7,991 nucleotides of DNA, from the IMG/VR virus record IMGVR_UViG_3300011226_000007; one strand, given 5' to 3'. Positions within the stretch are counted from its first letter, which is position 1; every line of letters starts with the position of its first letter. This stretch comes from a virus (taxonomy: Duplodnaviria > Heunggongvirae > Uroviricota > Caudoviricetes). Positions 1 to 7,991 of the stretch are shown here, in pieces. The position numbers and the translations under genes are program-made. The notes under the pieces were generated by a model. That model saw nothing but the letters and a program-made list of their open reading frames with translations. It searched no databases and was not told where the DNA came from.

Positions 1-127
1 CATATTCACGACGAGCAATGCGGCTACCCTGCGGCGTCAGCAGAATGTCCCGCACCGACTGGCGCAGATGGTCAATATCAGTAATAACTTTGCCGTTGGT
101 ATTGTTCATCCCGCTATAAAGCGTCAT
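1..127 (-). CDS. W: Baseplate assembly protein W (gp25/GPW-like), 5' part only; 3' end lies beyond the window start
   Basis: Not in the ORF track because it runs off the edge. Reverse-complement of 1..127 reads ATG at 127..125 then MTLYSGMNNTNGKVITDIDHLRQSVRDILLTPQGSRIARREY..., which resembles the P2 gpW N-terminus. Its ATG overlaps the V stop (ATGA). Confidence 0.75.
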   Translation of the reverse strand, partial: MTLYSGMNNTNGKVITDIDHLRQSVRDILLTPQGSRIARREY

Positions 128-702
128 ACCGGGCCTCCGGTTGTATCGCCGCCTTTCAGGACGCCAGTATGCTGATGCGCATCAACCACGATCCCGTTAG
201 AACTCATCGCTCCGCCGCCCTGGGTAACGCCACCATTGATCACCACTTCGCTGTCAATGCGCGTGCGGTCAGCCTCCAGTACAAACTCACTGGTTTTCAT
301 GGTGATGTTGTCAGCGGCCTCAATGACCATTGATTTGATGCCCCTGACATACCAGCGCCCGGTGGCGGGTTCGTATTCAAACCAGCCACCGTCAGGATGT
401 TCTGTCACGCAGGCGTCCGCCGACGTCGACGGTGGTGCGAACTGATTCGAATAGATGGCGGGTAACGCAAAGGCGGTTTCCAGATTGCCGCCCAGACTCA
501 GCAGCACCACCTGCTCACCTTCCGATGGTCGCCACCATGTCCGGGCATTCCCGGCACGCAGGGTCAGCCAGCTGATCCAGTTGGTTTCTAAGTCGCCTGT
601 TTTCACCCGGCAAAGCCAGTTCTCTCGGTCCACTTCGGTCACGATGCCGGTGCGGATCAGGTTGGTGATAAGGCGCATGATTTCGGTTAATTGTACGTTC
701 AC
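124..702 (-). CDS. V: Baseplate assembly / tail spike protein V
   Basis: 192 aa ORF; sequence MNVQLTEIMRLITNLIRTGIVTEVD...HQHTGVLKGGDTTGGPV resembles P2 gpV over its whole length (recall, not a search). Start is GTG at 702 preceded by purine-rich RBS AAGGGGGGAAGG (reverse-complement of about 705..716). Stop TGA overlaps the W start. Confidence 0.9.
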   Translation of the reverse strand: MNVQLTEIMRLITNLIRTGIVTEVDRENWLCRVKTGDLETNWISWLTLRAGNARTWWRPSEGEQVVLLSLGGNLETAFALPAIYSNQFAPPSTSADACVTEHPDGGWFEYEPATGRWYVRGIKSMVIEAADNITMKTSEFVLEADRTRIDSEVVINGGVTQGGGAMSSNGIVVDAHQHTGVLKGGDTTGGPV

Positions 703-739
703 CCTTCCCCCCTTAAAGATGAACTGTATCTCAATAAGT

Positions 740-748
740 TGTATTATT
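740..748 (+). promoter_or_regulatory. Possible sigma70-type -10 element (TG-TATTAT) for the cargo operon
   Basis: AT-rich 87 bp divergent intergenic region 703..789; TATTAT at 742..747 preceded by TG at 740..741; no convincing -35. About 40 nt upstream of the ATPase ATG at 790. Weak, sequence-only guess. Confidence 0.2.
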
Positions 749-762
749 ATCAGTGTTGTAGT

Positions 763-780
763 TGTACTGTTAACGACACA
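763..780. promoter_or_regulatory. TGT-N12-ACA dyad, candidate Ogr/Delta-type late activator site (putative P_V late promoter element)
   Basis: TGTactgttaacgacACA at 763..780 is the only exact TGT-N12-ACA in the V upstream region. P2 late promoters (P_P, P_O, P_V, P_F) carry this dyad centred near -55. Centred here at about 771.5, which would put the TSS near 717, very close to the V RBS, so spacing is tight. Confidence 0.3.
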
Positions 781-789
781 AGGGAATAT

Positions 790-2019
790 ATGCTTACATC
801 AATAAATGAAATTCATGCTCCAATTCCATACACTAATAAGACAGCAAACTTATTTCTTGAGGGTAAAAATCTCATAATAACTGGTGGTAACGGGTGTGGA
901 AAAACTAGTTTCATTAGATCTATTTATGATTTCCTTAAAAGTAAGATAGATACACCTAATGATCATAATATTAATAATTTATACAGTACGTTAGAGTCCT
1001 ACAAATATCAATTGAATAGCGACGGGCGTGACGGCTTTAATTACGACTTTTATTCTGAAGAAATAAAAAAGATTGAATTAAAAATTGAACAATTAAAAGC
1101 CATTAGAATAGAAACAAAAGAAAAAGAAGGTGAAATTCGTTCACTATTGAGATTTCACAAAGCTCTACGTGAAGCATCAATTACCTCGCCAGTCGCCGTT
1201 CCTAGGCTATCAGCTTTAATTAAAGAAAAGTCACATTTTTCTAATGAAGTAGATGGTGATGATTTCTTTGAGAATTATTTGGTTAGCTTAAAAACCGCTC
1301 AGAGCTATGCAATTTCTTTTGATAATGACCATAATAAAGCTCAGCGGATACAGGAATGGTTTGATAAAATTGAAACTGATATGCAGGAACTTTTTGAAGA
1401 TAAAAACCTCTTACTAACGTTTGATAGTAACGAAGGAAAATTTTATCTCAATCAAGATGGTAAAGATAAGTTTACTTTTCAAACATTATCTTCTGGCTAC
1501 TCATCAATATTGAGAATTTATGCTGACTTAATAATGAGAGTAGAGATGTGGGAGTTAACACCTGACAGTATCGAAGGTATTGTTTTTATTGATGAAATAG
1601 ATGCGCATTTACATGTTTCTTTGCAAAAGCAAATATTAAGATTTTTTAGTCACGCCTTTCCTAAAGTACAATTCATTGTGACTACACATTCTCCGTTTGT
1701 TGTTACATCCGTCACAAATGCCATCATTTATGATCTGTCGACCAACACGCAAATTAGTGATGTATCTTCATATTCTTACGGTATCATCCTTCAAGAGTTA
1801 TTTGGAGTAAGTCCAATATCTAAAGTTCTTTCAGATAAGTTAGAACAACTTCAAGATATTATTGATAATATTAACAACAACAATATTGAAACTGCCAATA
1901 ACATAATACAATCCTTAGCACCTTTAGATGAATCCATGGACATAAATGCAAGTGCATTTATTGACTATGCAAAAATGCAGGTTTTAAAATATAAAAAAGC
2001 AAATTCTCAGGAGAAATAA
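790..2019 (+). CDS. ABC-type ATPase (AAA_15/AAA_21-like) with coiled-coil insertion; Septu PtuA-like defence ATPase candidate
   Basis: Track ORF 691..2019; preferred start ATG 790 (RBS AAGGGA at 780..785), because the 691..789 extension overlaps the V start and its upstream region. Walker A TGGNGCGKTS at 883..909; K/E-rich coiled-coil segment (EEIKKIELKIEQLKAIRIETKEKEGEIRSLL); signature-like TLSSGYSS; Walker B plus D-loop IVFIDEIDAHLH at 1579..1614; H-loop FIVTTHSPF. About 30% GC. Stop TAA 2017..2019 overlaps the next ATG. Confidence 0.8.
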   Translation: MLTSINEIHAPIPYTNKTANLFLEGKNLIITGGNGCGKTSFIRSIYDFLKSKIDTPNDHNINNLYSTLESYKYQLNSDGRDGFNYDFYSEEIKKIELKIEQLKAIRIETKEKEGEIRSLLRFHKALREASITSPVAVPRLSALIKEKSHFSNEVDGDDFFENYLVSLKTAQSYAISFDNDHNKAQRIQEWFDKIETDMQELFEDKNLLLTFDSNEGKFYLNQDGKDKFTFQTLSSGYSSILRIYADLIMRVEMWELTPDSIEGIVFIDEIDAHLHVSLQKQILRFFSHAFPKVQFIVTTHSPFVVTSVTNAIIYDLSTNTQISDVSSYSYGIILQELFGVSPISKVLSDKLEQLQDIIDNINNNNIETANNIIQSLAPLDESMDINASAFIDYAKMQVLKYKKANSQEK

Positions 2020-2680
2020 TGTTCAAGGTTAATAGAACATATCCTGCACCAAAGTCGCTTTCCAAGAAAGTACGTTATGACGGTGCTGATGTACATGAAG
2101 CACTACAGGAATGCTTTTATGGAAAATGTTACATTTGCGAAACAAAGAACCCTTTGGATATAAACATTGAACATTTTAAACCCAAGGGTGATGATGTGGA
2201 AAGAGCTTTTGATTGGGATAATTTATATCTATCATGTTCCAGATGTAACAATATAAAACTATCAAAATATGACAACATTCTTGANNNNNNNNNNGCTGTA
2301 AAGAAAAGGTATGGGATCGAGTAAAATTACTCCCAGGATATTCTTATAAAGCAAAAAAAATAACAGTAACAGCACTATTTAATGATATTGAAACGCAGAC
2401 GACCGCAGAGTTACTTGAGAAAGTATATAATAGCGATCATACCATGAGTAAAAAATTAACTTCTGCGGCACTTCGTACTCAAGTAGTGAAAACAACCCAA
2501 AAACTAATAAAAAATATTAATGAATATTATGAAGAAGATACTCCAACAGAACAAAAAAAATACTTAATTGAAAAAATGAAGATGATGATAAAAAGAGACG
2601 CAGCTTTTTCATCATTTTGCAGATGGATCATTATGGAAGATGCTGAATTAGGTCCAATTCTTGAACCATTTATGGATTAG
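2019..2680 (+). CDS. HNH-family nuclease (Septu PtuB-like candidate); single gene split in the track by a frame-breaking 10-N run
   Basis: ATG 2019 with RBS AGGAG at 2009..2013. HNH motifs: CYIC at 2127..2138, EHFKPK (His at 2172..2174), CSRCNN at 2235..2252. The track frame stops 9 codons after the N run (2285..2294), but the +2 frame is stop-free from 2297 through the track ORF 2444..2680 (49 codons without a stop in 30%-GC DNA). So 2019..2324 and 2444..2680 are most likely one gene of about 220 aa. Stop TAG 2678..2680. Confidence 0.7.
2285..2294. other. N run (10 nt), unknown sequence inside the HNH gene
   Basis: Directly visible; flanking coding frames differ, so the true length is not 10. 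Confidence 1.
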
Positions 2681-2683
2681 TAG

Positions 2684-2718
2684 TAAAAAGCCGCCTTCTA
2701 AGAAGGCGGTATTGATTA
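2684..2718. terminator. Rho-independent terminator, likely bidirectional (stronger for minus-strand transcripts)
   Basis: Stem CCGCCTT (2691..2697) / AAGGCGG (2703..2709), extendable to 9 bp, with loop CTAAG. Minus-strand reading gives the hairpin followed by TTTTTACTA; plus-strand reading gives TATTGATTA. Sits immediately after the HNH stop and downstream of S. Confidence 0.5.
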
Positions 2719-2874
2719 CATCCTAAAAGGGCGCACCAAAACCTTTAAAAAGAATCCACTGCCAGTTTTGTAACATTTAAATTCAAAGGCAATAAGGTAG
2801 AGCCAAAACCAGTTGATGATCACGCCCAAAGGACGTGGTTTTCAGTCAGCAATAAATGAAGTAGTCTAGTCACA

Positions 2875-3324
2875 TTATTTTATTAACAACTGAAACAATA
2901 TATCTTTTACTATATTTTCTGCATATTCATTCATTCCAAGTAAACGACGCTCTGCGTATCGTACTTCCGGTCCTTTGCGACTAACACGATCACGCAGGCC
3001 GTAATGGTGAACACGGGCAATACGCTGTACCTTACCTTCAAACTGCACGCTGGCAGAATCGGCGCTGGCGGCAGTTTTCAGGTATTTTGTGGTGCGAAGC
3101 TTTGTAAACATCTGACGTTTGATGCGCCCCTTTTTACTACGTGCTGTTACCCTTCGCGGTTCATAGCTGCTGNNNNNNNNNNNNNNNNNNNNNNNNNNNN
3201 NNNNNNNNNNNNNNNNNNNNNNNNNNNNNNNNNNNNNNNNNNNCATCATGCGACTTCTCGTGGCTGGTTCCAGATTCGCCAGCAAGGCACTCAACCAGTC
3301 GTCCACCTTCTGCAGTTCAGCCAC
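2875..3324 (-). CDS. S: Tail completion / virion morphogenesis protein S
   Basis: 149 aa ORF in the P2 gpS position (downstream of R) and of the expected size (P2 gpS about 150 aa); GTG start at 3324 overlaps the R stop (GTGGCTGA). Contains a 71-nt N run (3173..3243), so the internal sequence is unknown. Identification is by position, size and general family resemblance. Confidence 0.65.
   Translation of the reverse strand: MAELQKVDDWLSALLANLEPATRSRMMXXXXXXXXXXXXXXXXXXXXXXXXSSYEPRRVTARSKKGRIKRQMFTKLRTTKYLKTAASADSASVQFEGKVQRIARVHHYGLRDRVSRKGPEVRYAERRLLGMNEYAENIVKDILFQLLIK
3173..3243. other. N run (71 nt) inside gene S
   Basis: Directly visible. Confidence 1.
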
Positions 3325-3748
3325 GTTTCACCGTCCACATTTCTTCAGGTTCATCGGGTTCTGCTACAGCTTCAACGCTCGACACACTGCCGTCAGTGCT
3401 GACCAGCACACGTTCCGTCAGTTGCAGGTTAAGGCTGATATCACAGACATCGTTGCGCAGAATATCCACCTCAAAGGTAAATAGTTTTTCCCGTAACGCC
3501 GGGTTATTGATGGCATCGGGCTGGTTATCCCGCAGCCACAGCAAAACCGGGGCCATCAGCAGATTCTGGTCGCCGCTGAAATCCTCAATCACCGCGTTCA
3601 GGGTGTAACGGTACTCCCACGACATGGAGCTGGCCCCCGTGGCAACCAGCGAACCGTTATCCACAAACAGATGCAGTTTGTCCGGGTTATTGCGGACATA
3701 AGGCACCGCTTTATTGAGGGCGTGGCGCAGGGATTGTGGTTTGTTCAC
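3317..3748 (-). CDS. R: Tail completion protein R
   Basis: Track ORF 3317..3769 begins at TTG; preferred start is GTG at 3748..3746 with RBS AGGAG 8 nt upstream, giving MNKPQSLRHALNKAV... which parallels the P2 gpR N-terminus (MLKPDSLRRAL...). The rest (FVDNGS..., LLWLRDNQPD..., TERVLVS) resembles gpR. Confidence 0.85.
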   Translation of the reverse strand: MNKPQSLRHALNKAVPYVRNNPDKLHLFVDNGSLVATGASSMSWEYRYTLNAVIEDFSGDQNLLMAPVLLWLRDNQPDAINNPALREKLFTFEVDILRNDVCDISLNLQLTERVLVSTDGSVSSVEAVAEPDEPEEMWTVKRG

Positions 3749-4001
3749 TGTTTCGCTCCTGACACGCAATAATCATGTCCACTTTGTCTGCACAGACCGC
3801 CCAGGCGGCCTCCGTTTCATCCAGCAACGCGTTCAGATCACCGTTAGTGCGCGGCGTTGCCTGATCCAGCCGACACGGCGTCACTCGCGGACAACCACTG
3901 ACGGTAAGCTGTACCTCCGGTGAGTGCCGGACGTTCCCGCAGCCGGGTAATGTCAGCAGGCAAAGGAGTATCAGCCCAGCGGCGTAAATCCTCGTTCTCA
4001 C
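3711..4001 (-). CDS. lysC: o-spanin (Rz1/LysC-like outer-membrane lipoprotein), embedded in the +1 frame of lysB
   Basis: 96 aa; N-terminal signal peptide with lipobox LTLPGC; Pro-rich C-terminus; starts inside lysB and extends past its stop, the P2 LysB/LysC overlapped arrangement. Overlaps the 5' end of R by about 38 nt in another frame. Confidence 0.65.
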   Translation of the reverse strand: MRTRIYAAGLILLCLLTLPGCGNVRHSPEVQLTVSGCPRVTPCRLDQATPRTNGDLNALLDETEAAWAVCADKVDMIIACQERNSEQTTIPAPRPQ

Positions 4002-4272
4002 GTTTCAGTTCCTCGATCCGGTGTTGTCGTTGTCTCAGCAGTGCGCTGGTCTGTTCTGCTTCGGCATAGAGCCGCGCCTGCTCCCGGTTATTGGTTTCAG
4101 TCAGAATGGACAGACCGATCAGCTGGCTGTTTTTCTTCGTCAGTTCCTGCGCTTTACTTTTCAGCGCCGCGCGCTGCGTTTCGATGGTGTGGCTGGCGCT
4201 GTTAAGCCGCCACGACTGCCAGCCCAGCGCAACGAGTGCCAGCGCCACCACTACTGCCAGCGCACGCGTCAT
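3844..4272 (-). CDS. lysB: i-spanin (Rz/LysB-like)
   Basis: 142 aa; N-terminal transmembrane segment ALAVVVALALVALGW followed by a charged coiled-coil periplasmic domain; ATG at 4272 overlaps the K stop (ATGA). Confidence 0.75.
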   Translation of the reverse strand: MTRALAVVVALALVALGWQSWRLNSASHTIETQRAALKSKAQELTKKNSQLIGLSILTETNNREQARLYAEAEQTSALLRQRQHRIEELKRENEDLRRWADTPLPADITRLRERPALTGGTAYRQWLSASDAVSAGSGNAAH

Positions 4273-4715
4273 AGTCCAGCTCCTTTAAGGCACCAGGCCA
4301 TCTCCCGCGCACGGCGGTTATCCAGCCCCTGATTAAAAACACCTTTCACATAAACCCAGCGCGGCAACTGTCGGCACGCATCCGCCCAGCGCCGCTGATT
4401 GAGCAATTTCACCAGCGTGGAGCTGNNNNNNNNNNACCTTTCCAGCGCCCTCTCCACACGCAGCACGTTGGAGATCATCCCTTCCGCTGCCTGTCGTTCC
4501 GTAATGGTTTTGCCCGGGATGACGCCCGATGTATTACCAATGCCGTCGGTCCAGACACCCGCGCTGCACTGATACGGCTGCAGACGACAGCCTTCGTAAT
4601 CAGCAATCAGTTTCAGCCCCTCCACGGAGGTGTGAAGCTGCTGAAAACCCGGCAGCGTGGCAGTAATAGCCAGCACGGTCCCGACAAGGCAGCGTTTAAC
4701 GATTGATGGATTCAT
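4269..4715 (-). CDS. K: Endolysin, T4-lysozyme/GH24-like with N-terminal SAR (signal-anchor-release) segment
   Basis: 148 aa as read (10-N run at 4426..4435 inside); N-terminal hydrophobic stretch VKRCLVGTVLAITATLPGF; lysozyme motifs EGLKLIADYEGCRLQPYQ...GVWTDGIGNTSG resemble P22 gp19 / phage 21 R-type lysozymes. ATG 4715 with RBS GGGAGGA. Confidence 0.85.
   Translation of the reverse strand: MNPSIVKRCLVGTVLAITATLPGFQQLHTSVEGLKLIADYEGCRLQPYQCSAGVWTDGIGNTSGVIPGKTITERQAAEGMISNVLRVERALERXXXXSSTLVKLLNQRRWADACRQLPRWVYVKGVFNQGLDNRRAREMAWCLKGAGL
4426..4435. other. N run (10 nt) inside endolysin gene K
   Basis: Directly visible; lysozyme-like sequence continues in the same frame on both sides. Confidence 1.
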
Positions 4716-4911
4716 AGTCCTCCCGCGAGATCTGCCCGTCGCGCAGAAGCTGGTAGGCTTTGTGTTTGTAGTACCAGTTGATAGCCAGCATCAGCACACC
4801 AATCATCAGGCCGCCCAGCGTTGAGGCATCCTTGATGGACAAATCGCCCAGCCAGGCCAGCACAACGGCGATGCAGTACGTGATAAAGGCGCTGATGCGC
4901 TCAAGCGTCAT
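4696..4911 (-). CDS. Small two-TM membrane protein, putative holin (possibly pinholin-type partner of the SAR endolysin)
   Basis: 71 aa; two hydrophobic helices (ISAFITYCIAVVLAWLG and LGGLMIGVLMLAINWYY) and a charged C-terminus; sits in the P2 gene Y position between X and K; 3' end overlaps the K start by 20 nt. Sequence is not recognisably P2 Y, so the symbol is left empty. Confidence 0.5.
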   Translation of the reverse strand: MTLERISAFITYCIAVVLAWLGDLSIKDASTLGGLMIGVLMLAINWYYKHKAYQLLRDGQISREDYESINR

Positions 4912-4914
4912 AAT

Positions 4915-5118
4915 TCAGTCCCATAGCTGGACGGTCTGCACGGTGGTGGTGGTCGGAATGTCCGGCAGCTCCACCTGCAGCCCGTGAGGTAAAAAGGGGC
5001 CATATTCGGCAAGCCCCGGATTTGCCTTCAGTACCTGCTCCGTGACACCCTGCGTGCGCCCGTAATGACGCCAGCAAAGCGCGTCTACCGTGTCATACTG
5101 GTGCGCACGCACTTTCAT
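4915..5118 (-). CDS. X: Tail protein X
   Basis: 67 aa MKVRAHQYDTVDALCWRHYGRTQGVTEQVLKANPGLAEYGPFLPHGLQVELPDI... resembles P2 gpX (also 67 aa). ATG at 5118 overlaps the L stop (TGATG). Confidence 0.9.
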   Translation of the reverse strand: MKVRAHQYDTVDALCWRHYGRTQGVTEQVLKANPGLAEYGPFLPHGLQVELPDIPTTTTVQTVQLWD

Positions 5119-5582
5119 CAGATAAGCTCCACCGTGCAGTGCGGTGCATCCTGCACCCGGCTGATAGCCCAGCGGGCATCACGCCACAGATCGCCGCTGG
5201 CTTCTGCCAGTTCCTCGCCTCGCTTCACACCGGATGCCGTAGCGTCATAGTCCTGGTATCGTTCGTTGAGCATGGCGCGTGCCCAGCAGTAAACCGCGTT
5301 GAAATAGTGCTGAATGCGCTCACTTTTCCCGTCCAGCTGTTCCGCCGGAACCTCTGCCAGCGACGCATATCCCAGCATCTGCTGGCGTCTGCGAAACTCA
5401 TACAGCTCTGCGTTGACCTCCGAAATTGCCGACAGCGCAACCTGCTTTAAACGCGGCTGCGTCACCGTGCCGTCAGTGCGCATGACACTGCGAAACTCCG
5501 ACAGGTCCACATCAGGCCAGAAAGGCGTATTTCTGATGATTTCTGCCTGTTCCGGTGCCTGTTCTGGCGCAACAAACTTCAT
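5118..5582 (-). CDS. L: Head completion / stabilisation protein L
   Basis: Track ORF 5118..5645; preferred start ATG 5582..5580 (MKFVAPEQ...) with RBS AGGAGA 7 nt upstream. ...TPFWPDVDLSEF..., NAELYEFRRRQ, LWRDARWAISRVQ resemble P2 gpL. Confidence 0.85.
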   Translation of the reverse strand: MKFVAPEQAPEQAEIIRNTPFWPDVDLSEFRSVMRTDGTVTQPRLKQVALSAISEVNAELYEFRRRQQMLGYASLAEVPAEQLDGKSERIQHYFNAVYCWARAMLNERYQDYDATASGVKRGEELAEASGDLWRDARWAISRVQDAPHCTVELI

Positions 5583-5675
5583 GCTGCTTTCTCCTGAAAT
5601 AAAGGGCGGTGGACGGGGTTTTGATGTGGAAGTGCCTTTCGCCACCCCGTGCCGCCCGTGCGCGGGGCACGTTCT

Positions 5676-6304
5676 TTAGCGGCTGTCACTGCGCAATTTG
5701 CGCTCCAGCTGCTGCTTTTCTTTTTTCACGCCGCAGCGGGGATCGAGCTGCAGCGCANNNNNNNNNNGCTTTCACTCAGGACAGCGCCAATCGCTTTATG
5801 CAGACGCGCCCGTGACTGGTCCGGCATATCCAGACCGTCTGTCAGTTCCAGCGTCTGCAGCAACAGATCGGCATCAAAGCCGGTGGCGGCAAGCATTGCG
5901 CTCTGCGCGGCGTCTGCCATTTCCTCTGCCAGCACGGTCTGCACGTTGCGGTTACCCAGCGGCATCACCCAGCCATGACGCAGGGCATGACGCCCGATCT
6001 CCAGCGCCCCGGCATAATCTCCGGCATCAATGCGCCACAGCATCACGTACATCAGCACGTCATCCTGTTGAGCGCCTCCGGCAGCCAGGACACCCTCCGC
6101 CCAGGCGGCGTACTTCGGCAGCAACTCCACTTTGATTTCCGCTTTTTTGACCGTGGACTGAACGCCCTTGAGACGGCGTCGGTCTTCCGCTAGTTGCAGC
6201 AGCATCAGGTCATAGCCCGACGCGTGGCGAACGCTGCCGCCCTCGCGGGCGGCCTGTTCAGCCTGAACGCTCAGGCGATGCTGCCGTGCGGGACTCAGGC
6301 TCAT
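5676..6304 (-). CDS. M: Terminase small (endonuclease) subunit M, interrupted by a frame-breaking N run
   Basis: N-terminal 176 aa (MSLSPARQHRL...LHKAIGAVLSES) resembles P2 gpM. After the 10-N run (5758..5767) the track frame stops at 5726, but a different frame reads LDPRCGVKKEKQQLERKLRSDSR then TAA at 5678..5676, resembling the gpM C-terminal region. So the true end is 5676 and the N run is not a 1:1 mask. ATG 6304 with RBS GGAGCG inside the end of N. Confidence 0.85.
5758..5767. other. N run (10 nt) inside terminase gene M
   Basis: Directly visible; frame-breaking (see M). Confidence 1.
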
Positions 6305-6307
6305 GGA

Positions 6308-7366
6308 TTACGCTCCGGTTTCTGCTGCGGCGGCGCTGAAGTCGCCAATCTGGATGTTTTCCACCAGTGCGGCGCAGCGGTAGTCCTCAACCACATAGGC
6401 TTCGTTAACGGATTCAAAGTTTTCAATCCGGTCACGTTTCGGGTTGTCGATAACTGAACGGCGACGGGTGTCTTCCTGCCAGTAGATGGACAGGTTATCC
6501 AGACGGGTGATCAGCAGTGCATTCGGCGGGAAGAACGGCGCACGCACGGCCTGCAGGCCCCCCATGCGCTTCTGACTGATGATCATATCGGCAGCCAGTT
6601 TTTCACTGTTTTCCTGCTCTTTGTTGACCAGCGGGAAATACTTGTCAGACAGCAGTTCACGCCCGCAAATCACCACCAGATCGTCATCGTCCTGGTAGAC
6701 CACGTCGATAAGCTCATTGACGGCATCCATCACCACTGCGTCCAGGTTGGCATATTCGCCACCTTTCCCGACTTTCACCGCACCCGGTGTGGTTTCACCG
6801 CCCGTGGTGGTGCTGCCCATGACGTGATCCGGTGCATCCTCACGGATTTTCTGCAGCCAGCCTTTATTCACATCCTGCAGCAGCGGGTTTTCGCTACGGT
6901 TGGAGGTTTTCGCACGCTTCACGCCGTTAAAGCCGATCATGATGCGGTCCAGTGCCTGACGTTTCACGATGGCGTCACGGATACGCACCTGGAAATCCTG
7001 AAACTTCGCCCACAGGTCCAGCTTCGCGTAGGTCAGCACCGTGTCAAAGTTGGTCTGCTCGCATTTATATTCCACATCGACCATCAGCGTCGGATCGACA
7101 GGCTCACGCTCTTTCGCGGTGGTGTCAGTGGTTCCGGCAATGGTGCTGCCAACACCCAGCCCCAGCAGCTGACCGGACTGCTCAGTCACTGGCGTGACGT
7201 TAATCAGCGTCAGGAAAGCGGCGGACTGCTGGATCTGGTCTTCCAGCGTCTGCTGTACAGACGGCTCCACGGTGAATTTGCTGGACAGTTCTTCAACTGC
7301 CACACCGTTCAGACGCGCCAACTGCTGCAGGTAAGCGTTAAAAGCAAAGCGGGTATTCTTCTTCAT
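6308..7366 (-). CDS. N: Major capsid protein N
   Basis: 352 aa; MKKNTRFAFNAYLQQLARLNGV...SIYWQEDTRRRSVIDNPKRDRIENFESVNEAYVVEDY resembles P2 gpN (about 357 aa). ATG 7366 with RBS GGAG upstream. Confidence 0.92.
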   Translation of the reverse strand: MKKNTRFAFNAYLQQLARLNGVAVEELSSKFTVEPSVQQTLEDQIQQSAAFLTLINVTPVTEQSGQLLGLGVGSTIAGTTDTTAKEREPVDPTLMVDVEYKCEQTNFDTVLTYAKLDLWAKFQDFQVRIRDAIVKRQALDRIMIGFNGVKRAKTSNRSENPLLQDVNKGWLQKIREDAPDHVMGSTTTGGETTPGAVKVGKGGEYANLDAVVMDAVNELIDVVYQDDDDLVVICGRELLSDKYFPLVNKEQENSEKLAADMIISQKRMGGLQAVRAPFFPPNALLITRLDNLSIYWQEDTRRRSVIDNPKRDRIENFESVNEAYVVEDYRCAALVENIQIGDFSAAAAETGA

Positions 7367-7413
7367 CAGGTTTTGTGCTCCATCAGCAATTGGTCAGAGT
7401 GTCAGCGGGGGCG

Positions 7414-7991
7414 TTACCGCCTGNNNNNNNNNNNNNNNNNNNNNNNNNNNNNNNNNNNNNNNNNNNNNNNNNNNNNNNNNNNNNNNNNNNNNNNNNNNNN
7501 NNNNNNNNNNNNNNNNNNNNNNNNNNNNNNNNNNNNNNNNNNNNNNNNNNNNNNNNNNNNNNNNNNNNNNNNNNCACGCTGGCGGTAGTCCTGGCGGCTG
7601 TCTTCATGACTCAGCTTATTCACCAGTTCGTTAAAGGCGGTCTGCTGTGCCTGCAGGGCAGTCTCCAGCTCAGACAGACGTTCTTCCTGCTCAGACAGGG
7701 ATTTTTCGGTGCGTCCGCTCAGGTTCTGCTGCTCAGTGGCGACCAGCTCCACGGCCTTATGCACATCAGAGAACCGGGCATCGTCTGACTGCTCTTTTTT
7801 GGTGAACAGCGCCGTGACGCGGGCAAACAGGGACGGTTTGTCGTCCTGGACTTCTTCCAGTTCGATCACCGTTTCCTCTGCGGCGGTAAAGAGATTGGCG
7901 GGATTCTGCTTGCGGTTTGCCAGCGGGTTATGGGCTGCACTGGCGCTGAATGTCAGCATTTCCGTACCCAGACTGGCGGGGTCATCAATGG
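7414..7991 (-). CDS. O: Capsid scaffolding protein O, partial: N-terminus beyond window end, C-terminus obscured by a 151-N run
   Basis: Track ORF 7414..7959 begins at an internal Met; the frame stays open upstream to the window edge (...IDDPASLGTEMLTFSASAAHNPLANRKQNPANLF...), resembling the middle of P2 gpO. N run at 7424..7574 covers the 3' part, so the stop at 7414 is provisional. Confidence 0.8.
   Translation of the reverse strand, partial: IDDPASLGTEMLTFSASAAHNPLANRKQNPANLFTAAEETVIELEEVQDDKPSLFARVTALFTKKEQSDDARFSDVHKAVELVATEQQNLSGRTEKSLSEQEERLSELETALQAQQTAFNELVNKLSHEDSRQDYRQRXXXXXXXXXXXXXXXXXXXXXXXXXXXXXXXXXXXXXXXXXXXXXXXXXXXRR
7424..7574. other. N run (151 nt) covering the 3' part of gene O
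   Basis: Directly visible. Confidence 1.

Follow-up and report, generated by a model that had tools for sequence, protein, structure and literature searches.

The P2-like prophage in the window, the whole 7,991-nt stretch of DNA that we analysed, carries a long AT-rich block between its tail genes V and S. What does this block encode, where does it begin and end, and does its low GC content reveal when it arrived or who donated it? Our analysis indicates that the block is very probably a stand-alone Septu type I system occupying the S-V (orf30) slot, a hotspot at which such prophages swap cassettes. The finding of a Septu cassette in this slot is real but ordinary. The features on which the argument rests are as follows.

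124..702, minus strand: gene for the gpV baseplate spike (GTG start at 702), the conserved left flank of the slot
702..2944: exchanged AT-rich block of 2243 bp, from an anchored comparison with E. coli A37 (L052) and GC change points
703..789: divergent control region, 36% GC, inferred V late promoter (minus strand) and presumed ptuA promoter (plus strand)
763..780: TGT-N12-ACA dyad, Ogr/Delta-type late activator site of P_V, present in every surveyed relative
790..2019, plus strand: ptuA, 409-aa ABC-type ATPase of Septu (PADLOC, Pfam, motifs)
2019..2680, plus strand: ptuB, HNH nuclease of Septu, 217 aa in L001 (PADLOC, Pfam, motifs)
2691..2709, called on the minus strand: GC-rich hairpin with A-run and T-run flanks, the sole terminator-like site in 600-3000
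2711..2857: extra spacer element, missing from the Septu cassettes of other genera
2875..3324, minus strand: gene for gpS, tail completion (virion morphogenesis), the conserved right flank
2875..2944, minus strand: AT-rich variant 3' end of the gpS gene, about the last 23 codons, which travels with the cargo

Composition and homology delimit the exchanged block

A first-pass annotation had estimated from sampled 60-nt blocks a GC contrast of about 55% versus 30%, and the computed values bear it out. With N positions excluded, GC content is 56.6% in 1-702, 31.7% in 790-2680, 39.7% in 2681-2874 and 57.9% in 3325-7991. A two-breakpoint maximum-likelihood segmentation places the change points at 713 and 2944 (support intervals 676-719 and 2931-2951); the segment that they enclose has 32.0% GC, compared with 57.5% for the remainder of the window (log-likelihood gain 210; chi-square 413; p ~1e-91). 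GC dips at 3101-3300 and 7301-7600 are artefacts of N masking and not true changes in composition. Codon usage was compared in L001, an unmasked twin of the locus, where GC3 is 24.6% in ptuA and 24.3% in ptuB versus 57-69% across ten phage genes.

The left switch in GC falls within the 87 bp from the V start to the ptuA start, just where it had been anticipated. The right switch does not fall in the 2681-2874 spacer, nor the boundary at 2720-2874, as had been proposed. Instead, low GC carries on into the last 70 nt or so of S, and both composition and homology break inside gpS at about 2944; the last 19 codons and stop of gpS have 18% GC, while the first 129 codons have 58%. Position 781, formerly suggested as the left boundary, is a functional edge only, directly past the retained P_V activator site (763-780). 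The break in homology and composition is at 702/703.

Comparison with related P2-like prophages shows that the flanks are conserved and that the slot is either empty or filled with other cargo. The left flank encodes gpV (Pfam Phage_base_V, 5e-18, plus the Apex motif) and the right flank gpS (Pfam Phage_tail_S, 2.7e-24; 86-89% protein identity to enterobacterial S; a 71-N mask lies inside it at 3173-3243). Relatives match the gpV DNA at 94-95% identity as far as position 701, and DNA homology to them restarts at 2927-2972 within S. The closest backbones, namely E. coli A37 (L052), Escherichia sp. L014 and Klebsiella phage KP12, all have an empty S-V slot of 68 bp. The backbone proteins of L014 are 96-100% identical to those here, S and LysB excepted, and the V DNA of L052 is 98.6% identical. 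The alignment to L052 shows perfect identity to 701 and picks up again at about 2945. The 2243-bp block replaces 139 bp of this closest empty-slot relative, and therefore it is no clean insertion. With it come a V late-promoter region of its own, in which the activator dyad is retained, and its own AT-rich version of about the last 23 gpS codons.

Of 5426 complete E. coli genomes, 1036 contain this V type and only 13 contain the Septu cargo, with the cassette 96-99% identical across those 13. On these alignments, the earlier proposal of horizontal acquisition holds as a description of an exchanged accessory block. Low GC is no mark of a recent arrival from a low-GC donor.

The ptuA and ptuB genes

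The slot contains only ptuA and ptuB, adjacent and on the same strand, antisense to the phage late genes; the ptuA stop and ptuB start share 1 nt (TAATG at 2017-2021). RefSeq names the products 'AAA family ATPase' and 'HNH endonuclease' only.

PtuA matches PADLOC profile PDLC00268 (1.3e-139) over profile positions 2-409 of 411, as well as Pfam AAA_21 (69.8 bits) and AAA_15 (49.2 bits), both above their cut-offs. Its Walker A lysine (K38), LSSGY signature (233-237), Walker B residues (D268-E269) and H-loop histidine (H300) are invariant among 10 aligned homologues. PtuB matches PADLOC profile PDLC00321 in two parts (residues 1-88, 2e-46; the remainder, 1e-45), which cover profile positions 1-94 and 97-223 of 223 on either side of a mask, and also Pfam HNH (28 bits; cut-off 21.4). 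C37xxC40, E51-H52, N68 and C73xxC76-N77-N78 are invariant in 7 homologues. The score of PtuB against NCBIfam TIGR02646 (40.8 bits, E 2e-10, residues 23-78) is below the curated cut-off of 52.15; by this measure PtuB is a related, more distant branch relative to that HNH subfamily, which does not bear on its membership of Septu under the PADLOC models.

The pair combines the features of Septu membership: a PtuA profile, a PtuB profile, an adjacent same-strand arrangement and the catalytic residues (K38, D268/E269 and H300 in PtuA; H52, N68 and N77 in PtuB). The Walker A Lys, Walker B Asp/Glu and HNH His/Asn are essential in Septu EcB88 (PMC13096335). What RefSeq annotates as an ATPase/HNH pair can be named PtuA and PtuB. 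The nearest solved PtuA structures are retron Ec78 PtuA (9kjx, 3e-14) and stand-alone Septu (8ee4, 4e-11). Because the similarity of both proteins to solved structures is distant, this system may differ from the solved ones in its trigger and in whether it targets tRNA or DNA.

An association with a retron was considered and rejected. We found no reverse-transcriptase ORF in the slot, and an Rfam scan of the whole window (E<=1) returned no match, msr/msd RNA included. The scores against the retron models NF041760 and NF041761 are far under their cut-offs (for the retron PtuA model NF041760, 95.9 bits versus 500).

Control region, gpS tail and spacer

The divergent region between V and ptuA is present here in an 86-87-bp version that, together with its motif GATGAACTrTATyTC, also occurs in the Cronobacter and Enterobacter Septu cassettes. 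We infer that it contains both the V late promoter and the ptuA promoter, whose hexamers match at consensus level only; the candidate ptuA promoter is a weak consensus match (TATTAT at 742-747). In a sigma-70 promoter scan, site counts equalled the shuffled expectation and favoured no particular promoter. A ptuA Shine-Dalgarno sequence, AAGGGA, is present at 780-785.

The activator dyad occurs in every surveyed relative at -64/-65 from the V start. In this Septu lineage it lies at -77/-78, a displacement of 13-14 nt away from V. The V gene itself begins with GTG behind a G-rich ribosome-binding site, where the relatives have an ATG start, and its transcription start is predicted near 716, giving a 14-nt leader. 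The relatives share the V geometry of the P2 record, in which the annotated transcription start is the first base of V, apparently leaderless, and the centre of the activator site is 55.5 nt upstream of that start.

At the other end, the gpS tail reads MNEYAENIVKDILFQLLIK, compared with the empty-slot consensus VNDEVETxTRDTLLRWLAG. Being recognisably homologous to gpS, this AT-rich tail came from a P2-like phage. A tblastn search of the last 27 S residues against 50,697 phage records retrieved ordinary S tails at 41-56% identity and no donor. The same search gave chance matches in mycobacteriophages. The breakpoint within S varies by cargo type, from the last 2-3 codons up to about 32 codons.

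The hairpin at 2691..2709 is placed as a bidirectional terminator, and would end transcription of ptuAB on the plus strand and of the late operon ending in S on the minus strand; the P2 record annotates the O-operon terminator at the equivalent site after S. Beyond it, the extra spacer element matches, at 83% identity, intergenic DNA on 10 other E. coli chromosomes and has a small hydrophobic ORF on its minus strand. The ptuB-to-S spacers of two other Septu loci are 29 nt (L006) and 16 nt (L007). A blastn comparison of 2681-2940 with the phage collection gave no match, and an Rfam scan of the chromosomal spacer homologue found chance-level matches only. This 147-185-nt element may represent a module for a small toxin or a small RNA that rides with the cassette.

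The S-V slot as a hotspot

We surveyed 30 species-representative loci with both S and V, and found the slot empty in 10 and occupied in 20 (two of the occupied loci, from two Silvania species, share an identical cargo protein). The cargo includes Septu (3 loci), PARIS, type II restriction-modification, PDC-S49, PDC-S31 and a SIR2-like protein, together with unidentified families, for well over a dozen unrelated cargo families overall. Separately fetched loci add Septu (L006 and L007), PARIS (phage 813R9), P2 orf30 and a Cartapus gene. The cargo ORFs are antisense, with the exception of one methylase and two small phage-like ORFs. Slot GC is 32-39% according to cargo, and 44% for the restriction-modification slot. 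The locus has the marks of a hotspot, with two conserved core flanks, variable content and an empty state. Published work counts orf30 among three loci with horizontally acquired genes in P2-like phages (PMC3091744) and describes a defence hotspot inside P2 tail genes (PMC13586616).

The positions of the breakpoints suggest that cassettes would be exchanged by recombination within the conserved bodies of V and S. Between the same phage pairs, cargo proteins are 67-80% identical versus typically 80-95% for most backbone proteins, a greater divergence that fits either repeated swapping or faster evolution. More tentatively, and with the balance leaning against it, the exchanged unit could comprise the defence genes, a V late promoter in variant but working form, and a new C-terminus for the essential tail protein gpS, so that each cargo comes with its own AT-rich S tail. 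If this is true, part of a structural gene, along with a late promoter, is rewritten again and again as defence genes are swapped, and the swapping may tune tail-gene expression.

Origin and state of the cassette

Other explanations would read the same block differently. Its low GC might reflect a recent, direct transfer from a low-GC donor organism, with too little time since then for its composition to drift toward that of the host. Its 32% GC and GC3 of 24% are far under phage and usual E. coli values, and near-identity of the cassette across 13 E. coli genomes fits a recent spread. However, its close PtuA relatives are all from Enterobacterales; a search for a low-GC donor among PtuA homologues returned about 70 top named matches from Enterobacterales with one exception, Vibrio and others at about 43% identity, and no low-GC donor. 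The same slot holds Septu cassettes in five other genera at 67-70% protein identity and equally AT-rich. Those with 67-70% PtuA identity, in Cronobacter, Enterobacter, Scandinavium and Tatumella, have 33-36% GC within backbones of 53-61% (for Cronobacter and Enterobacter, PtuA is 68-70% identical and GC is 33-36%). Other cargo of the slot is, with few exceptions, as AT-rich, and the AT-rich S tail, as a homologue of gpS, points to a P2-like phage as the source. We consider a recent low-GC donor improbable. Equally AT-rich cassettes fill the same slot in other genera; AT-richness is a lasting trait of the slot's cargo pool and no sign of a recent low-GC donor.

Occupied and empty slots in otherwise similar phages are also what one would expect if a self-mobile element, such as a transposon, an integron-like cassette or a site-specific island, had inserted between S and V. 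Yet the slot contains no transposase or integrase, the S breakpoints differ by cargo type, and the block takes the place of 139 bp and does not simply add to it. Transposon-like ends were rejected, as a search around 702-2944 found no direct or terminal inverted repeats; the probability of a mobile element is close to negligible. It is highly improbable, too, that the cargo is a decaying and inactive remnant with ptuB broken at 2285-2294. As given, the ptuB frame does shift over the N run there, leaving ORFs 2019-2324 and 2444-2680 in different frames. But the run of 10 N corresponds to 2 nt in L001, a 99% identical twin that reads GATTGC (D-C) across the gap and carries ptuB as one intact 217-aa gene annotated as an HNH endonuclease, and the frame break is a masking artefact. 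Both halves of ptuB fit one PtuB profile from end to end, the catalytic residues are all retained, and defence pseudogenes were few in a published survey of P2 hotspots (PMC13586616). With 2 nt masked in the window, the intactness of ptuB here is deduced from 13 close relatives.

Proposed action of the cassette

Septu requires its ATPase and HNH motif, protects in an abortive manner and cleaves tRNA-Tyr (PMC13096335); stand-alone PtuAB, according to the summary given in PMC12819146, forms a hexameric assembly and nicks DNA. If the cassette works as published for other Septu systems, the PtuB HNH nuclease would be restrained by PtuA oligomers until infection by a competing phage frees its activity. 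The nuclease would then act by cleaving tRNA-Tyr, as in one E. coli Septu, or by nicking DNA, as in another. Phage growth would be halted, at least partly via abortive infection, and the lysogen population would be protected together with its prophage. In the lysogen, ptuAB would be transcribed from its own promoter, divergent from V, and the hairpin at 2691-2709 would shield it from late transcription. Phage protection by this cassette is a prediction from these parallels.

Comparison with known systems

The locus adds a defence system with well-defined limits in the least-studied accessory slot of P2. Its GC change points delimit the swapped module, which extends past the cargo genes to take in a promoter and the last part of an essential gene. 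As the mobile defence pool is persistently AT-rich, low GC in such slots neither dates an acquisition nor names a donor.

Like the described Septu type I systems (Doron et al. 2018; 8EE4/8EE7; EcB88), the cassette consists of two adjacent, overlapping genes encoding an ABC-type ATPase, with Walker A and B, signature and H-loop motifs, and an HNH protein with a CxxC...CxxC arrangement and a catalytic His. Its PtuA is shorter, however, with 409 aa versus 465 in 8EE4 and 550 in retron PtuA, and aligns to solved PtuA over the C-terminal ATPase lobe only. The PtuAB of retron Ec78/Eco7 (type I-A) is a homologous ATPase-nuclease pair and provides the best matches among solved structures, but the PtuA here does not have the retron-specific PtuA insertions.

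The slot itself corresponds to the P2 orf30 locus, with the same gpS-gpV position, cargo opposite to the late-gene strand, a terminator after S, and an activator site and P_V before V. It differs in carrying a recognised two-gene defence system, whereas orf30 is a single uncharacterised gene that neither PADLOC nor NCBIfam recognises. The P2 old/tin (gpA-gpQ) and Z/fun hotspots are likewise small loci between conserved genes with a rapid turnover of anti-phage functions (PMC9122126, PMC9519451, PMC13586616). In contrast to them, S-V is a separate slot that has received less attention in those papers, and its exchanged unit extends to a late promoter on one side and to the 3' end of an essential tail gene on the other.

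An AT-rich Septu cassette lies between two late genes

The late region of this P2-like (Peduoviridae) prophage reads on the minus strand, and the interval between the tail genes gpS and gpV (the S-V slot, the orf30 locus of P2) holds two plus-strand genes:

124-702, minus strand, gpV
790-2019, plus strand, ptuA
2019-2680, plus strand, ptuB
2875-3324, minus strand, gpS
3317-3769, minus strand, gpR
beyond gpR, in gene order, the lysis genes, then X, L, M, N and O

The PADLOC model for Septu PtuA aligns with ORF 790-2019 over the full length (1.3e-139), Pfam AAA_21 and AAA_15 match it too, and the stop of this ORF overlaps the ptuB start in TAATG. A single PtuB model matches 2019-2680 in two pieces (profile positions 1-94 and 97-223), and a Pfam HNH domain lies within the gene. 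Homologues invariably retain the PtuA Walker A (K38), signature motif, Walker B (D268-E269) and H-loop (H300), as well as the PtuB CxxC...CxxC, E51-H52, N68 and N77-N78. We looked for a reverse transcriptase and a retron RNA in the slot region and found neither, and retron-specific NCBIfam models scored far under their cut-offs. Together the two genes form a stand-alone Septu system of type I. The frame of ptuB seems to change at 2285-2294, where 10 N stand, but this is an effect of masking: a 99%-identical unmasked E. coli twin (L001) has 2 nt there, and its ptuB is one 217-aa gene.

The composition break was quantified by segment. GC content is 56.6% in 1-702, 31.7% in 790-2680 and 57.9% in 3325-7991, and at third codon positions both cargo genes have 24-25% GC versus 57-69% for ten genes of the phage. 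Likelihood segmentation with two breakpoints delimits the block as 713..2944, at 32.0% GC inside and 57.5% outside (log-likelihood gain 210, chi-square 413; support intervals 676-719 on the left and 2931-2951 on the right). The first-pass annotation had estimated flanks near 55%, a block near 30% and AT-rich codon usage in the cargo; the computed values agree, with a GC difference far beyond chance. Sliding-window dips at 3101-3300 and 7301-7600 are false, produced by N masks (2285-2294, 3173-3243, 4426-4435, 5758-5767 and 7424-7574), which do not keep length, as the run in ptuB illustrates.

The cassette is acquired cargo, probably exchanged by recombination within V and S

Among 5426 complete E. 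coli genomes, 1036 have this V type and 13 have the cargo, invariably beside gpS. The S-V gap is just 68 bp in E. coli A37, despite V DNA that is 98.6% identical; it is also 68 bp in Escherichia sp. L014, whose backbone proteins except S and LysB are 96-100% identical, and in Klebsiella phage KP12. With empty slots in near-identical backbones and the cargo so much rarer than the V type, the core of the earlier proposal stands: the AT-rich block is acquired cargo. The backbone shows another small presence/absence difference, as lysA is missing between the lysozyme gene K and lysB (3844-4715), whose ORFs abut at 4269-4272; the close relatives L006 and L052 (A37) have a 125-aa LysA-family gene there.

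Identity to the closest empty relative is perfect to 701 and regained at ~2945, so that 2243 bp (702-2944) replace 139 bp, in agreement with the compositional change points (713 and 2944). A left boundary near 781, as proposed at first, survives only as a functional edge past the activator site, while identity had already ended at 701; the proposed right boundary at 2720-2874 was wrong, because gpS itself contains the break. In this essential tail gene the final 19 codons and stop have 18% GC and encode MNEYAENIVKDILFQLLIK, whereas empty-slot phages of many genera share the tail VNDEVETxTRDTLLRWLAG at 52-63% GC in most (37-38% in two Rosenbergiella loci). Most surveyed cargo families have their own S tail, AT-rich in most (18-43% GC in most filled slots), and the breakpoints in S vary with cargo type from the last 2-3 codons up to ~32 codons (S genes of loci L014-L050). 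All S tails retain a common residue pattern and are thus homologous rather than random read-through.

No repeats bracketing the block were found and no recombinase is present, which speaks against a self-mobile element and in favour of an exchange through recombination within the conserved body of each flanking gene, V and S. A recent low-GC donor would also account for the composition, but diverged cassettes in enterobacterial mobile elements are equally AT-rich. PtuA relatives of 67-70% identity occur in Cronobacter, Citrobacter, Enterobacter, Scandinavium, Nissabacter and Tatumella, and all four checked (Cronobacter, E. hormaechei, Scandinavium and Tatumella) carry a Septu cassette of 33-36% GC in the S-V slot of a P2-like prophage with a 53-61% backbone; Klebsiella relatives (~57% identity, 32-33% GC) are found next to the integrase of another kind of mobile element. 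Such relatives indicate long residence without drift to phage composition. The GC break consequently marks accessory pool DNA rather than a recent low-GC donor. Between the same phages, cargo proteins are 67-80% identical versus typically 80-95% for most backbone proteins, compatible with either repeated swapping or faster evolution.

Both edges carry lineage-specific elements

The 87 bp at 703-789 gave no BLAST alignment to relatives with other cargo, and retain a TGT-N12-ACA dyad at 763-780. The dyad lies at -77/-78 from the V start in this Septu lineage versus -64/-65 in all other surveyed loci. In the P2 record, the corresponding site is annotated as the P_V activator-binding site, centred 55.5 nt upstream of a V transcription start that is the first base of V, a geometry that apparently yields a leaderless V mRNA. 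Applying this spacing here would put the V transcription start near 716, giving a 14-nt leader with the G-rich ribosome-binding site that precedes the GTG start of V. In relatives whose slot is empty or filled with other cargo, V begins with ATG, no ribosome-binding site is visible and the dyad is at -64, a geometry that agrees with the P2 record. The promoter variant of the window, 86-87 bp long, was also found with Cronobacter and Enterobacter Septu cassettes, and the putatively leadered V accompanies Septu in L006, L007, L028 and L040.

The ptuB-to-S spacer is 194 bp in the E. coli cassette lineage versus 16-29 nt in other genera, whose Septu cassettes do not contain the spacer element. Its 2684-2865 stretch, hairpin included, is ~83% identical to an intergenic stretch of 10 other E. 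coli chromosomes (L012 4976-5148), flanked by genes for a MurR/RpiR regulator and a porin in the vicinity of eno. The two copies each contain a small hydrophobic minus-strand ORF with a conserved N-terminus (MGVIINWFWLYLIAFEFK..., 37 aa, in the window; MGVVIHWFWLCLIAFGFK..., 53 aa, in the chromosomal copy). Rfam scans of both yielded no match above chance level, and on the minus strand the fold z-score is just -1.9; candidate roles for the element are those of a small toxin, small RNA or leader.

The S-V slot holds diverse cargo

Comparison with related P2-like prophages, as the first-pass annotation had suggested, revealed empty slots, PARIS, restriction-modification and other contents. Our survey (gpV query, one genome per species) gave 30 loci with both S and V, 10 empty and 20 filled with 0.6-3.8 kb.

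Cargo of the 20 filled S-V slots (two Silvania species with an identical cargo protein included)
Septu: 3 loci
PARIS: 1 locus
Type II restriction-modification: 1 locus
PDC-S49: 1 locus
PDC-S31 and an unknown gene: 1 locus
SIR2-like protein: 1 locus
Unknown families: 12 loci

Surveyed cargo ORFs are antisense to S and V, save one methylase and two small phage-like ORFs. Filled slots have 32-39% GC (44% with restriction-modification) and empty slots 51-60%. PADLOC identified PARIS (AriA and AriB) in the slots of Escherichia phage vB_EcoM-813R9 (L004 1303-3406) and of L038 (4805-6899); GenBank labels the 813R9 genes 'putative enzyme with ATPase activity' and 'hypothetical protein'. The P2 slot holds orf30 and the Cartapus slot one unknown gene. 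PADLOC gave no match for some ten unrelated AT-rich families of cargo (L020, L021, L023, L025, L026, L030, L031, L044, L045, L050, L003 1298-1828 and P2 orf30), whose position makes them candidate uncharacterised defence or exclusion genes.

Proposed function and comparison with known systems

A promoter within 703-789, facing away from P_V, may drive expression of the cassette in the lysogen, and ptuAB transcription would end at the hairpin 2691-2709, which is so placed that it could stop the late operon after S too. By analogy, the cassette may shield the lysogen from competing phages. Its mechanism is drawn from other Septu systems: in Septu EcB88 the Walker motifs of PtuA and the HNH motif of PtuB are both required, protection is of an abortive type and tRNA-Tyr is cleaved (PMC13096335), and stand-alone PtuAB, as summarised in PMC12819146, forms a hexameric assembly, nicks DNA and is reported to respond to a phage tail fibre. 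The closest solved structures to this PtuA, retron Ec78 PtuA (3e-14) and stand-alone Septu PtuA 8EE4 (4e-11), are both distant, and the trigger and substrate of this distant variant may differ. The orf30 locus is one of three P2-like phage loci for horizontally acquired genes (PMC3091744), and a defence hotspot inside P2 tail genes has been reported (PMC13586616). Neither the defence system nor the accessory slot that it occupies is new, and the phage family has been well studied.

What the first reader, a model, noticed from the sequence alone, without database searches (positions are those of the whole stretch)
703..789. An 87 bp divergent region must hold both the V-W late promoter and the cargo promoter
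V (minus strand) and the ATPase (plus strand) are transcribed divergently from this AT-rich segment. It contains one exact TGT-N12-ACA dyad (763..780), the motif bound by Ogr-type late activators in P2-like phages, and a weak TG-TATTAT -10-like element (740..747) facing the cargo. If both are real, cargo transcription would start inside or next to the late-activator site, so late-gene activation and defence expression could interfere with each other. Spacing of the dyad to the V start is tighter than the canonical -55 geometry, so this is speculative.
Basis: inference. Interest (0 to 1): 0.45.

Follow-up and report, generated by a model that had tools for sequence, protein, structure and literature searches.

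The report
P2-type late promoter sharing space with Septu promoter
The 87-bp gap between a P2-like prophage's baseplate gene V and a Septu defence operon holds the phage's known type of late promoter, in a rarer form with a short leader, and very probably the defence operon's own overlapping promoter, so this is a tidy variant of known biology, not a new mechanism.

Summary
Positions 703-789 are the 87-bp, 36% GC gap between V (minus strand, GTG at 702) and ptuA (plus strand, ATG at 790). The gap holds one exact TGT-N12-ACA (763-780) and a TATTAT hexamer (742-747).

The bare motif is not above chance (3 found, 2.1 expected). Comparison settles it. In 53 distinct V-upstream sequences, 29 of them unrelated in the spacer, an exact dyad is centred 54.5-57.5 bp from the A of the V ATG. 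P2's record places the V transcription start on that base.

The window differs in one respect. Its dyad is 69.5 bp from a GTG start, and the extra 14 nt carry a Shine-Dalgarno. Its -10 (TACAGT, 728-723) puts the predicted start at about 716, which is 55.5 bp from the dyad centre.

All 14 Septu-linked variants share this leadered form. They also share an AT-rich hexamer 15-16 bp before the dyad. This is the best cargo -10, with a predicted start near 754, 38 bp back-to-back with P_V.

Mutual exclusion of the two promoters is inferred, not shown. I rate this a new variant of a known kind, of modest interest.

The parts
124..702 (-). Gene V (baseplate spike), 192 aa, GTG start at 702-700
   Evidence: ORF list. 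Pfam Phage_base_V plus the GpV Apex motif. Annotated identically in the sister prophage. The N-terminus MN.QLTEI is conserved in all relatives.
707..714 (-). Shine-Dalgarno for V (AAGGGGGG, read 714 to 707), inside the predicted 14-nt leader
   Evidence: Read from the sequence. An SD-like element is present in the 13-18 nt leaders of the Septu-linked variants; the printed sequences include GGAG, GAGG, AGGA, AAGG and GGGG cores. It is present in only 1 of 53 leaderless-geometry relatives.
715..717 (-). Predicted P_V transcription start (about 716), 55.5 bp from the dyad centre and 14 nt before the GTG
   Evidence: Inferred from the -10 position and the family rule: A at -11 and T at -7 in 26 of 29 non-redundant relatives when anchored 55.5 bp from the dyad centre. 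Not mapped experimentally.
723..728 (-). P_V -10 hexamer TACAGT (read 728 to 723); it is TATAGT in most Septu-linked relatives
   Evidence: It places the start 54.5-55.5 bp from the dyad centre in 13 of 14 Septu-linked variants.
763..780 (.). Late-activator (Ogr/B/delta-type) binding dyad TGTACTGTTAACGACACA; on the V strand it reads TGTGTCGTTAACAGTACA
   Evidence: Exact match. Position conserved across relatives. Shares TGTGT...GTACA arms with the sister prophage's P_F and P_O/P_P dyads. P2's record annotates the homologous activator site.
719..724 (+). Candidate -35 of the cargo promoter (ATGAAC, 3 of 6 matches), overlapping the P_V -10 by 2 bp
   Evidence: PWM scan and alignment. It is weak. 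L127 has TTGACT at the equivalent place.
742..747 (+). Candidate -10 of the cargo (ptuAB) promoter, TATTAT
   Evidence: An AT-rich hexamer (TATATT, TATTAT or TATAAA) sits 15-16 bp before the dyad in all 14 Septu-linked variants, while the flanking spacer is not conserved. It belongs to the top-scoring cargo-direction candidate in 13 of 14.
753..755 (+). Predicted cargo transcription start (about 754), giving a 36-nt leader that contains the dyad at about +10 to +27
   Evidence: Derived from the -10 position. Not mapped.
780..785 (+). Shine-Dalgarno of ptuA (AAGGGA), abutting the dyad
   Evidence: Read from the sequence. The block ACAAG(A/G)GGA...ATG is conserved in all variants.
790..2019 (+). 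ptuA (Septu AAA_15/AAA_21-type ATPase), 409 aa
   Evidence: PADLOC PtuA, E = 1.3e-139, full length. Pfam AAA_21 and AAA_15.
2019..2680 (+). ptuB (Septu HNH nuclease). It appears split only because of a 10-N run at 2285-2294
   Evidence: Both pieces match PADLOC PtuB. The sister locus has an intact 217-aa gene, and the N run replaces 2 nt.
2691..2709 (.). GC-rich palindromic hairpin, terminator-like, between ptuB and S
   Evidence: Terminator scan and the sequence.

Best explanation
Positions 703-789 are a compact two-way control region of a P2-like (Peduoviridae) prophage at the known S/V ('orf30') cargo site.

Leftward it carries the late promoter P_V. The phage's Ogr-type zinc-finger activator binds the dyad at 763-780, centred 55.5 bp upstream of the predicted start near 716. 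By analogy with P2, it recruits sigma-70 RNA polymerase to the -10 TACAGT (728-723). In P2 and in almost all relatives the V mRNA starts at the A of the AUG. Here the transcript has a 14-nt leader with a Shine-Dalgarno and a GTG start codon.

Rightward it carries a weak sigma-70 promoter for the Septu operon ptuAB: -35 ATGAAC (719-724), -10 TATTAT (742-747), start near 754. The cargo transcript reads through the dyad. The two starts are about 38 bp apart, back to back, and their core elements interleave, so one polymerase should exclude the other. The cargo promoter would be free in the lysogen, where no Ogr is made. It would be occluded once Ogr and polymerase occupy P_V late in lytic growth.

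Shown by sequence comparison: the dyad, its conserved placement, the -10 rule, the leadered/GTG variant, and the conserved cargo hexamer. Inferred: both start sites, Ogr binding, and mutual exclusion.
For: 1. P2's record annotates an activator site upstream of V, a V-operon start on the first base of the V ATG, and a divergent orf30.
2. 53 distinct V-upstream sequences have an exact TGT-N12-ACA centred 54.5-57.5 bp from the ATG. All 53 start with ATG and only 1 has an SD-like element.
3. Anchored 55.5 bp from the dyad centre, A(-11) and T(-7) each occur in 26 of 29 non-redundant variants. The window's A727 and T723 obey the same rule with a start at 716.
4. The 99%-identical sister prophage encodes an ogr/Delta-like protein. 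Its P_F and P_O/P_P dyads (TGTGTGAATAACGGTACA, TGTGTGGTTGTCGGTACA) share arms with the window's TGTGTCGTTAACAGTACA.
5. In 14 distinct Septu-V intergenic variants (PtuA 63-94% identical to the window; V 80-98% identical where measured, in L018, L030 and L002) the gap is 86-90 bp and the dyad is 68.5-72.5 bp from V. Each has an SD in the leader, and GTG starts occur only in this class.
6. The cargo -10 block is conserved while its flanks are not, and it is the top PWM hit in 13 of 14 variants.
7. PtuA homologues outside P2-like phages lack the dyad.
8. The ptuA SD abuts the dyad, so the cargo start must lie at or left of it.
Against: No transcript ends were mapped; both start sites are predictions. 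The cargo promoter is weak by consensus: its -35 matches 3 of 6, and it fails the 9-of-12 criterion of the promoter scan, which found no plus-strand site between 500 and 1555. In the window itself a V-direction TTAACA-16-GATAAT (773-746) scores slightly higher than either proposed promoter. The AT-rich block reads as a -10 on both strands in the window. One distant variant (L137) lacks a good P_V -10 at the expected offset. The predicted +1 at 716 is a T, which is not a preferred initiating base. Many of the compared loci are related prophages, so the counts are not fully independent.
Confidence: 0.7

Rival explanations
1. The dyad is a chance TGT-N12-ACA in AT-rich DNA, and the real P_V control element lies elsewhere.
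For: The bare motif occurs 3 times in the window against 2.1 expected, and 2 further copies lie inside ptuB.
Against: An exact dyad sits at a fixed offset upstream of V in nearly all relatives despite unrelated flanks. Its arms match the sister prophage's other late-promoter dyads. P2 annotates the homologous site.
Confidence: 0.02
2. V is driven by an activator-independent sigma-70 promoter, TTAACA (773-768) - 16 bp - GATAAT (751-746). The start would be near 739 with a 37-nt leader, and the dyad would overlap its -35.
For: It matches 10 of 12 positions and is the best V-direction hit in the window.
Against: It is not conserved. Most Septu-linked variants have only weak equivalents (TTGATA-16-GAATAT, CTGAAA-16-AAATAT) or none, whereas TATAGT at the 55.5-bp offset is conserved. 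About 10 such hits are expected by chance in this 2.5 kb. A constitutive baseplate promoter in a prophage is biologically implausible.
Confidence: 0.05
3. The conserved AT-rich block (742-750) belongs to P_V, for example as a -35-region or alpha-CTD/UP-like contact. The cargo would then be transcribed from elsewhere (antisense within V) or only weakly and sporadically.
For: The block lies at -26 to -34 of the predicted P_V. The cargo -35 is poor, and the promoter scan found no plus-strand site in 500-790.
Against: The 29 non-redundant leaderless P_V variants show no AT-rich element at that position, so P_V does not need one. In most variants the hexamer is a better -10 in the cargo direction (TATATT, with A2 and T6) than in the V direction. 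ptuA needs a promoter, and its SD abuts the dyad.
Confidence: 0.15
4. Both promoters are present but never meaningfully interfere. The cargo fires in the lysogen and P_V only late in lytic growth, so the overlap simply reflects compact packing at a recombination hotspot.
For: The same tight divergent layout occurs with most of the many unrelated cargo classes and with P2 orf30. This suggests a by-product of where cassettes are exchanged, with the boundary at the V start codon.
Against: Nothing here speaks directly against it. Occupancy overlap is a geometric inference only.
Confidence: 0.4

Closest known systems
P2 late promoter P_V and the orf30-V divergent intergenic region (NC_001895)
   Same: Same genome position, between S/cargo and V-W-J-I-H-G. 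Divergent AT-rich cargo gene. A TGT...ACA activator site about 55-57 bp from the start. A sigma-70 -10 with a poor -35. An ogr-type activator gene in the phage.
   Different: P2's site is TGT-N11-ACA, and its annotated start is the A of the V ATG, so the mRNA is leaderless. The window has an exact N12 dyad, a predicted 14-nt leader with an SD, and a GTG start codon. The cargo is Septu rather than orf30.
P_V of close relatives (Escherichia phage Cartapus, Klebsiella phage 4LV2017 and about 950 E. coli prophages)
   Same: V is 96-98% identical (tblastn), and the dyad and -10 logic are the same.
   Different: DNA homology stops at V's start codon (window 701). Their dyad is 55.5 bp from an ATG with no SD. 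The promoter spacer differs with each cargo class.
Shared-dyad divergent late promoters P_P/P_O of the same phage type
   Same: A single dyad lies in a short divergent intergenic region (L125 31405-31422), 55.5 bp from one ATG and 87.5 bp from the other.
   Different: There, both divergent promoters can use the activator. Here the cargo promoter starts on the V side of the dyad and reads through it, so the activator cannot serve it. A start 55.5 bp to the right would fall inside ptuA.
Back-to-back overlapping divergent promoters (e.g. Tn10 tetA/tetR, bioA/bioB); recalled from general knowledge, not tested here
   Same: Two starts a few tens of bp apart with interleaved -10 and -35 elements, so occupancy is mutually exclusive.
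   Different: Those pairs are co-regulated by one repressor. Here one partner depends on an activator and the other is presumed constitutive.

Membership tests
P2-family Ogr/B/delta-dependent late promoter | TGT-N12-ACA element of dyad symmetry | tested here: met
   Exact match at 763-780. The consensus is as cited in PMC3931495.
P2-family Ogr/B/delta-dependent late promoter | Dyad centred about 55 bp upstream of the transcription start | tested here: inconclusive
   The start is not mapped. The -10 TACAGT (A727, T723) sits at exactly the dyad-anchored offset seen in 26 of 29 non-redundant relatives, giving 55.5 bp. Confirmation needs 5' end mapping.
P2-family Ogr/B/delta-dependent late promoter | Sigma-70 -10-like hexamer with a poor -35 | tested here: met
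   TACAGT, with only CTGATA at a 19-bp spacing as a -35.
P2-family Ogr/B/delta-dependent late promoter | Lies at the head of a late morphogenetic operon, homologous in position to P2 P_V | tested here: met
   Upstream of V-W-J-I in the sister prophage. P2's map matches.
P2-family Ogr/B/delta-dependent late promoter | The phage encodes a cognate Ogr/Delta zinc-finger activator | tested here: met
   Not in the window. The sister prophage, 99% identical over window 600-2900, carries an ogr/Delta-like gene (L125 10768-10986).
P2-family Ogr/B/delta-dependent late promoter | Transcription depends on the activator and on the RNA polymerase alpha C-terminal domain | not testable with these tools
   Requires genetics or in vitro transcription.
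Leaderless V mRNA (P2 type) | Transcription start coincides with the A of an AUG start codon, with no SD | tested here: not met
   GTG start, an SD-like AAGGGGGG, and a dyad and -10 displaced 14 bp upstream. In contrast, 53 of 53 leaderless-geometry relatives use ATG.
Septu defence system (cargo) | Adjacent PtuA ATPase and PtuB HNH nuclease genes | tested here: met
   PADLOC PtuA 1.3e-139; PtuB 2.6e-46 and 1.2e-25 for the two pieces. The 10-N run explains the split.
Sigma-70 promoter (cargo) | -35 and -10 hexamers 16-18 bp apart, matching the consensus | tested here: inconclusive
   ATGAAC-17-TATTAT matches 8 of 12. It fails the tool's threshold but is positionally conserved in 13 of 14 variants.

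The most novel reading that the evidence does not exclude
At the S/V hotspot the exchangeable cassette is not just the cargo. It runs up to V's start codon, so it includes the whole late promoter P_V. Each cargo family would then travel with, and co-evolve, its own version of the phage's baseplate promoter. The Septu family's version has converted V from a leaderless AUG gene to an SD-led one, sometimes GUG-initiated. It also places the Ogr site inside the Septu 5' leader, so Ogr could switch the nuclease-based defence off when the phage enters its own late phase.
Probability: 0.25. Interest if true: 0.55.

Novelty: new variant of a known kind. Interest (0 to 1): 0.3.

Why it matters
This result shows that the finding is mostly known P2 biology, correctly spotted, and it corrects the geometry.

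Two points go slightly beyond the textbook picture. First, the late promoter spacer, and here even the mode of translation initiation of V (leaderless AUG versus SD-led GUG/AUG), co-varies with the cargo class rather than with V. This implies that defence cassettes at this hotspot are swapped together with an essential phage promoter. Second, almost every cargo class must place its own promoter on top of P_V. That gives a simple, testable route by which a prophage could couple expression of a defence system to its lysogenic or lytic state.

If such coupling is real, it would matter for understanding how prophages avoid self-harm from nuclease defences. It would also matter for cloning hotspot cargos 'with native promoter', because such clones carry an Ogr site.

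Tried and rejected
- The bare motif count in the window is not significant, so I relied on comparison instead.
- The built-in sigma-70 scan found no plus-strand promoter in the gap. Its only hit there was a V-direction TTAACA-16-GATAAT, rejected as not conserved.
- I considered Ogr activating the cargo through the same dyad, as at P_P/P_O. Rejected: a start 55.5 bp to the right falls at about 827, inside ptuA.
- I considered ATG 678 as the true V start. Rejected: the upstream codons are conserved as coding (MN.QLTEI) in all relatives and in the RefSeq annotation.
- RNA structure in either predicted leader is no better than in shuffles (z = 0.62 and 0.99).
- Rfam returned no hit in the window.
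- The apparent ptuB split is an artefact of a 10-N run.
- Searches for mapped orf30 or cargo transcripts in P2 lysogens found nothing. The original P2/P4 late-promoter papers (PMC177091, PMC107552) are not held. The -55 geometry therefore rests on the P2 GenBank annotation and on my own knowledge of Christie & Calendar 1985.

Full report
**What the window is.** The window is a P2-like (Peduoviridae) prophage segment. It is about 96% identical to Escherichia phage Cartapus and to Klebsiella phages outside the cargo. Over window 600-2900 it is 99% identical to a prophage of E. coli DETEC-P881.

The minus strand carries W (part), V (124-702), then S, R, the lysis genes, and further genes on to the scaffold gene. 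Between V and S, on the plus strand, lies a 31% GC insert. It encodes a Septu system: PtuA at 790-2019 (PADLOC 1.3e-139) and PtuB at 2019-2680. PtuB looks split only because a 10-N run at 2285-2294 replaces 2 nt.

This S/V position is the 'orf30' locus. It is one of three long-recognised sites where P2-like phages carry foreign genes (PMC3091744). The occurrence of defence systems within the P2 tail genes is also noted in PMC13586616.

**Checking the observation.**
- an 87-bp gap (703-789) with GC 0.356;
- the exact dyad TGTACTGTTAACGACACA at 763-780;
- TGTATTAT at 740-747.

The bare motif alone means nothing. The window has 3 matches against 2.1 expected, and 77 of 200 shuffles do as well.

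**Is the dyad the P_V activator site?** P2's record (NC_001895) annotates three things: an activator-binding site upstream of V, a V-operon transcription start on the first base of the V ATG, and orf30 diverging from the same 83-bp gap. PMC4633059 lists a P2 gene among the few known E. coli leaderless mRNAs, citing Christie & Calendar 1985.

I collected about 120 loci that encode relatives of V. Of their distinct V-upstream sequences, 53 have an exact TGT-N12-ACA centred 54.5-57.5 bp (mostly 55.5) from the A of the V ATG. All 53 start with ATG, and only one has an SD-like element.

I reduced these to 29 variants whose dyad-to-ATG spacers are less than 60% identical. The base 11 positions upstream of the point 55.5 bp from the dyad centre is A in 26 of 29. 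The base 7 upstream is T in 26 of 29. These are the two key positions of a sigma-70 -10 hexamer. The start is therefore the A of the AUG across the clade, as in P2.

The sister prophage encodes an ogr/Delta-like zinc-finger protein. Its other late-promoter dyads are P_F TGTGTGAATAACGGTACA and P_O/P_P TGTGTGGTTGTCGGTACA. They share the TGTGT...GTACA arms with the window's site, which reads TGTGTCGTTAACAGTACA on the V strand. The dyad is therefore a genuine late-promoter operator.

**The geometry, corrected.** In the window the dyad centre (771.5) is 69.5 bp from V's first base. That is 14 bp farther than in relatives, not closer.

The hexamer TACAGT (728-723) has A727 and T723 exactly where the family rule puts A(-11) and T(-7) for a start at 716, which is 55.5 bp from the dyad centre. 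The 14 nt between 716 and the start codon read UUAAGGGGGGAAGG. This is a Shine-Dalgarno at a workable spacing. The start codon is GTG.

From general knowledge, leaderless translation needs AUG. A GUG start paired with an acquired SD-bearing leader is therefore internally consistent. A 14-bp shift of the dyad relative to an unchanged start would also put the activator on a different helical face. This again favours a moved start over a moved operator.

**The leadered form travels with Septu.** I searched with PtuA. Together with two loci from the V search, this gave 14 distinct Septu-V intergenic variants. They come from Escherichia, Scandinavium, Tatumella and uncultured sources. PtuA is 63-94% identical to the window's. 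V is 80-98% identical where measured (L018, L030, L002).

All 14 share the following features:
- The gap is 86-90 bp.
- The dyad is 68.5-72.5 bp from V's start.
- There is an SD in the 13-18 nt leader.
- In 13 of 14, a -10 (TATAGT, TACAGT or TAAAAT) gives a start 54.5-55.5 bp from the dyad centre.

GTG starts occur only in this class, in the window and L140, in L126, and in L127. PtuA homologues that are not next to a V gene have no dyad.

In about 950 other E. coli prophages, DNA homology to the window stops at position 701, which is V's start codon. Other cargo classes likewise keep their own spacer across different V backgrounds, for example L043 and L010. So the P_V spacer co-varies with the cargo, not with V.

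**The cargo promoter.** ptuA's Shine-Dalgarno (AAGGGA, 780-785) abuts the dyad. Its transcript must therefore begin at or to the left of the dyad.

The 14-variant alignment shows a clear footprint. The conserved blocks are:
- the complement of the V SD;
- TTTTTGATGAACT(A/G)TAT, which contains the P_V -10 and start region;
- an AT-rich hexamer (TATATT in most, TATTAT at 742-747 here, TATAAA in two);
- the dyad arms;
- the ptuA SD.

The spacer between the hexamer and the dyad is not conserved.

A simple PWM scan ranks the promoter that uses this hexamer first in the cargo direction in 13 of 14 variants. Its predicted start is 17.5-18.5 bp before the dyad centre, at window position about 754, giving a 36-nt leader. 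L127 has a near-consensus TTGACT-18-TATAAA there.

The 29 leaderless P_V variants have no AT-rich element at the matching position. P_V therefore does not require it.

There are caveats. The window's -35 (ATGAAC) matches only 3 of 6. The built-in scan did not call the site at all. In the window the block also reads as GATAAT on the V strand, which together with TTAACA inside the dyad forms a 10-of-12 match. That V-direction match is not conserved.

**How it most likely works.** P_V (start about 716, leftward) and P_ptuA (start about 754, rightward) are back to back, 38 bp apart. The cargo -35 overlaps the P_V -10 by 2 bp. The cargo -10 lies in P_V's -26 to -31 region.

A polymerase on one promoter should exclude a polymerase on the other. 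Ogr bound at the dyad would sit at about +10 to +27 of the cargo transcript.

In a lysogen no Ogr is made and P_V is silent, so the cargo promoter is unobstructed. Late in lytic growth, Ogr plus polymerase at P_V would occlude it. This last step is inference from geometry only.

The layout is generic. At this hotspot the empty site is 68 bp (S stop, then the dyad, then V). In most cargo classes (553-3810 bp inserts), and in P2 orf30, the first cargo gene diverges from V with its ATG 47-156 bp away.

**Verdict.** The region is a member of the known P2 late-promoter family in a leadered, SD/GTG variant linked to Septu cassettes. Interference between late activation and defence expression remains an untested but reasonable hypothesis. 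Interest is modest.

Noticed in passing
window 2285-2294, 3173-3243, 4426-4435, 5758-5767, 7424-7574: There are five runs of N (252 bases in all). The first makes ptuB look like two ORFs (2019-2324 and 2444-2680), and the second puts X residues into S. None touches 703-789.
   Followed up: yes
L123 1720-2372 (E. coli M7424; hits H35-H38): In four of the 13 E. coli genomes that carry this Septu cassette, ptuB is annotated as two CDS (an HNH piece plus a hypothetical protein). This suggests a genuinely disrupted nuclease gene there.
   Followed up: no
L125 31405-31422 (sister prophage P/O intergenic region): A single exact dyad serves the divergent terminase (P) and scaffold (O) genes. It is 55.5 bp from the P ATG, which is the same leaderless-type geometry as V in relatives, and 87.5 bp from the O ATG.
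   Followed up: partly
L003 3244-3260 (phage P2): P2's own P_V site reads TGT-N11-ACA (TGTCTGGTAGTTCTACA), centred 57 bp from the annotated start. The type phage therefore departs from the exact N12 consensus that nearly all relatives keep.
   Followed up: partly
loci L004-L121, region upstream of V: The S/V site is a rich hotspot. The empty site is 68 bp, and the dyad-to-V spacers of the non-redundant set fall into 29 classes of unrelated sequence; inserts are 553-3810 bp, and nearly all have a first gene divergent from V. The P_V spacer differs by cargo class.
   Followed up: partly
L025, L036-L038, L041: A few more distant V homologues (Erwinia, Pantoea, Photorhabdus) have no dyad at the usual offset upstream of V. 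V may not head an operon in those elements.
   Followed up: no
window 2691-2709: A perfect GC-rich palindrome (GCCGCCTTCTAAGAAGGCGG region) lies just after ptuB and 166 nt beyond the S stop codon. It has a T-run on the minus strand and is probably a shared or bidirectional terminator.
   Followed up: no
window 746-773, minus strand: A sigma-70-like TTAACA-16-GATAAT (10 of 12 matches) points toward V, with its -35 inside the dyad. It is the best consensus match in the gap but is not conserved in other Septu-linked variants.
   Followed up: yes
L140 (metagenome contig OIEU01001570.1): The PtuA of this metagenome contig is 100% identical to the window's, and its intergenic region is identical too. 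It may be the same or a sister source.
   Followed up: no

Follow-up and report, generated by a model that had tools for sequence, protein, structure and literature searches.

The window, that is, the whole stretch of 7,991 nucleotides of viral DNA analyzed here, carries two genes between V and S, two late genes of a P2-like phage. The following features were assigned at this locus:

124 to 702, minus strand: V, a baseplate assembly gene of 192 aa with a GTG start, the conserved gene that borders the variable locus on the left (open reading frame list)
762 to 781, no strand assigned: a TTGT-N12-ACAA dyad, candidate late-activator binding site of the pV promoter (alignment and P2 record)
790 to 2019, plus strand: ptuA, an ABC/SMC-type ATPase gene of 409 aa (open reading frame list, Pfam, PADLOC, motifs, and fold)
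2019 to 2680, plus strand: ptuB, an HNH nuclease gene, 217 aa with the masked bases restored (open reading frames, Pfam HNH, PADLOC, and homologues)
2285 to 2294, no strand assigned: a run of 10 N within ptuB that stands for 2 nt (TT) and produces an apparent frameshift
2681 to 2856, minus strand: a conserved noncoding element of approximately 175 nt with copies elsewhere and a hairpin at its 3' end
2875 to 3324, minus strand: S, the tail-completion gene and right flank (Pfam Phage_tail_S), 148 aa in unmasked copies

Both ptuA and ptuB lie on the plus strand, opposite to V, S, and the remaining late genes on the minus strand. The ATG of ptuA is at 790, with a ribosome-binding site (AAGGGA) at 780–785, and its stop codon at 2017–2019 overlaps the ptuB start at 2019 by 1 nt (TAATG). 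The two overlapping genes between S and V, and the 409-aa ABC-type ATPase, that a previous sequence-only reading had described are thus present. A longer, 442-aa form of ptuA with a TTG start (691–2019) was dropped in favor of the ATG at 790 on the basis of the ribosome-binding site, the RefSeq annotation, and homologue lengths of 408–410 aa. As given, the second open reading frame, which ends with a stop codon at 2678–2680, is broken, as the 10-N run sets its halves in different frames. These 10 N correspond to TT both on another contig, whose cassette is otherwise 100% identical, and on an E. coli chromosome of 99.4% identity. The flanks of the run are 100% identical to the copies L010 and L001, in which TT completes the codons D89–C90 and ptuB is intact at 217 aa. 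The apparent frameshift therefore arises because 10 N replace two bases. Similarly, the N runs of the window as a whole are not length-true, with 71 N representing 68 nt. The sequence-only reading was correct in proposing an HNH nuclease, and its size of about 220 aa is to be revised to 217 aa, encoded by a frame that the N run interrupts.

The flanking genes place the cassette in a well-defined context. At 99%-identical loci, the RefSeq name of V is "phage baseplate assembly protein V", and Pfam Phage_base_V matched V of the identical contig. The 99.4%-identical cassette lies in a complete P2-like prophage with the gene order ogr, D, other tail genes, V, cassette, S, R, capsid genes, Q, A, and int. 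In the GenBank record of P2, orf30 is located between S and V on the opposite strand, and the order S, O-operon terminator, opposite-strand cargo, pV activator site, and V is the same as here. The cassette thus occupies the position of P2 orf30, as had been proposed, between S and V with the O-operon terminator and the pV activator site as its flanks; position and layout are shared with P2, while the slot is filled here by a recognized two-gene defense system. The dyad at 762–781 ends 9 nt ahead of the ptuA ATG. Its TTGT and ACAA halves are unchanged in all seven aligned S–V alleles, including an empty site, within otherwise unrelated surroundings, and the equivalent place in the P2 record is annotated "activator binding site; activation of pV promoter". 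Based on this correspondence, the dyad is predicted to function as the activator site for pV. Moreover, the GC content of the insert is 33%, compared with 58% for the phage backbone, which is consistent with horizontal acquisition of the AT-rich insert.

PtuA contains the complete motif set of an ABC/SMC-type ATPase: Walker A at G32–T39 (with K38), an LSSG signature at 233–236, Walker B at D268/E269, a D-loop at H273, and an H-loop at H300. These motif residues are invariant among 35 homologues of 39–69% identity. The profile searches that the sequence-only reading had called for gave matches for both proteins. Pfam AAA_21 (5.5e-19) and AAA_15 (7.9e-13) both exceeded their gathering scores in PtuA, and the PADLOC model PDLC00268 (PtuA1|PtuA) matched residues 2–404 of the 409 aa to model positions 2–409 of 411 (E = 1.3e-139, 464 bits). 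The next-best non-Septu ATPase model in PADLOC was more than 100 orders of magnitude weaker. For PtuB, CxxC motifs at 37–40 and 73–76 surround H52 and N68, followed by N77, and C37, C40, E41, H52, N68, C73, C76, and N77 are invariant among 58 homologues. Pfam HNH matched PtuB at 2.5e-6 (28 bits, cut-off 21.4), and PADLOC PDLC00321 (PtuB1|PtuB) matched its N-terminal half at 2.1e-46 (model 1–94) and its C-terminal half at 9.6e-46 (model 97–223). In RefSeq, the two proteins are named only "AAA family ATPase" and "HNH endonuclease". The prophage also exists in unmasked form at NZ_CP116100.1 1264700–1298800, with WP_048980405/WP_048980403 as the protein pair.

The structural model is in line with these assignments. 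The AlphaFold model of PtuA has a pLDDT of 81.3 and a pTM of 0.69, and the best 50 Foldseek matches in the PDB are all PtuA chains (E 3e-12 to 5e-9, probability 1.0), including those of E. coli Septu (8EEA/8EE4/8SUX) and of the retrons Ec83, Ec78, and Eco7. The TM scores against solved PtuA chains are only 0.36–0.49, probably due to a differing domain orientation and a shorter helical insertion. Sequence identity to these chains is 14–17%, and in phmmer searches only the C-terminal ATPase lobe aligns, with residues 225–316 matching 8EE4. By this measure, the clade represented here is very distant from every solved or biochemically studied PtuA.

Septu is a well-studied system, and its type I form (PtuA/PtuB) was reportedly introduced by Doron et al. 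in 2018. The E. coli Septu systems of 8EE4/8EEA/8SUX and EcB88 share with the present locus the same two-gene operon, in which the gene of an ABC/SMC-type ATPase precedes that of a distinct HNH nuclease, and the ATPase motifs and the Cys4/H/N core of the HNH domain match those of Septu type I. The differences concern length. PtuA has 409 aa here and 465 aa in 8EE4, and K38 of Walker A is 230 residues away from D268 of Walker B, compared with 273 residues between K43 and D316, so the helical insertion is approximately 40 residues shorter. Similarly, the catalytic His of PtuB is H52 instead of H75, and the N-terminus is therefore shorter by approximately 20 residues. Gabija (GajA), PARIS (AriA), and OLD-family systems, which are carried by P2/P4 hotspots, couple the same type of AAA_15/AAA_21 ABC-type "sensor" ATPase to a nuclease. 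However, the nuclease in those systems is provided by a Toprim domain or by AriB/GajB as a protein of its own, in contrast to the HNH partner found here. Neither Pfam nor PADLOC detected a Toprim match in the two proteins, and the AriA and NsnB models of PADLOC gave PtuA approximately 78 bits against 464 for the PtuA model.

Collectively, the adjacent and co-oriented ATPase and nuclease genes (a layout retained in RefSeq copies), the intact Walker A/B, signature, and H-loop of an ABC/SMC-type ATPase, the full-length matches to curated PtuA and PtuB profiles in PADLOC, the HNH domain with catalytic His/Asn and zinc-binding cysteines, and the predicted fold of solved PtuA indicate that ptuA followed by ptuB very likely constitutes an anti-phage system of Septu type I, which an E. 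coli P2-like prophage carries as accessory cargo in its variable orf30 (S–V) locus. This agrees with the earlier suggestion that an ATPase with a separate HNH nuclease is Septu-like. The choice between a characterized subtype and a divergent, undescribed pair, which had been considered undecidable, is settled by the profiles: as judged by its matches, the clade is already covered by the Septu type I models. The cassette belongs, as a short-form member, to a known system that automated tools can detect, and its defense function is predicted by likeness to Septu systems; our literature search found no experimental data for any member of the short-form clade. The main value for annotation is that "AAA family ATPase" and "HNH endonuclease" can be relabeled PtuA and PtuB.

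To define the site itself, we compared the window with other alleles of the locus. Homology to a prophage with an empty site, in which 68 bp separate V and S, ends at the V start codon (702/703) and returns near 2940 inside S. The swapped segment is thus larger than the 781–2720 given for the cassette in the sequence-only reading. The last approximately 20 codons of S (2875 to about 2940) are AT-rich and specific to this cargo allele, and the gpS C-terminus after the conserved ...LLG differs in every cargo allele. In other E. coli prophages, the orf30 locus is either empty or holds a TIR protein, a DUF262 protein, PDC-S49, or OLD-like ATPases, and this same-site cargo matches defense or candidate-defense models (PDC-S49, NsnA-like DUF262, AriA/GajA-like ATPases, and the TIR protein). 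To our knowledge, P2 Orf30 itself has no known function, and the 261-aa protein gave no match in PADLOC. These comparisons characterize the S–V slot of E. coli P2-like prophages as a true defense swap site with sharp module boundaries that include the last approximately 20 codons of gpS.

P2-like phages have three classic variable regions: orf30, TO/old-tin, and Z/fun. The orf30 locus is documented as a variable locus with horizontally acquired genes (PMC3091744, PMC6823313), and Septu is already recorded for P2-like phages in the supplementary tables of one study (PMC9122126); the statement that P2-like prophages carry defense systems at variable loci is thus borne out. S–V falls inside a defense hotspot described as "within the tail genes / downstream of GpL" (PMC13586616). 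The main publications on P2 defense hotspots focus elsewhere; those consulted name A–Q, Z/fun, and tail/cI explicitly and do not name S–V. The cassette is therefore a standard Septu in a known variable slot, a finding that is real but ordinary and that leaves the current understanding of Septu or P2 unchanged.

Of 5426 complete E. coli genomes, 13 carry the same cassette at this site, and all 24 neighborhoods of contigs encoding the exact PtuA were grouped as similar to one that was displayed, in which the cassette lies between V and S. This recurrence at one site in 13 genomes and 24 contigs excludes a chance origin. Among 60 IMG/VR loci encoding a near-full-length PtuA of the short-form clade, a PtuB homologue lies directly downstream at 59, and 16 loci lie between gpV and gpS, including alleles only 37–41% identical. 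Short-clade Septu alleles thus fill the S–V slot of P2-like phages across 37–97% identity. Furthermore, ptuAB has an integrase as its neighbor in a Klebsiella element that also carries TraD/MobA-family genes, and resolvases in Vibrio. In a collection of 50,697 phage records, megablast with the cassette gave no match and tblastn with PtuA gave only weak partial matches, none of which exceeded 45% identity or 33% query coverage; with respect to that collection, the cassette is thus one of prophages and IMG/VR contigs and is not known from isolated phages. The short-form clade is abundant in viral contigs and would offer a compact Septu for mechanistic studies.

Three other explanations of the cassette were weighed against the Septu assignment. 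Retron type I-A systems (Ec78/Eco7 and Ec83) show the same partnership of ATPase and HNH nuclease, and it is retron I-A PtuA and PtuB that provide the nearest solved structures as well as the NCBIfam names; among solved proteins, these are also the best sequence and structure matches (PtuA E about 3e-14, PtuB 5e-3). The cassette could accordingly be the effector half of an Ec78/Ec83-like retron, with the reverse transcriptase and ncRNA located elsewhere or overlooked. However, retron PtuA is larger (540–550 aa compared with 409 aa here), being extended at its N-terminus and having a longer insertion, and the retron I-A ATPase model of PADLOC scores 109 bits against 464 for the stand-alone PtuA model. 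The NCBIfam PtuA and PtuB equivalogs, which are models built for the Ec78 effectors, give 97 bits against a cut-off of 500 and 33 bits against a cut-off of 150, both far below threshold. Retrons of this type have a reverse transcriptase, msr/msd RNA, and msDNA to keep the complex inactive, which are lacking here. Only two open reading frames of at least 40 aa lie between V and S; neither encodes the adjacent reverse transcriptase that defines such a retron, and Rfam gave no match at E ≤ 1, for msr/msd or any other RNA, over positions 600–3000 of the window. As no reverse transcriptase or RNA gene is present, a retron is ruled out with next to no residual probability.

The two remaining explanations accept the gene assignments and question the role in immunity. 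The cassette might be decaying or silent cargo, an acquired remnant that hitch-hikes in the prophage and is non-functional or unexpressed, for example as silenced AT-rich DNA. Such a reading would suit the 33% GC insert within a 58% GC phage, the failure to find a consensus promoter upstream of ptuA, and the rarity of the cassette (13 of approximately 1090 genomes with this P2-like late region). It would also suit a 1-nt deletion that shortens an A8 tract to A7 and splits ptuB in 4 of the 13 complete E. coli genomes, truncating PtuB past the HNH core; the system is therefore dispensable and sometimes lost. In contrast, the window copy is intact after the mask is resolved, the catalytic residues are invariant among homologues of 28–97% identity, the ptuA–ptuB pairing is retained at 59 of 60 loci, and ptuAB is under purifying selection (dN/dS 0.26 for ptuA and 0.08 for ptuB). 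Decay or silence is thus quite improbable. HNH nucleases include homing endonucleases, and the cassette could instead be a selfish maintenance or mobility module, homing- or addiction-like, that spreads into S–V or penalizes prophage loss and does not serve immunity. The recurrence of the cassette and its distant relatives at exactly S–V in diverged P2-like phages would fit this idea, as would the sharp edges of the swapped module, one at the V start codon and the other within S. However, unrelated cargo that contains no nuclease (the TIR protein and PDC-S49) has the same boundaries, so the site, not the HNH domain, explains the location. Moreover, the same gene pair is present in non-P2 contexts, the top profile matches are to Septu and not to homing HNH families, and Septu systems have demonstrated anti-phage phenotypes (PMC13096335). 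We consider the selfish module very improbable and retain the reading of the cassette as a Septu type I system.

As such a system, the cassette may act through the steps known or proposed for studied Septu and retron–Septu systems. In the lysogen, PtuA oligomers would hold PtuB and keep the nuclease silent. Reportedly, the E. coli Septu of Li et al. 2024 has a PtuA:PtuB ratio of 6:2 and is inhibited by ATP; the ratio is 4:2 in the retron-displaced PtuAB of Ec78 (PDB entry 9nnk). Infection by another phage would release or activate the PtuAB nuclease, for which the triggers proposed in the literature include NTP depletion, and the activated nuclease would cut nucleic acid; trigger and target in this clade are matters of conjecture. 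In Septu EcB88, of another clade, the Walker A/B and HNH residues are required for protection from phage, and tRNA-Tyr is cleaved in its variable loop in vivo upon infection (PMC13096335), whereas the PtuAB subcomplex of retron Ec83 degrades ssDNA in vitro (PMC13434031). Phage replication would then halt while the infected cell pays with reduced growth, an outcome that might protect the lysogen population and the prophage. As for expression, transcription of ptuAB presumably starts at a weak promoter inside the pV control region and would end at a bidirectional hairpin common to the late O operon. A consensus scan detected no sigma-70 promoter on the plus strand upstream of ptuA and overall gave no more sites than shuffled sequence; the promoter proposal takes as its basis only the conservation between the E. 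coli and Enterobacter alleles.

The sequence-only reading had closed the cassette with a hairpin terminator. The hairpin at 2691–2709 is real (-18.3 kcal/mol, z = -4.15), but its clean T-run is on the minus strand (2683–2690), and it forms part of the approximately 175-nt element. Read in the minus-strand sense, this element closely follows S and has the hairpin (2709–2691) and the T-run at its end. Copies of 83–88% identity have unrelated neighbors: in 10 E. coli chromosomes the copy follows a MurR/RpiR regulator gene, and in Entomohabitans it follows fbaA. Both hairpin and element are absent from the 68%-identical Enterobacter Septu allele at the same site. From this distribution, the hairpin is judged to belong to a separable element and not to the Septu cassette. 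The element is a probable bidirectional terminator that serves the late O operon on one side and ptuAB on the other. Rfam, which gave no match at E ≤ 1 over 600–3000, also gave none for a chromosomal copy of the element, and RNAalifold showed no compensatory pairs among just three copies. Instead of serving as a plain terminator, the element could function as a portable module, either a small RNA or a 3'-UTR.

The cassette is thus wedged between a bidirectional O-operon terminator and an activator-dependent pV promoter, with the ribosome-binding site of ptuA at most 10 nt from the dyad. This layout could tie ptuAB expression inversely to the late transcription of the prophage, with shut-off when P2 itself is lytic. 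In addition, the short-form PtuA is without approximately 40 to 140 residues that are found in every PtuA studied so far. It is rather unlikely, in our estimation, that the short-form clade differs in Septu assembly, trigger, or target, that its expression is inverse to late transcription, and that the 175-nt element is an RNA module, all jointly.

The element also contains a hydrophobic open reading frame of 37 codons (2716–2829, minus strand), which was considered as a small toxin gene and rejected. Neither Pfam nor NCBIfam assigned it to a family, and it is frameshifted in the E. coli chromosomal copy. An alignment with the Entomohabitans copy, read by eye, shows 12 nonsynonymous differences and 1 synonymous difference.

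In the minus-strand reading of the window, the late region of a P2-like prophage, V and S are separated by an insert of 2172 bp with a GC content of 33%, against 58% in the backbone. Based on the ORF listing, the insert holds exactly two plus-strand ORFs of at least 40 aa. These are the two overlapping genes that the sequence-only reading had placed opposite to the late genes, and the features of the region are as follows.

124–702, minus strand: baseplate gene V
762–781: TTGT-N12-ACAA dyad
790–2019, plus strand: ptuA, ATG at 790, stop at 2017–2019, 409 aa, AAGGGA ribosome-binding site upstream
2019–2680, plus strand: ptuB, start overlapping the ptuA stop by one base (TAATG)
2856 to 2681, minus-strand sense: conserved noncoding element of ~175 nt
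2691–2709: hairpin with its T-run on the minus strand
2875–3324, minus strand: tail-completion gene S, followed by R, lysC/lysB, the lysozyme and holin genes, X, L, M, N (6308–7366) and O
2285–2294, 3173–3243, 4426–4435, 5758–5767 and 7424–7574: N runs, across which reading frames are unreliable

The segment 700–2900 is present as a 99.4%-identical copy in E. coli DETEC-P881 (locus L001), within a complete P2-like prophage integrated between ybjL and rcdA.

The 10-N run at 2285–2294 splits the second ORF into an N-terminal part of 88 codons and a C-terminal part of 127 codons in different frames. The exact PtuA is also encoded by contig GCA_053261715.1 (L010), whose sequence matches that of the window at 100% identity over 703–2284 and 2295–2874. 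Both L010 and L001 carry two bases (TT) in place of the 10 N, and their ptuB is intact, with 654 nt and 217 aa. Similarly, 71 N of the window correspond to 68 nt; thus, the length of an N run is not that of the sequence it masks. The ptuB frameshift is a false one, a masking artefact, and the N runs probably cause further false frameshifts in S, K, M and O. The ATPase size proposed earlier, 409 aa, is exact, while the nuclease, put at about 220 aa, has 217 aa in the intact copies.

The two genes are a member of the known Septu system, which standard tools would detect, and the earlier proposal of a Septu-like ATPase–HNH pair is borne out. PtuA matches the Pfam families AAA_21 (5.5e-19) and AAA_15 (7.9e-13), and the N-terminal part of PtuB matches HNH (2.5e-6), all exceeding the gathering scores. 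The PADLOC model of PtuA (PDLC00268) aligns end to end with E=1.3e-139, and that of PtuB (PDLC00321) matches the two halves at 2.1e-46 and 9.6e-46, jointly covering model positions 1–223. The best non-Septu ATPase models in PADLOC reach 7e-32 (retron I-A ATPase), 3e-22 (AriA) and 4e-22 (NsnB) on PtuA. The NCBIfam PtuA and PtuB equivalogs, made for retron Ec78, also match, but far under their cut-offs. Moreover, the motif residues of both proteins do not vary among their homologues: in PtuA, Walker A K38, signature LSSG 233–236, Walker B D268/E269, D-loop H273 and H-loop H300 (35 homologues at 39–69% identity), and in PtuB, CxxC 37–40, H52, N68, CxxC 73–76 and N77 (58 homologues at 28–97% identity). 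For the AlphaFold model of PtuA (pLDDT 81.3), PtuA chains fill the first 50 places among the PDB matches; they come from E. coli Septu (8EEA/8EE4/8SUX) and retrons Ec83, Ec78 and Eco7, with a probability of 1.0 and 14–17% identity. By sequence alone, PtuA aligns with the solved PtuAs only over the C-terminal ATPase lobe (E 1e-11 to 1e-14), and PtuB aligns marginally with solved proteins (5e-3). Compared with studied Septu proteins, PtuA lacks about 55 to 140 residues and PtuB about 20 at its N-terminus, and sequence identity is low.

At E<=1e-5, 1642 PtuA homologues were found; among those with a named source, the top matches come from Enterobacterales and Vibrionaceae. The Enterobacter allele (68% identical) likewise occupies the V–S site, the Klebsiella allele (57%) adjoins an integrase, its element also carrying TraD/MobA-family genes, and the Vibrio allele (43%) adjoins resolvases; each has a 217–219-aa partner directly 3'. 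Among the IMG/VR loci with a near-full-length PtuA of the same clade, a PtuB homologue lies directly downstream in 59 of 60, and gpV and gpS flank 16 of the 60, including alleles 37–41% identical to the window PtuA. Comparison with a 97%-identical E. coli allele gives dN/dS values of 0.26 (ptuA) and 0.08 (ptuB). The cassette occurs in 13 complete E. coli genomes, and in four of these (M7424, M00057, M11957 and CNREC_004-43; locus L024 1420–2072) the A8 tract of ptuB (2345–2352) is A7; this deletion truncates PtuB after residue 111 and leaves ORFs of 111 and 78 aa, so that loss does occur. The A7 variant could reflect real inactivation, homopolymer slippage or sequencing error.

In P2-like prophages of E. 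coli, the S–V (orf30) slot is a hotspot for swapping. The GenBank P2 record runs S, the O-operon rho-independent terminator, the nonessential opposite-strand orf30, the pV activator binding site and V; the window has this order reversed, in agreement with the earlier placement at dispensable orf30. Of 5426 complete E. coli genomes, about 1090 carry the late region. In an evenly spaced sample, 51 places span the full query, and 21 of them exceed both of the lengths that represent the empty site; in the empty site, V and S are 68 bp apart. We compared window 703–2940 with loci L002, L003, L006–L009, L011–L013 and L020. Each of the eight other alleles inspected carries its extra DNA between V and S, and the GC content of all cargo alleles is 31–37%.

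Cargo between V and S in the other alleles, with PADLOC assignment for L006–L009 and L011–L013
L006, L007: 598-aa ATPase; AriAB/GajA-like
L008: two ATPase genes; AriA/Old-like
L009: TIR protein; weak PDC-S66
L011: DUF262 protein; NsnA-like
L012: P-loop protein; PDC-S49, 1e-134
L013: 481-aa protein; no family
L020 (Enterobacter): Septu

On one side, the last ~20 codons of gpS, 3' of a conserved ...LLG, have their own version in each cargo allele; on the other, homology stops at the V start codon. This codon (700–702) is GTG in the window and other Septu-bearing E. coli alleles and ATG in empty-site prophages, and the V ribosome-binding region upstream is part of the swapped segment. The TTGT-N12-ACAA dyad, the counterpart of the annotated pV activator site of P2, is invariant in all S–V alleles including the empty site, with unrelated flanks. 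Its distance to the V start codon is 69.5 bp in the window versus 55.5 bp in the empty site. Since the dyad ends 9 nt 5' of the ptuA ATG, the ptuA leader overlaps the pV control region.

The hairpin proposed to terminate the cassette is strong (-18.3 kcal/mol, z = -4.15), but it is the rho-independent terminator of the minus-strand ~175-nt element. Copies of this element (window 2681–2856; L004 4975–5153; L025 7289–7465) are 83–88% identical among three unrelated contexts, each directly 3' of a co-oriented gene: gpS in the window, the gene of a MurR/RpiR regulator in 10 chromosomes of E. coli, and, in Entomohabitans teleogrylli, fbaA together with the terminator that belongs to fbaA itself. 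The element is absent from the Enterobacter Septu allele, in which 16 nt lie between the ptuB and S stops; thus, it is separable from Septu. An Rfam scan gave no family, and no coding constraint was found in its 37-codon ORF. The element is probably the O-operon terminator and, in the opposite direction, closes ptuAB; it may be a portable terminator, a 3'-UTR RNA or a small mobile element.

Anatomy, conservation and family membership were established on the pair itself, while its mechanism may be drawn from studied relatives, whose logic the pair would share: an HNH nuclease held by the ATPase and freed on infection. For retron Ec83, PtuAB as a subcomplex degrades ssDNA, but the complete retron complex shows no activity (PMC13434031), and a preprint reports the proposal of PtuA activation by NTP depletion (10.1101/2022.08.21.504612).

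Septu is a well-known system, earlier recorded in the P4 hotspot and the P2 A–Q hotspot (PMC9122126). P2-like phages have three classic variable loci, of which orf30 is one (PMC3091744, PMC6823313), and in a recent survey 16% of P2 defence systems lie "downstream of GpL / within the tail genes" (PMC13586616). The other P2-hotspot literature examined names the A–Q, Z/fun and tail/cI loci and not S–V; therefore, naming S–V explicitly as a defence swap site is a small addition.

The lysB/lysozyme-gene junction (about 4269–4272) is a second presence/absence polymorphism: the window and L001 lack a 125-aa "DNZ54_00345 family" gene that many related prophages carry there (L002 2162–2539), at the P2 lysA position. 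Finally, the DETEC-P881 prophage has more accessory genes at the remaining classic variable loci (L001 14330–15491 and 30587–32415), namely a recombinase-family gene and two hypothetical genes at the Z/fun position, between the tail sheath and tail-fibre assembly genes, and a SieB-family protein and two hypothetical proteins between portal gene Q and the replication gene.

Follow-up and report, generated by a model that had tools for sequence, protein, structure and literature searches.

A compact PtuA ATPase, very probably of a stand-alone type I Septu system, at the V–S cargo site of a P2-like Escherichia coli prophage

The product of the open reading frame at 790..2019 (+) of IMG/VR virus record IMGVR_UViG_3300011226_000007 is very probably PtuA, an ABC-family ATPase belonging to a stand-alone Septu system of type I. 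The HNH nuclease PtuB, produced alongside it, comes from an overlapping gene, and the pair is very probably horizontally acquired cargo in the V–S (orf30) site of an E. coli prophage of the P2-like kind. Positions refer throughout to the window, the whole stretch of 7,991 nucleotides that was analysed. The system is already catalogued, in that an identical protein is present at NCBI, a PADLOC model matches from end to end and structures have been solved for this type of system. Only the compact PtuA clade and its V–S location are mildly new.

The ptuA gene comprises 409 codons and a stop. ATG 790 was preferred to TTG 691 as its start because RefSeq uses this ATG for the nearest relative and the PtuA profile aligns from residue 2 of the resulting product. 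The TTG start, given by the ORF lister for a product of 442 residues, was rejected, as the added codons would run into the beginning of gene V on the opposite strand. The identical NCBI protein is labelled 'ATP-binding protein', and the RefSeq labels for the pair are only 'AAA family ATPase' and 'HNH endonuclease'.

The PADLOC PtuA model PDLC00268 matches residues 2–404 of the product over profile positions 2–409 of 411 (E = 1.3e-139), and Pfam offers no more than the generic AAA_21 (E = 5.5e-19), with AAA_15 and, below threshold, SMC_N; the PADLOC and AAA_21 matches lie far outside what chance would give. The 36 homologues used to score conservation, which are 39–70% identical to the query, were also made into a profile. 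Against PDB sequences this profile matched PtuA chains of the stand-alone E. coli Septu and of retrons Ec78 and Ec83 with E-values of 1e-20 to 8e-24, compared with 1.5e-4 for AriA. When the AlphaFold model (mean pLDDT 81, pTM 0.69) was used as the Foldseek query, the best 50 matches were all PtuA. The comparison figures by family were 16.1–18.3 for PtuA, 12.3 for PARIS AriA, about 11 for SMC heads, about 10 for ABC transporters, RecF and MutS2, and 9.4 for Rad50. The predicted structure has an ABC fold, closest to the solved PtuA structures, and in structural alignments the protein shares only 16–23% identity with PtuA proteins that have been solved or tested. The first-pass annotation had proposed an ABC/SMC-type ATPase of the PtuA kind, and the full-length PADLOC match, the invariant motifs and the fold nearest to solved PtuA bear this out; profile searching and structure prediction, both of which it had recommended, gave neither a non-ABC fold nor a best homology outside the ABC class. 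The decisive context, which it had not used, is the overlapping downstream HNH gene and the P2-like prophage setting. No experiments on this PtuA subfamily were found in the literature searched.

Translation of 790–2019 places the nucleotide-binding motifs exactly where they had been read, in the canonical ABC order. The Walker A motif or P-loop, GGNGCGKTS, occupies nucleotides 883–909 (residues 32–40, with G32–T39 at 883..906), and G32, N34, G35, G37, K38 and T39 are invariant in all 36 homologues. The canonical ABC signature is LSGGQ; the variant found here is LSSGY (1486..1500, with LSSG at 1486–1497, residues 233–236), in which Tyr replaces Gln. S234 and G236 are again invariant, and position 237 is Tyr in 25 of the 36 homologues, Phe in eight, Gln in two and His in one. 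The segment IVFIDEIDAHLH (1579..1614, residues 264–275) comprises Walker B, IVFIDE, with D268 and E269, and the D-loop segment IDAHLH, with D271, H273 and H275; these five residues do not vary within the set. H273 lies five residues past the Walker B Asp, as does the 'D-loop H321' targeted by mutation in a study of E. coli Septu I (bioRxiv 10.1101/2022.08.21.504612). The H-loop TTHS (1681..1692, residues 298–301, with H300) follows strand 293–298 in the AlphaFold model, and T299, H300 and S301 are the same in every homologue. No conserved Gln was found among the 36 homologues at the place expected for the Q-loop, which is occupied instead by invariant A125 and R127. The invariance of the catalytic residues indicates that the motif set is real and under selection. 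The PtuA of stand-alone Septu has Leu at the signature Gln position and no measurable ATPase activity (PMC12819146). The replaced Gln recalls that protein and, by analogy, suggests that the present PtuA acts as a sensor of ATP, without rapid turnover.

Between Walker A and the signature lie 193 residues, of which 19% are Lys or Glu, compared with 11% elsewhere. The first-pass annotation had taken this stretch for a long coiled-coil insert of some 200 residues, heptad-like and rich in K and E. The heptad signal, taken as an ad hoc score above that of 95% of shuffled sequences, is confined to two windows of 21–28 residues (83–103 and 177–204) that coincide with helices 85–104 and 181–202. The 'long coiled-coil insert' itself was an overstatement, since the AlphaFold model contains two short helix pairs, 61–78/85–104 and 156–178/181–202, with 18–23 residues in each helix and strands of the head between them. 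Four β-strands were modelled in the gap (106–111, 118–124, 208–212 and 217–221) and, from their position, are taken as probable parts of the ATPase head. The first helical insertion (952..1104, residues 55–105, with predicted helices 56–59, 61–78 and 85–104) is the least conserved part of PtuA, with a mean column conservation of 0.38. The second (1171..1410, residues 128–207, with predicted helices 140–147, 156–178 and 181–202) stands where SMC and Rad50 proteins have their coiled coil, although each arm measures only ∼22 residues. Two insertion sites, named IS1 and IS2, are typical of SMC-like ABC ATPases (PMC11974896), and in the model the insertions of the present PtuA are short hairpins at these sites, with no Rad50/SMC arm. 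The richness of the protein in Lys, Asn and Ile is probably in part what a gene of 32% GC gives anyway.

The head is followed by a linker (residues 327–343) modelled with low confidence and by a C-terminal extension of three predicted helices, 345–359, 366–382 and 385–405 (1822..2004, residues 345–405), the conservation of which is only 0.45 among the 36 homologues. The Asn-rich run NINNNNIETANNIIQ, found at residues 360–374 (nucleotides 1867–1911) as first located, sits between the first two of these helices and is not conserved among homologues. As a profile on its own against PDB sequences, the C-terminal region gave only non-specific helical or coiled-coil noise (E-values of at least 0.13). 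In the solved retron and Septu complexes, the C-terminal triple helices of two adjacent PtuA subunits form a claw that closes on the helical C-terminal domain of PtuB, and defence is lost when the claw is mutated (PMC11974896, PMC12819146). By analogy, the extension at residues 345–405 is likely to be a claw that holds PtuB, a role assigned here from position and predicted fold, since the tail alone has no significant match among PDB sequences. The earlier guess that the C-terminus recognizes a partner fits the solved PtuAB complexes and is well supported by this analogy.

The partner gene, ptuB, lies at 2019..2680 (+), with its ATG overlapping the ptuA stop (TAATG), and encodes an HNH nuclease of 217 residues in the nearest relative. 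The PADLOC PtuB model PDLC00321 matches both the N-terminal part (E = 2.6e-46) and the C-terminal part (E = 1.2e-25) of the product, and the Pfam HNH domain falls in its N-terminal half. Four distant partners, with identities as low as 43%, retain the zinc-binding Cys pairs C37/C40 and C73/C76 as well as H52, N68 and N77. The gene appears split in the window because a placeholder of ten N (2285–2294) stands for two bases; the corresponding letters are 'TT' in two related E. coli genomes, including the closest, NZ_CP116100, and restore a single frame of 217 residues. A reading of ptuB as a frameshifted pseudogene in the window was rejected, the split being due to the placeholder and the A8 tract at 2353–2360 being intact. 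Runs of N break several genes of the window (2285–2294, 3173–3243, 4426–4435, 5758–5767 and 7424–7574) and lead ORF tools to report splits or frameshifts that are not real, ptuB being one case; at least the first of these runs is not true to length. Four of the 13 E. coli carriers have A7 in place of A8, which shifts the frame of ptuB just past the HNH domain. One example is NZ_CP063153 (at nucleotide ∼327 of ptuB), where RefSeq annotates an HNH protein of 111 residues and a hypothetical protein of 78. The shorter tract could mean that the gene is truly inactivated, that it undergoes phase variation or that the homopolymer was misread in sequencing, and the frequency of the frameshift suggests that PtuB can be costly.

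Judged from the ORFs and from how the nearest relative is annotated, the window corresponds to the late-gene region of an E. coli prophage that is P2-like and, in its context, complete. The minus strand carries, in order, gene V (baseplate, 124–702), S, R, the lysis genes, X, L, M, N and part of O. LysB and LysC of the nearest relative correspond to overlapping minus-strand ORFs at 3844–4272 and 3711–4001, an arrangement usual for a P2-like lysis cassette. Between gene V and gene S (2875–3324, minus) lies AT-rich cargo at the orf30 site (703..2874, +), ∼2.2 kb long and with ∼32% GC compared with ∼57% in the flanks of the composition profile. It contains two plus-strand genes, ptuA and then ptuB, and no reverse transcriptase gene, and an Rfam scan of the whole window returned no RNA family; with neither a reverse transcriptase nor a known RNA family, the pair is assigned to stand-alone type I Septu and not to the retron-linked form. 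The orf30 (V–S) site is one of three classical cargo regions in P2-like phages (PMC6823313, PMC3091744), and defence hotspots inside P2 tail genes have been described (PMC13586616).

The gap between the divergent genes V and ptuA measures 87 bp (703–789), and both promoters must fit inside it. Two blocks in it, ATGAACTnTATnTCAAT and ACGACACAAG, are kept between the E. coli and Enterobacter versions. A scan found no convincing σ70 promoter on the plus strand upstream of ptuA, with the total number of matches not above that in shuffled sequences, and the sole σ70-like match in the gap faces gene V (773 to 746, minus strand). A GC-rich hairpin with an 8 bp stem (2691..2709) lies between the convergent ptuB and gene S and is terminator-like on the minus strand; no other terminator-like site was found in a scan of 600–2950. 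The 191 bp AT-rich non-coding tail after ptuB (2684–2874), in which the only ORFs are of 21 and 37 codons, is confined to the 13 carrier genomes, and in the Enterobacter cassette the spacing between ptuB and gene S is just 17 bp.

Of 5,426 complete E. coli genomes, 13 carry the cassette, in each case adjoining gene V of a P2-like prophage, and a similar gene V occurs in about 1,036. Enterobacter homologues (68% PtuA identity) occupy the same V–S site, those of Klebsiella (57%) adjoin an integrase in an island and those of Vibrio (43%) lie in a recombinase-flanked island. An ATPase of 408–410 residues is paired with a partner of 217–219 residues in all three of these other mobile contexts, and the two proteins diverge in step, PtuB being 71, 56 and 43% identical in Enterobacter, Klebsiella and Vibrio, respectively. 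No reverse transcriptase was found beside the pair in nine related loci from the three contexts. The PtuA–PtuB pair is thus conserved and moves between mobile elements. In IMG/VR, two viral contigs carry the cassette, one of them with the order V–ptuA–ptuB–S. Among sequenced phage genomes, megablast gave no match and tblastn only three partial matches (25–41% identity), to unannotated gut phage contigs. The Klebsiella PtuAB island (loci L005–L007, from about 13020 to the end of the locus) also holds a second ABC-type ATPase, of 461 residues and with AAA_15/AAA_21/AAA_23/SMC_N domains, just after the MobA relaxase gene; it may represent another defence module.

Four other readings were weighed against a stand-alone Septu. 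In SMC and Rad50 proteins the arms are hundreds of residues long, with a hinge or zinc hook at the tip. That the protein is a true Rad50/SMC-like protein, with a long coiled coil that tethers or entraps DNA, has practically no probability: it is refuted by the length of the chain, 409 residues in all, and by the model, in which the longest helices have 18–23 residues and are interrupted by strands of the head. In place of the long antiparallel coiled coil of SMC/Rad50 heads there are hairpins of ∼20 residues per arm, with neither hinge nor zinc hook. Scarcely more credible is the suggestion that the genes are effectors orphaned from a retron of type I-A (type II Septu), which a reverse transcriptase and msDNA encoded elsewhere would normally restrain. 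The best single matches among PDB sequences are indeed the PtuA proteins of retrons Ec78 and Ec83 (E of about 1e-14), and the sole PtuA model in NCBIfam, which is the retron one, matches with E = 1.1e-27. However, gene content largely refutes this origin, in that the cargo holds two genes with no reverse transcriptase or Rfam RNA and none of the nine loci in three other mobile contexts has a reverse transcriptase adjoining the pair, while a retron has both a reverse transcriptase and an ncRNA/msDNA. The NCBIfam models for PtuA and PtuB, which both derive from retron Ec78, fall far short of their cut-offs, with 97 bits where 500 are required and 27 where 150 are required, respectively. The PtuA proteins of type I-A retrons (Ec78/Eco7 and Ec83/Eco4), which form tetramers and hydrolyse ATP, are in addition ∼140 residues longer, with the extra length before the signature. 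It is in this region that the N-terminal extension and helical flap of retron PtuA bind the reverse transcriptase and msDNA (PMC12819146), and the present protein is without that length. A further reading, somewhat less remote than the retron one and still most improbable, assigns the ATPase to some other AAA_15/AAA_21 system, whether PARIS AriA, an OLD/Gabija-type ATPase-nuclease or an AbiEii-like toxin–antitoxin ATPase. The PADLOC AriA model does match, with E = 3.1e-22, but this is more than 100 orders of magnitude weaker than the match to PtuA, and the partner is an HNH protein and not the DUF4435/Toprim AriB of PARIS. In OLD/Gabija GajA a Toprim nuclease is fused C-terminally to the ABC ATPase, whereas no Toprim domain was matched in Pfam here and the C-terminal 65 residues are modelled as three helices.

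The likeliest of the four, although itself very unlikely, is that the pair serves the prophage and not host defence, either as an addiction or stabilization module or as a weapon solely against competing P2/P4-type elements. Such a role would suit the position of the genes at a known cargo site within a phage late-gene region, the toxicity of retron-type PtuAB once released (PMC12640716) and the ptuB frameshift in the A8 tract of four of the 13 carriers. The same cassette, however, is also found in non-phage islands, and every Septu system tested protects against unrelated lytic phages (PMC13096335; bioRxiv 10.1101/2022.08.21.504612); service to the prophage in any case overlaps with defence and does not exclude it.

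A stand-alone type I Septu is therefore the preferred reading, and the best-studied comparison is the E. coli Septu PtuA of 465 residues (PDB codes 8EE4, 8EEA and 8SUX). The present PtuA is 56 residues shorter, with the shortfall before the signature, so that its helical insertions are smaller; it is matched by a different PADLOC PtuA model, and single-sequence similarity between the two extends only over residues 225–316 of the query. The solved E. coli system is a PtuA hexamer with 6:2 PtuA:PtuB stoichiometry, and its nuclease is inhibited by ATP (PMC12640716). One E. coli Septu cleaves tRNA-Tyr and requires Walker A/B and HNH residues for defence (PMC13096335), and phage protection by other E. 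coli Septu systems likewise depends on the ATPase and HNH active sites (PMC13096335; bioRxiv 10.1101/2022.08.21.504612). Given 16–23% identity and the shorter protein, the oligomer size, trigger and nuclease target of the PtuA proteins studied so far are not confidently transferable to this one.

By extension from the solved PtuAB complexes, the PtuA heads would dimerize around ATP, held between the Walker A motif of one subunit and the signature of the other, and the short helical insertions would build the higher PtuA oligomer. The two C-terminal three-helix extensions of each PtuA dimer would clamp the helical C-terminal domain of one PtuB, with the nuclease kept silent for as long as ATP is bound. 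Infection by another phage, acting through a phage protein or a drop in ATP, might then free or activate PtuB, which would cut DNA or a tRNA and so stop phage growth. A more speculative proposal, which we regard as rather unlikely, is that the compact PtuA clade, with its 408–410 residues, Tyr or Phe in place of the signature Gln, no recognizable Q-loop Gln and short insertions, assembles and is regulated differently from the E. coli Septu hexamer of 465-residue subunits. Given the position of the cassette in a P2-like phage, with tail genes V and S on either side, its trigger or expression might even be tuned to spare the tail proteins of its own phage while sensing those of competitors.

These results leave current understanding of Septu unchallenged and add little new knowledge to it. 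They give the functional label of Septu PtuA and PtuB to RefSeq genes that are generically annotated, and they document that the V–S (orf30) site, a less-studied cargo site of P2-like phages, can carry a complete defence system. The compact PtuA could, moreover, be a handy minimal model for how an ATPase holds and releases its nuclease.

What the first reader, a model, noticed from the sequence alone, without database searches (positions are those of the whole stretch)
2019..2680. HNH nuclease gene is artificially split by an N run; real product about twice the track ORF
The track shows 2019..2324 (101 aa) and 2444..2680 (78 aa) as separate ORFs. The frame feeding 2444..2680 is open immediately after the N run, with 49 stop-free codons in AT-rich DNA, which is unlikely by chance. 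The simplest reading is one gene whose frame is broken only because the 10-N placeholder does not match the real gap length. The HNH core (CYIC, His in EHFKPK, CSRCNN) lies in the N-terminal half; the K/E-rich C-terminal half is uncharacterised.
Basis: partly seen in the sequence, partly recalled or inferred. Interest (0 to 1): 0.55.

Follow-up and report, generated by a model that had tools for sequence, protein, structure and literature searches.

The report
Septu nuclease gene split by gap
The two short ORFs are one ordinary 217-residue gene, the PtuB nuclease of a known Septu anti-phage system carried by a P2-like prophage, and it looks split only because a 10-N assembly placeholder stands in for two real bases.

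Summary
The N run lies at 2285-2294. The 2019 ORF and the 2444 ORF are in different frames, and the downstream frame is open from 2297, giving 49 stop-free codons. An assembly that is 100% identical over all 652 called bases of the gene, and 13 complete E. coli genomes, place only 2 bases where the window has 10 N; the three sequences aligned across the gap read 'TT'. This gives one 654-nt CDS of 217 aa, and the restored codons are D89 (nearly invariant) and C90 (invariant). All five N runs in the window have untrue lengths.

The joined protein matches a PADLOC PtuB model end to end (E 9e-100). The upstream gene is a full-length PtuA ATPase (E 3e-139) that overlaps ptuB by one base. Listed homologues down to 38% identity are nearly all single proteins of about 217-222 aa, and in the three distant genera whose loci I read they follow a PtuA gene.

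The C-terminal half is not uncharacterised. A confident model of an 80%-identical homologue matches solved PtuB chains along its whole length, and in those structures the helical C-terminal domain docks PtuB onto PtuA.

This is a stand-alone Septu system in the known V-S cargo site of P2-like phages. It is ordinary and already known.

The parts
790..2019 (+). ptuA: Septu ABC-type ATPase, 409 aa. It carries Walker A GGNGCGKT at residue 32, signature-like LSSG at 233, Walker B FIDEID at 266 and TTHS at 298. The TTG start at 691 in the ORF list is an over-extension.
   Evidence: PADLOC PtuA model PDLC00268, E 2.8e-139, residues 2-404 against 2-409 of 411. Pfam AAA_21 and AAA_15. RefSeq start in L001. 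Motif positions. The nearest solved chains are all PtuA.
2009..2021 (+). Junction of the two genes: AGGAG ribosome-binding site at 2009-2013, ptuA stop TAA at 2017-2019 and ptuB ATG at 2019-2021. The one-base overlap suggests translational coupling.
   Evidence: Read directly from the sequence. The same 1-nt overlap is annotated in L001, 6191-7420 and 7420-8073.
2019..2680 (+). ptuB: one gene for the Septu HNH nuclease. The true length is 654 nt, 217 aa; it spans 662 window positions because 10 N replace 2 bases. Residues 1-88 hold the HNH core and residues from about 120 to 217 form the helical C-terminal domain.
   Evidence: Alignment to L003 and L001. PADLOC PtuB model PDLC00321, E 9.1e-100, full length. 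Pfam HNH over residues 37-80. Homologues of 214-227 aa covering 95-100% of the query. Fold match to solved PtuB chains.
2285..2294 (.). A 10-N assembly placeholder standing for 2 real bases (TT). Restoring them gives codons GAT-TGC, D89 and C90.
   Evidence: D89 is nearly invariant and C90 invariant in 71 aligned family members. All five N runs in the window have untrue lengths.
2353..2360 (+). A8 homopolymer inside ptuB, intact in the window. In four complete E. coli genomes it is A7, which really does split the gene into 111 aa and 78 aa.
2691..2709 (.). GC-rich hairpin CCGCCTTCT-TAG-AAGGCGG between the convergent ends of ptuB (+) and gpS (-). It is a terminator-like site, with the T run on the - strand.
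   Evidence: It is one site against about one expected by chance, so position is the only argument for it.
124..702 (-). P2 gpV (baseplate spike), the left boundary of the cargo site.
   Evidence: RefSeq annotation of the matching locus. GC content drops from 0.53-0.57 to 0.28-0.35 across the insert.
2875..3324 (-). P2 gpS (tail completion / virion morphogenesis), the right boundary of the cargo site. It contains the 71-N run.

Best explanation
Positions 2019-2680 hold one intact gene, ptuB. It encodes a 217-residue protein with an N-terminal zinc-bound HNH nuclease domain and a C-terminal helical domain. It appears as two ORFs only because a scaffolder wrote a 10-N placeholder where two bases (TT) are missing, which shifts the frame.

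ptuB is the second gene of a two-gene operon. The first gene, ptuA, encodes an ABC-type ATPase. Together they form a stand-alone (type I) Septu anti-phage system, carried as low-GC cargo between gpV and gpS of a P2-like prophage and transcribed against the phage late genes.

By analogy with solved and tested PtuAB systems (inferred, not shown here), PtuA oligomers hold PtuB through its helical C-terminal domain and keep the nuclease in check. Infection by another phage releases or activates it. The HNH site then cuts nucleic acid, either nicking DNA or cutting host tRNA-Tyr depending on the Septu variant, and this stops the infection at the cost of the cell.
For: Shown here:
- The gap equals 2 bases in a contig that is 100% identical over the 652 called bases and in DETEC-P881. 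All 13 complete E. coli genomes that hold the locus are 8 or 9 bases shorter than the window across it.
- The restored residues D89 and C90 are nearly invariant and invariant in the family.
- The other four N runs also have untrue lengths.
- Full-length PADLOC matches to PtuB (9e-100) and PtuA (3e-139).
- Among the 120 listed homologues (38-80% identical), nearly all are 214-227 aa and cover 95-100% of the joined protein; a few are shorter partial sequences.
- In Serratia, Vibrio and Pseudomonas the gene directly follows a 408-414 aa AAA_21/AAA_15 ATPase gene (344 aa as called on one of the three Serratia contigs).
- An AlphaFold model of an 80%-identical homologue (pLDDT 94.4) shows a beta-beta-alpha core followed by five helices. 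Its only significant PDB matches are eight PtuB chains, aligned over 214-260 columns with TM 0.54-0.63.
- There is no reverse transcriptase ORF and no Rfam RNA family in the window.

From the literature:
- The PtuB C-terminal domain forms a helix bundle with the PtuA C-terminal extension. Stand-alone PtuAB nicks DNA and is inhibited by ATP (PMC12819146).
Against: The two missing bases are inferred from other genomes, not read from this one. The structure model is of an 80%-identical homologue, because the tool would not accept the joined sequence. Sequence identity to every solved PtuB is only 15-20%. The NCBIfam retron-Ec78 PtuA and PtuB equivalog models score far below their cut-offs. The trigger, the substrate and the oligomeric state of this subtype are therefore extrapolated. 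No experiment on this subtype was found.
Confidence: 0.93

Rival explanations
1. The gene really is broken in this genome. The N run would then hide a true frameshift, insertion or deletion, and the strain would carry a ptuB pseudogene making a truncated 100-aa HNH fragment.
For: Real inactivation of this gene does occur. Four complete E. coli genomes (M7424, M00057, M11957 and CNREC_004-43) have lost one A from the A8 run and are annotated as a 111-aa HNH protein plus a 78-aa hypothetical protein. The bases under the N run were never read.
Against: The window has the A8 run intact. It is identical at all 652 called bases to a contig with an intact gene. Three of the five N runs are exactly 10 N but correspond to 2, 79 and 33 bases in the related genome, so 10 is a placeholder value. 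The open 127-codon downstream frame shows no decay.
Confidence: 0.04
2. These are two genuinely separate genes: a short HNH nuclease and a small K/E-rich helical partner protein starting at the ATG at 2444.
For: the ORF listing reports them separately. RefSeq annotates them separately in the four A7 genomes.
Against: There is no ribosome-binding-site argument for 2444, and the frame is open for 49 codons upstream of that ATG. The listed homologues are single proteins, nearly all covering 95-100% of the joined sequence, and the gene calls read in four genera show one gene. Conserved residues L129, N135 and T139 lie in the stretch before M140, which a separate gene would leave untranslated. The model folds as one chain matching whole PtuB chains.
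Confidence: 0.01
3. The pair is not a stand-alone Septu system. It would instead be the effector module of a type I-A retron, or another ATPase-nuclease system such as the OLD/Gabija or PARIS type.
For: The closest solved structures by score are the retron Ec78/Eco7 PtuB and PtuA chains. TIGR02646, 'retron system putative HNH endonuclease', gives a weak hit. PADLOC AriA and ATPase_I-A models also hit the ATPase weakly.
Against: No reverse transcriptase ORF lies between gpV and gpS, and no Rfam family including retron ncRNAs reaches threshold. The NCBIfam retron PtuA and PtuB equivalogs score 95.9 against a cut-off of 500 and 26.7 against 150. PtuA here is 409 aa, against 550 aa for retron PtuA with its N-terminal extension and flap (PMC12819146). 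The nuclease is HNH rather than Toprim, which excludes the PARIS, OLD and Gabija types.
Confidence: 0.02

Closest known systems
Septu type I (PtuA + PtuB), PADLOC models PDLC00268 and PDLC00321
   Same: Both proteins match the models end to end (E 3e-139 and 9e-100). The two genes are co-oriented and overlap by one base, and there is no third gene.
   Different: Nothing in the architecture differs. This is the subfamily those models were built from. RefSeq already holds the protein as WP_048980403.1, 'HNH endonuclease'.
E. coli Septu PtuAB complex (PDB 8EE4 / 8EE7 / 8EEA)
   Same: The PtuB fold matches over its whole length (Foldseek E 3.4e-4, probability 1.00, TM 0.53-0.56), with an HNH domain plus a helical C-terminal domain. 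PtuA matches by sequence at E 3e-11.
   Different: PtuB identity is only 15%. PtuA is 409 aa against 465 aa. The oligomeric state (the hexameric, inflammasome-like assembly described for stand-alone PtuAB) and ATP inhibition are untested for this subtype.
Retron Ec78 / Eco7 (type I-A) effector PtuAB (PDB 9NNB, 9L7P, 9VH1 and others)
   Same: This is the best structural match to PtuB (E 1.6e-7, TM 0.62-0.63, 221 columns). The zinc-HNH core motifs are the same, and the C-terminal domain is the part that binds the PtuA C-terminal extension.
   Different: There is no reverse transcriptase, ncRNA or msDNA here. PtuA lacks about 140 residues, which in Ec78 include the N-terminal extension and helical flap. 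The NCBIfam equivalog cut-offs are not met.
Septu Ec-B88 (E. coli JBBDAGI-19-0041), a tRNA-Tyr-cleaving Septu (PMC13096335)
   Same: It is also a stand-alone ptuA-ptuB pair from E. coli, and its defence depends on the Walker A/B and H-N-H motifs.
   Different: The residue numbering differs (PtuA K43 and D316, PtuB H75 and N91, against K38, D268, H52 and N68 here), so it is a different subtype. Whether this one targets tRNA-Tyr or DNA is unknown.
P2 orf30 / V-S moron region
   Same: The cargo site is the same, between baseplate gene V and tail completion gene S. It is listed as one of three moron regions of P2-like phages (PMC6823313).
   Different: P2 itself has a 261-bp orf30 there. This prophage has a 1.9-kb Septu operon, and others have a SIR2 family gene or a 176-aa hypothetical gene.

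Membership tests
Septu (stand-alone PtuAB) | PtuA: ABC/AAA_15-AAA_21 ATPase with Walker A and B motifs | tested here: met
   PADLOC PtuA E 2.8e-139, full length. Pfam AAA_21 at 69 bits and AAA_15 at 50 bits, both above their cut-offs. GGNGCGKT and FIDEID are present.
Septu (stand-alone PtuAB) | PtuB: HNH nuclease with catalytic His/Asn and zinc-binding cysteines, plus a helical C-terminal domain | tested here: met
   PADLOC PtuB E 9.1e-100 over residues 1-217. Pfam HNH at 25.8 bits against a cut-off of 21.4. C37, C40, H52, N68, C73, C76 and N77 are invariant in 71 sequences. The fold matches eight PtuB chains over the full length.
Septu (stand-alone PtuAB) | ptuA immediately upstream of ptuB, on the same strand, as an operon | tested here: met
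   The genes overlap by 1 nt (TAATG) at 2017-2021. The same order is seen in E. coli, Serratia, Vibrio and Pseudomonas loci.
Septu (stand-alone PtuAB) | No associated retron reverse transcriptase or ncRNA | tested here: met
   Only gpV and gpS flank the pair. There are no Rfam matches at gathering thresholds.
Septu (stand-alone PtuAB) | Protects against phage, dependent on both the ATPase and the HNH activity | not testable with these tools
   This needs plaque assays with wild-type, PtuA K38A and PtuB H52A constructs. It has been shown for other Septu variants (PMC13096335).
Retron type I-A effector PtuAB | Adjacent reverse transcriptase and msr/msd ncRNA, and a PtuA with an N-terminal extension and helical flap | tested here: not met
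   There is no RT ORF and no Rfam hit. PtuA is 409 aa against 550 aa. NCBIfam NF041760 and NF041761 score far below their cut-offs.
P2-like (Peduoviridae) prophage late region | Gene order O-N-M-L-X-holin-lysozyme-LysB/C-R-S, then V-W-J-I | tested here: met
   The window is 96-99% identical to the DETEC-P881 prophage, which is annotated with exactly this order.

The most novel reading that the evidence does not exclude
The most novel reading not excluded is that the gpV-gpS (orf30) site of P2-like phages is a third exchangeable anti-phage defence hotspot. It would sit alongside the gpA-gpQ site surveyed by Rousset et al. 2022, and its cargo would be read against the late operons. Here it holds an untested short-PtuA Septu subtype, and elsewhere it holds a SIR2 family gene. 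The A8 tract inside ptuB might then act as a mutational off-switch for a costly abortive-infection module. Only three occupants of the site were looked at, and the four A7 genomes may be a single clonal event.
Probability: 0.3. Interest if true: 0.3.

Novelty: already known. Interest (0 to 1): 0.08.

Why it matters
The main value is as a quality-control result. N runs in this assembly are placeholders of arbitrary length. They break or shorten at least four other phage genes in the same window, so ORF calls next to them should not be trusted.

Biologically, it adds one more example of a P2-like prophage carrying a Septu system as cargo, presumably to exclude competing phages. That fits what is already known about prophage-borne defence and opens no new question.

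Tried and rejected
- I modelled the 80%-identical homologue P0002 with a 70-sequence alignment instead.
- **PDB sequence search too weak for the C-terminal half:** sequence search of PDB with PtuB reached only the HNH core (residues 21-75, E about 0.005), so it could not speak to the C-terminal half. The fold search did.
- **No phage carrier found:** neither DNA nor tblastn searches of the deposited phage collection found the cargo.
- **No RNA element:** the Rfam scan for a retron ncRNA or any other RNA found nothing.
- **No convincing promoter:** the promoter scan gave no more sites than shuffled sequence (10 against 10.9), so I name no promoter for ptuAB.
- **Length-preserving mask rejected:** I considered that the N runs might be length-preserving masks. 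This was rejected because 10/71/10/10/151 N correspond to 2/68/79/33/3 bases in the closest complete genome.
- **Python comparison with L003 failed:** a comparison with L003 in Python failed because that locus was not exported to /data. It was done with DNA alignment instead.

Full report
**Observation**

The window has a run of exactly 10 N at 2285-2294. The ORF listing reports 2019..2324 (101 aa, reading through the N run as XXXX) and 2444..2680 (78 aa) as separate ORFs in different frames.

The frame of the second ORF stays open back to 2297. That is 49 stop-free codons before its ATG. With the local composition (38% A, 30% T) this has a chance probability of about 0.015, and the whole 127-codon open stretch has about 2e-5. 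Off-frame stretches in the neighbouring gene never exceed 42 codons.

**What the N run hides**

A megablast of window 600-2900 against complete E. coli genomes found 13 genomes holding the whole stretch. In every one the matched stretch is 8 or 9 bases shorter than the window.

In strain DETEC-P881 the 10 N correspond to two bases, TT. RefSeq annotates one 654-nt CDS there, 'HNH endonuclease' WP_048980403.1, 217 aa.

Looking up the exact PtuA protein of the window led to a contig of GCA_053261715.1. It is identical to the window at all 652 called bases of the gene, also has only TT at the gap, and carries a called 217-aa gene. Twenty-three further contigs with the same PtuA have a similar gene neighbourhood.

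Restoring TT gives codons GAT-TGC, D89 and C90. In an alignment of 71 family members, D89 is nearly invariant and C90 is invariant.

**The N runs are placeholders**

Against DETEC-P881 the five N runs compare as follows.

| N run in window | Length in N | Bases in DETEC-P881 |
|---|---|---|
| 2285-2294 | 10 | 2 |
| 3173-3243 | 71 | 68 |
| 4426-4435 | 10 | 79 |
| 5758-5767 | 10 | 33 |
| 7424-7574 | 151 | 3 |

Three runs of exactly 10 N standing for quite different true lengths is what a scaffolder's minimum-gap value looks like. That last step is an inference.

**A real split exists elsewhere, but not here**

Four complete genomes (M7424, M00057, M11957 and CNREC_004-43) are annotated with a 111-aa HNH protein plus a 78-aa hypothetical protein. 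In M7424, the one aligned, the cause is loss of one A from an A8 run, which corresponds to window 2353-2360; the other three match at the same length and identity. The window has A8. All four loci sit at nearly the same chromosomal coordinate, so this may be one inherited event.

**What the gene is**

The joined protein matches PADLOC PtuB model PDLC00321 over residues 1-217 against positions 1-223 of 223, E 9.1e-100. Two further PtuB models also match along nearly the full length. Pfam finds HNH at residues 37-80.

The upstream ORF, with its true start at 790 (409 aa), matches PtuA model PDLC00268 end to end at E 2.8e-139. It also matches Pfam AAA_21 and AAA_15, with Walker A, signature-like, Walker B and H-loop motifs in place.

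The two genes overlap by one base (TAATG), and AGGAG lies just upstream of the ptuB ATG.

A search of 5.8 billion proteins returned 312 relatives. Nearly all of the listed ones, down to 38% identity, are 214-227 aa and cover 95-100% of the joined query; a few are shorter partial sequences. They come from Enterobacter, Tatumella, Serratia, Providencia, Vibrio, Photobacterium, Psychrobacter, Pseudomonas and others.

Invariant residues lie in both halves: C37, C40, E51, H52, N68, C73, C76 and N77 in the first, and C90, L129, N135 and F197 in the second.

In Serratia, Vibrio parahaemolyticus and Pseudomonas syringae the homologue is a single gene. It directly follows a 408-414 aa AAA_21/AAA_15 ATPase gene (344 aa as called on one of the three Serratia contigs). 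The pairs sit in integrase-, P4-like- or IS-associated islands.

**The C-terminal half**

The model has mean pLDDT 94.4 and pTM 0.89. It shows a beta-beta-alpha core followed by five helices from residue 121 to 215.

Foldseek against the PDB gave eight significant matches, all of them PtuB chains. Seven are from retron Ec78/Eco7 complexes and one is from the E. coli Septu complex 8EEA. They align over 214-260 columns with TM 0.54-0.63, and the next hit has E above 1.

In those structures the helical C-terminal domain of PtuB is clamped by a pair of PtuA C-terminal extensions in a nine-helix bundle (PMC12819146). The K/E-rich half is therefore most likely the PtuA-docking domain. That is an inference from fold and literature and was not tested on this protein.

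**Which system**

No reverse transcriptase ORF lies between gpV and gpS, and no Rfam family reaches threshold in the window. The NCBIfam equivalogs for retron Ec78 PtuA and PtuB score far below their cut-offs. PtuA is 409 aa, against 550 aa for retron PtuA. This is a stand-alone, two-gene Septu system.

**Likely mechanism**

This part is extrapolated from the literature.
- Stand-alone PtuAB forms a PtuA-driven oligomer that nicks DNA and is inhibited by ATP, and it is reported to respond to phage tail fibre (PMC12819146).
- Which substrate this subtype uses is unknown. It is only 15-20% identical to any solved PtuB.

**Context**

The window is the late region of a P2-like prophage. It carries gpV, then the insert, then gpS, R, LysC/B, lysozyme, holin, X, L, M, N and O.

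The insert has GC 0.28-0.35 against 0.5-0.63 in the flanks, and it lies on the strand opposite to the late genes.

The V-S site is one of three recognised moron regions of P2-like phages, the orf30 site in P2 (PMC6823313). Other P2-like elements carry a SIR2 family gene or a 176-aa hypothetical gene there. Of about 967 E. coli genomes that match the gpV end, only 13 carry this Septu pair. No deposited phage genome carries it.

**Verdict**

This is an assembly artefact splitting an ordinary gene that is already catalogued, the PtuB nuclease of a Septu system. The one correction is that the C-terminal half is a known domain. Interest is low.

Noticed in passing
window 3173-3243, 4426-4435, 5758-5767 and 7424-7574: The other four N runs also have untrue lengths. 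They are 71, 10, 10 and 151 N against 68, 79, 33 and 3 bases in E. coli DETEC-P881. By my arithmetic on the blast coordinates, the frames of gpM (terminase small subunit) and gpO (scaffold) are broken, the lysozyme loses 23 codons while staying in frame, and gpS gains one codon. ORF calls beside every N run in this window are unreliable.
   Followed up: partly
window 2353-2360; L002 1920-2572: In E. coli M7424 the A8 run inside ptuB is A7, which truly splits the gene into 111 aa and 78 aa. Three other complete genomes (M00057, M11957 and CNREC_004-43) carry the same split annotation and match at the same length. All four loci are at nearly the same chromosomal position, so this may be one inherited event rather than recurrent switching. 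A second A8 run lies at 2553-2560.
   Followed up: partly
window 703-2874; L011 3702-5222; L012 3699-4229: The gpV-gpS site holds different cargo in different P2-like elements, always on the strand opposite the late genes. Here it is Septu, in E. coli GW-AmxH19 a SIR2 family protein, and in phage Cartapus a 176-aa hypothetical protein. The Rousset et al. 2022 hotspot survey covered the gpA-gpQ site in P2 and its text does not mention this one.
   Followed up: partly
window 2691-2709: A GC-rich hairpin (CCGCCTTCT-TAG-AAGGCGG) sits between the convergent stops of ptuB (+) and gpS (-). It has an A run before it on the + strand and a T run after it on the - strand. It may terminate both transcripts. 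The scan found no more terminator-like sites than chance, so this rests on position alone.
   Followed up: no
window 691-789: the ORF listing extends the ATPase ORF to a TTG at 691, which would overlap the start of gpV (124-702, - strand). RefSeq and the PADLOC profile both place the start at the ATG at 790. The 88 bases between gpV and ptuA must hold the divergent promoters, and none stood out in the consensus scan.
   Followed up: no
L004-L006 (Serratia), L007-L009 (Vibrio parahaemolyticus), L010 (Pseudomonas syringae): Homologous ptuAB pairs move between different kinds of mobile element. In Serratia they sit in an integrase island beside smpB, and one locus has them downstream of a P4-type primase gene. 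In Vibrio they lie next to IS1 and a resolvase. In P. syringae they lie next to an integrase and umuDC-like genes.
   Followed up: no
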